Assembly (NCBI GenBank): GCA_030599585.1
Contig: JAUVNS010000004.1
Coordinates: 224,001-288,000, forward strand
From: Promethearchaeota archaeon
Lineage (GTDB): Archaea; Asgardarchaeota; Lokiarchaeia; Sigyniarchaeales; SOKP01
DNA: 64,000 nt
Direction of reading: 5' to 3'
Shown one piece after another: positions 1 to 64,000 of the stretch; the stretch's first letter is position 1; each line of letters opens with the position of its first letter. The position numbers and the translations under genes were made by a program. A model generated the notes under the pieces. It saw nothing but the letters and a program-made list of their open reading frames with translations. It did not search any database and was not told where the DNA came from.

Positions 1-2
1 TT

Positions 3-356
3 AAAAACGACTATCAGTGGTTAAAATTCGCTGTTTTTGAAGGAATGATAAATAAGAAAAATTTTACCGATTTCGACAAAAAGCAATATTTTAGTGCTTG
101 GACGCAACCGGGGGCAATTTTGGGAGGCGTAAATTATTACAGAGCAAATTTAAGCTTCAAAAACTTGACGGGAAAAATAACCGTGCCTACTTTAGTTATC
201 CACGGGATGAAAGATGTGGCGGTACTACCATCTGTTTTGGACGAATTATCTAATTATGTGAGCGATTTAAAAGTCATTCGCGCTGAAAATGCGTCTCATT
301 GGGTTATGCACGATGTTCCTGAATTAATAGTTTCCTCCTTTAAGGAATTCTTCTAA
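3..356 (+). CDS. alpha/beta hydrolase (epoxide hydrolase-like), 5'-truncated at window edge
   Basis: Frame is open back to nt 3. C-terminal motifs NYYRA, PTLVIHGMKD and ASHWVMHDVP match the catalytic Asp/His region of epoxide hydrolase-like enzymes. Confidence 0.8.
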   Translation, partial: KNDYQWLKFAVFEGMINKKNFTDFDKKQYFSAWTQPGAILGGVNYYRANLSFKNLTGKITVPTLVIHGMKDVAVLPSVLDELSNYVSDLKVIRAENASHWVMHDVPELIVSSFKEFF

Positions 357-550
357 TTTTTCGTCTGAGTTTTCCCTTTCATTAGCCCATTTAATGATTT
401 CAGTTATTTCTTATTATTATATCAAGGTATATCTCTTTTATTCGATTTAATATAACATAAACCATAGATTTATATGGTTACATTTTCATGAAAAATCATA
501 GGAAAATATTTAACTTTAATCTAAAATTACAATAATAGAAAAATCACTTT

Positions 551-1003
551 TTGAAAAATATGCCAGAAAAAGAAGCTTGGGCTTACCAGCTTGATTGGTT
601 AAATATTGTAACAATCTTGGGATTAGATTCAATTGACCAGGTCTCCGAAGATAAAAGAATTAGAGTAACCAAAAAGCTCTCTAAACTCTACGATTCAGAA
701 TCTCTGCTATCGTTTAAACCTCAAGAATTGGATGAGTTAGTCGCAAGTGAATTAAAAAACCTTATGGAAAAAGAATTAAGGATACATGCAAAACAAAAAG
801 AAAGAATACAGAAACAAATGAAAAATAGAATGCCTTCCTTCAAACAACCAGGCGTAATACCAATTGACATGAACGATTTAAAAAATTTACCTGACGAAAT
901 AAAAAAAATGCTTTCTAAGATGTTTATGCAGAATGAAGGGGACGACGATAAGGACGATGATGGCGACAATTATAGCGAAGATAATAACTCTTACTATATT
1001 TAA
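551..1003 (+). CDS. hypothetical protein with acidic C-terminal tail
   Basis: 150-aa ORF filling the gap; no recognised motif; start may be the ATG at 560. Confidence 0.6.
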   Translation: MKNMPEKEAWAYQLDWLNIVTILGLDSIDQVSEDKRIRVTKKLSKLYDSESLLSFKPQELDELVASELKNLMEKELRIHAKQKERIQKQMKNRMPSFKQPGVIPIDMNDLKNLPDEIKKMLSKMFMQNEGDDDKDDDGDNYSEDNNSYYI

Positions 1004-1031
1004 CCTAAGTTAATAAAATAAAAAAAAGATT

Positions 1032-2654
1032 TTAAGAGATTTTATTTATCAAACGATTTATATCTGCTTTTTTAACTTTTTTGTAGAATATGTAGAATAC
1101 TAGATATATACTAGATGACCATATAATCCAAGAGAGCGCTTGGTATGTATCTATGTTTAAAAAATAGTTAATTAAATCTTCTAAAACATAAAATCCTAAA
1201 TCTGTTAACTTTCCTGGAAAATCAACAATTTTAGGATAAAATTGAATGGCAATGGTTTCGTGTGTGTTGTTTTTTAAGTTCTTAAAAATGTTTGCTATGG
1301 TTTTATTGCTTGGATCATCTAATTTTAATTTGGTAAATGTGTTTAAATCTTCATTAGTGTGAATATCGGACCCTGCTATGCAAATTAAACTGTTATTTTT
1401 GCAAAATTCACGAATTTCTGTGTATTTATTATAGCTTCCCCCGTTGATAATTTCAAAACCGTCAACGCCCCAATCTCTTAATTGTTCAAGAGTATAAGGG
1501 GTACCAAATCCTCCTTCAGGATTAAGTTCATACTGATAATGGTTTACCGTTATAAAACCGCCATTAGCTTTTACATAAATGATTAGTTCTGAAGCATTCA
1601 TAACTTCTGGGCCACCAAGGGCGTATGATTCGGGAGGGACGATTTCTTCTTCTAACCCAAAATAATTCATATGAATTTCGGGGTCAGGTTCGTGATTTGT
1701 CCATTCTTCCGCAATCCAAACTGTAAAATCCAATCCGTTCTTCTCTACGAATTCGCGAGCAACTAGAGCCCCTCTAATATTATCGTGATCGGAAAAAGCA
1801 GCTCCTGAAATTCCATGTTCAATATACCACAAAACTCTCTCCTCGGGAGTAAGCCACCCATCGGAAAAAGTCGTGTGAACGTGAAAATCAAATAAAAACT
1901 CATCGTCCTCTAGAGATGTGGTGGGCACGATTCTGTGAGGAGGAAATTGTATTGACAATAAAATAACGTTAGAACCAAGTAGTAAAAATATAATCCCGGT
2001 AAAATAGACTAACTCTTTTTTCAAATTATAGGTAATTCGTGTATTTTTTGACTTCGCCCGACGATTGTTATTTTCGATTTTTCCAGCAAGGTTAAGGTTC
2101 AGTCTAGGATGGATTAGCTTTAATAACGTGTATCCAACCTTTATTCCAAGTAAAATAAAGCATAGGTGTATTCCAACTTGAACAGGAACCATGAAATACC
2201 GGCTGACAAAGAAAAAGCCTTGGATTAAGTACCCTATTATGATTATTAATAAGATTACTACAAGCGTTATTGAAAAGATTTTAAATGCAAAATAAATGAT
2301 GTCATTCAAAACATGCCTAACTTGGTTGTATTTTTTTGAATGCAGTTTACCCCTCTTTCTTAAGAACACATAAACAACTCGTAGAATTGGATAAATTATT
2401 AAGAATAGCAAGAGCCAAGTAAATTCATATTCCAAGATAAAGGCAATTATTGCAAAAGGTTCGATGACGTATCTAAGCCATGGTAAAATACTAGAATATT
2501 CGGAAGAAACATCGATTTGTCCAAGAGCATCGTAAAAAACGATCTCTCTCGTCCCTACTACAGCTAAAACAAGCAAGATAGCAATCCAAATAGAAAAGAG
2601 TAATGATATTACTGAAAATACTTTATTTTTTAATAAAAAAGACTTTAGACGCAT
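1032..2654 (-). CDS. multi-pass membrane protein with PHP-family metal-dependent phosphoesterase domain
   Basis: Several N-terminal TM helices; PHP motifs DFHVHTTFSDG, SDHD, EE..H, NH, GSDIH; C-terminal TM helix. Confidence 0.8.
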   Translation of the reverse strand: MRLKSFLLKNKVFSVISLLFSIWIAILLVLAVVGTREIVFYDALGQIDVSSEYSSILPWLRYVIEPFAIIAFILEYEFTWLLLFLIIYPILRVVYVFLRKRGKLHSKKYNQVRHVLNDIIYFAFKIFSITLVVILLIIIIGYLIQGFFFVSRYFMVPVQVGIHLCFILLGIKVGYTLLKLIHPRLNLNLAGKIENNNRRAKSKNTRITYNLKKELVYFTGIIFLLLGSNVILLSIQFPPHRIVPTTSLEDDEFLFDFHVHTTFSDGWLTPEERVLWYIEHGISGAAFSDHDNIRGALVAREFVEKNGLDFTVWIAEEWTNHEPDPEIHMNYFGLEEEIVPPESYALGGPEVMNASELIIYVKANGGFITVNHYQYELNPEGGFGTPYTLEQLRDWGVDGFEIINGGSYNKYTEIREFCKNNSLICIAGSDIHTNEDLNTFTKLKLDDPSNKTIANIFKNLKNNTHETIAIQFYPKIVDFPGKLTDLGFYVLEDLINYFLNIDTYQALSWIIWSSSIYLVFYIFYKKVKKADINRLINKIS

Positions 2655-2712
2655 AAATATTACTTTGTTCTTATCCTTTAAAATATAAACTATACCAAGT
2701 TCTTTCTAAAAT

Positions 2713-3906
2713 TTAAATAAAAGTATCCAATGTTTTTAGAAAATCGGAAAACTTTTGATATATTCTTACATCAACTACAGGTAAGTTTTCACATATTAGT
2801 TGAGTTAATTCCTTCTTATCTATTTTACATCTATAAAAAGGCTTTTTACCTTTCAACAGAAGAAAAAGTACTGGAGTCTGGATATTTGAAGGATTAAAAT
2901 CTAAATTTTTGTCTAATTCGAAAGACTTTTTTAACTTTTGAATAATGCATTCATACATTTTTTCTTTTGTTCTAAATTCTGTTTTAAAATAGATGTGTTC
3001 CCATCGAGAGGTTCTATTTGGTAATCGAATTTTTTTAACACATTTGGTATAGATCTCGTTTTTAGTTATTGAGACTAAAAATATTCCTCTTATGAATGAA
3101 AAATCCGAGGAACACGCGGCTTCAGATGATCCCGGATTAAAAATCCAGTCGTCCAAGATAAATTGTAAGTGAAAATGACCAAGTGCTAAATAATTTACTC
3201 TCTCCTTTAGCATTTGGATTCTTCGGTAATCAACACCAGGAACATGTTCCATTTGGCCTTTAATTCCAAAATGCTGAAGAAGAATGTGAAAAAAATCGTC
3301 GTCTTTTACGATTCCGTTGTTCAGCTTTAAAAGATATTCCTCTGGATTTTGCCCTAAGTATCTCGTACCGTAAATAACTACATTTTTTATTCTGATCTTG
3401 CCACCTTTCCGAGCTTTGAAATCGTATTCTTTAAACATTTCGTCCGGCGGTAATTCTACATCCGCATCAAGCAAAATGATTAATCCTAAACTCGCTAATA
3501 ACTTTAACCAAGACTGACCCCGCTGCTTAAACCTTTGACCTCTCGAAAATTTGCGAATATCGTGGTTTCCTTCAATTGCTATTATTAAAATTTGGTTTTT
3601 CGTGACTTTTTTAAAATTTGTCAGAAGATTAACTATTTTGGTTAATTTCCCCGGTAGCATTTCTAAGGATGTAAAAACATCTCCCCCTAATAACAAAAAA
3701 TCTACTTGATGGATAATAGCTAAAGATAAAATTTCCTCAAAAGCAAAAATAAAATCGTTCGCACGATAATCGTTACGATATTGGTGACTGCCTAAATGAA
3801 TGTCACTAGCGTGGATAAATTTTATTGAGTGCTTATTATCGCATGGAATTATTGTTAGATTCTCTAAATTTGGGTCAAATACTTTGGCACTCGTCATTAA
3901 CATCAA
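2713..3906 (-). CDS. Mre11/SbcD-like metallophosphoesterase (DNA repair exonuclease family)
   Basis: Motifs SDIHLG, GGDVF, GNHD, HFG, LGHFH, NPGS. Confidence 0.8.
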   Translation of the reverse strand: MMLMTSAKVFDPNLENLTIIPCDNKHSIKFIHASDIHLGSHQYRNDYRANDFIFAFEEILSLAIIHQVDFLLLGGDVFTSLEMLPGKLTKIVNLLTNFKKVTKNQILIIAIEGNHDIRKFSRGQRFKQRGQSWLKLLASLGLIILLDADVELPPDEMFKEYDFKARKGGKIRIKNVVIYGTRYLGQNPEEYLLKLNNGIVKDDDFFHILLQHFGIKGQMEHVPGVDYRRIQMLKERVNYLALGHFHLQFILDDWIFNPGSSEAACSSDFSFIRGIFLVSITKNEIYTKCVKKIRLPNRTSRWEHIYFKTEFRTKEKMYECIIQKLKKSFELDKNLDFNPSNIQTPVLFLLLKGKKPFYRCKIDKKELTQLICENLPVVDVRIYQKFSDFLKTLDTFI

Positions 3907-4005
3907 TTAAAAGACATTATTTTGATATAAGGATAAAGTGTCAATGAAAACATATAAACCAAAAAGGACTATAAAAATAGTAAAAAAAAGAGGTAAAAGT
4001 TTATT

Positions 4006-5265
4006 TCAAGTAAAGTACAGCTTTTCTTTTAATGAACTATTTATTTGTTTAAGCAGTTGTCGTTTAACTCCGCTGTCAAACTCATAATGTCTCGTATTTA
4101 AAAATTCTTCAAGTAATTCTTTATTAAGGTTTGGATATTCGTTAGTTTTTACCCAGCTAATTGCTTCTTCTATTAACTTACCATCTCCACCACCAACAAA
4201 AGGGGGTAAGTAAAAGTCTGCAATTATTTTAGAAGAATAGAGCGTTCTAACATATAACCCTTTATGCTCTAAATTACGATACAAATGAGGTACTTTTTCC
4301 GAAAGGGTATCTATTACAACATTTTTACCTGCTTTTTGGATTTTTTTGTACAGAGGGATCCATTCTTCTGATCCTTGCGGCTGTCGACCTGCTCCTGATA
4401 CCCATTGGATACCCGTTAAGTGAGAGATTGATAAAAAATCATCTAAAAACGGAATTTGATAGGGACCATCCATATGATAAATTCCATAATCCATATGTTC
4501 AATTTGAGTAATTATATCTGGTAAAGCAAACCTTTTAAACCATTTTGGATTAAGCATTGCGATAAAGTCACATTGCACAGGATACCAACTTTTCCTACAC
4601 CAAATATTAAGCCAAGCATTAAAGCCTTTGCAATCCCTCTTAATCATTTCATAAAGCTTGTCGTAGATTTTTAATAACTTTTCAAGAATTATTTCTCGGC
4701 AAGTATCTATTATGTGTGGTTTACGTTTCATAGTTAGTAATAGATTAGTTGGCCCTAAGAACGATGAAAGAATATCTAAAACACCTCCAAGATCTGTAAT
4801 TGAAATCTGATAATTCTCTTTCGCTCTCTTCACAGCATACTCTGTAATTCTAAGAATCCTTGAATACCATTCGTTATTCTGGTTTAATTTTACACTTTCA
4901 AGGAGAGATATTATTTCTTCTGGTTTGGTTGGGCGACTGAACCAAACAGTTTCAGATTTAAATTCAGGTTCAACGCCAAAAATAGCTGCAACTACGCCCG
5001 GTCCGTAATTTGGAAAATAAGAAGGTATTGCTTCTCCACCATAAAATGTTTTTTCCGCAGTTTTCTCAAATTTATCAAGAGCTTCCTCGATACTCTCTGG
5101 GTTTTTTGCTAACCTCCAATCTTGCCCTAAGGCGTCTAAATAACCTCCAATGGATGACCTTTTCTTCGAAAAATAGTACGATATAACCGGACGATCAATT
5201 ACCTCGTGATCCCACCACGCATCCATGCGTTCTTTCGATTCTTCAATATCTTCTTTTAATAACAT
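4006..5265 (-). CDS. uroporphyrinogen decarboxylase-like / MtaA-CmuA superfamily protein
   Basis: ERMDAWW..DRP N-terminus, DLGG.LD, QCDF.AML.P..F..FALP, YHMDG and IQWV.GAG patterns typical of URO-D-like TIM barrels. Confidence 0.6.
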   Translation of the reverse strand: MLLKEDIEESKERMDAWWDHEVIDRPVISYYFSKKRSSIGGYLDALGQDWRLAKNPESIEEALDKFEKTAEKTFYGGEAIPSYFPNYGPGVVAAIFGVEPEFKSETVWFSRPTKPEEIISLLESVKLNQNNEWYSRILRITEYAVKRAKENYQISITDLGGVLDILSSFLGPTNLLLTMKRKPHIIDTCREIILEKLLKIYDKLYEMIKRDCKGFNAWLNIWCRKSWYPVQCDFIAMLNPKWFKRFALPDIITQIEHMDYGIYHMDGPYQIPFLDDFLSISHLTGIQWVSGAGRQPQGSEEWIPLYKKIQKAGKNVVIDTLSEKVPHLYRNLEHKGLYVRTLYSSKIIADFYLPPFVGGGDGKLIEEAISWVKTNEYPNLNKELLEEFLNTRHYEFDSGVKRQLLKQINSSLKEKLYFT

Positions 5266-5365
5266 AATAATAAACCTACCATCAAATTGAATATTTCATA
5301 TGCCAAAATTATTAATCTTTTTTGAATTATTCGAATTATTTTATTACGACAAATAGATAATTAGA

Positions 5366-5950
5366 ATGAAGCAAGTTAAAGGAACACAGTTCGAAACTGG
5401 TGTAATTCACGGAAGATTTCAAATACTTCACAACGATCATGTGAAATTTCTCCTAGCAGGAAAAAAACTATGTGATCATTTAATTGTGGGAATTACCAAT
5501 CCTGATCCTAGCCTCACTAAAGCTCACGATTCAAATCCTCATCGCAGTACGCTTATCGCTAACCCTATGACATATTATGAACGATATGTAATGGTAAGAG
5601 AAACTTTATTAGAAAGTGGTTTAGAATTATCAGATTTCTCTATTGTGCCGTTTCCTATTAACGTTCCTGAGTTAATAAAATATTACGTCCCCATGGATGC
5701 GGTGTTCTTCCTCTCGATTTACGATGGTTGGGGTAGACAAAAAAAAGAGTATTTAGAGACGTTAGGGTTGAAAGTTCATGTTCTATGGGAAGTATCGTTG
5801 GAAGAAAAGGGATTGAGTGGAAGCGATATTCGCAATTCAATACTAAAAGGAGAACCTTGGGAACATTTCTTACCTGCTGCGGTAGTAAAACTCGTAAAAA
5901 AGTGGGACATCATTACTCGAATGAGTAAATCAAGCAAACAAGAATTTTAA
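5366..5950 (+). CDS. cytidylyltransferase-family nucleotidyltransferase (NMN adenylyltransferase-like)
   Basis: HGRFQILHNDH (HxxH), NPMTYYER and LSGSDIR motifs. Confidence 0.8.
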   Translation: MKQVKGTQFETGVIHGRFQILHNDHVKFLLAGKKLCDHLIVGITNPDPSLTKAHDSNPHRSTLIANPMTYYERYVMVRETLLESGLELSDFSIVPFPINVPELIKYYVPMDAVFFLSIYDGWGRQKKEYLETLGLKVHVLWEVSLEEKGLSGSDIRNSILKGEPWEHFLPAAVVKLVKKWDIITRMSKSSKQEF

Positions 5951-5980
5951 TCGATCAAGATATTTATTTTTAATTAAACA

Positions 5981-6391
5981 TTGAAAGAAAAAATCATGAA
6001 TGATACTGAAACAATTAAAGCTCTAACCCAACTAAAAGATGGTAAAAATATTAACATAAAGACCTTCCGTAAGAATGGGGAAGGTGCAGCTACCCCCGTC
6101 TGGTTTGTGGAAGATAAAGATTTTTTTTATATTTGTACGGGAGGGGCAACTTACAAAGTTAAACGAATTCGCAATAATCCTGAGGTTCAAATTGCTGCAT
6201 CTGATGCGAGTGGAAACCCCAAAGGTAAGTATTTTGAGGGAAAAGCTAGAATTCTGGAAAAAGACGAGGTAGATCCCTTTTATTCATTATTTCGGAAGAA
6301 GTACAGTGGATTTAGAATGTGGAATTTCTTTGCAAATTTAGGAAAAAAGGAAGAAAAGAAGCAAGTTTATCTAGAAGTCACATTAAAGTAA
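5981..6391 (+). CDS. PPOX-class (F420-dependent) oxidoreductase
   Basis: TFRKNG...TPVWF and KVKRIRNNPEV split-barrel motifs. Confidence 0.8.
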   Translation: MKEKIMNDTETIKALTQLKDGKNINIKTFRKNGEGAATPVWFVEDKDFFYICTGGATYKVKRIRNNPEVQIAASDASGNPKGKYFEGKARILEKDEVDPFYSLFRKKYSGFRMWNFFANLGKKEEKKQVYLEVTLK

Positions 6392-6655
6392 ACTAAGGAG
6401 AATGTAATAACAAAAAATGTGTTTTTCAAAACCAAGTAATATTAAGCAAATAGCAGATCAAAATGTGGAGAGCCTGCTCTTAGTCATTAAAAAGATTAAG
6501 TATTTGTGAAATAGAAATGATTAAGACGACTTGATTATTTTTATTAAAACTCTTTAAGTAAGGCATTTTCAGCATAATTTCAACTGGTACTTAAAGAAAA
6601 TATGTAAGTCCTTTAGGCTAAATAAATAAATATTTAGTCTATTTCTTAATATCAA

Positions 6656-7120
6656 ATGAAATTAATACAAAAAATAATACAAAAAAAGGAAACTATCAAG
6701 GAAAGTTTCTTTAAAAGCGTAATATACAGGATTATAACAATATTTCTTGGGATGCTCGTTATATTTATAGTTACTGGGAATGTACTTGCTGCTTTTTCTA
6801 TTGGATTTGCCACAGAAACAGTTCAATTTGTTTATTATTTTTTCTACGAAGCTGTATGGACTCATTATCACGACAAACGATTAAGAATCAAAATTGAAAG
6901 AACGAGGAAAGTCGATATTAAATTAGATTTTGACCTTTTAAAAGAAATTTCTTTCGAATTCTCTCAAACAGATACTTATGTCAAAGAACCATATGAGTCT
7001 ATAATGTCTTTTTTTGAAAATTTATTACAAAACGAGAATTTAGCAGAAATACACGAGGAAATTCAAAGAGACAGGATATATTTTGAATTGAAACATAAAA
7101 ATCGGGAATTTATGAAATAA
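6656..7120 (+). CDS. DUF2061-like membrane protein with soluble C-terminal extension
   Basis: KS..YRI....(TM)..TG......IG.....(TM)YYF.E..W pattern. Confidence 0.65.
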   Translation: MKLIQKIIQKKETIKESFFKSVIYRIITIFLGMLVIFIVTGNVLAAFSIGFATETVQFVYYFFYEAVWTHYHDKRLRIKIERTRKVDIKLDFDLLKEISFEFSQTDTYVKEPYESIMSFFENLLQNENLAEIHEEIQRDRIYFELKHKNREFMK

Positions 7121-7135
7121 TTTTAAAATTTAAGC

Positions 7136-9289
7136 TTAATAAGCTAAATCTACCTTTTTGTTTCTCCTCAAACTTCTAAAAACAACTACGCATGAAATAC
7201 CGAAAAGAAAAACTAGAAGCGTTGATAATACGACTATAGGAATAAAACTCAAAGGGGTTTCTATCTTGAAACTAATTATTTGATTGCCAATTACCGTATT
7301 ATTACAATAATCACGAGCTACAAACATCATGATATAATCGCCAGGTTGTAACTTATTTAATGTAAAACTAAATCTATTTCGATTCTGATCCCATGAATTG
7401 AGATATTGGTAGAATTCGTACGTCGCCATATTGTTTGTAGAAATTAAGAGAAATAAACTTTCTATTCCCGATTCATTATCGTTCAATCTTATGTCGAATT
7501 GCATGTTGTCCGAAACAGTTGGTTCAAGGGGAAAACTATACACATTCGCAATTTCTGGCTGAATCATGTCGGGAATCGTACTAAAACTAAAGTTAGAGGG
7601 GATTAAATTGTGTCCGGTGATAACAACGCTATAATTTTCGTACGGTCGATCAGGCAACCTAATGATAACATCACCATTCTTGTCGGCATATTCCGTGTGA
7701 TAACTACCATTAAAAGACTTAAAATGGACTCGTGCGTAAGGTACAGGTTTAGAATTAATGTTTTTTATTGACGTGTTTATCATCTGTCCTGAGAAATAAT
7801 AATCTGTAAAAGGATTTTGGGCATTTGTGGGCTCCTTGGTATAAATATCGACTATCGGATCTCCAAGCAAGTTATAAGAAAGAAGATTTTTTCTCTCATA
7901 TTCGTATCGAATTGAACTTCTATAGGCTCTGTCTCCAGTAAAATAATCGCTCTCTAAATACGCTACTTTAGAATCGAATAAAGCTTGACCTTGACGAAAC
8001 TTTTTCTCCTCAAAGAACTGCTGCCAAAATAGCTTAGCGTTACCCCTGTTGAGTTTTTCTAAAGGATAATCCTTTTCTAAATACCATGTTACGCGAAGCC
8101 CGCCAATAAATCCAATAGCACCAGAGTTCATTTGTTTAATAAGAATTTCTCCTATGCTACCATCTCCTACGTCGTACGAGGATGTTGTACACGCGTCGGC
8201 GTAAAACAAAGAGGACATATTTAAATTACCACTCGATGAAGCGTCAGCGGTATTGTAGTAGTTGCCAGGGAAGGGCAAGGAGCTTGCATCTTTAATCTGA
8301 GATGGATCTGCATGTCCAGCAATAATCACTGTAGAATAACCAGAATTAAATTCATCACGAAAACTTGTTATAGTAAGATCGCCAAGGGAATTTGGCGCAG
8401 GTGGAACGCTTGGCGTAAAATTAGACGTTGTTTTTGCTAAATGAGTAAAATTCATTTCTGAGATTGTGTAATTTTGCCAAATTTTTTCCATCAAACGAGC
8501 TTCGTCTTCAGGTGGAGAATACGAAGAGATACCACCTGCTAGTAACATTCGATTCATCCAATCACCCAAATATGGGTCGCTTTCGTATTTAAGAGTTTTA
8601 TTAATCATATGAGCTAATTCGGTCGGACTACTCGCAGGGAATCTGCCAACGTACACGTCTGGAACCCAGGTTATCTCGTCAATTCCGTTATCGTTATAAT
8701 CTTCCGATTCTCCGTAGTCTCCATCTCCATCTTGGTCCCAAGTGCCAACAAGCGCTGAATAATAGAAATCCGTTGGCTTGTAATACTCGTTCCAGGAGGC
8801 GTGCTCTGTTCCCTCATATTCAACCGTATCAGGATTATACACGTATCTTATAGGGATTAAACTCTCTTCAGCGTCGCCGGCTAAAAGAACCCATTGGATA
8901 TTTTCTTTGTCGTAGAACTCTTTTATCATGTTCCGTATCTTCTCAGCGGTGTCAACGCCATCGTACTCCGAAAAATTCGAAAGAATTTGAGTTTTTACCC
9001 CAATACTATCTCTCCATTCTTTTAAAGGTCTGACCGCGTCAATATATTGACTGTCATTCGGAGTAATTATTAGCATTTCCGTTTTAGGATCGCTCCAAGA
9101 AATTTGATTAATATCAGGAAGATGTGTGAGATCGAGCGTAGAGTTATTACTGGTGAGAGGAATTATACTTGCAACAACTGGTTTATCATTTTTAATAAAC
9201 GTTTGAGAAATTGTTAGCATCGAGGGAAAAAACAGCATCAATAACAAGATGATGGAACTTCTTCTCCTCAAGGAATTAGGCTTTTTCAT
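7136..9289 (-). CDS. C25-family (gingipain-like) cysteine peptidase, secreted and membrane-anchored
   Basis: N-terminal signal peptide; VLLAGD, PTDFYY, PDVYVGRFP, catalytic AGHA and ADACTT, YNLLGDP; C-terminal TM plus basic tail. Confidence 0.85.
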   Translation of the reverse strand: MKKPNSLRRRSSIILLLMLFFPSMLTISQTFIKNDKPVVASIIPLTSNNSTLDLTHLPDINQISWSDPKTEMLIITPNDSQYIDAVRPLKEWRDSIGVKTQILSNFSEYDGVDTAEKIRNMIKEFYDKENIQWVLLAGDAEESLIPIRYVYNPDTVEYEGTEHASWNEYYKPTDFYYSALVGTWDQDGDGDYGESEDYNDNGIDEITWVPDVYVGRFPASSPTELAHMINKTLKYESDPYLGDWMNRMLLAGGISSYSPPEDEARLMEKIWQNYTISEMNFTHLAKTTSNFTPSVPPAPNSLGDLTITSFRDEFNSGYSTVIIAGHADPSQIKDASSLPFPGNYYNTADASSSGNLNMSSLFYADACTTSSYDVGDGSIGEILIKQMNSGAIGFIGGLRVTWYLEKDYPLEKLNRGNAKLFWQQFFEEKKFRQGQALFDSKVAYLESDYFTGDRAYRSSIRYEYERKNLLSYNLLGDPIVDIYTKEPTNAQNPFTDYYFSGQMINTSIKNINSKPVPYARVHFKSFNGSYHTEYADKNGDVIIRLPDRPYENYSVVITGHNLIPSNFSFSTIPDMIQPEIANVYSFPLEPTVSDNMQFDIRLNDNESGIESLFLLISTNNMATYEFYQYLNSWDQNRNRFSFTLNKLQPGDYIMMFVARDYCNNTVIGNQIISFKIETPLSFIPIVVLSTLLVFLFGISCVVVFRSLRRNKKVDLAY

Positions 9290-9544
9290 TTTCGAATCCT
9301 AAGAGTCAGTATCTTAATTTAATATTGTAATAATATAATAGAGCTATTTAATTATAACTTCTTTAATTATATTTGAAAGCTCTATTGTTTAAAAATAACC
9401 AATACTCGCAGATTGAATGTTTCAAGATATCGACATAAGTTTTAAAAAAAAGTTTAGTCTGACTCAGAGTTATGTGATTGATTTATCATCAAAAATTTAA
9501 TCAAATTGACAAAAAATAGTAAAAATAAAATAATAAAAGATTAG

Positions 9545-10975
9545 TTATTTCTTCCGTTTTGGTTTTGAGTCAATCTTCTTGATTATGATTGTCTCTGCGT
9601 GAATCTTACAATTCTTTAGAATGATTTTAAATCCGCCCGCGCCACCTACTCCCGGAATTGTAAATGCCTGCGTACCCATTGGAACCATTGCGCCTTCAGC
9701 TTCCCATTCGCCTTCTTCTTCTTCTTCACCTAAGGCTTCTGCCCATGTCTTCACTATAGGATGATCCACTTCCTCTAACCACTTCTTTAAGTTGTTAATG
9801 TCGGGAACATCTTCTTCAGTTGCGATTTTGGGTAAAAGGTCTTTCGGAAGGAATTCTCCGACTCTATCCTTTACTCCCTTGTTCATCCACACGACAGTTT
9901 CAATTCCTTTGCTCAATCCTTGGGTAATTCCATCATATTGCTGATATTTCGGGGATACGATGTATTGTATGCTGATTCCATTGAAACCGGGCATCTGTTT
10001 ACCGCCTCCGGTCTGATTGGCCATTGCACTGAACGGTAACCCGTTAATTGCTACATCGCTATAGTTTCGATCAACAATTCCGTGTCCATTTACTTCAGGA
10101 ATATAAAAGTCAATAGCTTCGAAACAACCGCACGATGTATGAGGGAATTCCATCCCTGAAAATAGAAAAATTCTATCAATTTCACCTAACGAGCGCTTTT
10201 TTATCATTTCGTTTATTCCTTGGTATTCTCCTGCATCCTTGTTATAACATTCTCCAGGTGGAATTTCGAATAGTGGTCCTTTAGGATCAACTTTTGCCGC
10301 TGCTCTGGCGTCAAACCAATTAATTGAGCCACATAAACTTGTTCGGTCAGGAGTGATACAACACGCGTGAGTGGGAGCGAATGATTGGCACAAAACGCAT
10401 CCATAAAACATGTCTACGTCGTCATCGTGAATTGTTCGAGCTCTTTCGTCTCTTTTGTCGTAAATGCCCATCGCAAATTCGTATGGTTTCAAAATTTCTT
10501 TCGCTTCAGTATAAAAAGTTATTTGTGCTTTCTCGATTATAGGGAGTTCTGCTTTAAAGAGTCTAATCATAATTGTACCTAACATTTGGAAAGAATTGAA
10601 GCCTTTTTCGAAAGCTGCAGTAGAAATGCGCATCCAATTTGTATATCTTTGATTTAAATGCATAATCCCATTAACAAAATTGCAAAATTCGTGAACCCGT
10701 CGTTCGAAGACTGCTTCTAAATCTTCTTCGAGCTCTGGCCCGGAAACTTCAACTAAAATTCCGATTGGGTGAGTTGAGCCCTTTTCCATGTCTTTAAGAT
10801 CAAGACCATGTATTATTACCTCACCATCTTTGATTTCCTTAGCAGGTTTTACTCGAACGAGCTCGAAGTGCTTTTCCATCTTGGGACCGCCTAATTCTAC
10901 ATACATTTGCTTAGCCCTGATGCGTTCCCCTTCGTAAACGGGACCAACATCTACAGGCATGTCTGAAAAACTCAT
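9545..10975 (-). CDS. cdhC: acetyl-CoA decarbonylase/synthase beta subunit (ACS)
   Basis: YEGERIR, ELGGP, CVLCQSFAPTHAC, SLCG and HTSCGCFE A-cluster ligands; acidic linker and short C-terminal tail. Confidence 0.95.
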   Translation of the reverse strand: MSFSDMPVDVGPVYEGERIRAKQMYVELGGPKMEKHFELVRVKPAKEIKDGEVIIHGLDLKDMEKGSTHPIGILVEVSGPELEEDLEAVFERRVHEFCNFVNGIMHLNQRYTNWMRISTAAFEKGFNSFQMLGTIMIRLFKAELPIIEKAQITFYTEAKEILKPYEFAMGIYDKRDERARTIHDDDVDMFYGCVLCQSFAPTHACCITPDRTSLCGSINWFDARAAAKVDPKGPLFEIPPGECYNKDAGEYQGINEMIKKRSLGEIDRIFLFSGMEFPHTSCGCFEAIDFYIPEVNGHGIVDRNYSDVAINGLPFSAMANQTGGGKQMPGFNGISIQYIVSPKYQQYDGITQGLSKGIETVVWMNKGVKDRVGEFLPKDLLPKIATEEDVPDINNLKKWLEEVDHPIVKTWAEALGEEEEEGEWEAEGAMVPMGTQAFTIPGVGGAGGFKIILKNCKIHAETIIIKKIDSKPKRKK

Positions 10976-11014
10976 TTATTTATTCTCCTCTTAGTTCTTA
11001 TTTATAATTTAATT

Positions 11015-11545
11015 TTATAAATTTTCAATTAACTTTTCTAAAAAATCTTTCCAATCGTCGTCACTCAAATTTGGAAGGCTAAATCTGGCATTTGGATGAG
11101 AAAATTTATCCAACTCAACGAGTCGTAAGTGATTTTGAAAGTTCTTTAATCGACTTAAGGTTTGACTCACATAGTATACGAGATGTCCACCAAAAATAGC
11201 CATACGATATTGACCTTCGCCATCAAAACCTTTCCAATCTTTATCAACTAATCTACCGGTTATATTTATAAGCGACATATCCCATAATTTATCGAGAGGG
11301 AGTTTATCTTTAAGATATTTGTAAGTATGACCTGTAGATACGATGTGACAATTTAGTTTCTTAGCAACTTCGATGAAATAGTCGACTACTTTTTTTCCAC
11401 TAAGCTCCCAAGTTAAAGACTCGGAACCTATGACAAAAATCTTCTTTTTATCGTCCTTTAAGAGGTTTGCCATAATCTTAGGATCGTAAACGCTGGTTCC
11501 TTGCTCAGGTCCTGGGATATTTGCTTTTTGATACGGTCTTGCCAT
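11015..11545 (-). CDS. cdhB: ACDS complex epsilon subunit
   Basis: PYQKANIPGP, WKGFDGEGQY, YYVSQTLSRLKNF, HPNARFSLPNL; immediately upstream of cdhC. Confidence 0.9.
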   Translation of the reverse strand: MARPYQKANIPGPEQGTSVYDPKIMANLLKDDKKKIFVIGSESLTWELSGKKVVDYFIEVAKKLNCHIVSTGHTYKYLKDKLPLDKLWDMSLINITGRLVDKDWKGFDGEGQYRMAIFGGHLVYYVSQTLSRLKNFQNHLRLVELDKFSHPNARFSLPNLSDDDWKDFLEKLIENL

Positions 11546-11699
11546 ATTTTCATCAATTTCCTCTGTTAAAGATTTTACATGTAAGTTTTTAAATAATTGC
11601 TTTATTTTATTTTATTAACCGTATTTTAAAAAATTTGGTTTTATTTAATTTAACCAATTTAAATGGTGCTAATATTAAATTTAAGGAGAAATTTCTGGC

Positions 11700-12002
11700 A
11701 TGTGTGAATTTAAGGTAATAAAGAAAAACGATGGCTCACAGATATTAGAGGATATTGTAATTTTATCATATACGGAAGATAATGAATTATTATTCAAAGA
11801 TATCCTTGGCATGGGTGAAATTTTAAAATCCGCCCTTATAGTTGATGTAAATACTTTGAATCAAACTTGCGTTGTTTTGGAGCATCCTCTTATACAAAAT
11901 TTCGTTAGGATGATAGAGAAAATTAATTCTAAAACGATTTCAAGAGAAGATATTGAAAAGTTTGAGAAGCAGCTTACTAGTCTTAAAGAGCGCATTCTCT
12001 AA
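11700..12002 (+). CDS. cooT: CooT-family nickel-binding protein (with C-terminal helical extension)
   Basis: N-terminal MCE, ILEDI and KDILG pattern of CooT; divergent from cdhB. Confidence 0.7.
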   Translation: MCEFKVIKKNDGSQILEDIVILSYTEDNELLFKDILGMGEILKSALIVDVNTLNQTCVVLEHPLIQNFVRMIEKINSKTISREDIEKFEKQLTSLKERIL

Positions 12003-12059
12003 GTAGGAAACGAGATCGTTCGTTAATCTTTTTAAATTAGCAAATCTTCTTATAAGAGC

Positions 12060-12926
12060 ATGGATCCAAGATTTTATGAAGATATTACTGAATTTTATAA
12101 AGTAGCATATCCTTTTTTGTTGGAACATGAGGCAGAAAATAATCTCCCGTTAGCTATTCTTATTTCTCTAAAAAAAAACATAGAAGTATATGGAGAAGAG
12201 AAGCCTCTTTTATTTTCGCTAACTGACGCTGAAATTGTGAAGTTAATCGCTATAAGAACGCCACCACACGATCTAATAATATCCTACACTGATGATTTAA
12301 GCACAATTGAAGTGCTTACTGAAGAGCTTACAAAGCGAAGTGAAGAATTGCCAGGTGTGTTAAGTTTTAAAGATGCCGCAGATAAATTTGCCGAGCGATG
12401 GTGTGAAAAAAATTCGTTAAAATATAATCTTCTTAGGAAAGAGAGGATATATAAATTGGTAAAAGTTTCAGAAGAAACCCTTGGACACAGAAAGTTCTCA
12501 GTTGCTCTAAAAGTTCATCAAAAATTAGTGTTCCAATGGGCACGTGAAATGATGAAGGAGGCATTAATAGATACAACTGAAGACAATATTCAAAGAATGA
12601 TTGAAATTTTAAGAGAAGAATTTGAGCTGGATAAAAGTCGTATGTTTTTACTATTTGAAAATAATGAACCCATTTCAATGGCGAGGAAAGCAGGTAAAAC
12701 ACCAAACGGTGTTTTTGTGAACTTCGTTTATACTCCAATTCCCTTGAGAAGGAAGGGGTATGCGACTGAATGCGTGGCAAAACTAAGTAACCACCTTTTA
12801 AAAGCAGGGAATAAGTATTGCTTTCTTTTTACAGATTTGAGTAATCCAACCTCAAATAGCATATATCAAAAGATAGGATACAAGCCAGTAATTGATGCAA
12901 ACCACTATAAATTCTTGGAAAAATAA
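12060..12926 (+). CDS. GNAT-family acetyltransferase
   Basis: VYTP..LRRKGYAT motif A; LFTDLSNPTSNSIYQKIGY. Confidence 0.85.
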   Translation: MDPRFYEDITEFYKVAYPFLLEHEAENNLPLAILISLKKNIEVYGEEKPLLFSLTDAEIVKLIAIRTPPHDLIISYTDDLSTIEVLTEELTKRSEELPGVLSFKDAADKFAERWCEKNSLKYNLLRKERIYKLVKVSEETLGHRKFSVALKVHQKLVFQWAREMMKEALIDTTEDNIQRMIEILREEFELDKSRMFLLFENNEPISMARKAGKTPNGVFVNFVYTPIPLRRKGYATECVAKLSNHLLKAGNKYCFLFTDLSNPTSNSIYQKIGYKPVIDANHYKFLEK

Positions 12927-13033
12927 TTAAAGATATTGTTTGAGGAATATCATGTGATTTGATAGAAGTATTAAATCTCATATCTCCTTTTAATAAAAAA
13001 TTATAATAATCCAAGAATTCATAGAGAATAATA

Positions 13034-15082
13034 GTGAATTCGTTGAAAAAGAAGGACTTAAAGAAATCGCTGAATCTTAAGAAAACTTTTGTTTCTATTA
13101 ATAATCATTTATATGGGAAATTAAAATATGCTGATACAGACACTCGAGCACGTTCAAAAGAAATAATTAATCTTTTATTGTGTAAATTAGTTGATGAAAT
13201 AAATAAGTCCCCAGAAGATGAAATGGAGATTTATGTAAGAGAAGGAGAGACAGAAAAAGAGCTACTTGAGCGGATTCAAACCTTTTTTCAACTGAATGTT
13301 AAGAAGAAATATCCTAATATAATGGGGGAAAACGAGCAAATAACTTTGAATAAGGATTTGCTATTCATTATTATTAAAGAACTGGGAAAAATTTCACTTC
13401 TTGAATCATCTAAAGATATTTTAAGCGATGCCTTTGAAATTTTTGTAAGTAAAATGTTAAAAGATGAGGGTGGGCAATTCTTTACCCCTCCAAATATCGT
13501 AAAATTTATGGTAAATTATTTAGATCCCGAAGAAGATTCAAAAGTATTAGATCCTGCATGTGGACATGGTGGATTTCTTCTTGAAACAAAGGAGTTGCTA
13601 TGGTCCAAGATAGATAATGAGCAGAAAAAAATAAGCGCAATTTCTAACTTACACGGTATAGATAAAGACTTATTCTTAGCAAGAATTTGTAAATTATACT
13701 TAGAAATCTTAAGCAGTGGCAAATCTAATGTATTCTGTGAAGATTCGCTAGACCCCTTTAGTTATAGGGAACAGGCAAAGAAAACAATAAAAAATAATTA
13801 TTTTGATTCTATACTAACTAATCCCCCATTTGGGGCAAAAATTCCAATAAATAATAAAGAAATATTAAATGAATACGAATTCGGGCATATCTGGAAGAAT
13901 ATTGATGGAAATTGGCAAAAACAAGAGAAGCTTGTTAAACAACAACCCCCACAGATATTATTTATTGAAAGATGTGTTCAACTCCTTAAGGATGGTGGAA
14001 AATTAGGAATTGTTTTGCCAGAAGGTATTTTTGGAAACCCCTCAGATAGATATATATGGGATTTTCTTAAATCAAATGGTAAAATTTTAGGAATTGTATC
14101 CTTAGATCAAAATACATTTCAACCCTATACTTGTAATAAAACTTCAATACTGTTCTTTCAAAAGTTAAAGGATATTCCAGATGATTATAAGATTGATTTT
14201 ACTATAGTTAATAATGTGGGGCACAATAAGGACGGTAAAACTCAATATATTTTGAATAAAGATGGAACTAAGAAATTAGATAAGGATAAAAATCCCATAA
14301 TAAATGATGATTTAATCAATCTCCATATAAAATTAAAGAATGCTGAAGATTTTAACTACCAAAAAGAGCAAAAACTCTTTAAAATTAATTTTAGTCAGAT
14401 TAAAAATAGTATTTTTATCCCCTCTTATTATATTGGCGTCGAAAAACCATTAAAGGCTCTAGAAAATAACGGTGATTTTCAGTTAATTTCTATAGGCGAT
14501 CTAATTAATAAAAAAATAATATACACAAAAAATAGAGATTTTCTTCCTAGAGGTGTCGAAATTGGTTCTAGCGTGTATGGGTTAGGCTCTATTCCTTTCA
14601 TACGGACCAGTGATATAAACAATTGGGAAATTAACTTAGATTCCCATAAGAAAACCTCTGAAGAAGTTTATAGTCAGTTTAAAACCAAGCAGAATATAGA
14701 AGTTGGGGATATCCTCTTGGTTAAAGATGGGGGACCAAACCTTATTGGGAAAAATGCGTATATCACCAAATTAGACACTAGAATCATTATTCAGAGTCAC
14801 ATTTTCCAAATTAAAATCATTAAAAACAGTGAAAACATCGATGCATATCTTATTTTGCACCTTTTAAACTTAGATATCGTTCAAAAACAGATTAGAGCAA
14901 TAACATTTGTGCAAGGAACTATTTCTACTATCGGTAATAGAATTTTAGATGTTAAATTGCCACTACCGACTGATCTAAGTAAGAGAATAAAAATTTCAAA
15001 CTATATTAAAGATATTATTAAAGATAAAACTGAGGCAAGAAAGAAAATATATAATCTCTCTCTAAATTCTTTCGACGATTAA
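13034..15082 (+). CDS. N6-adenine DNA methyltransferase (HsdM-like) fused to a type I S-like target recognition domain
   Basis: GQFFTP, LDPACGHGG (SAM binding), TNPPFG (catalytic), GIVLPEG; C-terminal PFIRTSDI...GDILLVKDG...LPLP resembles a TRD. Confidence 0.85.
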   Translation: MNSLKKKDLKKSLNLKKTFVSINNHLYGKLKYADTDTRARSKEIINLLLCKLVDEINKSPEDEMEIYVREGETEKELLERIQTFFQLNVKKKYPNIMGENEQITLNKDLLFIIIKELGKISLLESSKDILSDAFEIFVSKMLKDEGGQFFTPPNIVKFMVNYLDPEEDSKVLDPACGHGGFLLETKELLWSKIDNEQKKISAISNLHGIDKDLFLARICKLYLEILSSGKSNVFCEDSLDPFSYREQAKKTIKNNYFDSILTNPPFGAKIPINNKEILNEYEFGHIWKNIDGNWQKQEKLVKQQPPQILFIERCVQLLKDGGKLGIVLPEGIFGNPSDRYIWDFLKSNGKILGIVSLDQNTFQPYTCNKTSILFFQKLKDIPDDYKIDFTIVNNVGHNKDGKTQYILNKDGTKKLDKDKNPIINDDLINLHIKLKNAEDFNYQKEQKLFKINFSQIKNSIFIPSYYIGVEKPLKALENNGDFQLISIGDLINKKIIYTKNRDFLPRGVEIGSSVYGLGSIPFIRTSDINNWEINLDSHKKTSEEVYSQFKTKQNIEVGDILLVKDGGPNLIGKNAYITKLDTRIIIQSHIFQIKIIKNSENIDAYLILHLLNLDIVQKQIRAITFVQGTISTIGNRILDVKLPLPTDLSKRIKISNYIKDIIKDKTEARKKIYNLSLNSFDD

Positions 15083-15083
15083 T

Positions 15084-15521
15084 ATGAAGATAGAAAAGTT
15101 TAAGATTGAATATTACGACGATGTTTTGAAACTCTGGAGAAAAGCAGGAATTGAAGTAGTGTCTTCAGACACGATTGATGAGGTAACAAGAGTTCTTAAC
15201 AGAAATCCCGATCTCTTTTTGATAGGGAAGATAAAAGAAAGAGTAATGGCCATTGCGATGGGTGCGTTTGATGGAAGGAGGGGTTATGTTCATCACCTTG
15301 CAGTAGACCCAGATTACCAGAAGAGAGGTTTTGGTAAAACTATTATGGATGCGTTAATCGAACAATTTCGAAAAATGAATATCCACAAGGTTCACTTATT
15401 CATCGAAAAATCAAATAGAAACGTTGTAGAATTCTATAACAATTTAGGTTGGGATGTGAGGGAAGATCTTATCATGATGAGCTATGTACCGGATAAAAAG
15501 TTATATAAAAGGCACATGTAA
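15084..15521 (+). CDS. GNAT-family acetyltransferase (YpeA-like)
   Basis: DGRRGYVHHLAVDPDYQKRGFG, N.NVVEFY..LGW. Confidence 0.85.
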   Translation: MKIEKFKIEYYDDVLKLWRKAGIEVVSSDTIDEVTRVLNRNPDLFLIGKIKERVMAIAMGAFDGRRGYVHHLAVDPDYQKRGFGKTIMDALIEQFRKMNIHKVHLFIEKSNRNVVEFYNNLGWDVREDLIMMSYVPDKKLYKRHM

Positions 15522-15551
15522 TGTTTAAAACTTGTAGTGTGAATTAAAAAA

Positions 15552-15803
15552 TTATTTTTTAAGACTGATTAATTTTATTGCGTTATTTGGACACCTGTGA
15601 TAACACACAGAGCACCCCCCACAAATATAATCAGAAGTAATTGTGATAGCTTTTCCTTGGTCATTCAATTTTCTGATGTTTAATGGACAAAACTTTATAC
15701 AAGTACCGCACGATTTACAGTTCGGTAGTATTGTTATGGCTTTATATGTTAATTTAGATAATTCCTTGATTTTTTTTTGTAACCTAGACGAGGTTGATTT
15801 CAT
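15552..15803 (-). CDS. 2[4Fe-4S] ferredoxin
   Basis: CKSCGTCIKFCP and CGGCSVCYHRCP. Confidence 0.85.
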   Translation of the reverse strand: MKSTSSRLQKKIKELSKLTYKAITILPNCKSCGTCIKFCPLNIRKLNDQGKAITITSDYICGGCSVCYHRCPNNAIKLISLKK

Positions 15804-15871
15804 TAACTAAAAAAAAGAATTATTGTTCATAAAAAGTTTGAAAAAAAAAATTAGGTTTGTTGCCTAATCTT

Positions 15872-16894
15872 TTAAGAGATATTTGCACATAACTTTTTTA
15901 ATATTTCTTCCGCTTTTTTTGAGAAAGTAGTTATAATATCGCCAACATCTATTATGGAATCGATCATTCCACAAGTTTGCCCAACAGGTATTGCTCCATC
16001 TTCTACATCTCCTTTAGTATACACGATCTCGTAGCGATAAAGATCTTCTAAAAATGCATCCATATCTAATGATAATTCTTGAGCGATTTTCTCTTCTTTT
16101 GTGATGAGTTTTCCATGTTCAAGGCAATATTTATTTTTCAATAACCTAATCGGACCAAAACCACCAGTGGTGAGCATAGTATCTCGAGCTGTTGCTGGTG
16201 GAATTAAAGCTTTGTAATTTGGGTGGAACTCGCTTTCAGTAGAAGCGATAAACCGTGTTCCCATTGCAACTGCATCTGCCCCCATAGCTATTCCTGCGGC
16301 TACACTTTCCGGATTTGCAATCCCTCCGCAAGCAACTAACAGTTTTTCGGGGTATTTTTGAGCAACTTGTGAAACAAGAACCATTGTAGTAATTCCTTCA
16401 TAGCTCTGATGACCGCCCCCTTCAGTTCCCGTCGCACATACACCATCACAGCCCGCTGCAAACGATTTATCTACTAACCATAAAGCAGGAGAAACGTGGA
16501 AATGTTTCACATCTGGAGTTTTCTCTTTCAACAACTTACTTGCAAATTTTGAACCTCCAGCACTCGTAATAATGTAAACTAATTGTTCGCGAAGTTTTGG
16601 ATTTTGTTTAATATTTTGAATAATTTTCCTTAACATTATTTTATGATCAGTTTGTATTCGAGCTGTTCTAACATTTACACCAAACGGTTTATCGGTGTGT
16701 TCAAGCACATATTCTAACTGTGCTATCATGTCTTTAACAGAATTTTTCCCCCGTAAAGTCGCATGACTTAATACTCCAAGCCCCCCTACTTCAGAAACGG
16801 CAACAGTTAACTTAGTGGTGTAAAAAGGTCCCATCGGAGCGCTTATAATAGGATATTTGATCCCAAATAATTCAGTTAATCTTGTCTTTATCAT
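15872..16894 (-). CDS. nitronate monooxygenase / FabK-like FMN-dependent enoyl reductase
   Basis: TRLTELFGIKYPIISAPM, GTEGGGH, GGI, MGADAVAMGTRF, GQTCGMI. Confidence 0.85.
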   Translation of the reverse strand: MIKTRLTELFGIKYPIISAPMGPFYTTKLTVAVSEVGGLGVLSHATLRGKNSVKDMIAQLEYVLEHTDKPFGVNVRTARIQTDHKIMLRKIIQNIKQNPKLREQLVYIITSAGGSKFASKLLKEKTPDVKHFHVSPALWLVDKSFAAGCDGVCATGTEGGGHQSYEGITTMVLVSQVAQKYPEKLLVACGGIANPESVAAGIAMGADAVAMGTRFIASTESEFHPNYKALIPPATARDTMLTTGGFGPIRLLKNKYCLEHGKLITKEEKIAQELSLDMDAFLEDLYRYEIVYTKGDVEDGAIPVGQTCGMIDSIIDVGDIITTFSKKAEEILKKLCANIS

Positions 16895-17048
16895 CTTTTT
16901 TCCTACATAGATTTCATTATATGATAGTTAATACTACCCTTTTGGGATTAAAAAATCTTTTTTATATCTCTATAAAATTGTCTAAAATTAGTAAAAAATA
17001 TTTTAAGGAATAAAAATTGGATGTTATTAACTAAGCTTACTATCATAA

Positions 17049-18473
17049 GTGATTTTAATGGAGTATGAAGAAATACAAGAACGATTAAAAATAATAACGA
17101 ATACCCCTATCAAACTAATTCCAGATGACGATATGGCAAAAATCCGTAAGGATATGGCAAAAAAATGCCCGATTACAAAAGAAATGGACAAACAATTTAG
17201 AACACACATTGCGGGGGGAACAGAACATCAATTAGCAATTAAAGATCCATTCGTTCTTACTATCAAGCGTTCTTCTGGAACTCGAATGTGGGATATGGAT
17301 GATAATGAATACATTGATTGGTTGATGAGCTCGGGAGCTTGTATGCTGGGACACAATTTTCTTCCATTAAAAGATGAAATAATCAAAGTCTACCATGATT
17401 TAGACCCAAACATTTATTATAATAATGAATGGGAAATAAAATCGGTAGAGATGATAAAAAAGTATGTGCCATCTATAGAATTAATGCAGTATTTTCAATC
17501 GGGCACTGAAGCCGATATGGCAGCTCTTCGAATAGCAAGAGCCTTCACAAAAAAGGAGAAAATTATTAAATGTGCAGGTTCTTATCATGGTTGGTGCGGA
17601 CAATTATGTGTAGATATGCATGTTCCCTTTTCAGGCGCCATGGAGGCACATGGTATTCCTAGTGGAGTTTATAAAAATACGCTAGTAGTTCCTTTGAATG
17701 ATGTTAAAGCTCTCGAAGATTCCTTAAAGAAGTGGACAGAGAAAAGAAGTGGGGTAGCAGCCGTATTAGTTGATCCTCTGGGAGGTGATGCTGGTGGCTT
17801 AGCAACGAAAAAAGATTGGCTCAGATCGGTAAGAGAGTTATGCGATAAATATAATGTTCTTTTGATTTTTGACGAAGTAATCACAGGATTTAGGTTAGGC
17901 ATGGGTGGAGCTCAAGAATATTTCAAGATAAAACCAGATTTAACTCTTTTTGGTAAATTACTTACGCATGGGTTTCCAAGCTCCGGAGCTGTTGGTGGTC
18001 GTAAAGATGTTATGAACAATTTGACCATAAGTGTGGAACCTGGAGGAAATAAAGCTTTTGTGGGTGGAACCTTAAGAGGTAACCCCTTAACCGCAGCATC
18101 TACCTATTGGACATTAAAACTTATGGAGGAACATAAAGCTCACGAGAAAGCTAAGAATGCCGCGGAAGATCTTGTTAAAAAATTGAACCTTTTATTTGAA
18201 AACGACGGAAGACCATATTTTGCACACAATATCGAATCTATAGTTCATTTTGAAACGTTTTCTCCTTTAGCTTTGGACCTTTCAGACATAAACAATGTTG
18301 AAATTATCATGAAGCGAGCAGAAGGGGTCGATCGTATAGCAACAGCTTTACTCTCTCAAGGAATTATAACAAAATATGGAAATCGAGGTTTTACCTGTAT
18401 GCAACACACAAATGAGGAAAACGATAAATTTATCGATGCCTTTGAAAATGTATTACAAATGATTCCTAAATAA
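17049..18473 (+). CDS. class III PLP aminotransferase (glutamate-1-semialdehyde aminomutase-like)
   Basis: SGTEA, GSYHG, FDEVITGFR, PDLTLFGK (PLP lysine), GGTLRGNPL. Confidence 0.8.
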   Translation: MILMEYEEIQERLKIITNTPIKLIPDDDMAKIRKDMAKKCPITKEMDKQFRTHIAGGTEHQLAIKDPFVLTIKRSSGTRMWDMDDNEYIDWLMSSGACMLGHNFLPLKDEIIKVYHDLDPNIYYNNEWEIKSVEMIKKYVPSIELMQYFQSGTEADMAALRIARAFTKKEKIIKCAGSYHGWCGQLCVDMHVPFSGAMEAHGIPSGVYKNTLVVPLNDVKALEDSLKKWTEKRSGVAAVLVDPLGGDAGGLATKKDWLRSVRELCDKYNVLLIFDEVITGFRLGMGGAQEYFKIKPDLTLFGKLLTHGFPSSGAVGGRKDVMNNLTISVEPGGNKAFVGGTLRGNPLTAASTYWTLKLMEEHKAHEKAKNAAEDLVKKLNLLFENDGRPYFAHNIESIVHFETFSPLALDLSDINNVEIIMKRAEGVDRIATALLSQGIITKYGNRGFTCMQHTNEENDKFIDAFENVLQMIPK

Positions 18474-18572
18474 CTCTGAATAGCTCAAGCTTAGGTCGTA
18501 AATTCTAAAGATTTGAGGCATAAAAGGGAAATAAAATGCAACATCTTCCATAAATCGATTCTTTTTCGTTAA

Positions 18573-19364
18573 TCAAATGTATTTCTGATGTAACTCTCTT
18601 ATAAAATCATCTATTTCCTTTAAGTCTTTAACGCTGTTATCATACGCCACCTTCCCGCATTCATCTTCTAAGTCAAAATATGCTTTAATACGACCTTTTT
18701 CCATAATAGTTAGCATTGATTTTAAGAAGATTGAGAATTTTGGTTGATATTTACTGATTTCTTTTGCAAAAGCAACGGTTTCTGTGTCCAATTTATCGAA
18801 TGGAAAAATTCTTGCAGGGAAATTAATATTTTTTAGTTCTGTTACTCCTATTTTATCTGTAGTATAAAGCAAATTTTTAGCATAGTTGAAACCAAACGCC
18901 ATTAAAGGCAATAATGTTGCTCCCGTCTGTGGAAATGCTGAAATTGCAAGTTCTGGTAACCTTAAATATAAATCTTCTATTGGCCTGTCTGCAAACACCT
19001 TCAAATCAGAAGCTAATATCATCATTACTCCAAAACCAATGGCAATGCCCTGAATTTGCGTAATTATCGGTTTTTTCATAAGAAGCATTGTTTCATTAAC
19101 CTTTCTTCCCCACTGTTGAATAATAGCGACATTTAATGGATCACCCTGAATTTCTTTTAAATCGTAACCCGCAGAAAAGAATCTTTGCCCAGTACTTTTT
19201 ATCAAAATACATCTAACTTTTTCATCGTCATCTGCTTTAATCAACTTTGCGTGAAGAGACTTTAACATATCCCCGTTAAATGAATGTGCTTTTTCTGGCC
19301 TGTTAATTGTGATTATTGCGATACGACCTCTCAATTCATACAAAATTAAATCTTGATTGCTCAT
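18573..19364 (-). CDS. enoyl-CoA hydratase/isomerase (crotonase) family
   Basis: INRPEK, FSAGYDL, KPII....G.AIG.G, LPE. Confidence 0.85.
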   Translation of the reverse strand: MSNQDLILYELRGRIAIITINRPEKAHSFNGDMLKSLHAKLIKADDDEKVRCILIKSTGQRFFSAGYDLKEIQGDPLNVAIIQQWGRKVNETMLLMKKPIITQIQGIAIGFGVMMILASDLKVFADRPIEDLYLRLPELAISAFPQTGATLLPLMAFGFNYAKNLLYTTDKIGVTELKNINFPARIFPFDKLDTETVAFAKEISKYQPKFSIFLKSMLTIMEKGRIKAYFDLEDECGKVAYDNSVKDLKEIDDFIRELHQKYI

Positions 19365-19511
19365 ACGATTAGTAAATTGAAATTTTATTTAAAAGATATC
19401 ATTAAGAAGCTAATTTAGTCTTCACCATAAATAAGTTTAATTTTAAATATGGATGAAAAATTGACATAAATACCAAAACAAATTTTAAGCAATATTATCT
19501 TCAGGACGATA

Positions 19512-20207
19512 ATGCGTAAACTGACGAAAAATCGAGTAATCAAATTCATTCGAGATAATGGTGGGTATTTTGGAATTATAGGAGCAATATCGATGGCACT
19601 ATCGGCTGTAATATCATATTTTTTGAACTCTTCTGTGAATCATAGTTTCAATATAGTATCATATGCAGTGAGCGATTTAGTATCAGGACCAATGATCTCA
19701 AGTGTTATTTTCACTGTTGGAATATTGATCTCTAGCTTTTCTCAAATACCTACATATATCTCTTTAATAAATTATTTTAAATATAAGGAGAGTTCCATTA
19801 TTTTGTTCAAAGTTATCGTACTCAGTTCCCTAATTTCAGTTATTAGCCATAATATCTTAAGTTTAGTTCCTTTAAATAGGAATGTTTTGCCTTTATTCCT
19901 AACTCATGGGATTGCTGCAGGAATTCACTATGTAGTAGGTTCAGTATCTTTAATTTTAATTGGTATAATTGAACTTCTAAAAATAATGTCTTCCAAGATT
20001 TTAGTGGTTATATCATTTATATCTGGGGCATTATATAGTATGGTTTGGATAAGATATTTTATTTCTTTGATAGTTGGAAAACCAGATATTTTGATGAATA
20101 ATTCGATTCAATGGTTCACACTTGCTGGAATTATCCTATGGTCGCTATTTCACGGTATATTTTTAATCAAAGCTAAAAAGCGAGACTTCGACAATACAAG
20201 AATTTAA
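19512..20207 (+). CDS. membrane protein (DUF998-like)
   Basis: About 6 TM helices; VSDL..GP and H motifs. Confidence 0.55.
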   Translation: MRKLTKNRVIKFIRDNGGYFGIIGAISMALSAVISYFLNSSVNHSFNIVSYAVSDLVSGPMISSVIFTVGILISSFSQIPTYISLINYFKYKESSIILFKVIVLSSLISVISHNILSLVPLNRNVLPLFLTHGIAAGIHYVVGSVSLILIGIIELLKIMSSKILVVISFISGALYSMVWIRYFISLIVGKPDILMNNSIQWFTLAGIILWSLFHGIFLIKAKKRDFDNTRI

Positions 20208-20312
20208 GAAATCTCTTTTTTATATTCAATTTTCATGTCGTTATAACATTAATTAACTAACGAATCTAATATAAATATATTTTAAACCAAATTAAACAAA
20301 AAATAAATATAT

Positions 20313-21578
20313 GTGAAAAATATGAAGAAAGTTGCGATAATCGGGATAGGTATTACTCCTTTTAGAGCGCGCTATTTAGATAAAACATACTTTGAGCTCG
20401 CTTACGATGGGACAAAGCTTGCTTTGGAAGATGCGAACAAAAATGGGGCGGAAATCACCCATAAAGATTTAGAATCTACGGTATATGGTATATACAACGA
20501 GTTATTTGAGCGACAATTCATGCCAGATATCTTTATAAATTCTTACATCGGTATGAACAATAAACCAGGAACTCGAATAGCTTCTGGGGGCGCTACTGGC
20601 GGTTATACAGTGAGAATGGCTTACGCGGAAGTAGCCTCAGGGCTGTCTGATCTATGTCTTTGTCTTGGAGTGGAGAAATGTAACGATTGTTATGACGAAC
20701 AAACTGGTGTAACTACCCCTGAAGTTTTAAACGCAATCGCTTATTCAGCAGACATGACATACGAATATCCAATGGGCATGATGGCAGCTAGCTCTTATGT
20801 TTCAATGGTTAACGCCCATTACGAAGAATTTGGAAACCCGACCGAAGAACAAATGGCATATGTGAGTATTAAAAATCACGGAAATGCCATGTTAAATCCT
20901 AAAGCTCAATCTCCTATGCTTGTGACCGTGGAGGAGGTCTTAAACTCCCGAATAATATGTTTCCCTTTCAAGCTGCTTGACTGTTGCTTGTACTCCGAGG
21001 CTTCAGCTGCACTGATTTTAGCAAATGAAGATAAAGTGAAAGAGTTAGGGGTTGAAAATCCTATTTGGATTACGGGGGTAGGTGCAGCTAACACTGATTG
21101 TTTTATTGGAAATCGAGAAGATATGGGGCGGCTATATTCGAATATCTATGCAGCGAAAGCAGCATACAAAATGGCTGGTTTGGATTATAACAATATTAAG
21201 AGCCAGATTGACTTAGCAGAGCTACATGATGCTTTTTCTGGTCAAGAAGTTATAAGTTATGAGGAGCTTGGATTCGTACCTTTCGGAGAGGGTGGTTCGT
21301 GGATAAAGAAAACATTTGAAAAACCTGGAGAGGGCCCTTGGTTGGAAGGGGAACTCCCTTGTTGTCCTTCAGGGGGTTTGATAGGTTGCGGACACGCTGT
21401 TGGTGCAACTGGGATTATGAGTACTGGAGAGGCTGCTCTTCAATTAAGAGAAGAAGCTGGAAAGCATCAAGTATCAATTGAAAAGGGTCGAGCGATATCT
21501 CATTCAATAGGAGGTCCTGGTGCAGCTTATGCTGCCGTAATTGTAATGACAAACGAGGAGGGGTTGAAAAAACCATGA
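20313..21578 (+). CDS. SCP2-type thiolase-fold protein lacking nucleophilic Cys (possible aldolase)
   Basis: ELHDAF and GHAVGATG motifs present; ASGGATGG at the position of the CATG/CASG motif. Confidence 0.85.
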   Translation: MKNMKKVAIIGIGITPFRARYLDKTYFELAYDGTKLALEDANKNGAEITHKDLESTVYGIYNELFERQFMPDIFINSYIGMNNKPGTRIASGGATGGYTVRMAYAEVASGLSDLCLCLGVEKCNDCYDEQTGVTTPEVLNAIAYSADMTYEYPMGMMAASSYVSMVNAHYEEFGNPTEEQMAYVSIKNHGNAMLNPKAQSPMLVTVEEVLNSRIICFPFKLLDCCLYSEASAALILANEDKVKELGVENPIWITGVGAANTDCFIGNREDMGRLYSNIYAAKAAYKMAGLDYNNIKSQIDLAELHDAFSGQEVISYEELGFVPFGEGGSWIKKTFEKPGEGPWLEGELPCCPSGGLIGCGHAVGATGIMSTGEAALQLREEAGKHQVSIEKGRAISHSIGGPGAAYAAVIVMTNEEGLKKP

Positions 21579-22069
21579 GTGAAGAGTTTCAAGACCATCA
21601 AATTCGGGATGTAATAAAGATTAATTACAAATATACGATGGGGGGGCAATCAAAGTTTTTTATAGAGTTGAAGAATAATAAGCGATTGTTAGGTACAAAA
21701 TGTACAAAATGCGGTAAAACTTGGATGCCACCTAGGATTAATTGCTCGGATTGTTACGAACCTGCAGATTGGGTGGAACTTAAACAAGCTGGAACTATTG
21801 AAGTGAGCACTATAGTATGGTATACTACTTCCGCTTTTATTAAAGCAATACCTTACGGCATTGGATATATAAGATTAGATGGAGCGGAGACCGCATTACT
21901 TCAAGGTATTTTTTCAGAAAATTTGGTCCCTTCAAAAATCAAAAAAGGCAAACGAGTTAGAGCAGTATTTAACAAGCAGAGGGATGGGAAAATGACGGAT
22001 TTCTTTTTTGTTCCAGAGGATGAGTATGATAATTGGATTTTAAAACCAGAATACGAGGGAGGCGTGTAG
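21575..22069 (+). CDS. DUF35 Zn-ribbon/OB-fold protein
   Basis: CTKC..PPRINCSDC, PY.IGYIRLDGA; ATGA overlap with the thiolase gene. Confidence 0.9.
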   Translation: MSEEFQDHQIRDVIKINYKYTMGGQSKFFIELKNNKRLLGTKCTKCGKTWMPPRINCSDCYEPADWVELKQAGTIEVSTIVWYTTSAFIKAIPYGIGYIRLDGAETALLQGIFSENLVPSKIKKGKRVRAVFNKQRDGKMTDFFFVPEDEYDNWILKPEYEGGV

Positions 22070-22071
22070 AA

Positions 22072-22443
22072 ATGGGACAAGCAAAAGAAAACTTAATGAA
22101 AATCGTTGAGAAAATGAACGAAAATCCAAAAGCTCAAGCCGTATTTGTGACGAATATTGCTGGGAAAGATGTAGATTGGGAGATGTCTTTCCAGTTTAAT
22201 CTTAATAAAGACGAACCCTTCTCTTTGGAAATAAAAAACCAAAAAAGTAAAGTTTTAGACGGAACCAAATCTGAAGCACTTATAATAATGTCTGGAAAAT
22301 CTGATGCTATCGTGAGAATTTGTGAAGGAAAAGGAGATTTTACGCACGCAATATCTCGCGAAGAGATTTTAGTAGAGAAAGGTAGTGTCATGGATGTAAT
22401 TCGTCTTACAAGAGCAATCACAATCGTTCTAAAAACTAGATAA
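22072..22443 (+). CDS. SCP2 sterol/lipid-binding domain protein
   Basis: FQFNL...F.LEIKN...KV..G...A, G.GDFTHAI...I.VEKG pattern; GGAGG upstream of ATG 22072 (track start 22033 is likely too long). Confidence 0.7.
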   Translation: MGQAKENLMKIVEKMNENPKAQAVFVTNIAGKDVDWEMSFQFNLNKDEPFSLEIKNQKSKVLDGTKSEALIIMSGKSDAIVRICEGKGDFTHAISREEILVEKGSVMDVIRLTRAITIVLKTR

Positions 22444-22613
22444 CAGCGAAAGTTTGTTTATATCCAAATTCTCATTTTTTTTCCATAAAAATGTCTATTT
22501 TTTTTTAACAAATTATATTTGAAGAATTATTGGAAGATTTAGTTTATTTATAAGAACGATTAAAAAAAAAAACGAAATGGATTCATTTCATTTATAAATT
22601 GAGGATCAAAGAA

Positions 22614-22904
22614 TTAACCAGGATAATCATTTTTGGATCCCATCAGAGTGGTTGTTTCTTCGATCCATTTAGATAGGTCTTTATCAATTCGACAAAAGGT
22701 AACAATTTGGTCTAAATCCTTAAGTTTATTAAACGAACATTCTACGATCACATCCCAGGCACCATAAAGCGGAGTGGCATATGTAATCTTCCAATCCTCT
22801 TCTAGTTCTGTTGATTTTAGACCTTGTAGTTTATCTACAACCTTCCACTCAGTACCAATTACTTTTAATCTTATTAATATATACCCACGATAATACATTT
22901 TCAT
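22614..22904 (-). CDS. stand-alone Lrp/AsnC ligand-binding (RAM) domain protein
   Basis: GYILIRL...G.E..V...L, LYGAWDVIVE, ETTTL; no HTH; GGTGA RBS upstream. Confidence 0.75.
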   Translation of the reverse strand: MKMYYRGYILIRLKVIGTEWKVVDKLQGLKSTELEEDWKITYATPLYGAWDVIVECSFNKLKDLDQIVTFCRIDKDLSKWIEETTTLMGSKNDYPG

Positions 22905-22920
22905 TTTTCACCTTCTTTTC

Positions 22921-24237
22921 TTATTTTTTAACAAATTTATTTTTTCTTATATACTCGTAATTTAATTTTGTTGCTTGAGAATTTTTTTTTAACTTCTCTA
23001 TTGAATTAATTGTGTTTTTGACTTGAAATCCAATCTCACTTTGTAAACCCCATAAAGGTATAAACCCATAACTATATTTTTGATTAAAATTACTGTTCGT
23101 ATCGTAAGTCGCCAAATTTAAATCATATAACCCATAAGGAGATTCTCTGGAAACAACAGTAGCACTCCCTTTATATAATTTCAATTTTACATTGCCGGTC
23201 ACTTTTTGATTAACAACGTTAATGAAAGATTCTAATGCGTCTCTTAATGGGTCGACCCATAAGCCCTCATAAATTAATTCGGTCCATCTTTGATCAACAA
23301 TAGTTTTAAATGAATTTTCATGTTTTGTACATACAAATTTTTCAAGATCTTTATGAGCTTTAATTAAAATTGAAGCTGCAGGAACTTCATATACTTCTCG
23401 TGATTTTAATCCAATTGCGCGATCTTCCATATGGTTGACCCTTCCTATTCCATGTTTACAACCAATATTATGCAAATTTCTGATTAATTCAACACTATTA
23501 ATAGTTACACCATTTAAACTGACTGGTACGCCTTTTTCAAAATCAATTTGGATATATTCAGGAGTATCCGGAGCATTTTCTGGTGATGTTGTCCAAGCAT
23601 TACAATCTTCTGGCGGTTCAATTTCAGGATGTTCTAAGATATCACATTCTGCACTCCTTCCAAAAAGATTCTCATCAATACTATATTTTTTATTTTCCTT
23701 TTTAATCGGAATTCCATGGTACTGGGCATATTTTATTTCTTCGTCTCTGCCCATATCCCATTCAATTAAAGGTTGCAATATTTCTATATCAGGAGCATAA
23801 GCTCTTATTGTCACATTAAACCTTATTTGATCATTTCCTTTACCCGTGCATCCATGAGCTATTGTTTGAATTTTCTCCTGCTTTGCTATTTTTATTGCTT
23901 CTATAGCTATTAATGGTCTTCCTATTGCCGTACTTAGAGGATAAATTCCTTGGTATAAACCGTTTGCTTTAATAGTTGGAAAGACAAATTCATTTACAAA
24001 TTTATCTTTTAAATCAATCGTGAAGTGTTTAACTGCACCTAAGTTAGCGGCTTTTTCTTCAATTTCGTCAAATCTGGAAGGATCGGCAAATTCTTGGCCG
24101 AGATCTGCTGTGAAAGTATAAATTTTTGATTTATAATTCTCTTGTAACCACTTTATCATACAAGAAGTATCCAACCCCCCAGAAAACATTAACAATATTT
24201 TCTCATACTCTTCTTTATTAGGTCCTAATTTACTCAT
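22921..24237 (-). CDS. argG: argininosuccinate synthase
   Basis: FSGGLDTS, YPLSTAIGRP, HGCTGKGNDQIRF, YSIDENL, KSREVYE. Confidence 0.97.
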   Translation of the reverse strand: MSKLGPNKEEYEKILLMFSGGLDTSCMIKWLQENYKSKIYTFTADLGQEFADPSRFDEIEEKAANLGAVKHFTIDLKDKFVNEFVFPTIKANGLYQGIYPLSTAIGRPLIAIEAIKIAKQEKIQTIAHGCTGKGNDQIRFNVTIRAYAPDIEILQPLIEWDMGRDEEIKYAQYHGIPIKKENKKYSIDENLFGRSAECDILEHPEIEPPEDCNAWTTSPENAPDTPEYIQIDFEKGVPVSLNGVTINSVELIRNLHNIGCKHGIGRVNHMEDRAIGLKSREVYEVPAASILIKAHKDLEKFVCTKHENSFKTIVDQRWTELIYEGLWVDPLRDALESFINVVNQKVTGNVKLKLYKGSATVVSRESPYGLYDLNLATYDTNSNFNQKYSYGFIPLWGLQSEIGFQVKNTINSIEKLKKNSQATKLNYEYIRKNKFVKK

Positions 24238-24287
24238 AATTACTCAATTTTTCTCAATTTTTAAATTTTCCTTTAAAAAATCATTTT

Positions 24288-25337
24288 TTAAACAGGAAAC
24301 ATAGGAATTGATTTCAATCCCATATTCTCTCCTAAGTTAAACATTAAATTCATATTTTGAACAGCCTGTCCTGCTGCCCCCTTAACTAAATTATCAATTG
24401 CTCCTATAATAATTATTTTATTGGCACTTTTATTTAATGTAAATCCTATATCACAATAATTTGAACCCTTAATCCATTTTGTTTCAGGAAATACACCTTT
24501 CTTTGTCAAACGAATAAAAAATTCATTCTGATAATATTTTTCGTAGAATTGTTCAATTTCATCGTAACTAAATGAATTCTTGAGATTTCCATAACATGTA
24601 CATAAAATTCCTCGATTCATTGGTATAAGATGCGGCGTGAAAGTTACTGATATCTCATTTCCATATAATTCACTTAGTTGTTGTTCGATTTCTGGTGTAT
24701 GTCGATGAGAATTTACACTGTAGGCTTTTATAGATTCGTTACATTCCGAGAAATGTGTTGTAAGATTTAAAGAACGCCCTGCTCCTGATACTCCTGATTT
24801 TGCATCAATAATTATGCTATCATCCTCTAAAATTCCTTCTTTGATAAGAGGTAGAAGGCACAGTAAAGCACATGTTGGATAACAACCAGGGTTGGCAACT
24901 AATCTTGATTCTTTTATTTGTTTTCTTTTCCATTCACTAAGCCCGTAAACAGCCTGATTCAACAAATTTTTATTATTATGTTTAATCTTATACCACACCT
25001 CATATACTTCTTCAGATTTTAATCGAAAATCGGCACTCAGGTCGATAATCTTCACATTTTTTAAAATGGAATCTGATAATAATTTAGAAGTAACTCCATG
25101 AGGCAAAGATAAAAAAATAACGTCAAGTTGTTTCGCTATAGTTTCGAGTTCATTCTCTTCACATTTCAGTTCGCATATTTTGTCAAAATTTCCATAAATT
25201 GAATTATAAACTTGACTATTGTGTTTATTAGAAGACAATACTTTAATCTCTACTTCAGGATGGTGATATAATATTCTTACTAATTCTTGTCCTGCATATC
25301 CCGTTGCTCCCAATATACCTGCCTTAATCATCCTCAT
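24288..25337 (-). CDS. argC: N-acetyl-gamma-glutamyl-phosphate reductase
   Basis: GATGYAG, DLSADFRL, ANPGCYPT, KSGVSGAG, HRHTPEI, DNLVKGAAGQAVQN. Confidence 0.97.
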   Translation of the reverse strand: MRMIKAGILGATGYAGQELVRILYHHPEVEIKVLSSNKHNSQVYNSIYGNFDKICELKCEENELETIAKQLDVIFLSLPHGVTSKLLSDSILKNVKIIDLSADFRLKSEEVYEVWYKIKHNNKNLLNQAVYGLSEWKRKQIKESRLVANPGCYPTCALLCLLPLIKEGILEDDSIIIDAKSGVSGAGRSLNLTTHFSECNESIKAYSVNSHRHTPEIEQQLSELYGNEISVTFTPHLIPMNRGILCTCYGNLKNSFSYDEIEQFYEKYYQNEFFIRLTKKGVFPETKWIKGSNYCDIGFTLNKSANKIIIIGAIDNLVKGAAGQAVQNMNLMFNLGENMGLKSIPMFPV

Positions 25338-25346
25338 AAACCTCTA

Positions 25347-26540
25347 TTATTTTTGATACTGTTGTAATACTTCATTCAAAATACCTATGCCTTTATCAAT
25401 CTCCTTTTTTCCAATAATCAGAGGTGGGACAAACCTTAAAACATTTTCGCCAGCACCTAATAAGAGTAGACTTTTTTCCATACAATCTTTAACTATATTT
25501 TTGACTGAGCAATTTAATTCAATCCCGAGCATTAAACCTTGTCCCCTTACATCTATTATCATTTCATATTTTTCTTGTAATTCTATTAGCTTAATTTTGA
25601 GGTAAGCTCCTACTTCCTGTACATTTTTAAGAACTCCTCCATATAATAGCTTTTTTAGAATTACTTTGCCTGCAGTACATGCCAAAGGATTACCCCCAAA
25701 AGTAGACGCGTGATCACCTGGTTGCAAAGCATCGGCCTTATTCTGAGTAGCCAACATTGCTCCAATTGGGAAACCACCACCTAACCCTTTCGCTAATGAT
25801 ACTACATCTGGTTTTACATCAAATAATTGATAGGCAAAGAGTTTACCTGTTCTCCCTACTCCACATTGAACCTCATCAAATACAAGGACAATGTCATTCT
25901 TATCGCAAAGAGATCGAACTTTTTCTAGATAAGTCTTCTCAGCAGGATGAATTCCACCCTCTCCTTGTATAGGTTCAATAATAATTGCACACGTGTTTTC
26001 ACTAACTGCCTTCTCTAACTCATTAAAATTATTAAATTCTACGTAGGAAAATCCAGGCAATAACGGATTATATCCTTTTTGATACTTAGTTTGTCCTGTC
26101 GCAGTAACAGTTGCCATCGTTCTTCCATGAAACGATTTTTTCATTGTGATGATTTCATAGCAATTTTCTCCACGAACCTTCTTTCCATATTTCTTACTTA
26201 ACTTTATTGCCGCTTCTACCGCTTCTGCTCCACTATTACAATAAAAAACTTTGTCAAAACAACTGTTTTGAATTAAAATTTCACCTAATTCAATTGAAGG
26301 AGGCATCCAATACAGATTTGAACAATGCTGCAATTTTGCCAATTGAGTAGATATCTCTTTTACATAATCACTATCATTATAACCTAGTACGTTTACAGCT
26401 ATGCCCGCGACAAAATCTAAATACTTCTTTCCATTATTATCCCAAAGATATACTCCATTACCTTTTTCCAAAACAATAGGGAATTGGCTATAGGTGTTCA
26501 TTATAACTTTGGCACCCCTTTCAATCCATTCATTCGTCAT
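25347..26540 (-). CDS. argD: acetylornithine aminotransferase
   Basis: YLDFVAGIAVN, NSGAEA, SFHGRT, DEVQCG.GRTG, AKGLGGG; arg operon context. Confidence 0.93.
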   Translation of the reverse strand: MTNEWIERGAKVIMNTYSQFPIVLEKGNGVYLWDNNGKKYLDFVAGIAVNVLGYNDSDYVKEISTQLAKLQHCSNLYWMPPSIELGEILIQNSCFDKVFYCNSGAEAVEAAIKLSKKYGKKVRGENCYEIITMKKSFHGRTMATVTATGQTKYQKGYNPLLPGFSYVEFNNFNELEKAVSENTCAIIIEPIQGEGGIHPAEKTYLEKVRSLCDKNDIVLVFDEVQCGVGRTGKLFAYQLFDVKPDVVSLAKGLGGGFPIGAMLATQNKADALQPGDHASTFGGNPLACTAGKVILKKLLYGGVLKNVQEVGAYLKIKLIELQEKYEMIIDVRGQGLMLGIELNCSVKNIVKDCMEKSLLLLGAGENVLRFVPPLIIGKKEIDKGIGILNEVLQQYQK

Positions 26541-26578
26541 TATTCTTATCTCTTTTTTATTTCATTCTATTTTTGATT

Positions 26579-27484
26579 CTATTTTATAAACATCGTACCT
26601 ATTCCATGTGGAGTAAAAATTTCAAGCAATAAACTATGCTCTACTCGTCCATCGATAATATGGACTGTATTCACCCCATTTTGTATTGCTTCTACGCAAC
26701 ATTTTACTTTAGGAATCATTCCATTAGTGATAATCCCATCCCCTATATAGGATAACGCTTGATCGACATTCATCTCTGAAATTAGCGTTGTATGATCATT
26801 TATATTACTAAATACGCCAGATACATCTGTTAGGAAGACCAATTTTTCAGCATTTAATGATTTTGAAATTGCAGATGCTACATCATCGGCATTGATATTA
26901 TATGTGTTGCCTAAATTATCCTTGCCAATAGGAGCAATCACAGGAATTATGGAATTTTTTAATATATCTTTTAAAAGGCTAGTTTTTACATTTATAACCT
27001 CACCAACGAAACCCAAATCTTTTCCTTCAATTATCTTTTTCTTAGCATCCAATAAATCCCCATCTTTTCCACATAATCCTAAAGCATCTACACCTTGAAG
27101 TTGAATGTCGTTAACAATCCCTTTGTTAACACTACCTGCTAATACCATCTCTACAACTTCCATGGTTTCTTCATCAGTAATTCTAAGTCCGTTGAAAAAT
27201 TTTGGTTCGATACTCAGTTTTTTTAGCATTTTGTTGATTGAATGTCCACCTCCGTGTACTACTATAACATTAATACCAACTAAATTCATGAAAGCAATGT
27301 CTTCAACAAAAGTCTTCTTTAATTCAGCGTTTTTCATTGCACTCCCTCCATATTTTATTATTATCGTTTTTCCAGAAAATTTTTTAATAAACTGGAGTGC
27401 CTCAACTAAAATTTTTACCTGCTCTGTTTTTTCAATAATAATAAATACCTCCTTATGATCTATAATCACCATTAATTCGTACAT
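26579..27484 (-). CDS. argB: acetylglutamate kinase (start codon uncertain; possibly ATT at 27442/27439/27436)
   Basis: KYGGSAM, VHGGG, GLRITD, YNINAD, LTDV, GMIPK, LLLEIFT..GIGTM. Confidence 0.95.
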   Translation of the reverse strand: MYELMVIIDHKEVFIIIEKTEQVKILVEALQFIKKFSGKTIIIKYGGSAMKNAELKKTFVEDIAFMNLVGINVIVVHGGGHSINKMLKKLSIEPKFFNGLRITDEETMEVVEMVLAGSVNKGIVNDIQLQGVDALGLCGKDGDLLDAKKKIIEGKDLGFVGEVINVKTSLLKDILKNSIIPVIAPIGKDNLGNTYNINADDVASAISKSLNAEKLVFLTDVSGVFSNINDHTTLISEMNVDQALSYIGDGIITNGMIPKVKCCVEAIQNGVNTVHIIDGRVEHSLLLEIFTPHGIGTMFIK

Positions 27485-28694
27485 ATTCGTAGCTTAAATC
27501 ACAGCCCCATGCGGTTGCTTCACCAGTACCCTCCTTCAAAAGTAATTCAACTGTAATTTCATTTTCTTTCAAAATTTTTAATGCTAATTCTTCATCAAAT
27601 TGTAGAGGTGTTCCTTCTTGCATGAGCATAATCGAATGAGCACCATTATGAAAATTGATTGAAACTCCTGTAGGATTAAAATTTGCTCCAGAATATCCCA
27701 TGGCTGCTAGAATTCTACCCCAATTAGCATCTTCTCCAAAAAAAGCTGTTTTTACTAAATTTGAAGTAATAACTGATTTGCTCAAGAGTCTAGCATCTTT
27801 TTTTGATGCGGCACCTGAAACTTTTACCTCAATAAATTTCTTAGCACCTTCTCCATCTTTTACAATTTCTTGGGCTAAAAAAAGATTAACTAAATGAAGA
27901 GCTTTCTTAAATAAATAATATTCCTCATTTTCTTCCTTAATTTCTGTATTTCCCCCACATCCATTAGCTAATAGAAGCACTAAGTCATTTGTACTTGTAT
28001 CACCATCTACAGAGATCATATTATATGAGTCATCGACACTTTTTTTCAGAGCTTTATTTAATAACTCTCTTGAAATGTTGATATCCGTAGTAATGAAGGA
28101 AAGCATAGTTGCCATATTGGGATGAATCATTCCAGAACCTTTAGCCATACCTCCAATTCTGACTTTCTTATCGTCGATAGAAAACTCAACTGAAATTTGT
28201 TTTGGATAAGTATCAGTGGTCATAATTGCTTGGGCAGCCAAAAATGCGTCTGAAGTTGTATTTCCCAATTTTTCGTATGTATTATTAATTCCTGCAACTA
28301 TAGTATCAATTGGGAGCGGAACTCCAATTATTCCAGTAGATGCTACCAGAACCTGATTTTTATCTACCCCCAAACAAAATGCTAACTGATTTGCTATTGT
28401 TTCTGTATGTTTAGCCCCAACTTCCCCTGTACAAGCATTTGCATTTCCACTATTAATAACAATTGCTTTTACTCCATTTGGATTTTGAATAAGGTTCTGA
28501 TTCCATAAAATTGAGGACGCTTTAACTACATTCGTCGTAAAAACGCCAACTGCCTTAGCCGGAACTTCACTAAATATCAAAGCTAAGTCTTTTTTGCGCT
28601 CTTTAATTCCAATATGGCTACCAGTAGCACGATATCCCTTTGGACTTGTAATACTTCCACTTAATTTCTTTATACCTGTGTTGTTTATTTCCAT
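27453..28694 (-). CDS. argJ: ornithine acetyltransferase / N-acetylglutamate synthase
   Basis: NSGNANACTG, ASTGIIG, KGSGMIHPNMATML, DGDTSTND, DGEGA, WGCDLSYEYVRINGDYRS. Confidence 0.97.
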   Translation of the reverse strand: MEINNTGIKKLSGSITSPKGYRATGSHIGIKERKKDLALIFSEVPAKAVGVFTTNVVKASSILWNQNLIQNPNGVKAIVINSGNANACTGEVGAKHTETIANQLAFCLGVDKNQVLVASTGIIGVPLPIDTIVAGINNTYEKLGNTTSDAFLAAQAIMTTDTYPKQISVEFSIDDKKVRIGGMAKGSGMIHPNMATMLSFITTDINISRELLNKALKKSVDDSYNMISVDGDTSTNDLVLLLANGCGGNTEIKEENEEYYLFKKALHLVNLFLAQEIVKDGEGAKKFIEVKVSGAASKKDARLLSKSVITSNLVKTAFFGEDANWGRILAAMGYSGANFNPTGVSINFHNGAHSIMLMQEGTPLQFDEELALKILKENEITVELLLKEGTGEATAWGCDLSYEYVRINGDYRS

Positions 28695-28736
28695 TTCTTT
28701 AAACTCTTTATGATTTTTATTTTAATATCCTCTTAT

Positions 28737-28799
28737 AAAAAAATAATAAATTAGAAGAAGTGAAGAAAGAAGAATATCTCCTCAATTCTTATTATTATT
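28737..28799 (-). terminator. putative attenuator/terminator: imperfect stem-loop with pyrimidine-rich tract followed by U7
   Basis: Minus strand AATAATAAGAATTGAGGAG...TTCTTCTAATTTATTATT followed by a T7 run (28743-28737); lies between the leader stop codon and argJ. Confidence 0.5.
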
Positions 28800-28805
28800 A
28801 TAGAA

Positions 28806-28901
28806 TTAAAGCCGGAGCCGTGCCGGTCTGGGATTGTGCGGTGCTTCTAGAAATTGTATACTTACAATTTCATTATTCAAATGAGGATCAAGTGAGATCA
28901 A
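28806..28901 (-). CDS. putative arginine leader peptide (uORF) MISLDPHLNNEIVSIQFLEAPHNPRPARLRL
   Basis: TTG start 9 nt after GGTG; ends CCC AGA CCG GCA CGG CTC CGG CTT TAA; upstream of argJ; not in the ORF track. Confidence 0.55.
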   Translation of the reverse strand: MISLDPHLNNEIVSIQFLEAPHNPRPARLRL

Positions 28902-28949
28902 CCTTCATAACACCAACGCAATATTATTATTAGTATATAGAAGTGAGGC

Positions 28950-28957
28950 TATATAAA
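28950..28957 (-). promoter_or_regulatory. TATA box for the arg leader / argJBDCG
   Basis: TTTATATA on the minus strand about 50 nt upstream of the leader start. Confidence 0.5.
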
Positions 28958-29044
28958 TTAAATGAATTTTAATTGTTTTATTCCATCTAAAAAACACGAT
29001 AAGGTATTTTCATATTTTGTTAAAACTTTTCAAAAATTCAAATA

Positions 29045-30529
29045 TCAGGAGATAAGATTCTTAATTGTTTTTTTCCTAAGAATGGTAGCTTTTCTTATCA
29101 TTTCTAGTCTTTTCAAAAACAAATTGTGTAATTTTTCTTTATTATTTATTAATTTTTGAATGTTAAGTCTGACTTCTTTCTCAGCTGGAGAACCTTGACT
29201 AATTCTTCTTTCTAAACAAAGATCTAATTTTCTTAAGGTTTGAATTATGTTATCTGATATTTTTATTTCCTCATTTATTACATCTAAGATACATTTCTCA
29301 ATTTTTTCTTTATTTAACATATCTTCTGGTTTTTCTGAATTTTTTACTAAAAGTGCGACAATTTTATGTGATTGTCTAAAAGGGATGTTATAATTTTGAA
29401 CTAATAATTCTGCTAAATCTAATGCCAAAATGAAACTCTCATTAACAGCCTTTCTCAAATTTTCTTTATTAATTGATATAGTTGAAAATATTCCCGTAAA
29501 CATTTCAATTATCGAAAGAAGTAACTCGAATGAACTTTCTAATAATGGTTTCAAATCTTGAAAATCTCTAAAATATCCTGTTGGAATTGATTTAACGACC
29601 ATTACGGCATTAAATAGGTTTGATGTAATTTTAGAACTCTTACTCCTAATTAATTCCAGTGTATCGGGATTTTTCTTTTGAGGCATAACACTTGAAACTG
29701 AACAATACGCATTATCTAACTCAATAAAGTTAAATTCGCTTGTAGACCAAATAATCAGATCTTCTGCTATTCTTGAAAAATGAATTGCTAATGAGGAAAG
29801 TCCCATTAAAGTTTCGTATATATAATCTCGCGAGCTAACAGCATCAATAGAATTATAAACAATTCCATTAAAACCTAATAGTTCTGCGGTTCGAAGCCTA
29901 TCGATGCTAATACTTGTTCCTCCAATAGCACATGCTCCAAGAGGGTTCTTATTAACTCTTTTATAAATTTCTTCTATTCTTTCAAGAGATCTTAAAATTT
30001 GTGCAAGATAATTATTGATATAATGTGAAAATACTCCTAGCTGCCCCTTTTGCAGATGAGTATATAATGGCATGTATGTATCAATGTTTTTCTTAGAAAC
30101 ATCAAGTAAAACTTCAATTAATGTGAATAATTCTTTAGTGATATTATTTAATTCCTTTCTTATTTTTAATCTTAAATCAACTGAGATTTGATCATTTCTC
30201 GATCTACCTGTGTGTATTTTTCCGCCTATTTCAATACCAATTTTATCAATAACGCTCTGTTCTATAAAAGGATGAATATCTTCAAAATCTTCGTTTAATT
30301 CAATCTGATTCGTTAATATTTTTTCTCTTATCTCTTCAAGGGAAGTTAAGATCTTTTTGATTTCAATTTTATTAAGCAAATTTTGTTCAAAAAGCATAAT
30401 ATCATGCACTTCCGTTCCTATAATATCTTCTTCAGCAATCCATAAATCCTCTTTTAAAGATGAAATAAACTTCAAGGCTTTTTTATCAAGCGGAATATCT
30501 AATCTTGTTCTAAATAAATTTTTAGGCAT
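29045..30529 (-). CDS. argH: argininosuccinate lyase
   Basis: EDIH, HTGRSRNDQ, YTHLQ, SSVMPQKKNPD, PFRQSH. Confidence 0.95.
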   Translation of the reverse strand: MPKNLFRTRLDIPLDKKALKFISSLKEDLWIAEEDIIGTEVHDIMLFEQNLLNKIEIKKILTSLEEIREKILTNQIELNEDFEDIHPFIEQSVIDKIGIEIGGKIHTGRSRNDQISVDLRLKIRKELNNITKELFTLIEVLLDVSKKNIDTYMPLYTHLQKGQLGVFSHYINNYLAQILRSLERIEEIYKRVNKNPLGACAIGGTSISIDRLRTAELLGFNGIVYNSIDAVSSRDYIYETLMGLSSLAIHFSRIAEDLIIWSTSEFNFIELDNAYCSVSSVMPQKKNPDTLELIRSKSSKITSNLFNAVMVVKSIPTGYFRDFQDLKPLLESSFELLLSIIEMFTGIFSTISINKENLRKAVNESFILALDLAELLVQNYNIPFRQSHKIVALLVKNSEKPEDMLNKEKIEKCILDVINEEIKISDNIIQTLRKLDLCLERRISQGSPAEKEVRLNIQKLINNKEKLHNLFLKRLEMIRKATILRKKTIKNLIS

Positions 30530-30598
30530 GATTAATCTGAAAAATTGTGATATAAATTATAAATATATTTATTTTCCACTTTTTAATATTTTTAATAT

Positions 30599-31603
30599 TT
30601 AACCTCGGTAATATTTCAATAATCCTTCTAGGATTTTAGGAGCATCATCTATAATACAATAATCAGCAGTTTTAAAAATAGGGGCGTTTGGATCTTTATT
30701 GATTGCAACTATCGTTTTTGATTTTGTTATTCCAACAATATGTTGAATTGCTCCAGAAATTCCAAATGAGAGATATAAATCAGGAAAAATAGTTTCACCA
30801 CTTATGCCAATTTGCAGGTGTTCTGGCATCCACCCATCCATTATTGGACGTCTGGTTCCACCTACTTGTCCGTTTATGTTTTTTGCCAATATGAAAATTT
30901 TGTCAAAGTTTTCCTTTGACATTAAACCATGTCCTCCACCTATTACAAATTTCGCATCTGATAGAGTAGCGGAAGGCTTATCTTTACGGGTTGGGTTTCC
31001 AATTATTTTAATTCTGAGTTTAATTGGATCAAAATTATATTGAACTTTTTCTCTTTCTAAATCCAATTTTTTCAGTCTATTCTTTTGAAATGTGCCCATA
31101 GTAACAGTACACATCTGGGGTCTTGTTTCTGGGCAAATAATTTTCACTATTATATCCCCTAAATATGCTGGTTTATCACTTATTAAAAGATTATTCTCTT
31201 CTTTCTTTAACTCTAAATTTAGAATATCACTTACCAAACCAGTACGACAACGGTATGCTAAACGTGCAGCTAGTGCATTACCTGCCTCTGTTGATGGAAA
31301 TAAAAAGATTGAAGGTTTATACTTTTTAATAAGGTCAAAGATAAGATCTGTAAAAATTCTCTCTTGATAATGTTTTAGATCACTATGACTTATATAAATG
31401 GTTTTATCAACACCATGTTCCTCAATTGTAGGTATGTATTGTTCTGCATCAAGGGCAAGTAAAATTCCTACTAATCTTTGTCCTAACTTATCAGCAATTT
31501 CTCTTGCTTTTCCTAATATCTCCAAAGCACAATCATGGACTTGGACATGATCTTTGATTTCTGTAAAAACCCATACATCCTTATAGGTATTTAATTTACT
31601 CAA
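30599..31603 (-). CDS. etfA: electron transfer flavoprotein alpha subunit
   Basis: RPQMCTV, GGGHG, GGTR, QIGISG, GISGAIQH.VG, AINKDPNAPIF. Confidence 0.92.
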   Translation of the reverse strand: MSKLNTYKDVWVFTEIKDHVQVHDCALEILGKAREIADKLGQRLVGILLALDAEQYIPTIEEHGVDKTIYISHSDLKHYQERIFTDLIFDLIKKYKPSIFLFPSTEAGNALAARLAYRCRTGLVSDILNLELKKEENNLLISDKPAYLGDIIVKIICPETRPQMCTVTMGTFQKNRLKKLDLEREKVQYNFDPIKLRIKIIGNPTRKDKPSATLSDAKFVIGGGHGLMSKENFDKIFILAKNINGQVGGTRRPIMDGWMPEHLQIGISGETIFPDLYLSFGISGAIQHIVGITKSKTIVAINKDPNAPIFKTADYCIIDDAPKILEGLLKYYRG

Positions 31604-31617
31604 ATTTACCCCTTCTT

Positions 31618-32427
31618 TTATTTTTGACCGGAATAAACATTATTAATTCCATTTTCTTTCATAATCTGAATTAAACTCTTTATCTTTTCATTTACAGAGC
31701 CTTCTAAGATATTATTTTTTCTTTTTATCTCTACTTTCTCAATTTTAACCATTTTTGTAGGAGATTTAGTGTATCCATCAATATATTTTGGAAAATTGAA
31801 TGTTTTATAATCAAAGATTTGAATTTTCCTTTCAAAGGCTTTTTTGATTCCTGATAATGATACAAACCTAGGATTATTAAAATTAGTTACAGTTCTTAAT
31901 AAAATAGGTAACTCTACTTCAATATTTTGCGATTCATGCCCAAAATTGCGATGACATTTAATAATATGATTCTCAATTTCCAAAGTAAAAATATCTGTAA
32001 GTAATGGGATTTCAAGTGCTTCTGATAACTGAAAAGGAACTTGACCAGTGCTAGAATCAGATGTTTGACTGCCACATATAATAATATCATAATCTTTTAT
32101 TATTTCAAAGGCTTCTTTCAAGATCAATGTTGTCTGAAAGGTATCTGAATATGAGAATTTCGGATCGCTTATTAAAATCGCATGATCAGCACCCATTGCT
32201 AGACCCTCTCTTAAAGCAAATTCAGCTTGAGGAGGGCCCATAGTCATTATGGAAACAATTGCATTATACTTTTCTTTTAAATTAAGCCCTAGTTCAATTG
32301 AGTATAGATCATTTGGATTAATTATATTCTCAATACCATCTCTTAATATTGTGCCTGTAGATTTATCTATTTCTAAATTGTCATTACTCGGTACTTGTTT
32401 TATTAATACAACTATCTTTAGCGCCAT
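31618..32427 (-). CDS. etfB: electron transfer flavoprotein beta subunit
   Basis: KQVP, INPND, TMGPPQA, AMGAD, GSQTSDSSTGQV, SPT. Confidence 0.92.
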   Translation of the reverse strand: MALKIVVLIKQVPSNDNLEIDKSTGTILRDGIENIINPNDLYSIELGLNLKEKYNAIVSIMTMGPPQAEFALREGLAMGADHAILISDPKFSYSDTFQTTLILKEAFEIIKDYDIIICGSQTSDSSTGQVPFQLSEALEIPLLTDIFTLEIENHIIKCHRNFGHESQNIEVELPILLRTVTNFNNPRFVSLSGIKKAFERKIQIFDYKTFNFPKYIDGYTKSPTKMVKIEKVEIKRKNNILEGSVNEKIKSLIQIMKENGINNVYSGQK

Positions 32428-32428
32428 T

Positions 32429-33577
32429 CTAAATATTTCCTCTTAAAATTTGATTAGCTATAATTAATTTCATAATTTCTGAAGTGCCTTCATAAATTTC
32501 ACATGCTTTAGCATCTCTATAGTAACGCTCAATTGGTAAGTCCTTCATATAACCATACCCTCCATGAATCTGAAGCGCTTCTTGAGTAACTTGACGAGCA
32601 ACTTTACTTGCAAAAAGTTTACACATAGCTGCCTCTTTAGAAAAACTCTTGTTTTGCTCACTCATATATCCCGCTCTATATACTAATAATCTCGCAGCAT
32701 CTATCTTAGTAGCCATTTCAGCTAATTTAAATGAAACCCCTTGAAATTGAGATATCGGCTTATTAAATTGAATTCTGCCCTTTGAATATTTTACACTATG
32801 TTCATAAGCCGCTTGAGCGATACCCAATGCTTGGGCTGCGATACCAATTCTCCCAAAATCTAACATTTGCATCGCATATTTAAAACCATTTTGTAGTTTT
32901 CCTAATACATTCTCCTTTGGAACACGCACATTATTGAAATACAAGCTCGTCGTCGGATTTCCTCTCATTCCCATTTTATTTTCTTTTGGACCAATTTCAC
33001 ATCCTACCATATCTTTTTCAACGATAACTAGGGTGAAACCCTTTTGTCTATCAATAGTTTGGTATCGAGTTCCTACTAAAAATACGGATGCAATAGCGCC
33101 ATTTGTAACAAAAATTTTGGATCCATTCAAAACAAAGTCTTTTCCGTCTTCTTCCGCCATACACTCAATACTTCTGGCATCTGAACCTGCATTCGGTTCA
33201 GTCCAGCTAAATCCTGCAATTTTTTTTCCAGATGCTAAATCATTTAGAAATCTCTCCTTTTGTTCCTCATTACCCCACTTATATAAGGGTAATGCTCCAA
33301 CAGCATTATGAACAGACACAGTAAGACCAGTAGAAGCACATATTCTTGAAATTTCTTCTATGCTGATTAAATAGCTTATAAAATCTAATTCAGCACCTCC
33401 ATATCTTTCGGGGATTGTTATTCCCCATAAATTCATCATTGAAATCTCTTTTATAATTTCGGGATAAAATTCCTCTTCTCTATCCATAATAGGTGCAAGA
33501 GGAGCTAAAACTTTTTCAGCAAAACTCCTAACGCTACGCCTTACTAATTTATGCTTTTCTTCAAGTTCAAAATTCAT
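32429..33577 (-). CDS. short-chain (butyryl-CoA-type) acyl-CoA dehydrogenase
   Basis: TEPNAGSDA, LNGSKIFVTNG, GRIGIAAQALG, QIHGGYGY, YRDAKACEIYEGTSEI. Confidence 0.92.
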   Translation of the reverse strand: MNFELEEKHKLVRRSVRSFAEKVLAPLAPIMDREEEFYPEIIKEISMMNLWGITIPERYGGAELDFISYLISIEEISRICASTGLTVSVHNAVGALPLYKWGNEEQKERFLNDLASGKKIAGFSWTEPNAGSDARSIECMAEEDGKDFVLNGSKIFVTNGAIASVFLVGTRYQTIDRQKGFTLVIVEKDMVGCEIGPKENKMGMRGNPTTSLYFNNVRVPKENVLGKLQNGFKYAMQMLDFGRIGIAAQALGIAQAAYEHSVKYSKGRIQFNKPISQFQGVSFKLAEMATKIDAARLLVYRAGYMSEQNKSFSKEAAMCKLFASKVARQVTQEALQIHGGYGYMKDLPIERYYRDAKACEIYEGTSEIMKLIIANQILRGNI

Positions 33578-33667
33578 CTTAATCCTACATTTTTTAATTA
33601 ATTTTTAACTATTATCTTAGTCCTATTCTAATCTCTATATTTTATATGTATTAATCTCATCAGGGAA

Positions 33668-35278
33668 TCACCATGTAGTTTCTCTTTTCAATAGTTTAAA
33701 AATATAAGAATCAACAAGTGCGTTCCACGATGCTACAATGATATTCTCATGTGTTCCAACTGTGCCCCATAATTTTCCGTTATCATTCGTTTCAACTAAT
33801 ACTCTCACTTTTGAGGCACTTCCTGCTTTATTAATTATTCTAACTTTAAAATCAGAAAGATTTATTTCTTTTATACTTGGATAAAAGTGAACTAATGCCT
33901 TTTTAAGAGCATTGTCTAGCGCATTTACTGGACCATTTCCGTCAGCAGCAGTATGATATTCTTGACCTTTAACTTTTACTTTAATAGTTGCTTCAGATAT
34001 TAAATTTGTTTTATACATTTCAGTAAGTACTCGAAATCCTTCTAACTCAAAAAATTTCTTCCTATAATAATCCGGATCTTGAATATTCATATCCATACTT
34101 CTCATAATAATTTCTAAGGAACCTTCTGCACCCTCATAAACATATCCTTCTTTCTCTTTTTGTTTGATTACTTCTAAAATTTCAGCAACTTTTGGATTCT
34201 CCTCCGTTAAATGCATACCAAATTTCTTAGACATGTGCAATATTGAACTTTTACCCGCTAATTCTGAAATCTTTATATTTCGAGAGTTTCCTACCAATTC
34301 GGGATTTATTTGTTCGTATGTTTTTAAGTTTTTACGCATAGCTGAGATATGAACACCTCCTTTATGCGAAAAAGCGTTTTTTCCTACAAAAGGTTGATTG
34401 CTATTTCCCGACAGATTGGCCATTTCGTAAATGAAGTGCGAAACTTCAGTGATATTTTCTAAATCTTCGCTAGATATGCAATCAATCCCCATTTTTAATT
34501 TCAGAATTGGCAAAATTGTTGTTAAATCAGTATTACCACATCTTTCACCAAAACCATTTATCGTACCTTGAATCATTTTAGCACCATGGTGAAAAGCCTC
34601 TAAAGCAATAGCGTTCGCAACACCAGAATCATTATGAGCATGAATTCCTAAATGAGCATCCGTTCCTAAAAAATCTTTTACTTTATCAAATATTAGACCT
34701 AATTCGGTTGGTAAAAGACCACCGTTAGTATCACATAGAACTATCCATGATGCACCTGCATTAAGAGCACAAGAAATTGTCTGTAAAGCATATTGTTCAT
34801 TATTTTTAAACCCATCGAAGAAGTGCTCAGCATCATATACGACCTCAATTCCATTTTTCTTTAAAAAGATAATTGTATCTTCAATCATGTTAAGATTTTC
34901 TTTTAAACTAGTCTCTAAGGCGACCTTAACATGCAAATCCCAGCTCTTCCCAAAAATTGTGGCATGTTTTGTGCCAACGGTCAATAAAGATTTCAAGTTT
35001 TTGTCATCTTCAGCCTTAATATCCTTATGTCTGGTGCTCCCAAAAGAAAAAATCTTCGTCCCATTTGAATTAATATCCATGGTTTTAATCTTATTATAAA
35101 GCATAATGTCTTTTGGATTGGAACCGGGCCACCCAACTTCAATCATAGGAACATGAAGATCGTTAATTAACCGTTCGATAATTCGAATTTTATCCTCGAC
35201 TGAAAAGCTAATTCCTATTTTTTGACTTCCCTCACGAAGGGTTGCATCATATATGTAAACACCATTATTTTTGATCAA
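33668..35278 (-). CDS. cimA: citramalate synthase (bacterial LeuA/CimA-type, with regulatory domain)
   Basis: DATLREGSQ, GWPGSNPKD, FGKSWDLHV, YDAEHFFDG, HAHND, GERCGN, GNGPVNALD. Likely start is TTG 35278, 8 nt after GGTGA; the track gives 35317. Confidence 0.85.
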   Translation of the reverse strand: MIKNNGVYIYDATLREGSQKIGISFSVEDKIRIIERLINDLHVPMIEVGWPGSNPKDIMLYNKIKTMDINSNGTKIFSFGSTRHKDIKAEDDKNLKSLLTVGTKHATIFGKSWDLHVKVALETSLKENLNMIEDTIIFLKKNGIEVVYDAEHFFDGFKNNEQYALQTISCALNAGASWIVLCDTNGGLLPTELGLIFDKVKDFLGTDAHLGIHAHNDSGVANAIALEAFHHGAKMIQGTINGFGERCGNTDLTTILPILKLKMGIDCISSEDLENITEVSHFIYEMANLSGNSNQPFVGKNAFSHKGGVHISAMRKNLKTYEQINPELVGNSRNIKISELAGKSSILHMSKKFGMHLTEENPKVAEILEVIKQKEKEGYVYEGAEGSLEIIMRSMDMNIQDPDYYRKKFFELEGFRVLTEMYKTNLISEATIKVKVKGQEYHTAADGNGPVNALDNALKKALVHFYPSIKEINLSDFKVRIINKAGSASKVRVLVETNDNGKLWGTVGTHENIIVASWNALVDSYIFKLLKRETTW

Positions 35279-35302
35279 TACTTTTTTCACCAATGAATGA
35301 AA

Positions 35303-35370
35303 CATTAAGAAATTCAAACCCAGAAAAGATAAGAAAAGGATGGTAAAAAAGAGTTTAAAATTTCTTAATG
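35303..35370 (-). promoter_or_regulatory. long stem-loop between leader stop codon and cimA RBS, enclosing a U/C-rich tract
   Basis: Perfect 12-bp inverted repeat CATTAAGAAATT (35303-35314 / 35359-35370), extendable by AAAC/GTTT; loop contains TCTTTTTTACCATCCTTTTCTTATCTTTTCT. Confidence 0.6.
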
Positions 35371-35373
35371 AAA

Positions 35374-35481
35374 TTAAATAATCCCAATAATAATTAATAA
35401 AATACTAATACCTACTAGCGGAATTAATCTTAATCTCATAATTAGAATAAAAAAAACCCGATGCTTTAAAACCTTTATCAT
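35374..35481 (-). CDS. putative Ile/Leu leader peptide MIKVLKHRVFFILIMRLRLIPLVGISILLIIIGII
   Basis: Last 21 codons contain 8 Ile (all ATT), 5 Leu and 1 Val; upstream of cimA; ATG 35481 lies about 24 nt after TTTATATA (alternative ATGs at 35490 and 35439). Confidence 0.55.
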   Translation of the reverse strand: MIKVLKHRVFFILIMRLRLIPLVGISILLIIIGII

Positions 35482-35504
35482 TGGGAGCATAAAATTAAAT
35501 TTTC

Positions 35505-35512
35505 TATATAAA
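35505..35512 (-). promoter_or_regulatory. TATA box for the leader / cimA
   Basis: TTTATATA on the minus strand, spacing compatible with a leaderless start at 35481. Confidence 0.5.
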
Positions 35513-35701
35513 TCTGAGTCGTATGAGGGTAAAGGATCAGCGACTAATATTCCCATGTTGTCAACTTGCCTTTTATTATTTTAAATTGTCTGATTTATTC
35601 ATCTATCAATCGATAATTTTATTAATCCCCTATAGAAATATTTCATAATCAAAAATTAAACAAAAAATCAATACAAAATTTTTAAAAATAATTAAGACGA
35701 G

Positions 35702-36508
35702 GTGTATCGTCATATGAAAAGAGAATTTGCTATCTTAGGATTAGTAATAGCTTTAGGAGTGGGAATATTAGGCGGTTGGTTTATTCCATCGCCTATTACA
35801 ACTCCAGAAGCCCCTTCCCTACTTTCTGTGATTAAAACAAGAGGTACTATAAAAGTTGGCACAAGTGCGGATTATCCTCCATTTGAAAATTATAACGTAA
35901 CTTTAGACCTGATTGAGGGATTTGATATAGATGTTACGGAAATGATAGGTGACGCTATTAATGTCACAGTTGAATGGAGTGACATCCCTTTTGATAACCT
36001 TATTGGTGCTTGTTTATCAGGTGAAATTGACATGATTGCAGCAGCAATGAATTATAACGAGGAACGTGCTCTACAACTTGCCCCATCTTCAACATATTTC
36101 GCTGTTAGCCAAGCTGTAATAGTAAAACAAAGCTCTTTGCTCACTATTACAAGTTTAGATAATCTTACAAACTATCAAGTTGGTGTACAATCTGGTACCG
36201 TAATGCAGGACGATTTAGAGGCTATAGGGATGACAGTAGGTATCAATCTTACAACCTTTTCTAGAGCTGATTTGCTTATGGCAGATCTAGATATTGGAGG
36301 TATCGATGCCGCCTATGTTGATGAACCAATTTTTGCCGCTTTTAATCGAACCTATGATTTTAAAATCATTCTTAGTACTCCTTCTGAACCTTTAGCTTTC
36401 TGGACAAGATATGGAGAACCCGAACTTTTATACGAAATAAACAATGTCATCCTTGATGGGTATGAATCGGGTTGGATCTATGGTACGATAACAACGTGGT
36501 TTGGATGA
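35702..36508 (+). CDS. polar amino-acid ABC transporter substrate-binding protein
   Basis: N-terminal TM anchor; VGTSADYPPFE, GFDID, VGVQSGT. Confidence 0.9.
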   Translation: MYRHMKREFAILGLVIALGVGILGGWFIPSPITTPEAPSLLSVIKTRGTIKVGTSADYPPFENYNVTLDLIEGFDIDVTEMIGDAINVTVEWSDIPFDNLIGACLSGEIDMIAAAMNYNEERALQLAPSSTYFAVSQAVIVKQSSLLTITSLDNLTNYQVGVQSGTVMQDDLEAIGMTVGINLTTFSRADLLMADLDIGGIDAAYVDEPIFAAFNRTYDFKIILSTPSEPLAFWTRYGEPELLYEINNVILDGYESGWIYGTITTWFG

Positions 36509-37194
36509 GCGAAACTCCAGACCTTTCAACTATTTTTTTTTATATTATTACTAGGGGATTACCCAATACACTAGTTCTAACTATATTCGGCTTAATTTTA
36601 GGTTTTTTGCTAGGTTTAGCTCTGTCATTAATGAGTGTTTATGGATCTATAGAGCTAAGATGGTTAGCGAGTGGTTATGAGAAGTTATTGAGAGGAATCC
36701 CAATCTTGATTCTGATTTATATATTTCGTTGGGGGATGCCAGGGCTATTTTGGTATTTTGAAAGTTCCCTGGATCGGGGTTTAGCAAGCGTGGTGTTAGC
36801 CCTTGCTCTCCGTAGTGGAGCCTACCAATCACAAATATTCCGCGGAGCAATTTTATCTGTTAATCCTGGACAAATGGATGCTGGTTTTGCTTTAGGAATG
36901 ACGCGATTCCAAGCCTTTCGCCATATAGTAATGCCTCAAGCATTACGATTAGCCGTGCCTGGATGGTCGAATGAATATGCAGTAGTTATAAAAGACTCGT
37001 CTTTCGCATTAGATGTTGGAATTTTCGAAATGACAAAGGCAGCAAACCAATTAACAGTAAATTATCCACAACTACTAACGATGACTATGGTTGTTGCTGC
37101 AATTATTTATTTTTTGTTTACATTTCCTATAACAAAATTTATTGGTGATCGTCAAACCAAAAAATTAAAGGATTTAGGAATGGGAGGAAATTAA
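36505..37194 (+). CDS. polar amino-acid ABC transporter permease
   Basis: LRGIPIL, GAYQSQIFRGAI, GQMDAGFALGM, PQALR, KDSS; ATGA overlap with the binding-protein gene. Confidence 0.9.
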   Translation: MSETPDLSTIFFYIITRGLPNTLVLTIFGLILGFLLGLALSLMSVYGSIELRWLASGYEKLLRGIPILILIYIFRWGMPGLFWYFESSLDRGLASVVLALALRSGAYQSQIFRGAILSVNPGQMDAGFALGMTRFQAFRHIVMPQALRLAVPGWSNEYAVVIKDSSFALDVGIFEMTKAANQLTVNYPQLLTMTMVVAAIIYFLFTFPITKFIGDRQTKKLKDLGMGGN

Positions 37195-37988
37195 TGATGA
37201 GTAAGCCCGTTTTACGAATAGTAGATATATGGAAGTCTTATGAAGACTTAGAAGTTTTAAAAGGCATAAGTTTTGAGCTAGCAGAAAAACAAGTTATAGT
37301 AGTTTTCGGACCCAGTGGTTCGGGGAAAAGTACTTTATTGCGTTGTATTAACATGTTGGACCCTCCAGATAAGGGAGAAATATATCTCTCTGGACAAAGT
37401 TTTATGGAACCTGGTGTAAAGCTTAATAAAATGCGAGAAAAAATAGGTATGGTTTTCCAGCACTTTAATTTATTTGCTCACCTCAAAGCAATTGATAATG
37501 TTGGCATTGGTTTACGAAGGGTAAAAGGTTTTTCTAAAGAAGATGCTCGTTCAAAAGCACTTGAAGCGTTAAAACGTGTTAAAATAGCAGAATGGGCAGA
37601 TCACTATCCCGCACAACTTTCAGGCGGTCAACAACAACGTGTAGGTATTGCACGTGCTTTAGCAATGGAGCCTGATTTGATATTATTTGACGAGCCTACC
37701 TCTGCTTTGGATCCCGAATTAATAGGAGAAGTTCTTCAAGTTATGTTAGATCTTGCTAAAGCTGGAACTACCATGCTAGTTATCACTCACGAAATGGGAT
37801 TTGCTCGAGCAGTCGCATCAGAAATGATATTTTTAGATGAAGGAGTAATTGTTGAAAAAGGAACGCCAAAACATTTTTTTGAATCACCTAAATCTGAGAG
37901 AGTTAAACATTTTCTAAGGCAAATTGATATCTTATATGGACGACATGAGGAACTTCTTGAGCCATCAAATAGGGAGGTAAATAAGTGA
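37194..37988 (+). CDS. polar amino-acid ABC transporter ATP-binding protein (GlnQ-like)
   Basis: GPSGSGKST, MVFQHFNLF, LSGGQQQRV, FDEPTSALDPE, THEMGFA. Confidence 0.93.
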   Translation: MMSKPVLRIVDIWKSYEDLEVLKGISFELAEKQVIVVFGPSGSGKSTLLRCINMLDPPDKGEIYLSGQSFMEPGVKLNKMREKIGMVFQHFNLFAHLKAIDNVGIGLRRVKGFSKEDARSKALEALKRVKIAEWADHYPAQLSGGQQQRVGIARALAMEPDLILFDEPTSALDPELIGEVLQVMLDLAKAGTTMLVITHEMGFARAVASEMIFLDEGVIVEKGTPKHFFESPKSERVKHFLRQIDILYGRHEELLEPSNREVNK

Positions 37989-38725
37989 TATTTCAACCCA
38001 GTTCCAACCCAATAGAGGATTTCTTTACAATTTTGACTTATTGGGATAAAATCTTTACTGGTTTTGTAATGACAATGTGGTTATATGCATGGGCACTTTT
38101 AATTGGATTTGCCATTGGTCTTATGTTGGCTATTTTACGACACTATGGTGGTAGGATAATATCTCCTATTGCAACCGGATACATTGAAATAGTGCGTGGT
38201 ACCCCAATGCTTGTCCAACTCTGGCTAATATACAGCCTACTCCTTAGACCGCTAGGACGAGGGGTCTGGTATACTAGCTTTGAATTCTTTGGAAGAGATA
38301 TCACACTAGTTTTTCTTAATGCTCGAATAATAATTTGTATAGTAACATTAAGTCTTAACAGTTCTGCGTATCAAGCTGAATATATACGTGGGTCAATATT
38401 ATCGGTTAGTACGGGACAGTTAACAGCCGCTCAATCTTTAGGTATGTCTAAAATCGCAAGTATTCGTCATGTTGTATTACCACAAGCTTTACGCCGAGTT
38501 ATTCCTTCATGGTCTAACGAAGCAGCTTATCTCCCAAAATATACTGTAATAGTTTCTATTATTGGTGTAGCAGATATATTTAATCAAGCTAAAAATATAG
38601 GATTTCAGACATTGCTCTATTTTCCTATTTATATATTTGTTGCAATTATATTTATAATTACAATATCACTTATTTCTAAAGCGTTGGACATCGTACATAA
38701 GCGAACTGCGATTCCGGGCTTGTGA
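37985..38725 (+). CDS. polar amino-acid ABC transporter permease
   Basis: RGTPMLVQL, SAYQAEYIRG, GQ..AA.SLGM, LPQALR. Confidence 0.9.
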   Translation: MIFQPSSNPIEDFFTILTYWDKIFTGFVMTMWLYAWALLIGFAIGLMLAILRHYGGRIISPIATGYIEIVRGTPMLVQLWLIYSLLLRPLGRGVWYTSFEFFGRDITLVFLNARIIICIVTLSLNSSAYQAEYIRGSILSVSTGQLTAAQSLGMSKIASIRHVVLPQALRRVIPSWSNEAAYLPKYTVIVSIIGVADIFNQAKNIGFQTLLYFPIYIFVAIIFIITISLISKALDIVHKRTAIPGL

Positions 38726-38783
38726 TCCAATAACTATCTATATGTCTTTTGAGTCAATTCAAACTCATAAATAAAAAAAAAGA

Positions 38784-39074
38784 TTATATTATTTCGAAGC
38801 ATGTTTTAACATCAGCACCCGGTTCGCATAATGGTAGAAAATCGGCGAGTGTTGTTGCTATTTTGTCAGTATGAGCCTTCATCGCTTCATCATCGACATA
38901 TTTCTCATAAAAGACGATCGAATTTTTATTTTTTCTCCCTCTTATTGTGTGCGGAGTATAAATTAAGCATCCTGGCTCAGATTCTTTTATTTTTGGTACA
39001 ATTTGTTTCAATACTTCTACTGCTTCTTCCATTTTTCCTTCTTTGACAGTAAACGTCGCTATTAAACAAACCAT
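38784..39074 (-). CDS. antibiotic biosynthesis monooxygenase (ABM) domain protein
   Basis: A.F.VKEGK, EPGCL.Y, FYEKY.D..A...H; ATG 39074 follows GGAG. Confidence 0.8.
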   Translation of the reverse strand: MVCLIATFTVKEGKMEEAVEVLKQIVPKIKESEPGCLIYTPHTIRGRKNKNSIVFYEKYVDDEAMKAHTDKIATTLADFLPLCEPGADVKTCFEII

Positions 39075-39267
39075 TTTTAATATCTCCAAATAAAGATAGT
39101 TATTATCGTATAAACCACTTTACTACTTAATCTTAATGCAAAAATACAATTCAGAGATGTAAAATCATTAATGTCTATGATTTCAAACCTTAATTTTATT
39201 ACTGAATCTTCTCTTTATTTTTTATTAGCTAAATGAAATATTAATTAAACAAATTGATTTATTCGAA

Positions 39268-40317
39268 ATGAAAATAATAGATTTACGATCGGATACAGTT
39301 ACGAAGCCCTCCCCTGAAATGTGGGAATACGTAAAATCAATGGGGAATTCTCGACTTGGAGACGATGTAATGGGAGAAGATCCTACCGTAAATGAGTTAG
39401 AGGAAAAAGCTGCGAAAATTATTGGAAAAGAAGCTGCACTTCTTGTAACCTCAGGAACTCAAGGTAATATAGTTTCACTTCTTTCACAAACTAAACCTGG
39501 AGACGAAATTCTTTTAGAAGAACTAAGCCATCTTTTTTTAAATGAAGTAGGGAGTGCGGCACGAATAGGAGGTTTAATGATTAGGACATTTTCTTCAGAT
39601 AGAGGCGTTCCTTCTTTTGAATACCTTCAATCTTTAATTCGAGATAAAGATGAAATACATGAGCCACCATCCACTCTATTATGTACCGAGAACACTCATA
39701 ATTACCATGGCGGTGCAATAGTTGAACTTGATGTGTTAAAGAAAATGAGAGATTTTGCTAACAAAAATGAATTAAAATTTCATTTAGATGGAGCAAGGCT
39801 TTTTAACGCAGCAGTCGGATTGAATGTACCTGTTACTGAAATTACTAAACACGCCAATAGCGTAATGTTCTGTCTATCAAAAGGCCTCTCATGTCCTGTA
39901 GGATCAATTGTTGCGGGTTCTAAAGATTTTATATCAAAAGCTAGGAGATTTCGAAAAATGCTTGGAGGAGGAATGCGTCAAGCTGGTATTATCGCTGCTT
40001 TTGGGCTTATTGCGTTAGAACCTAAATGGATAAATAGACTTGCGGACGATCATAAAAACGCAAAGATGCTTTCTCAAGGATTAGAAAATCTTAAATTGTG
40101 CATAAAAGTACATCCAACGGATACTAATATAGTTATAATTGAGATGTTAGAAAAGGTTAGAATTCTTAAAATTATTACAGCTCTCAATAAAGCAGGAATT
40201 TTAGCTTTTAACATTAGTAAAGAAAAAATTAGATTTGTAACTCATTATGGTATTAACGCAGATGATATTGATTATAGCATAGAGCAAATTGGGCTTATTT
40301 TAAAAAAGAATTTATAA
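39268..40317 (+). CDS. ltaE: low-specificity L-threonine aldolase
   Basis: DLRSDTVTKP, GDDVMGEDPTV, SGTQGN, ENTHN, HLDGARLFNA, CLSKGL, GGGMRQAG. Confidence 0.92.
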   Translation: MKIIDLRSDTVTKPSPEMWEYVKSMGNSRLGDDVMGEDPTVNELEEKAAKIIGKEAALLVTSGTQGNIVSLLSQTKPGDEILLEELSHLFLNEVGSAARIGGLMIRTFSSDRGVPSFEYLQSLIRDKDEIHEPPSTLLCTENTHNYHGGAIVELDVLKKMRDFANKNELKFHLDGARLFNAAVGLNVPVTEITKHANSVMFCLSKGLSCPVGSIVAGSKDFISKARRFRKMLGGGMRQAGIIAAFGLIALEPKWINRLADDHKNAKMLSQGLENLKLCIKVHPTDTNIVIIEMLEKVRILKIITALNKAGILAFNISKEKIRFVTHYGINADDIDYSIEQIGLILKKNL

Positions 40318-40365
40318 TATTTTAGAAATTAATAATCATATCTTGAGGGAGTTGGAATTTGAAAA

Positions 40366-41187
40366 ATGAAAATAGACGATTTTGAAGACATTTTATATGA
40401 GAAGGAAGAAAACGGTATTTGTACGATCACCATAAATAGACCAGAAAGAAGAAATGCAGTTACTTATCTTTCCTTTTTAGAAATTTTTACTGTTTTAGAA
40501 GATATGGAAAAAGATAAAGACGCCAAAGTCCTGATAATCACTGGAAATCCTGAGGGAAATGCATTTTCATCCGGAGGATATTTCGAACCAAATTATTTTG
40601 AAAAGATACAAAAAGAGATTAGAATGGAAATAGATCTCATGGATATTGCTCAAAAAAAATTATGTATGGCACTTTGGAAATTTACTAAACCCGTTATTGC
40701 TGCAATAAATGGATTAGCAATTGGTGGTGCCATTACTATGCCATTATCTGGAGCGGATCTTATATACATAGCTGATGATGCTTGGTTGGGATTTTATTTT
40801 TCTCAGAGAGCCATTATCCCTGAATTCAGCGCCTCGTTTATTTTGCCTTTTTTAGTTGGATTTCAAAGAGCTAAAGAAATTTGTTTTTTTGGAGACAAAA
40901 TCACTGCCCAAAAAGCTTTTGAGCTTGGTCTCGTGAACAAAGTCTTACCAAAGGAAGAATTAATACCATTTGCTAGACAACAAGCTTTGAGATTAATTCC
41001 TCCCCAAGGACCATCTCTATCACTAAAACTAATGAAAAAAACCATGCACGCTTACTTCATTGATATTTTAGATAAGACATTAGATTTAGAAAATAAAAGT
41101 TTAAGGAAAACATTTAGATCAACGGATTTCAACGAATCAATGAGAGCATTAAAAGAAAAGAGAGACCCAATTTTTATTGGGCGATAA
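40366..41187 (+). CDS. crotonase-family protein, enoyl-CoA isomerase-like
   Basis: NRPERRNA, FSSGG, KPVIAAING.AIG; lacks the usual hydratase Glu pair and has F....I.PE instead. Confidence 0.8.
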   Translation: MKIDDFEDILYEKEENGICTITINRPERRNAVTYLSFLEIFTVLEDMEKDKDAKVLIITGNPEGNAFSSGGYFEPNYFEKIQKEIRMEIDLMDIAQKKLCMALWKFTKPVIAAINGLAIGGAITMPLSGADLIYIADDAWLGFYFSQRAIIPEFSASFILPFLVGFQRAKEICFFGDKITAQKAFELGLVNKVLPKEELIPFARQQALRLIPPQGPSLSLKLMKKTMHAYFIDILDKTLDLENKSLRKTFRSTDFNESMRALKEKRDPIFIGR

Positions 41188-41199
41188 TTTAAAAGATTT

Positions 41200-42024
41200 T
41201 TACTTAGATCTCCATTTCGGTTTAGTTTTCTGCAATCTTGCGAGAGCTCCGGACATTGCATCTTTAGTTTGAAGTAATTGGGAACTAACTAAAGTTTCTA
41301 ATTCAAGCCCAAAAAATACATCTTTCCCATAACAATTGTCAATTAATTTTTTTGCTAAACCTACGGCGAGTGGAGCGCTATCAATAAGTTCGTCAGAATA
41401 CATTTTAATAATTGAATCTAATTCCCCGGGAGTTTTTGCTACTCTATTGACAACCCCAAGCCTGTACGCTTCGTTTCCGTCGAAATTCCTTCCAGTTAAA
41501 ATAATGTCTTTAGCGTTAGGGATTCCACATAGTCTTACTGTTCTTATAGTGCCTCCTACATCTGGATTCATCCCAATCTTTGTTTCTAACATGCTAAAAT
41601 TCGCGGAATCTAAACAGAATCTAAAGTCACAAGCGAGTGCTAGCTCAAAAGCCATTCCAAAACAATAACCGTTAATTTTTGCTATTACTGGTTTTTCCAT
41701 TTTCTCAATTTTAGTAAAAATTGGTTGGATCCAAGTATTAGCGAAATATCTAAAATTGCGGGGTACTCTTAAATCCGGGATTACACCTTCTGGATCTTTT
41801 TCTTGGCCCGTTAAAAAGTTCAAATCGATACCTGCACTAAAAAACTCATCCCCCCCTGTAATAACGACCACCCGAGTTTTAGATCTTTCTATTTTATCTA
41901 TCGCATTCTGAAGTCCTACTAATATATCATAATTCATCGCATTCTTCTTTTCTGGACGGTTCAATTTTATAGTTGTTATACTTCCATCTTCGTTTTCTTC
42001 TATTAAAACTGCTTTTTCATTCAC
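41200..42024 (-). CDS. enoyl-CoA hydratase
   Basis: NRPEKKNA, FSAGIDL, FELALACDFR, LETKIG..PD.GG (both catalytic Glu present). Confidence 0.88.
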   Translation of the reverse strand: MNEKAVLIEENEDGSITTIKLNRPEKKNAMNYDILVGLQNAIDKIERSKTRVVVITGGDEFFSAGIDLNFLTGQEKDPEGVIPDLRVPRNFRYFANTWIQPIFTKIEKMEKPVIAKINGYCFGMAFELALACDFRFCLDSANFSMLETKIGMNPDVGGTIRTVRLCGIPNAKDIILTGRNFDGNEAYRLGVVNRVAKTPGELDSIIKMYSDELIDSAPLAVGLAKKLIDNCYGKDVFFGLELETLVSSQLLQTKDAMSGALARLQKTKPKWRSK

Positions 42025-42099
42025 AATTTTTCACTTTAATAATTTTAATTAATTCTTATAAACATAATAAAGGTAAAAAAAAAATGTATTAAATTTTTA

Positions 42100-42549
42100 T
42101 TATATTGGCTCGAAATATTCTATGTCTAAAATTCTTTTTCTTGGTTTTTCTTTAAAAACTGCTTTAACCTTCATCCCTATTTTTAGTTTTTCTGGATCGC
42201 TTTCTTTAATGATGTGAACAAAGTCGGTATCTGCACCATCGAGTCTGATAATTCCATAAGCGAACGGTGGTTCTAAAGGCATAACTGGAGTAGAATGAGT
42301 GATTACAGTAAACCCTTTAACAATTCCTTGATTTCCGATCTCAACCCATTCTTCCATTTTTTCAAAACATTCGAAACAAATCATTTTAGGAGGAACATAA
42401 ACTTTTTTGCACTTTGGGCATTTAACGCCGAAAATCTTGTTGTTTTTTCCAATTTCGGTGATAAATTTTTCAACATAAGCTCCAGCGGTGTGTTTATAAG
42501 GAACTTTAATCCGACCTCTAAATACTTTTTTCTCAATTTCTTGGCTCAT
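42100..42549 (-). CDS. DUF35 Zn-ribbon/OB-fold protein
   Basis: CPKC..VPPKMICFEC, PFAYGIIRLDGADT. Confidence 0.9.
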   Translation of the reverse strand: MSQEIEKKVFRGRIKVPYKHTAGAYVEKFITEIGKNNKIFGVKCPKCKKVYVPPKMICFECFEKMEEWVEIGNQGIVKGFTVITHSTPVMPLEPPFAYGIIRLDGADTDFVHIIKESDPEKLKIGMKVKAVFKEKPRKRILDIEYFEPI

Positions 42550-42566
42550 TTTTTATCCCTCTAAAT

Positions 42567-43055
42567 TTATTTCTCCTCTTTAATAACTTTATAATACATA
42601 ATATCTCCTATATTGCCTTCTCTTTCTTCTTTAAAAACGGCTTCAACGCGTTGTCCAACTTTCAGCTTGGTATGATCTGTTTCATTAATAAAGTGCATTG
42701 TATAAGTATCAGCACCATCCAATTTAAATAACGCATAACCGTAAGGGAATGGACGTAATCCTCCCGTAGCAGGGTCTGTAAATGGATAATTTATGACTGT
42801 GAATCCTTCTAAAGTACCTCTCGGCGATAATTCAACCATATCCTCGACAGTCATTTCAATAAAACATTCAGCACAGACTGCCCTTGGTGGAGAGTGTACT
42901 TTTCCACATTTTGAGCATTTACTCCCCATTATCTTCTTATTATCCTTTAATTCTTCAAAGAATTTTACTGCTAATTTGCCAATCGAATATCTATAAGGTA
43001 AATCCGTTTTCCATTTAATTTCAAATATTTTTTCTTGACCTTTTTTTCTACTCAT
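42567..43055 (-). CDS. DUF35 Zn-ribbon/OB-fold protein
   Basis: CSKC..PPRAVCAEC, PYGYALFKLDGADT. Confidence 0.9.
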   Translation of the reverse strand: MSRKKGQEKIFEIKWKTDLPYRYSIGKLAVKFFEELKDNKKIMGSKCSKCGKVHSPPRAVCAECFIEMTVEDMVELSPRGTLEGFTVINYPFTDPATGGLRPFPYGYALFKLDGADTYTMHFINETDHTKLKVGQRVEAVFKEEREGNIGDIMYYKVIKEEK

Positions 43056-43059
43056 AGTA

Positions 43060-44226
43060 TCACCTCATTGGCTCCTTTCCGAGTATTAAAATTTCAGTCC
43101 AAAGACTTCCACCAAAACCCATAGCAAGAGCTTTTTCTACATCGGGTACTTGTCTTTTCTCACCCCTTCCCATTACCTGAATTGCAGCTTCTGCTACTCG
43201 AATCAGTGCTGTAGCTCCAATCGGATTAGTGCTTAATACGCCTCCTGAGGGGTTAACTGGAAACTCTCCACTCATTAATGTTATCCCTTCGTCTAATAAT
43301 TTTCCACCTTCACCAGGTTTGCAAAATCCTAACGCTTCGGTCCATGAAAGTTCGCTCCAAGATGTTGGTTCATAGATTTCTGCTACATCTAAATCCTTTA
43401 CAGGGTTTTTAATGCCTGCTTTTTTATAAGCTTTCTTCGACGCGAAAGTTGCCGATGGAAGATCATACATTTTATCGTCAGTTCCAAAAGTATAGTAATG
43501 GGCCGTTTCTACAGCGTGGAACCAAGCGGGGTTATCGGTTATCTTTTTAGTTTCTTCCTCATTAGCGTAAATAAGAGCACAAGCGCCTTCGCTTTGGGGG
43601 CAAACATCGTGTAATCTTAAAGGGTACGATATCATTTGAGAGCTCATAACATAATCAATTGTAATGTTTGGCATCTGCAGGTGAGCAAATGGATTATTTG
43701 CAGCGTTGCTCCTATTTTTTACTGTAACTTTTGCCGCTTGTTCGGCAGTAATTCCATATTTGGCAGAATACATACCTGCCATAAGGGCTAATGGACCTAG
43801 CGCTCCAGCTAAAGAAGGCCGTTCCCATACTGGATCAAAAGCTGTAATTATACCCGTTGTTGCTCCACCTTCGTTTAATTTTTCCCAACCAATTACTAAA
43901 ACATTGTCATAAATTCCTGAGGCAACATTGTGATAACCACAAATCGCTAATGAACTACCAGTTGTTCCCCCTGTCGCTACTTTTACTATTGGCTTTAAAT
44001 ATCCCGGTGCAGCTTCAATTCCACACATTAATTCTGAAAAATTAATTCCTTCAAAATGGTCCATATTTCCAATAATTAACGCATCAATATCTTTAGGTTC
44101 AAGTTGAGCATCGTCAAGAGCCATCTTAACTGCTTCATATACCATCTCAGGAATATTTACATCTCTTCTCTTGCTTCTAAATTTGGTTTGACCTATACCT
44201 ACAACAGCTACATCGTGTTTAGGCAT
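43060..44226 (-). CDS. Ltp3-like thiolase-fold protein (non-canonical)
   Basis: GQTKF.SKRRDV, WEK, AEIYEP.SW.E, NPSGGVLSTNPIGA; no catalytic Cys/His set; resembles actinobacterial Ltp3 as recalled. Confidence 0.8.
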   Translation of the reverse strand: MPKHDVAVVGIGQTKFRSKRRDVNIPEMVYEAVKMALDDAQLEPKDIDALIIGNMDHFEGINFSELMCGIEAAPGYLKPIVKVATGGTTGSSLAICGYHNVASGIYDNVLVIGWEKLNEGGATTGIITAFDPVWERPSLAGALGPLALMAGMYSAKYGITAEQAAKVTVKNRSNAANNPFAHLQMPNITIDYVMSSQMISYPLRLHDVCPQSEGACALIYANEEETKKITDNPAWFHAVETAHYYTFGTDDKMYDLPSATFASKKAYKKAGIKNPVKDLDVAEIYEPTSWSELSWTEALGFCKPGEGGKLLDEGITLMSGEFPVNPSGGVLSTNPIGATALIRVAEAAIQVMGRGEKRQVPDVEKALAMGFGGSLWTEILILGKEPMR

Positions 44227-44228
44227 TA

Positions 44229-45389
44229 TTATTCACCCCCAAAAATTAAAACGCAGTTACCTTGAGAACAAATACCGTTCATACCATAAGCAAGACCAGT
44301 TTTTGCGTTAGAAACTTGTCTTTTATCAGCATTTCCCTGTAATTGTAAAGCAATTTCTGCTACTCTAATTAAACCGTTGGCCATAGTTGGGTTGCTGGAT
44401 AGCACTCCTCCAGAGGGATTTACGGGGATTGAACCATTCATCTCCGTTTCACCGTTTTCGATGAACTTACCACCCTCTCCCTTATCACACAGTCCTAACG
44501 CCTCATAAATCATAAGTTCGTGAACACTAAAACTTTCGCTTATTTCACATACATCTAAATTATCTCGAGGATTGTTTACACCTGCCATTCGATAAGCTTC
44601 CTTAGCTGCTAATTCTAACCCAATTAAATCGGTCATATTTCTATTTCCCAAATAATACGCATCAGTGCAATTTCCATAACCTTTAAACCAAACAGGAGTT
44701 TCTGTCATTTTTTTAGCAACATCTTCTTTTGCTAAAAGCATTGCAACTGCTCCGTCTGAAAATGGAGGAAAATCTAGTTCTTTCAGAGGATAGGCCATCA
44801 TCTTAGAATTGAGCACATCTTTAATTGTAATTTCTTCCCGTAAATGTGCGTAAGGGTTGTTGAGGGCATTTTTTCGATTTTTAACCACAACCTTAGCTGC
44901 TTGTTTTTCAGTCACACCGTATTTATTCATATACATGTTTGCCATTAATCCAGCAGATGAAATTTGATCAAGACCTAAATGTCTTTGATAATATGGATCA
45001 AAGATGGTGTTATTTACCAGGTATTGGCTAACTTCAGAGCACTTACAATGGGAAACCACCATGACTGTATCATAAGATTCTGATAAAATCCTCATTGCAC
45101 CGTACATAAAAGCAAAAGCACCATCCCCAGAAACCCTAGATTCTGCTTTTCTTACCGATCCCACGGCATCTTGTATAGCCATGTTTGCGATGGTTCTCCC
45201 ATCGTTAAAATCATTAGAACTTGTAATTACGCATCCCACATCATCATTTGTAATCCCTAAATTGTTGTGAAGTTTCTTTACAACCTCAAAAACAAGTTCA
45301 GAATAAGTTTGATCTATTTTATCTTCTTCATACTTAGTTTGAGCGACTCCTACAATAGCTACTTTTCCAATCTTTGTCATTTTCACCAA
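44229..45389 (-). CDS. Ltp4-like thiolase-fold protein (non-canonical)
   Basis: LGIT..D.G....S.DF..GR, ESRV..DGA.A, DPY, NPSGGVLSSNPTMANGL; resembles actinobacterial Ltp4 as recalled. Confidence 0.8.
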   Translation of the reverse strand: MVKMTKIGKVAIVGVAQTKYEEDKIDQTYSELVFEVVKKLHNNLGITNDDVGCVITSSNDFNDGRTIANMAIQDAVGSVRKAESRVSGDGAFAFMYGAMRILSESYDTVMVVSHCKCSEVSQYLVNNTIFDPYYQRHLGLDQISSAGLMANMYMNKYGVTEKQAAKVVVKNRKNALNNPYAHLREEITIKDVLNSKMMAYPLKELDFPPFSDGAVAMLLAKEDVAKKMTETPVWFKGYGNCTDAYYLGNRNMTDLIGLELAAKEAYRMAGVNNPRDNLDVCEISESFSVHELMIYEALGLCDKGEGGKFIENGETEMNGSIPVNPSGGVLSSNPTMANGLIRVAEIALQLQGNADKRQVSNAKTGLAYGMNGICSQGNCVLIFGGE

Positions 45390-45512
45390 AATTAAATTTA
45401 ATTCATTAAATTATTAATTGAGTTAATTTTTACTTTTTAAAATTTAAATATTAGTATATTTAATATCTTAATCAACAAATTATAAAATTAAATCCAAAAA
45501 AAATACAGAGTT

Positions 45513-46421
45513 GTGAAAAAGATGTCAGAATCGAACCCAGAAAATAAATTAGTTATTTCAGCAGCATTAGCTGGTGCAATTACTACTAAAACGAATAATC
45601 CGAATGTTCCCTATACAGCAGAAGAATTTGGAGATGAAGCAAAAAAGTGTTACGATGCGGGTGCTGCTATCGTTCATATCCATGCTCGACACCCTGAGAA
45701 AGGTAACCCTACGCACGATTTAGATTTAATAAAAGCTGTGTTAGTTGATATAAAATCAAAGGCTCCGGATTTAATAATCAATTTAAGTACTGCAATAAGC
45801 TCAATTGCTACTGATAAACAAAGAATCGCACCTGTACAAACCTACAAACCTCCTATAGCTTCATTAAATACTGCGTCGATGAATTTCGCAATTGGTGATT
45901 ATAGAACAGGAAAAGTTGGTATGGGAGCAGGAAATATCTTCGCAAATACCTTTAAAACTATTTCGAAATTTGCGAAAGAGATGAAAAAAGCTGGAACTAA
46001 ACCAGAAATGGAAATTTACGACTTAGGAGGCTTGTATAATATGCTTTTCCTAAATAGACAAGAAGGTGCATTCACCCAACCACTTCACTTCCAGTTTGTT
46101 TGGGGCGTACTCGGAGGTATTCCTTTAACACCACGAAATCTCGCTTTGGTGCTAGAATTAAAGCCGCTAAATGCTACTTGGAGTGTTTGTGGTGTTTCTA
46201 AACAACAATTTCAGGGGGGATTGTGTGCTGCAGCATGGGGTGGACATATTCGTGTTGGTTTAGAAGATAATACTCGGAATGTTTCAGGTGAATTAGCTAA
46301 AGGCAGTTACGAACAAGTAATTTGGGCTAAAAAAGTAGCTGAGGCTGCGGGACGTGAAATTGCCCTAGGCGAAGAAGCAAGAAAAATATTTCATCTAAAA
46401 CAAGAACATGTTATATTATAA
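45513..46421 (+). CDS. beta-keto acid cleavage enzyme (BKACE / DUF849, Kce-like)
   Basis: AALAGA, PYT.EE, AGAAIVHIHAR, ASLN, KPEMEIYD, RVGLEDN. Confidence 0.9.
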   Translation: MKKMSESNPENKLVISAALAGAITTKTNNPNVPYTAEEFGDEAKKCYDAGAAIVHIHARHPEKGNPTHDLDLIKAVLVDIKSKAPDLIINLSTAISSIATDKQRIAPVQTYKPPIASLNTASMNFAIGDYRTGKVGMGAGNIFANTFKTISKFAKEMKKAGTKPEMEIYDLGGLYNMLFLNRQEGAFTQPLHFQFVWGVLGGIPLTPRNLALVLELKPLNATWSVCGVSKQQFQGGLCAAAWGGHIRVGLEDNTRNVSGELAKGSYEQVIWAKKVAEAAGREIALGEEARKIFHLKQEHVIL

Positions 46422-46425
46422 GGAT

Positions 46426-46478
46426 TAGGTTGAATTTAAACTCAAATTTAATTCTAAACCTATATTAATTTTTTTTTA
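46426..46478. terminator. probable terminator between convergent genes
   Basis: Imperfect inverted repeat TAGGTTGAATT...AATTCTAAACCTA followed by a T-run. Confidence 0.4.
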
Positions 46479-46515
46479 TCGTAATAGAATTAAAAAAATA
46501 AGAAAAAAATTAAAA

Positions 46516-47115
46516 TTAAAAAGTAAAACCTTCTGGTAGTTCTGATTCTGAGGTTCCTTCGACAACAAACCTTAGATCCGTGATTGTATAAGTAGGTGCT
46601 TTGGTGTTAAAAATTGGTACTACTTTTTTATCAAATTCCGGTTCTCCAGCAGCTAAAACACTCATTAATATGGTAACTACACCTTCAAACTCTATATTTA
46701 TGAACTTTATAGGCATTGGAAGGGAATTAAACGCACCAGACCTATGAGTAATAATGTAGGAATGAATTTTTGCAGTAGTTTTTGCTAAATCAGTCATATC
46801 GATAATAGTATTCTTCCTCAAACAATCCGGACAATAGATTCGAAAAGGCTGATAAATTGATCCCTTTACTTCACATTTTTCGTTATCACATCTTGTCGCC
46901 ATTAATTTTCCTTTTCCCAAACCTTCGAAAAAAGGAGCTTCTGCACCGTAAGAATGCATATAAGTCATATCACGAGGGTTGGTTATACCTGCTAATTTCC
47001 CCGTATCTTTGTTAAATATTGGCTGATTCGCCTCTGGAATGTGAAATACTCCTTTTGGTTTATATCTTCCATTAACTACATCTACAAATCCTTTTTCATT
47101 TTCTGTTTTTGGCAT
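46516..47115 (-). CDS. DUF35 Zn-ribbon/OB-fold protein (extended)
   Basis: FFEGL..GKLMATRC....C.....P.R.YCPDC; downstream of a thiolase-fold gene. Confidence 0.8.
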   Translation of the reverse strand: MPKTENEKGFVDVVNGRYKPKGVFHIPEANQPIFNKDTGKLAGITNPRDMTYMHSYGAEAPFFEGLGKGKLMATRCDNEKCEVKGSIYQPFRIYCPDCLRKNTIIDMTDLAKTTAKIHSYIITHRSGAFNSLPMPIKFINIEFEGVVTILMSVLAAGEPEFDKKVVPIFNTKAPTYTITDLRFVVEGTSESELPEGFTF

Positions 47116-47118
47116 CTT

Positions 47119-48540
47119 TTAATCCTCCTTTAGTAGGTTCTTTGGATCCATTAATATTGCGGCTGTGACATGCGAACCGACTCCTGCGTGACTTATTGCT
47201 AAGCCTCGTTTAGCGCCCTTTACTTGCAAACTAGCCCAATCATCTGGTTTTTTACGACCAAATGCGTCCCATTTCTCTTGAGGTTCGTGTATTTCATCCC
47301 AGCGATTCCATATGTGGTACCCAATTTCTGCGATTTGCATTAATCCCGTAGCTCCTACAGCGTGCATACATCCAATTAATCCTCCACTTAAATTACTTGG
47401 TAATTTACCTGGTTTTTTGGTCTGTGGATTGATAAGATACGCATCTCCTGATTCAATGTAATCCCTGCCCTCACCATATGGGCGTAATCCTACATCTTCA
47501 TAAGATTGAATGTCACTAATAGTAAATGCATCATGAAGTTCAATTACATCAAGGTCCTCAATTGGATCTTTAATACCCGCCATTCCATAAGCGTAATATG
47601 CTGCCATTCTAGCTGCTAAAAATCCTGTGAACCCCGGATACCTATCGGATCCTGGGAATCTTTTTGCTAAATCTTTATATGTATCAGGTGTTTCGTTTGG
47701 TAATAGCGGAATTTCCATTTTTCTTCGGTCAGCAACTCTTAAGGTATGACTTCCTGCTGCGATATAAATTCTAAGGGGGTTATCCGTAATTTCATAAGCT
47801 GTTTTTTCATCGCAAACAATACCACATGCAGAACCTACGCTCATCAAACAGCAATCCAATGCCCTAAGTGGATAGGCAACAATAGGCGAATTTTTTACAT
47901 CTTCAATAGTTATCTTCATTGGTGCTTGAGCATGGGGGTTCATACGTGCATATCCCCGATTTTTTACAGCAATTTCTGCCATCGTATCGCGAAATGAATC
48001 TTCTTCCTTTCCAAAGATTTTCCAATACCTTTGAGCCATGACTGCGTAATAGCCTGTGTAAATATGTCCTAGCGGGGTTTCCCAATCTTTATCTGCAGCA
48101 GCAGAAATAAGATGGTTCCCTTCATCTGTGGGTACTTCATCCATTCTCTCCCAGCCTAATGCCAGAGCGCAATCACTATATCCTGACGCAACTGCTTTTA
48201 CGGCTTCCCACATGGTGGATCCTCCAGTAGCTCCGCCTGTTTTTACTCCAATGTTTCCAAGAGGATCTAATCCGAGTCTATCGTGAATTACTGATTCTCC
48301 TAAAAGCTGATCGCCAAAATGATCGGCAAAATGACCGTAATAGCAAGTATGAATGTATTGTTTTAATTCAGAAGGGGTCATATTGACAAAATCAGCAGCA
48401 GCAGTAAGTGCTTGAATGCAAAGCTCTTCAGTTCGAGTTTCTGGAAACGCTCGATCGAACTTAGACATCCCTACTGTAGCTAAATATACTGGTCTCATTA
48501 ATTTGGGAATTTTTAGTTGTTTATCACTAAATTTTATCAT
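47119..48540 (-). CDS. SCP2-type thiolase-fold protein lacking nucleophilic Cys
   Basis: KTGGATGG, ELHDAF, SGGLIGCMHAVGATG, HAGVGS. Confidence 0.85.
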   Translation of the reverse strand: MIKFSDKQLKIPKLMRPVYLATVGMSKFDRAFPETRTEELCIQALTAAADFVNMTPSELKQYIHTCYYGHFADHFGDQLLGESVIHDRLGLDPLGNIGVKTGGATGGSTMWEAVKAVASGYSDCALALGWERMDEVPTDEGNHLISAAADKDWETPLGHIYTGYYAVMAQRYWKIFGKEEDSFRDTMAEIAVKNRGYARMNPHAQAPMKITIEDVKNSPIVAYPLRALDCCLMSVGSACGIVCDEKTAYEITDNPLRIYIAAGSHTLRVADRRKMEIPLLPNETPDTYKDLAKRFPGSDRYPGFTGFLAARMAAYYAYGMAGIKDPIEDLDVIELHDAFTISDIQSYEDVGLRPYGEGRDYIESGDAYLINPQTKKPGKLPSNLSGGLIGCMHAVGATGLMQIAEIGYHIWNRWDEIHEPQEKWDAFGRKKPDDWASLQVKGAKRGLAISHAGVGSHVTAAILMDPKNLLKED

Positions 48541-48718
48541 TATTTAATCACTCCAATGTTCTATTTCTTGGTTTATTATTTGATTTTAAACTTCTAATAG
48601 ATATGATATCTTAATTTCACTTTGATTAAAAGATTTCTAATTATTCTTGCATCAAAATAATGGGAAAAGATTCCTATTTGGATTATTGAAGATAATTTTA
48701 ATATTTTAGGGAAATAGT

Positions 48719-50062
48719 ATGATAATTATGGATACAAGAATTAGAGAGTTCGAAAAAATCAAAATTCAAAAATATGTTCCAGAATTGGATTTACTAAACA
48801 ATCCCGTCCTTAACGCTCAAGAAAAAGAATTCTTAGCAGAACTATATGAATTTATGGAGAAGGAACTCGATCCTGAATTCATAAAGCTAGAAGATTTGAA
48901 TTATCTCGTAGAAGAACCTACTCAAGACAAAAAGAGAGATATAGTAGTTGACATAATGAAGAAATTATCGGATAAAGGCTATTATTCAACAATACTCAAT
49001 ACCGAAGAATATGAAGTAGGAAGAATTACTAGAAACGCGTTAATAGCTTATGCAATATGCGGTGGTCGATGGAGTGAATACAGCGAGCGATATATCGCTG
49101 GAAATTATAGCGTAGAAATGGGTAGGCTTGCTGGGGGTACGCTTTATTGTAATCCTGTGAATTACGCTTCTGATGATGCACAGAAGGAACAATTTTTGAT
49201 TCCTGTCGCTAGAGATGGTCAAATTGGTGCTTCTGCTATGACTGAATTTAACGCGGGTTCTGACATTTTCAGAATGGAGTTAGCTCTGCAAGAAAGGAAC
49301 GATATGATTGTTGCTAAAGGCAAGAAATTGTTCATTACCAACGGTATGATTGCTGATTTCATTGTATTATATGGAAGGTTAAATAATGGACAATTAGCAG
49401 CAGTTGTTGTAGATACAAAAAATCAACAATTAAAAAACTTTCGAAGTGCTAGGGTTAGAACTTATGGAATGACTGATGCCTTTGTTAGCAGATTAATATT
49501 TGACAGGGTTGAGCTCCCAAAAGAAAGTTTGCTTAAAGGTCATGGTTTAGATATTGCTTTTCACCAATTAACAGAAGAAAGGCTTGTAATAAGTGCTGAA
49601 GCTTTAGGAGACACAATGAAAAAATTGATATATTCTCATGCATATGCCCTCCAACGTCGACAGTTCGAACGTAGATTACACCAATACCAAGTTATTAGAT
49701 TTCCAATCTCCCGTAAGATTCGTGAATTAAATTTATTGATCTCTGCTTTGATCCAATATGTACGACAATTAGATAAACATCCCGAATTAGCGGGTTCAAA
49801 GTTGATGGCAGCTAATACTATGGGTCTGAAAATTAGTACTACAGAATTAGGATTTGAAAGCGCTATTCACTGCTTTAGGACTATGGGCGGTCGAGGATTT
49901 ACTAGACAGTATGCCAATGAAATTGGTCTATTTGACCCCTACTGTATGGTACACGGTGGTGGCAGTAATTATGTCTTAGAGGATAGTGAATCTAGAAGAT
50001 TTTTTAAATATAAACCTCCTCGTAGAGAAATTGAGGATACGGTCACAAAAATAGATTACTAA
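48719..50062 (+). CDS. acyl-CoA dehydrogenase (divergent; LCAD/IVD-type catalytic arrangement)
   Basis: AMTEFNAGSD, GKKLFITNG, LTEERL, RRQF, MGGRGF, HGGGS. Confidence 0.8.
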   Translation: MIIMDTRIREFEKIKIQKYVPELDLLNNPVLNAQEKEFLAELYEFMEKELDPEFIKLEDLNYLVEEPTQDKKRDIVVDIMKKLSDKGYYSTILNTEEYEVGRITRNALIAYAICGGRWSEYSERYIAGNYSVEMGRLAGGTLYCNPVNYASDDAQKEQFLIPVARDGQIGASAMTEFNAGSDIFRMELALQERNDMIVAKGKKLFITNGMIADFIVLYGRLNNGQLAAVVVDTKNQQLKNFRSARVRTYGMTDAFVSRLIFDRVELPKESLLKGHGLDIAFHQLTEERLVISAEALGDTMKKLIYSHAYALQRRQFERRLHQYQVIRFPISRKIRELNLLISALIQYVRQLDKHPELAGSKLMAANTMGLKISTTELGFESAIHCFRTMGGRGFTRQYANEIGLFDPYCMVHGGGSNYVLEDSESRRFFKYKPPRREIEDTVTKIDY

Positions 50063-50197
50063 GATTATGACTTGTGTATTAACCATACAAAAGAAACCTA
50101 TAGAGCTTGTGTGAAATTTCCTCTAACACAATTTAGTTTTATTATAATTTTGCACCGATATTATTATTAAAACCTTATTCTTTTTTTATGTAGTATA

Positions 50198-51169
50198 ATG
50201 GACTACTCTTATAATTTCGAAACATATGATATTTCTCGCCTTGCAGATCAATATAAAGGCAAAACAATCGAAGGACTCTTTCCAAACCATACAGTTGTAA
50301 GAAATAAAATGGGTCAATTTATGGAAATTGTATGGAATGAAGAAGAATTTCAATGCGATATAAATCTCTCGCTTTCTAAGAGAAAAATTCTTAGAAATTT
50401 AAAGACAATATATTATATTGGTGATAATATTGAACGTCAGCTTAACAGAAAAGGCGTTAAGTCTTTGTACGATTTAAAAATTAACTTAAAATATAACGGC
50501 TCCGCCTATAGACTATTAGAATTGATTAAAAGTAGAAATTATAAGAGTTTATGCAACAATAAAAATATTTACGATTTAGATGTAGCTTTTTGCTTTGATT
50601 TGGAAGAACTATTATTTATTGATATCGAGACGCTAGGATTATATGATAGTCCTATTATCATGATAGGGTTAGGCTATTTTAAAAAAGATAAATTTGAAAT
50701 ACACATTCTATTTGCGAGGGATTTAGAAGAAGAATTTGCTATCTGTGAGCATCTAAAATCAGAACTATTACCAAAATTTACATGTTTTGTAACCTACAAC
50801 GGTAAAAGTTTTGATATTCCCTACATAGCTAATAGGTTCATGTATTTCTTTGACGAGAATCCTATGATAGCCGAAGAGGATATCCCTTATGAGAGGTCTA
50901 ATACCCAATTCCATCACATAGATTTATATCATAATTGTCGAAGAAAGTATAAAGGTAGCTTTGAAAATTATACACTAACAGATATGGAAGAAAAATTGCT
51001 GGGCTTAAAAAGAGATAATGAAATGCCAAGTGGGATTGTTGGATTGTGTTATAAAAAGTATTTAAATGCTCCTTTAAGATATGTTGGATTAGTAAAAGAA
51101 GTAATCGATCATAACTACTGGGATATCTTCTCTATGCCTTTAATTCTTCAAAAATTATTAGAAGATTAA
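50198..51169 (+). CDS. YprB-like RNase H-fold (DEDD) exonuclease domain protein
   Basis: FIDIETLGL, TYNGKSFDIPY, HIDLYH, HNYWD; upstream HhH-like segment. Confidence 0.8.
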   Translation: MDYSYNFETYDISRLADQYKGKTIEGLFPNHTVVRNKMGQFMEIVWNEEEFQCDINLSLSKRKILRNLKTIYYIGDNIERQLNRKGVKSLYDLKINLKYNGSAYRLLELIKSRNYKSLCNNKNIYDLDVAFCFDLEELLFIDIETLGLYDSPIIMIGLGYFKKDKFEIHILFARDLEEEFAICEHLKSELLPKFTCFVTYNGKSFDIPYIANRFMYFFDENPMIAEEDIPYERSNTQFHHIDLYHNCRRKYKGSFENYTLTDMEEKLLGLKRDNEMPSGIVGLCYKKYLNAPLRYVGLVKEVIDHNYWDIFSMPLILQKLLED

Positions 51170-51198
51170 TTTTTTATATTTGTAGAAATTGATTTTTA

Positions 51199-51846
51199 TT
51201 GATGGATAAAAAATTGAACATTATTTCATTAAACAGAAAAGCCTGGAATAATGTAGCTGAAAAGTACGATAATGCGAAATACAGTGAAATGAATCCCGCA
51301 ATTGATTTTTTTTGCAGAGAACTCCCTGAAAGGGCCTCCATTCTAGATATAGGTTCTGGAACTGGCTTACCCTTTGCTAAATTGTTTTTAGAAAAAGGCT
51401 TTAATTATCTAGGCGTCGATATCTCGTCCCAAATGATTAAAATAGCGCGAAAAAATGTACCCGTAGCTAAATTCAAGGAATTATCGATGACAGATTTAAG
51501 TTTTGATAAAGAATTTGATGGAGTTTTTTCACATTACACCATGCTTCTACTTAATCCCAAAATGTTTAAAGATGTGGCAAGAAGAGTGGTTAAATCTTTG
51601 AAGGCTAATGGTTTTTTCTATCTTTCCTTAAACGAACCCGGCGTAGAAAACACAGATTTAGATGAGGATGTGATCTGTGAAATAATGGGAGAAACCATGT
51701 ACTCTCGTGCCTACACGGAAGGAGAAATTCTTGATATATTCCCTTCACTAGGATTAAAAAAACTCCAAATTTATCGTGAAACACAAAATTCCAAGGAATT
51801 TGGAACTGAATATATGATGGTCTTTGTTTTTCAAAAGATCGGATAG
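51199..51846 (+). CDS. class I SAM-dependent methyltransferase
   Basis: ILDIGSGTG, GVDISSQMI, FDGV. Confidence 0.85.
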   Translation: MMDKKLNIISLNRKAWNNVAEKYDNAKYSEMNPAIDFFCRELPERASILDIGSGTGLPFAKLFLEKGFNYLGVDISSQMIKIARKNVPVAKFKELSMTDLSFDKEFDGVFSHYTMLLLNPKMFKDVARRVVKSLKANGFFYLSLNEPGVENTDLDEDVICEIMGETMYSRAYTEGEILDIFPSLGLKKLQIYRETQNSKEFGTEYMMVFVFQKIG

Positions 51847-51934
51847 ACTTCAGATAGAATTCTCTTTATATCATTCTTAACTATTATTAAATCTATAAAA
51901 TGAGGAATTTATTTATCATTATCCTTAAAATACC

Positions 51935-53800
51935 ATGAAAAAAGTATATTTGGTTGATTACGATTCTTGTAATATTCGGTTCTGTGGCCGACAATGCATT
52001 AAGAAATGTCCCATAACTCTTTCTAACGCAACATTAAAACCAAATAAAAAAAAGCAAGAAGTCCCTATTTGGGTTCAAAAATCTACAAACCAAATTAAAA
52101 TCAATAGTGAGAATTGCTTGAAATGTGGTGTGTGTGCCAATGTTTGTCCTGCAAAAGCAATTTATGTAAAAGGTATTTTAGAAGAGCCAACTGAACTGGT
52201 TCCTACTCATAAATATCCCGAAGAGGAAAAAACTGAAGGATTTCGTCTTTATAATTTACCAACTCTTACTTCGGGAAAAGTCTCTGGATTATGCGGTCCA
52301 AACGGAATAGGAAAGACTACTGTCTTAAATATCATTTCAGGAAAATTAAAACCAAATTTTGGAAATTCTAATTTAAAATCTAATCAAATCCTATGGAAAG
52401 ATGTCATAAAAAAAGTAAAAGAAAGTGAAATGCGAAATCATTTCACTGATTTATCCCAAAATGATAGAAAAATTGCGTATAAACAACAAGTTCTGCGTAT
52501 TTTGTTTGAGAAGTATCAAGGAAAGAAAGTTATAGATATTTTAAACGCAAAAAATGAAGTAAGTTCATTATTTTTCCAGAAAATTAAAAAGTATTTAGAT
52601 ATTAGTGCTATTGCTAATCGGATACTAGATCAATGTTCTGGAGGGGAGTTGCAGAGATTTGCTATTGCTTCTGTTCTTATTAAAGAAGCAGATATTTACA
52701 TTATTGATGAACCATGTACGTTTCTAGATGTGAAAAAACGAATTAAATTAGCCCAATTATTACGTGAGCGTGCTAAAGGGGTTAATAATGAGAAACCATG
52801 TCCTATATTAGTAGTTGAACACGATTTAGCGATATTAGATTATCTATCAGATACAGTCCAACTATTTTATGGTGTACCCCATCAATTTGGAATTATCTCA
52901 AGGCCTTTAACAACAAAGAAGGGTATTAACGCATATTTAACTGGGTTTTTAAAGACAGAAAACATAGAGTTCAGAGAAAAAGAATATACCTTTAAACGCT
53001 CTGCAAGCGGTCGGACATGGAGCAACGCGAAGATTTTTGCTCGTTATGGAAAAATTTCAAAGACATTTGAGTCATTTCGTTTATCTATGAACCCTGGAAC
53101 AATTTATGCTTCTGAGATTTTGGGTGTTGTTGGTGAAAATGGATGTGGTAAATCTACCTTTGCAAAAATCCTCGCAGGCGAGCTTCAGCCTGACTCTGGA
53201 TCAGAATTTGAAGGAATTCAAGCTATCGTCTCTTACAAACCACAATATATTACCCAAGAATTTTCTCAAACAGTAAGAGATTTCATCATAGAACGAGCCA
53301 TAACCTACAATTTTTCTGAGGAACTTTTACGGATATTGTATAGACCTTTAGGTGTCGATAAATTATTCGATTTACAAGTATCTGAACTCTCTGGGGGTGA
53401 ACTTCAACGTGTATTTATATGTTCTTGCCTTGCTAAGCGCGCAGATCTATATATTCTCGATGAACCTTCAGCATATTTGGATGTAGAAGAACGGATTCAT
53501 ATAGGTCAAATAATTCGAACTATTACAAAAAGAAATAATGCTGTTGCTATTTGTATAGAACATGATATTCAAATCGCTGATTCTTTAATTGACCGAGTTC
53601 TCCTTTTCACTGGAAAGCCAGGAGTTCATGGAAACACCATTGGACCCTTAAATAAACGCGAGGGGATGAACCTTTTTCTGAAAGAAATCGATGTAACTTT
53701 TCGACGGGATACCAGAACAGGTAGAGCTCGATTGAATAAAAAAAATTCTCAATTGGATAGAGCACAGCGGGCATCTGGGCAATTATGGGGTGTAAGTTAA
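51935..53800 (+). CDS. ABCE1/RLI ribosome recycling ATPase
   Basis: N-terminal Fe-S domain (C..CG.C...CP), GPNGIGKTT, SGGELQR twice, GENGCGKST, YKPQY, TFRRD...GR.R.NK..SQLD. Confidence 0.92.
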   Translation: MKKVYLVDYDSCNIRFCGRQCIKKCPITLSNATLKPNKKKQEVPIWVQKSTNQIKINSENCLKCGVCANVCPAKAIYVKGILEEPTELVPTHKYPEEEKTEGFRLYNLPTLTSGKVSGLCGPNGIGKTTVLNIISGKLKPNFGNSNLKSNQILWKDVIKKVKESEMRNHFTDLSQNDRKIAYKQQVLRILFEKYQGKKVIDILNAKNEVSSLFFQKIKKYLDISAIANRILDQCSGGELQRFAIASVLIKEADIYIIDEPCTFLDVKKRIKLAQLLRERAKGVNNEKPCPILVVEHDLAILDYLSDTVQLFYGVPHQFGIISRPLTTKKGINAYLTGFLKTENIEFREKEYTFKRSASGRTWSNAKIFARYGKISKTFESFRLSMNPGTIYASEILGVVGENGCGKSTFAKILAGELQPDSGSEFEGIQAIVSYKPQYITQEFSQTVRDFIIERAITYNFSEELLRILYRPLGVDKLFDLQVSELSGGELQRVFICSCLAKRADLYILDEPSAYLDVEERIHIGQIIRTITKRNNAVAICIEHDIQIADSLIDRVLLFTGKPGVHGNTIGPLNKREGMNLFLKEIDVTFRRDTRTGRARLNKKNSQLDRAQRASGQLWGVS

Positions 53801-54237
53801 ATGTTTTGCAAGAAATCATTCAAAACGGATGTAATAGCTTGAAGATCCATTAGAGCTTCACTACCACCATCAAAACTGACATCTCCGGATTCATGTGCTG
53901 CAGAAATTTCAATTGTTCCAAAAAGAATTCCTGTAAAAGTCGCCATATTGGTTGTAAAAGTTAATGAGGGATTATCGACATCACCCTCTCCATAATCCAC
54001 TTTTCCCTCTTTGAATTTAAGCCAAAATTTCTTGTTTTCATCTGATATGATTATTTGTCCTAAGAAAACCATATCTAACATGGCCATATCTTCGAATTCC
54101 TCCCTTAATCCCAGAAGTTCTGATGAGGTCTGCTTATATATTTCAAAAAGTTTGAGACAATCTCCAGGTATAGTATTGCCATCAGATAATTTTAATTTTA
54201 TTTCATTTAATAATTCTGAATTTACTATTTTTATCAC
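53797..54237 (-). CDS. SCP2 sterol/lipid-binding domain protein
   Basis: FWLKFKEGKV..GEG...NPSLTF......F.GIL.G......A..SG.V..DG pattern. Confidence 0.75.
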   Translation of the reverse strand: MIKIVNSELLNEIKLKLSDGNTIPGDCLKLFEIYKQTSSELLGLREEFEDMAMLDMVFLGQIIISDENKKFWLKFKEGKVDYGEGDVDNPSLTFTTNMATFTGILFGTIEISAAHESGDVSFDGGSEALMDLQAITSVLNDFLQNI

Positions 54238-54358
54238 CTTATAATATATGAAAAAAATATAGATTACATCTATTTCAATTTATTTATCTCATAAATATCA
54301 GATATATTGATGATAGAAACATTAAGAAACCTTATTTATTGTCCAGAATTTTTTAGAC

Positions 54359-56053
54359 ATGGTTAAAATGGAAGATTTGGAAAAAAAATTATTTGATCAA
54401 TCTTGGACCTATAAAAATAGAGAAAAGATCATTAAAAAAATGCAAAGTAGTCAATACGACGTTGTAATCATAGGTGCGGGTATAACAGGGGCAGGTATTG
54501 CAAGAGAAGCAGCAATGAGAAATTTAAATGTTGCTGTAGTAGATATGCAAGATTTTTCTGCAGGAACTTCATCGAGAAGTACAAAAATGGCACACGGCGG
54601 ACTTAGATATATAGCTTATGGCGAAACAAATTTAGTTAAAAGTGCTACTCGTGAAAGAAATTGGATGAGGGTTCAGATACCCCATTTGGTTAGACCTCTA
54701 CCATTCTTTTTGCCACTTATTGAAGGATCGAAGTTAAAAAAACGTGATATAGTAGGAGTTACAAAAATTTATGATTTTTTAAGCGATGATAAATCTGAAT
54801 TTAAAAATTACAAAAAAAGCAAATACTATACCGCTGAAGAGGTTTATGAACTGGAACCTGAATTTAATAGAGAAGGCCTTCAAGGTGGTATAGTTTATTA
54901 CGATACAAACATCGACGACGCTCGTTTAACAATTGAAATCTTAAAAGAAGCAATCATAAATGGAGCAGATTCGATAAATTACTGTAAAGTTTTTGATTAT
55001 ATCAAAAACAATGGTAAAATTGTTGGGATTAAATGTCAAGATCTAGAAAAAAAAGCCGAATTTGAAATTCGAGCTACATTAGTAATTAATGCGACAGGTA
55101 TATGGGCGGATGATCTAATAAAGAGTTACCCCGATACTATTCCAAATCCGTTAATTAGACCAACTAGGGGAGTTCATCTATTATACAAACGTGAAAATAT
55201 AGGAAATACCATGGCAAATGGGCTTTATTCAGGTGTTGATAATAGATTTTTTTTTGTCATTCCGAGGAATAAAAAGTACACACTTGTAGGAACAACTGAT
55301 ACCGATTATCAAGGTGATTTAGCAAATCCATTTTGTGATAAGGAAGATGCCGATTACTTAATTGCATCTGTTAAGTTATACTACCCGAATGCAAAATTAG
55401 AATATGAAAATATTCTTTCTACATATGCTGGAATCAGACCGTTAGTAATGCAGAAAGGAAAACCAGAAACTGAGGTTTCACGAAATCACATAATCTTTTT
55501 TTCTAATGACAATCTACTTACAATCACAGGGGGGAAGCTAACAGAATGGCGTGAAATGGCAGAAGATTTATTTGAACATATTGAAGAAAAGAAAATTTTC
55601 ACAGAGAAAAAAAAAGAGAAAAATTGGTCGCGGCAACCATTTATCATTTCTCTAGAAAAAGATGAATGGTTAGATATTTTACAAAATTCGGGCATTCATT
55701 TAGATGAGGATATATCAGACCATTTATATCAACAATATGGAAAAGGAGCAATTCATATTATCAATTTGATAAAGGAAGATGAATCTTTAAAAGAAAGGAT
55801 TATAATCGAGAATGATTTCATTTACGCTGAAATCCTTTATGTACTAAGATACGAAATGTCTCCTCATTTGATTGATGTGTTCTGTCGTCGAACAGAAATG
55901 TCATTATGGATACATCACCGAAGAGCATTAGAAGCAGCAGAAATTGTCGCAAAGCTTATGCAGAAAGAATATTCTTGGGATAATGAAACAAAAAATGAGG
56001 AAATACAGAGATACTTGGATTATGTAAAAAATTGCGTTTCATTTATTCCTTAA
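54359..56053 (+). CDS. glpD: FAD-dependent glycerol-3-phosphate dehydrogenase (GlpD/GlpA family)
   Basis: IGAGITGAG, DFSAGTSSRSTKMAHGGLRY, DDARL, NATGIW, VGTTD, GIRPL, VSRNH, GGKLT. Confidence 0.88.
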   Translation: MVKMEDLEKKLFDQSWTYKNREKIIKKMQSSQYDVVIIGAGITGAGIAREAAMRNLNVAVVDMQDFSAGTSSRSTKMAHGGLRYIAYGETNLVKSATRERNWMRVQIPHLVRPLPFFLPLIEGSKLKKRDIVGVTKIYDFLSDDKSEFKNYKKSKYYTAEEVYELEPEFNREGLQGGIVYYDTNIDDARLTIEILKEAIINGADSINYCKVFDYIKNNGKIVGIKCQDLEKKAEFEIRATLVINATGIWADDLIKSYPDTIPNPLIRPTRGVHLLYKRENIGNTMANGLYSGVDNRFFFVIPRNKKYTLVGTTDTDYQGDLANPFCDKEDADYLIASVKLYYPNAKLEYENILSTYAGIRPLVMQKGKPETEVSRNHIIFFSNDNLLTITGGKLTEWREMAEDLFEHIEEKKIFTEKKKEKNWSRQPFIISLEKDEWLDILQNSGIHLDEDISDHLYQQYGKGAIHIINLIKEDESLKERIIIENDFIYAEILYVLRYEMSPHLIDVFCRRTEMSLWIHHRRALEAAEIVAKLMQKEYSWDNETKNEEIQRYLDYVKNCVSFIP

Positions 56054-56188
56054 AACTAAAAACTTAGTCACTCTTCATTACATTTTCAATTTAACACATT
56101 TTTTAAAATTGGACTATATCAAATATAAATACTTAAGAAGTGATATAGAACATAATCATAATTTTAATTTAACTTAAAGAAGTGAAAT

Positions 56189-56863
56189 TTGTTGATATAT
56201 CAATTTGATTTTACAGAAGGTTTTTTAAGACCTTTGGCAGAATTCGCTGGATTCTTTACTTTGATCCTTGGTGTCATGTGGTTAGTTTACGCAATATACG
56301 AAGCTCAAAGAAGGGGATCGGTTAAAAAAAGAAAAGTAGAAGACTGGAATTTCGATGTTACTAAGTTCTTGAAATTTTTGACATATTTTGGCATAATCAT
56401 TGGTATCTTAAGTATCCTTAGTGGAGTAGGTGGTTTAGTTCTAGACCAAGCTCCCAGCGTTGCGTATGGCTCTAATACTCAAGATGCTAAAAGCTTGTTT
56501 GTTTCAGCATTTTTGATTATTGTAGGTATCTTTACTTTGTTAAAACCTTTAAACGACCTTCCTATATCTAGCGTGATAGGAATCCTTTTAGCATCGTTAA
56601 TAGTTGTTGTAGCCGTTTCTGCGATTCCCGATCAAGTAGTCCAAATTATAGCTGTATTCATCGATCCAAAATTGCTTTTACTAATAATTTTTATAGTGGT
56701 ATTCGCTATCGTTGCGTTGACTGTTAAATTTTATATAGGAGTTTTAATGGCAATTTCGAAAGCTATATCATGGCCTGTTTTAGCGTTCATAGTTGCAGCG
56801 TTCTGTTTATTACAAGGGTTCTTACTCTTAGTTGTAGGAGTTTCAATAACAGGATATTTTTAA
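56189..56863 (+). CDS. hypothetical multi-pass membrane protein
   Basis: About 6 hydrophobic helices; no recognised motif. Confidence 0.65.
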   Translation: MLIYQFDFTEGFLRPLAEFAGFFTLILGVMWLVYAIYEAQRRGSVKKRKVEDWNFDVTKFLKFLTYFGIIIGILSILSGVGGLVLDQAPSVAYGSNTQDAKSLFVSAFLIIVGIFTLLKPLNDLPISSVIGILLASLIVVVAVSAIPDQVVQIIAVFIDPKLLLLIIFIVVFAIVALTVKFYIGVLMAISKAISWPVLAFIVAAFCLLQGFLLLVVGVSITGYF

Positions 56864-56901
56864 TCTAATTTTTTAATCTTTTTTATTATTATTTCAATAT
56901 A

Positions 56902-58014
56902 TTATAAGAAGGTAAACCGTTGAGATGATTTTCTATTAATTTCGCCTTTAATATCGTTACTTAAATCATATTGGCAATTTGGACATTTTTTTGAATCCGT
57001 TATATCAATTTTTGTAAACCTGTATCCACTCCTTCCCAAAATTAAATGATTACAGTTTGGACAGTATGTATTTCCTCCCTTTTCGTGACTGGCATTCCCG
57101 ATATACACATAATTTATACCTTCTTTTTTAGCGATATTATACGCTCTATCTAAGGTCTCAAATGGCGTTCTTTTCATAGATGGTTGTTTAAAGTCAGGAT
57201 GATAGGCAGAAAAATGAGTAGGTGTGTTATCTCCAAGATTTTTAACAATCCAATTAGAGAGCGACTCAATATCTGCATCGCTATCGTTTAAACCAGGAAT
57301 AATAAGATTAGTGATTTCTACATGGATCCCGCCGCTTTTAAATCTTTTTGCTGTATCCAATACGGGTTGTACTGATTTAACACCACAAATAGTTTTATAA
57401 AACTCATCGGACATAGATTTAATATCTACATTTGCAGCATCTATTCCAACTTCTATTAACTCTTTAGTAGCCTCTATCGTGGAATAGCCGTTTGTTACCA
57501 ATATAGTCTTTATATCGTTTTTCTTAAGCAATCTAGTTGTATCTAATATCCATTCATGCCATATAAGAGGTTCATTATAGGTAAATGCTAAAGTTTTAGC
57601 ACCACTTTTAATGACTCTTTTCACTAATTGTTCGGGTGTCATTTCAACTAACGACATTCCACGATCCTCGTATCCTTTAATGTCATAAAAGCCATCTTTT
57701 CCATTATCTGTTGGATTTGCTTGGCTAATCGACCAGTTTTGACAATTTTGACACTTAAGAGAACACCCAATTGATGCAATTGAATAAGCAGTAGCACCTG
57801 GCCAGTAATTATAAAGGGGTTTCTTCTCAATTGGATCTAAACTGCCAGATGATATCATTGAACCATAAATTAAGGAGTATAATTCTCCATCAAAATTTTT
57901 TCTTGTTCTACATATCCCTACCTTATCCGGTAGGATAATACATTCATTAGCACATACATGACATTTAACCTTATTTTTATCAAGTTTCTCAAATAATCTT
58001 GCTTTTACCTTCAT
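56902..58014 (-). CDS. AmmeMemoRadiSam-type radical SAM enzyme
   Basis: C..C...C......G.C, DPIEKKPL, CSLKCQNCQNW.ISQ, TYNEP, TYCPNC. Confidence 0.88.
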   Translation of the reverse strand: MKVKARLFEKLDKNKVKCHVCANECIILPDKVGICRTRKNFDGELYSLIYGSMISSGSLDPIEKKPLYNYWPGATAYSIASIGCSLKCQNCQNWSISQANPTDNGKDGFYDIKGYEDRGMSLVEMTPEQLVKRVIKSGAKTLAFTYNEPLIWHEWILDTTRLLKKNDIKTILVTNGYSTIEATKELIEVGIDAANVDIKSMSDEFYKTICGVKSVQPVLDTAKRFKSGGIHVEITNLIIPGLNDSDADIESLSNWIVKNLGDNTPTHFSAYHPDFKQPSMKRTPFETLDRAYNIAKKEGINYVYIGNASHEKGGNTYCPNCNHLILGRSGYRFTKIDITDSKKCPNCQYDLSNDIKGEINRKSSQRFTFL

Positions 58015-58136
58015 ATGAAATACCTTTTTTTAGAAATTATTTGCTTAATCTATCTCTAAATATATAATAGATAAGAAATTTTATATTTCTTATAGGTTTA
58101 AAATGTATTATTTATAGTAAAAGCCAATTATTTAAA

Positions 58137-58571
58137 ATGTCGAGAATAGAACTCGCTCTTTCAAGTTTTAAAGAAGATTTCAATTGTGCTCAATCTATCT
58201 TCGGTACTTATGCAACTCATTATGGATTAGATCGAGAAGAAGCTTTGAAAATATCTACTGGTTTTGGAGGAGGAATGGCACGTAATGGTAGAACTTGCGG
58301 TGCTGTGACTGGAGCTTTTATGGTCATTGGATTGAAAAATGGTATGGGAGTAAGCAAGGATAAAGAAGCGAAGGAAAAGACCTATCAAATTATACACGAA
58401 TTTTCTAACAAATTTCAAGAAAACAATGGTTCATTGATTTGTAAGGAATTACTCGGTTGCGATATAAACACTCCTGAAGGAATGGATTATTTCAATCAAA
58501 ATGAATTATCTGAAAAAAAATGTCTTCAATGCGTGAAGAACGCAGCGGAGATTTTGGAAGAAATGCTATAA
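58137..58571 (+). CDS. C_GCAxxG_C_C family putative redox protein
   Basis: FNCAQS, GFGGGM..G.TCGAVTG, SLICKELLG, C..CV. Confidence 0.88.
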   Translation: MSRIELALSSFKEDFNCAQSIFGTYATHYGLDREEALKISTGFGGGMARNGRTCGAVTGAFMVIGLKNGMGVSKDKEAKEKTYQIIHEFSNKFQENNGSLICKELLGCDINTPEGMDYFNQNELSEKKCLQCVKNAAEILEEML

Positions 58572-58615
58572 TATATGTTAATTTAATTAAAATTAATTAA
58601 TTCTCTTTCTTATTT

Positions 58616-59536
58616 ATGGATGAACACAAAGACGAGTATACCAGGAAAGAATTAGAGGGTTTGCTAAATGAAAAATTAGTAAATTTGAAGGAACTGGAGC
58701 AAATTGGTAAGGATTCCAATTATATCCACGAATTGGGTGATATTGCCTTAATTCAACTACAATTAGGGCTATTTAGAGAATCAGAAAGGAATTACTTGCT
58801 AAGTTTAAAACATTTTCAAAAGCAAAAAGATAAACTAGGGCAAGCAGCCGTTTATGGCGTACTAGGCACGCTTTATTATAAAATGGGTTACTACCAGCAA
58901 TCAATTAAATTCTATGAGGATGCTTTCGATATATATTATGAATTGAAACAGATTCAAGAACAGATCACTTGTTTAAAAGGAATTGGTGATAGTTTCATAA
59001 AATTAAACCAATCTGATGATGCTTGCGATATTTTGCTTGAATGTAGTGCTATATGTTCCGATAATAACGATGTTTCCAATTTATTAGACTGTTTAGGTAA
59101 TTTAATTCAAATTTATGAAAAAAAAGAAGATTGGGATATTGTTTTTGAACTTTATAAAAAATCCCTCGAGGCCTTTAAAGAGTTAGAAGATATCAAGGGT
59201 ATTATCGTTTCTTATTTTAATTTAGGTATTCTAAAAAAAAGAGAAAACGATTTATATCATTCGATTATCTATTTTAAAAAAGGAACAAATAACGCAATTG
59301 ATTCTAACTATACAGAATTAATTCTAAAAGGGCTAAGTTATGTAGGGGAGATTTTGGTTTATCAAGGTGAAATGAATGAGGCAAAAGAAACATATATTAA
59401 AGCCTTGAGCATTGCTGAAAATATAAAAGAAAAAAATTCAATTCTTCAAATAAGAATCCTTCTAAATTCTTTAGGTTTAGATGAGGAAGAAATAAATAAA
59501 GAGTTAACAATATATATGCACCGTAGAAAAAACTAA
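58616..59536 (+). CDS. tetratricopeptide repeat protein
   Basis: Repeated LG..Y...G....A...Y..AL units. Confidence 0.85.
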   Translation: MDEHKDEYTRKELEGLLNEKLVNLKELEQIGKDSNYIHELGDIALIQLQLGLFRESERNYLLSLKHFQKQKDKLGQAAVYGVLGTLYYKMGYYQQSIKFYEDAFDIYYELKQIQEQITCLKGIGDSFIKLNQSDDACDILLECSAICSDNNDVSNLLDCLGNLIQIYEKKEDWDIVFELYKKSLEAFKELEDIKGIIVSYFNLGILKKRENDLYHSIIYFKKGTNNAIDSNYTELILKGLSYVGEILVYQGEMNEAKETYIKALSIAENIKEKNSILQIRILLNSLGLDEEEINKELTIYMHRRKN

Positions 59537-59648
59537 CACTCATGAAAAAATAGGACAACATTGAAGTTTTAAATGAGTTTTTAAAAAGTTATAAATGAAA
59601 GAATTTTCATTTTTAAATTAATAAGCATAAATAAAACATCGCTCCCTA

Positions 59649-61094
59649 ATGAATAAATGTCCCTTTTGTCGAAGCCCAGTCGAAATTAGTTGGAGTTATT
59701 GTCGAAATTGTAATAAACCGTTAATTACAAATGTCGATATTCTATCTAATAATCGGGTAAGACCAATACCTGACGGAACATCAATTTACGCAAACGACTT
59801 TGTAGAAGGAGAGGAATCTTTTGATGTCAACATGATCGATGACGAAACTATTGAATACGAGTTATCTCAACTCGAAATTCAACTCACTGATAGCGAGAGA
59901 ATAGGACATAACATGGGTAATTTACTTCTCAAGAAAGCAAGTCTTTTTTACAAAAAGAGAGATTTCTCAAACGCATTGAAAAATTTAGAGCTTGCTTTGG
60001 AAAACTTCAAAGAAGAGGAAAACCTAATGAATCTTATCATAACTCATAACGAAATTGGTCTCATTCATGAAGAAACCGGATTTTTTGACCAAGCAATTTA
60101 TCATTTTGATAGAGCTCTAAGTTTTATAGAAGAAATTGACGATAATATAAAGAAAATCCAAGTGTTGAATAACTTAGGCAATGTTTATCACTTAATTAAT
60201 GACTTAGAGAACGCTAATAAATATTATCAAAGAGCTTTAACTTTAGCTGATGATGAAAATTTAGAATTAGAAGCGGTAAAAACGGCGAGTAACATGGTGG
60301 AGATATTACTATCCTTAGAAGACTACGACCGAGTAAAGAGAATATTAAAACGTAATCTCGACTTTTTTATTCAGACCGATGATATATATGGAGTGATCCA
60401 AACACGTACTAAGTATGGAAAGATGTTTTACCATCTTGGAGAAGAATACTACGATCAATCTTTTAACTACTTAACAGGTACAGTAGAGCTTATCAATGGG
60501 ATTAAGAATAATATATCAATTTTTATAAGAAAAAAATTAGAATGGGAGTGTTTTCTTTATTTGGGGTACTTAAATACAGTATGGGATAATGATTTAGAGG
60601 CGGAGGATTACTTATTGAAAAGTTTAGAAGCTGTAAGAACATTTGAAATTCAAGAAAATATCAAGGAAGGAATTGTTTTAGAGTCTATAGCTAAGTTTTA
60701 CTCACTTAAAGGCGAAGATAGAAAAGCAATAGATTATTTTAGTTATTCTAAAGACATTTACCAGAAATTTGGAGATAAGTTAAAAATCGCTGAAATGAAG
60801 TATCATGTCGCAAAAATTTTTCAAGAATATATTCAAAACAATGAAAAAGCTATTCAGTACTATGAAGAAGCTTTAGAAATTTATGAAAATTTAAATAAAT
60901 CCAAGATTGGAGCAGATATTCATAACAAGTTAGGAGATATTTATGTTTCTAAACAGTTGTACGATCTTGCGCGTAGTAATTTTGAAATAGCAAAAAAACT
61001 TTACACTGAGTTGGAAGATGAATACAATCAGGCTATAATAGATGGAAAAATTGACTCATTGAAAGAAACAGAAAATCATAACGCTACTTTTTAA
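59649..61094 (+). CDS. TPR protein with N-terminal zinc ribbon
   Basis: CPFC...CRNC followed by multiple TPRs (NNLGNVY, NKLGDIY). Confidence 0.85.
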   Translation: MNKCPFCRSPVEISWSYCRNCNKPLITNVDILSNNRVRPIPDGTSIYANDFVEGEESFDVNMIDDETIEYELSQLEIQLTDSERIGHNMGNLLLKKASLFYKKRDFSNALKNLELALENFKEEENLMNLIITHNEIGLIHEETGFFDQAIYHFDRALSFIEEIDDNIKKIQVLNNLGNVYHLINDLENANKYYQRALTLADDENLELEAVKTASNMVEILLSLEDYDRVKRILKRNLDFFIQTDDIYGVIQTRTKYGKMFYHLGEEYYDQSFNYLTGTVELINGIKNNISIFIRKKLEWECFLYLGYLNTVWDNDLEAEDYLLKSLEAVRTFEIQENIKEGIVLESIAKFYSLKGEDRKAIDYFSYSKDIYQKFGDKLKIAEMKYHVAKIFQEYIQNNEKAIQYYEEALEIYENLNKSKIGADIHNKLGDIYVSKQLYDLARSNFEIAKKLYTELEDEYNQAIIDGKIDSLKETENHNATF

Positions 61095-62235
61095 GATGCT
61101 CATCTATTTTATTGAGCATCCAATCAAAGGAAGGTATAGAATTTATGTATTTTTGCCATAAATACAATAAAAACCCTAACAAAATAATGTAAGCTATTAA
61201 GAATGGAATAAACATTAGTAAAGGTAATTTTTGGTAAAAAAGAGGTAAGAATATAAATTGGAGAAAGAATAAAGTTATCGAATTCTTCCCAAAAAGAGAT
61301 ACTATATTTATTTTTAAATTATTTTTGTGTAAGATATCCTTTCTGTAATACTTTCTACCAATAACAAGCAATGCTACTCCCATTGATACAAAAATGTAAG
61401 ACGGGGTTCCTGTATATAGAATTGTTGGTATTCCCGAGATAAATGTAGTAGGGTACGCTTCTAAAAGGGGAATAGCGTCAATAAATGGATACGTTAAAGG
61501 ATCATAATTCTCTCCCGTTATGATAAATCCAACATCAATGAATGGAAGCAAAAGTCCACAAACTAGTAAAAATGAGCCATATTTAAATATTGAGTTAGTA
61601 GAATGTAGATTAGCGTTACTTGAGTTTAACGTAATAGATTCGTATATGAATTCTCCAAATACAGTAGAGAAAACAGAAATCGAGGCATACGGTAATAAAG
61701 AGAAACTCGGATTAGGTGAAACTACGATGAAATATATAATGTTAAGTGTAGGATTCAGATCTTTTCCTATGAAGAGAAATTCTCTAATGCCTGGTGTAAA
61801 AATTATGATGCTTAAGCCAATAGCAAATCTAGCCCATCTGACTAATTTGAAGATATAATAACTAATAAATTGTGAGAACCCTAAAAAGACAAGAATGTTC
61901 CACCCCCAAAGATTCTGAGGAAAATGGGAAATTGAATTTGTAATTAAATTGAATAAAATTCCTAATGAAATTAGGAAAAATCCTTGAGTCAATACTATAT
62001 TTCTATTGTTTCTTTCAGGAATCCTTCCCATTTTCTTATTAAGTGTAAAAGAAATGGAGAATGAAACTGTAAATATGTATAACATAGGACCAAATATGCT
62101 TAAGATGGTAAGTAAAAAGGTGATAATATAGATAGATTCAACATCAAACACTAACCAGTAATTAATTGCATTAGAGAATAGTATTATCAGAATAGAGAGT
62201 CCTTTAATTATTTCTATACTTTTCAATTTTACCAT
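61084..62235 (-). CDS. membrane protein, DUF1624 / HGSNAT acyltransferase-like
   Basis: SIEIIKGLSIL N-terminus, WNILVFLG, FSLLPY, FGKNSITLF; about 10 TM helices. Confidence 0.6.
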   Translation of the reverse strand: MVKLKSIEIIKGLSILIILFSNAINYWLVFDVESIYIITFLLTILSIFGPMLYIFTVSFSISFTLNKKMGRIPERNNRNIVLTQGFFLISLGILFNLITNSISHFPQNLWGWNILVFLGFSQFISYYIFKLVRWARFAIGLSIIIFTPGIREFLFIGKDLNPTLNIIYFIVVSPNPSFSLLPYASISVFSTVFGEFIYESITLNSSNANLHSTNSIFKYGSFLLVCGLLLPFIDVGFIITGENYDPLTYPFIDAIPLLEAYPTTFISGIPTILYTGTPSYIFVSMGVALLVIGRKYYRKDILHKNNLKINIVSLFGKNSITLFFLQFIFLPLFYQKLPLLMFIPFLIAYIILLGFLLYLWQKYINSIPSFDWMLNKIDEHLKK

Positions 62236-62297
62236 AACGGTCCCACCTATTCAAAATGTTTTAAAATGCTCGTATAATTCTAGAAGCATTTAGTTTT

Positions 62298-62924
62298 TTA
62301 TGATTCAGAGAAAAAATCTTCTCTCTTATAAGTTTTTTTATCATATTCTTTGAAACCAATAGATTTAATGAATTGATACGATACGGTATTTCCTTTATAT
62401 ACTTCACACCTGAGTTCTTTTATACCCTTTTTTTTAAAATAATTCCATGCTGCCATACCTATAACAGTTCCAAGGCCCTTTCTTTGAAAACGGGGTATAA
62501 TTCCCATGCCTGCTATTACACCAATCTCTTGATTTTTACCTTCACAATCGAGTATAGCGAACCCAGCATCCGAGCCATATACTTTTGCGATTAATATTAT
62601 CGTTTCGGGATATTCCCAAATAGCTTTCAAGGAACTTACCGAAATTGCCGAAAACGGTGTTTGCGAAGTTAACCAAGATCTATCATAGAGGTATTTCACA
62701 CTTTGGAGGTCTTCTTCATTTGCTTCTCTGATCTTTGCTCTAAGGATATTGCTTTTTACTTTTTTTGAAAGATTTTCCTCAAGTTCAGGAGTTATATCCG
62801 AAACTGGTAATTTCATTTGGATATATTCTAGCGATTCGACTTCTTCTTTTTGATCCTTCTTATCAACACTAAGGAAATAACTTCGTATTTTTTTTTTTTT
62901 TAAGTTTAATCTTGAACTCGACAT
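62298..62924 (-). CDS. GNAT-family acetyltransferase
   Basis: IREA...DL, GIIPRFQRKGLG, CEVY..N..S..FIK.IGF. Confidence 0.85.
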   Translation of the reverse strand: MSSSRLNLKKKKIRSYFLSVDKKDQKEEVESLEYIQMKLPVSDITPELEENLSKKVKSNILRAKIREANEEDLQSVKYLYDRSWLTSQTPFSAISVSSLKAIWEYPETIILIAKVYGSDAGFAILDCEGKNQEIGVIAGMGIIPRFQRKGLGTVIGMAAWNYFKKKGIKELRCEVYKGNTVSYQFIKSIGFKEYDKKTYKREDFFSES

Positions 62925-62942
62925 GAGTTATTCAACTACCTT

Positions 62943-62988
62943 TATTGTGAAAAAGTAAATAGTTAGATATTGTGATAAAGTAAATAGT
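62943..62988. repeat. intergenic 21-bp direct repeat, 2 copies, period 25
   Basis: TATTGTGAAAAAGTAAATAGT (62943-62963) and TATTGTGATAAAGTAAATAGT (62968-62988). Confidence 0.8.
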
Positions 62989-62995
62989 AAGTATT

Positions 62996-63664
62996 TTAAT
63001 CTAATTCAAAATCTTCTTTGCGGTAGACAATTTGGCCAAATTCTTCAAAATTTAATCCTTTAATGAAGTTAAAAGATTTTTGATTATCGTTGTATACTTC
63101 ACACCTTAATTCTTTCAAACCTTTCTCTTTAAAGTAGTTCCACGCGGCCATACCCAAAATAGTTCCTAAACCTTTTCCTTGAAACTGTGGTAAAACCCCT
63201 AAACCCGCAATTACTCCGTATTCTTTATTTTCTCCTTCAAAATCTAAAATAACAAAACCACTGTAGCTATCATATACTTTTGCAATAAGAAATACTGTAT
63301 TTTGATCGTTGAAAATTTTTTTAAGGGTTCCCCTTTGGATAGGTCTAAACGGTGTAGAACTTGTTAGCCACGATTTGTTATAGATGTCAGTAATGATTGA
63401 GAGATCTTTTAGTTCTGCTTCGCGAATGTTTGCACGATAAATTTTACTTTCAATCTTCCTCCTTAAAGTATTCTCAAACTCCTTAGTAATTTTTTCTATA
63501 GGTAATCTCATCTGGAGATAAACCATTCCATTAGTGAGAATCTGTTTTTCAAGGTCGGTTATTTTCTCCTTTCCGCTATCCTTTTCAATGTGTAAAAAAT
63601 AAGATCTTAAAGCTTTTTTTTTTAAATTTAATTTCTGCTTGATGTCTATTTTTTTTTTATGCAT
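62996..63664 (-). CDS. GNAT-family acetyltransferase (paralog of 62298-62924)
   Basis: Shares SWLTS.TPF, IAKVY and LGMAAWNYFK.KG.KELRCEVY with its neighbour. Confidence 0.85.
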   Translation of the reverse strand: MHKKKIDIKQKLNLKKKALRSYFLHIEKDSGKEKITDLEKQILTNGMVYLQMRLPIEKITKEFENTLRRKIESKIYRANIREAELKDLSIITDIYNKSWLTSSTPFRPIQRGTLKKIFNDQNTVFLIAKVYDSYSGFVILDFEGENKEYGVIAGLGVLPQFQGKGLGTILGMAAWNYFKEKGLKELRCEVYNDNQKSFNFIKGLNFEEFGQIVYRKEDFELD

Positions 63665-63681
63665 TTTATTTCGGAGGAATT

Positions 63682-63999
63682 TTATTGAGTGAATATTAAA
63701 CCTAATTTACTTCTTAACTCGTTTTCCATTTGTTCGCTCAATATCGTAGTTCTTCTTAAGATAGAAATTCCTTGTTGAATTTTTTTTGCGAGGCTTGGAT
63801 CGTTAAGTAAATTTCGGTTTTCGCTTGAAAACTCAAAATTTGATCTTAGAGCCATGTCTTCTTCAATTCGCTCATTAACAGCTTCTTTTAAATTAAGCAT
63901 AGCCCCTGAAATTTCTTGATACCTGTTATCTGGGTCATCAGTTATAAATCCAGGGTACACAGCAACCATCTTTTCTTCAAGTTTTTCTTCGTTTTCAAT
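63682..63999 (-). CDS. hypothetical protein, 5'-truncated at window edge
   Basis: Frame is open to the end of the window. Confidence 0.6.
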   Translation of the reverse strand: MENEEKLEEKMVAVYPGFITDDPDNRYQEISGAMLNLKEAVNERIEEDMALRSNFEFSSENRNLLNDPSLAKKIQQGISILRRTTILSEQMENELRSKLGLIFTQ

Positions 64000-64000
64000 G

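Follow-up and report, generated by a model that had tools for sequence, protein, structure and literature searches.

Does the short open reading frame (ORF) in front of argJ in this Promethearchaeota genome act as an arginine-sensing leader of the arginine biosynthesis operon? The window, i.e. the whole 64,000-nt stretch analysed here, belongs to a genome of 4.85 Mb with 33% GC in 52 contigs, 100% complete by markers. The genes argH and argJ are 350 nt apart; the ORF lies between them, and 111 nt separate its stop from the argJ ATG (28694). From the comparisons described below, we conclude that the ORF is very probably translated and senses Arg.

The leader ORF and its arginine codons

The first-pass annotation had described a TTG-initiated ORF on the minus strand with all three Arg codons among its last seven. 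The ORF is present with the translation given there, and its Arg codons are 25, 28 and 30 (Table 1). Relatives do not share the alternative start at TTG 28880 (codon 8), which was rejected. The triplet directly before the TTG (28902-28904, minus strand) reads AGG here and ATG in two relatives (G031 and G034), and differs in the others; because of this variation we took the TTG as the common start. The G+C content of positions 28811-28850 is 27 of 40, as claimed, and an equally GC-rich 40-mer was found in just 13 of the 1223 genome spacers of 150-600 nt. The expected rarity of CGG was borne out by the computed genome codon usage, in which CGG has the lowest share of all Arg codons, 5.2%. The leader peptide had no match in Pfam. 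At least three Arg residues in the last seven codons also occur in 11 of 2657 small intergenic ORFs of the genome, so the single ORF is suggestive at most, and it is conservation that lifts the leader above chance.

Table 1. Coordinates of the argJ leader, its RNA elements, the flanking genes and further amino-acid leaders. Positions are those of the window unless a contig label (C) precedes them.
Feature	Position	Strand	Remarks
Leader ORF	28901-28806	minus	31 codons, TTG start, TAA stop; 3 relatives have ATG in its place
Regulatory Arg codons 25 (AGA), 28 (CGG), 30 (CGG)	28812..28829	minus	mostly kept in relatives
TATA box TTTATATA	28950..28957	minus	archaeal; 56 nt upstream of leader start
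SD-lock helix, 5' arm	28909..28921	minus	contains leader SD core GGTG (28914-28911)
Anti-SD arm CACC, codons 20-21	28834..28845	minus	pairs with the leader's own SD
Internal hairpin, codons 11-18	28850..28871	minus	88% of cells paired; dispensable
Stem Y, 5' arm, A-rich	28777..28800	minus	begins 5 nt past stop
U/C-rich loop, stem Y 3' arm and T7 run (28743-28737)	28737..28775	minus	candidate archaeal termination/aCPSF1 signal (putative function)
argJ	27453..28694	minus	first gene of argJ-argB-argD-argC-argG, operon to 22921; all five over NCBIfam cut-off
argH	29045..30529	minus	TIGR00838 over cut-off; upstream of leader promoter
Ile/Leu-rich leader ending IIGII	35374-35556	minus	before cimA (33668-35317); followed by a stem with U/C-rich loop
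Leu leader, leuA	C24:120101-120202	plus	genome scan
Leu leader, leuS	C21:128778-128885	minus	genome scan
Ile leader, ileS	C28:118556-118639	plus	genome scan
His leader, hisIE	C26:136166-136276	minus	genome scan

Conservation across argJ loci

A homologous leader was located upstream of argJ in 18 distinct Promethearchaeota (Loki) loci with ArgJ identity of 58-100%. The loci were collected via ArgJ, except two that were retrieved with an SD-plus-hairpin pattern containing no Arg codons; the sequences are related and do not represent independent samples. A Shine-Dalgarno (SD) core GGTG precedes the start by 8-9 nt in all 18 loci, with TTG as the start in 15 and ATG in 3. The leader has 31 codons in 14 loci, 30 in two, 27 in one (L224, owing to a 12-nt in-frame deletion) and 35 in one, where a 4-nt insertion downstream of the Arg run has shifted the stop. 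Alignment of the argJ upstream regions, proposed in the first-pass annotation, revealed that the Arg codons are retained and that indels upstream of the Arg cluster are all in frame, whereas the flanks have indels of other lengths.

Arg is encoded at codon 28 in 18/18 loci, at codon 30 in 15/18, at codon 25 in 14/18 and at codon 29 in 13/18; the leader of this genome has one Arg fewer than most relatives. Among these 18 related leaders, Arg accounts for 65 of the 144 last-eight codons (45%) versus 13 of 409 (3%) elsewhere. The idea that CGG serves as a specific sensor did not hold, as codon 28 is spelled CGT in 9 loci, CGG in 7, CGC in 1 and AGG in 1, and the tails of most relatives end CGT-CGC-CGT. 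Together, CGT, CGC and CGG make up 72% of the tail Arg codons compared to 21% genome-wide, which suggests that minority CGN codons are favoured and that CGG is not special.

In bacteria, ArgR is the usual regulator of arg operons. A search for it (PF01316), whose control was positive in 9 of 14 genomes, did not find it in this genome; this, along with the start, frame and Arg cluster kept in the 18 loci, agrees with the earlier suggestion of an Arg-codon leader in place of ArgR control. In a rough check, the 400 nt ahead of the argS, argF and carA matches contained no Arg-tailed ORF. Four remoter argJ loci (45-64% identity) had no homologous leader, and two of them have argJ behind a co-directional gene. 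In two distant Promethearchaeota argJ loci, L004 and L226, unrelated ORFs of 23-24 codons with two to three Arg near the end lie 188 and 165 nt upstream, respectively; these are possibly independent Arg leaders. A pattern scan of metagenomes gave mostly chance matches: 3 of 120 stretches stood ahead of argJ, all three Arg-tailed and one a duplicate of a known leader. A further scan of contigs returned bacterial argJ loci only, and its Arg-tail filter mostly caught off-frame upstream DNA, so it was uninformative on origin.

Promoter and RNA anatomy of the leader

A TATA-like octamer is located 53-63 nt upstream of the leader in 13 of 18 loci, and from the usual archaeal spacing, transcription is predicted to start near 28925. 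This places argH upstream of the leader promoter and probably outside leader control; since several relatives have argH behind a divergent gene, argH would have its own promoter and escape the leader. The 3' end of 16S rRNA, GGAUCACCUCCU, is present in the genome, and the genome-wide spacing of GGTG has its maximum at 5-11 nt.

The leader SD is predicted to pair with an anti-SD strand within the ORF, with a pairing probability of 0.97-1.00 in 18/18 loci; 87% of cells in this helix are paired, and both sides have changed in 4 of 12 pairs. The 5' arm of the internal hairpin is missing in L224, whose 12-nt deletion removed four codons. Stem Y begins 0-8 nt past the stop across loci; its A-rich and U/C-rich arms enclose a U-rich loop, and the two leaders that diverge most retain the stem with a different sequence. 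Taken together, the SD lock, the hairpin and Y were 86.5% paired, both partners having changed in 12 pairs, a level reached in 0 of 500 shuffles and compared to 41-58% in slid controls, although the helix model was derived from the same sequences as were scored, so that these values give support and not proof. The leaders average 14.6 U in tracts of four or more U, versus 6.5 at ordinary gene ends.

A further helix, X, in which the 5' arm of Y would pair with the last codon and the stop, was 81% paired, and its covariation was not above that of shuffles (97-347 of 500); it is possible that X locks the OFF state after release. The Rfam search of the leader returned chance matches only (best E-value 2.8), the stability of the whole folded leader was unremarkable (z -0.89), and no canonical bacterial terminator (GC-rich hairpin and U-run) was called in the leader. 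Comparison across the loci establishes, at the level of sequence and predicted pairing, a conserved SD-led and Arg-tailed ORF, an SD/anti-SD helix and a stop-proximal stem Y.

The first-pass annotation had set conserved RNA structure against coding, but the leader element is both, as attenuators are. A purely non-coding element (a riboswitch, a protein-binding RNA or an operator) with an incidental ORF would account for the almost fully paired SD of the naked RNA, for a synonymous divergence lower than that of argJ, and for a start that is mostly TTG. Such an element would hardly explain the exchange of TTG and ATG at a fixed distance from the SD, the in-frame deletion, the synonymous first-position change at codon 28, or the matching Leu, Ile and His leaders before their own pathways; moreover, Rfam gave no match below an E-value of 2.8. 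We regard this explanation as very improbable.

It had also been suggested that the Pro/Arg-rich tail resembles a nascent-chain arrest peptide. In that case, as with fungal AAP or SpeFL, the peptide inside the exit tunnel would respond to free Arg or ornithine. The almost constant length (30-31 codons in 16 of 18 loci), the recurrence of F17, A/T20 and P21, and a pN of 0.23 that is slightly below the pS of 0.32 (eight loci) are compatible with this proposal. Nevertheless, the conserved residues fall on RNA helices: Ala-Pro is conserved because GCA CC is the anti-SD strand, and the Glu-Ile-Val...Gln-Phe block because codons 11-18 form the RNA hairpin that is deleted in frame in L224, which lacks four central codons. 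The non-Arg residues of the tail vary, its prolines included, and pN in the leader exceeds that of argJ (mostly 0.13-0.15). In addition, arrest at high Arg would position the ribosome as starvation does; under the same switch, a biosynthetic operon would then respond in the wrong direction. The peptide-arrest proposal appears weak, and we consider it highly unlikely.

Other amino-acid leaders in the genome

The 2657 small upstream ORFs of the genome were ranked by tail enrichment in a single residue, blind to gene function. A Leu-rich ORF before leuA ranked 1st, His before hisIE 6th, Leu before leuS 8th, Ile before cimA 17th and Ile before ileS 40th, whereas the Arg leader ranked 182nd; most of the remaining top ranks look like noise. 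By eye, SD/anti-SD pairing is also present in the leuA, ileS and His leaders. Comparison with relatives gave an Ile leader at 26 of 28 cimA loci and a His leader at 13 of 13 His loci; behind each lies a stem that begins close to the stop. The true start of the cimA leader is probably an inner ATG, judging by the 18-24 codons in relatives.

When a ribosome covering 10 nt was moved in the model from three codons upstream to the stop, the folding cost was 3.0 (Arg), 4.3 (Ile) and 9.0 kcal/mol (His), compared to 1.25 kcal/mol at ordinary gene ends. The His leaders have a second hairpin that holds the SD. They have few U-tracts, so the output proposed below may not be common to all leaders.

Two further ORFs were observed in the genome. 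On contig C11, a 24-codon ORF with three Trp in its last 13 codons lies ~ 151 nt before position 165274 (plus strand), and the gene behind it looks like trpB2 by its N-terminus. An 18-codon ORF with four tandem Cys codons (C22:170037-170093, plus strand) lies 165 nt before a MeaB/ArgK GTPase-like gene; it overlaps another frame and may be due to chance.

Proposed mechanism

An operon for biosynthesis is expected to be ON while the ribosome is stalled. Archaeal RNA polymerase needs no hairpin to terminate at a U-tract, and such tracts are bound by aCPSF1 (PMC8116511, PMC13675443); for this reason, we read stem Y as an antiterminator. Our preferred model, which we hold with modest confidence, is a ribosome-mediated Arg attenuator in which Y passes the signal to archaeal termination. 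The first ribosome would load before the anti-SD is transcribed. At low Arg-tRNA, it would stall at codons 28-30, leaving the 5' arm of Y free; Y would form fully and hide the U-tract, and RNA polymerase would read through into argJBDCG. With ample Arg, the ribosome would reach the stop and cover the base of Y, the U-rich arm would open, and transcription would end there, either intrinsically or via aCPSF1/FttA. The SD lock would then prevent reloading and restrict the leader to the first ribosome. The aCPSF1/FttA family is encoded in this genome (over cut-off), and a Lokiarchaeota aCPSF1 ortholog complements in M. maripaludis (PMC13675443).

In the folding model with a 10-nt ribosome cover and the transcript cut at the U-tract, the unpaired fraction of the U-rich arm rose from 0.40 for a ribosome on the first Arg of the tail to 0.62 for one at the stop, and it was higher in 17 of 18 loci, although blocking more bases lowers pairing by construction. 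With a 7-nt cover, the change was from 0.38 to 0.49, so the modelled switch depends on the footprint. When downstream RNA was included, the effect shrank, and for this genome it reversed. Y is also preferred in ribosome-free RNA, and the OFF state would therefore require a well-timed ribosome at the stop. We must also note that the U-rich loop remains single-stranded even within Y.

The opposite polarity, in which stem Y and the T7 run act as a bacterial-type terminator whose formation is prevented by the stalled ribosome, is in line with the T7 run lying directly behind the full stem in this genome and with the report that archaeal termination can be strengthened by hairpins (PMC13675443). 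A ribosome stalled at codons 28-30, however, stops short of the 5' arm, and Y then forms as well as it does in free RNA. No canonical terminator was called, the antiterminator that this polarity requires (helix X) lacks covariation support, and one locus (L221) has no T-run behind the stem. We judge this polarity improbable.

The same Arg-sensing leader could also act on translation or mRNA stability. Depending on where the ribosome stands, the U/C-rich arm would pair within Y, would pair with purine-rich RNA close to the beginning of argJ, or would be cut by a nuclease. In many loci, the U-tract refolds with downstream purine-rich RNA when the ribosome is at the stop; in the most divergent locus (L005), this hairpin covers a GGTG 9 nt before a TTG in the argJ frame; and the His leaders, with their SD-containing second hairpin and few U-tracts, fit this output as well, as does Salmonella orf34, in which two Arg codons control mRNA decay (PMC6386406). 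In the main clade, however, the hairpin is ~ 30-55 nt ahead of the argJ ATG, a distance at which it could not mask the argJ SD, and its A-U pairing is weak and of a kind that often arises by chance in DNA of 33% GC. Translational control of argJ only would not obviously regulate five genes either. We consider a translational or decay output rather unlikely.

Comparison with known systems

In the bacterial leader-peptide attenuators trpL, hisL, thrL, leuL, ilvL and pheL, cognate codons lie towards the end of a short upstream ORF, the RNA can adopt alternative helices, and expression is ON upon starvation. The leaders described here are alike in having late cognate codons in a short ORF before a biosynthetic operon or a synthetase. 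The Asgard leader differs in its TATA promoter, the long A/U stem starting from the stop, the SD lock inside the ORF and the sensing of Arg, and it has neither a terminator made of a GC-rich hairpin and U-run nor any Rfam similarity. Because it lacks the classical terminator, we do not place the Arg leader in the trpL/hisL family, even though its coding features agree with that family. In the trp operon of Methanothermobacter, which is controlled by the TrpY repressor, a role was proposed for one Trp codon of trpY; the layout is different.

Fungal uORFs of the AAP type (CPA1/arg-2) place Arg supply genes under Arg control, as is reported for the TgApiAT1 uORF of Toxoplasma (PMC8370653). Such uORFs work through the sequence of their peptide, and the ribosomes affected are scanning eukaryotic ones. 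Arg control of Arg supply would be common to these uORFs and the Asgard leader, which conserves Arg codons and RNA pairing instead.

The nearest Arg-codon precedent is the speF leader orf34/SpeFL of Salmonella, with ~34 codons including consecutive Arg codons, where pausing selects the RNA fold and low Arg raises expression (PMC6386406). In enterobacteria, orf34 is linked to factor-dependent termination, and its target, ornithine decarboxylase, is regulated by way of Rho and RNase G (PMC6386406). We liken the two by description, and the Asgard peptide itself has no Pfam match. With aCPSF1 (FttA) termination (PMC8116511, PMC13675443), the leader shares U-rich tracts past the stop, and the factor is encoded here; aCPSF1/U-tract termination has been described for transcript ends, whereas a regulated switch within a leader is what we infer.

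Implications

On comparative sequence grounds, we regard this Asgard leader, with its conserved Arg codons and attenuator-like RNA, as real. No description of amino-acid leader-peptide attenuation in archaea, or in Asgard archaea, was found in the literature searched, with most subscription journals lying outside the search, and the word "attenuation" is absent from the reviews PMC8116511 and PMC13675443. More tentatively, Promethearchaeota may use codon-sensing leaders genome-wide (for Arg, His, Leu, Ile and probably Trp), in which a ribosome on the stop-proximal stem would gate the access of aCPSF1/FttA to a U-tract; we hold this as a conjecture that is somewhat less likely than not. If true, attenuation would be wired to archaeal termination through a homologue of eukaryotic CPSF73, and the leaders would be evidence for transcription-translation coupling in the archaea closest to eukaryotes. 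Both this coupling and the competition between ribosome and aCPSF1 are still speculative in PMC8116511. If the output is transcriptional, the leaders need a ribosome that tracks RNA polymerase, which would make them a sequence-defined test of coupling; ribosome-aCPSF1 competition would also be testable, in tractable archaea without culturing Asgards. An Arg biosynthesis operon under Arg codons and not ArgR would be a prokaryotic counterpart of eukaryotic amino-acid uORFs, in the lineage nearest to eukaryotes.

Regarding the tRNAs that would read these codons, ARAGORN called only 17-21 tRNAs, one of them for Arg (UCG) and several with introns at unusual positions; most tRNA genes are probably interrupted and so missed by the program. 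As for the operon itself, ArgJ is patchily distributed: of the 161 genomes in the class, 12 have it. Among named relatives, those with 71-89% ArgJ identity carry the label Promethearchaeota or a Candidatus name, and the next-best matches are bacterial (Melainabacteria, Defluviitalea, 62-66%), which suggests that argJ may have been acquired by transfer from bacteria.
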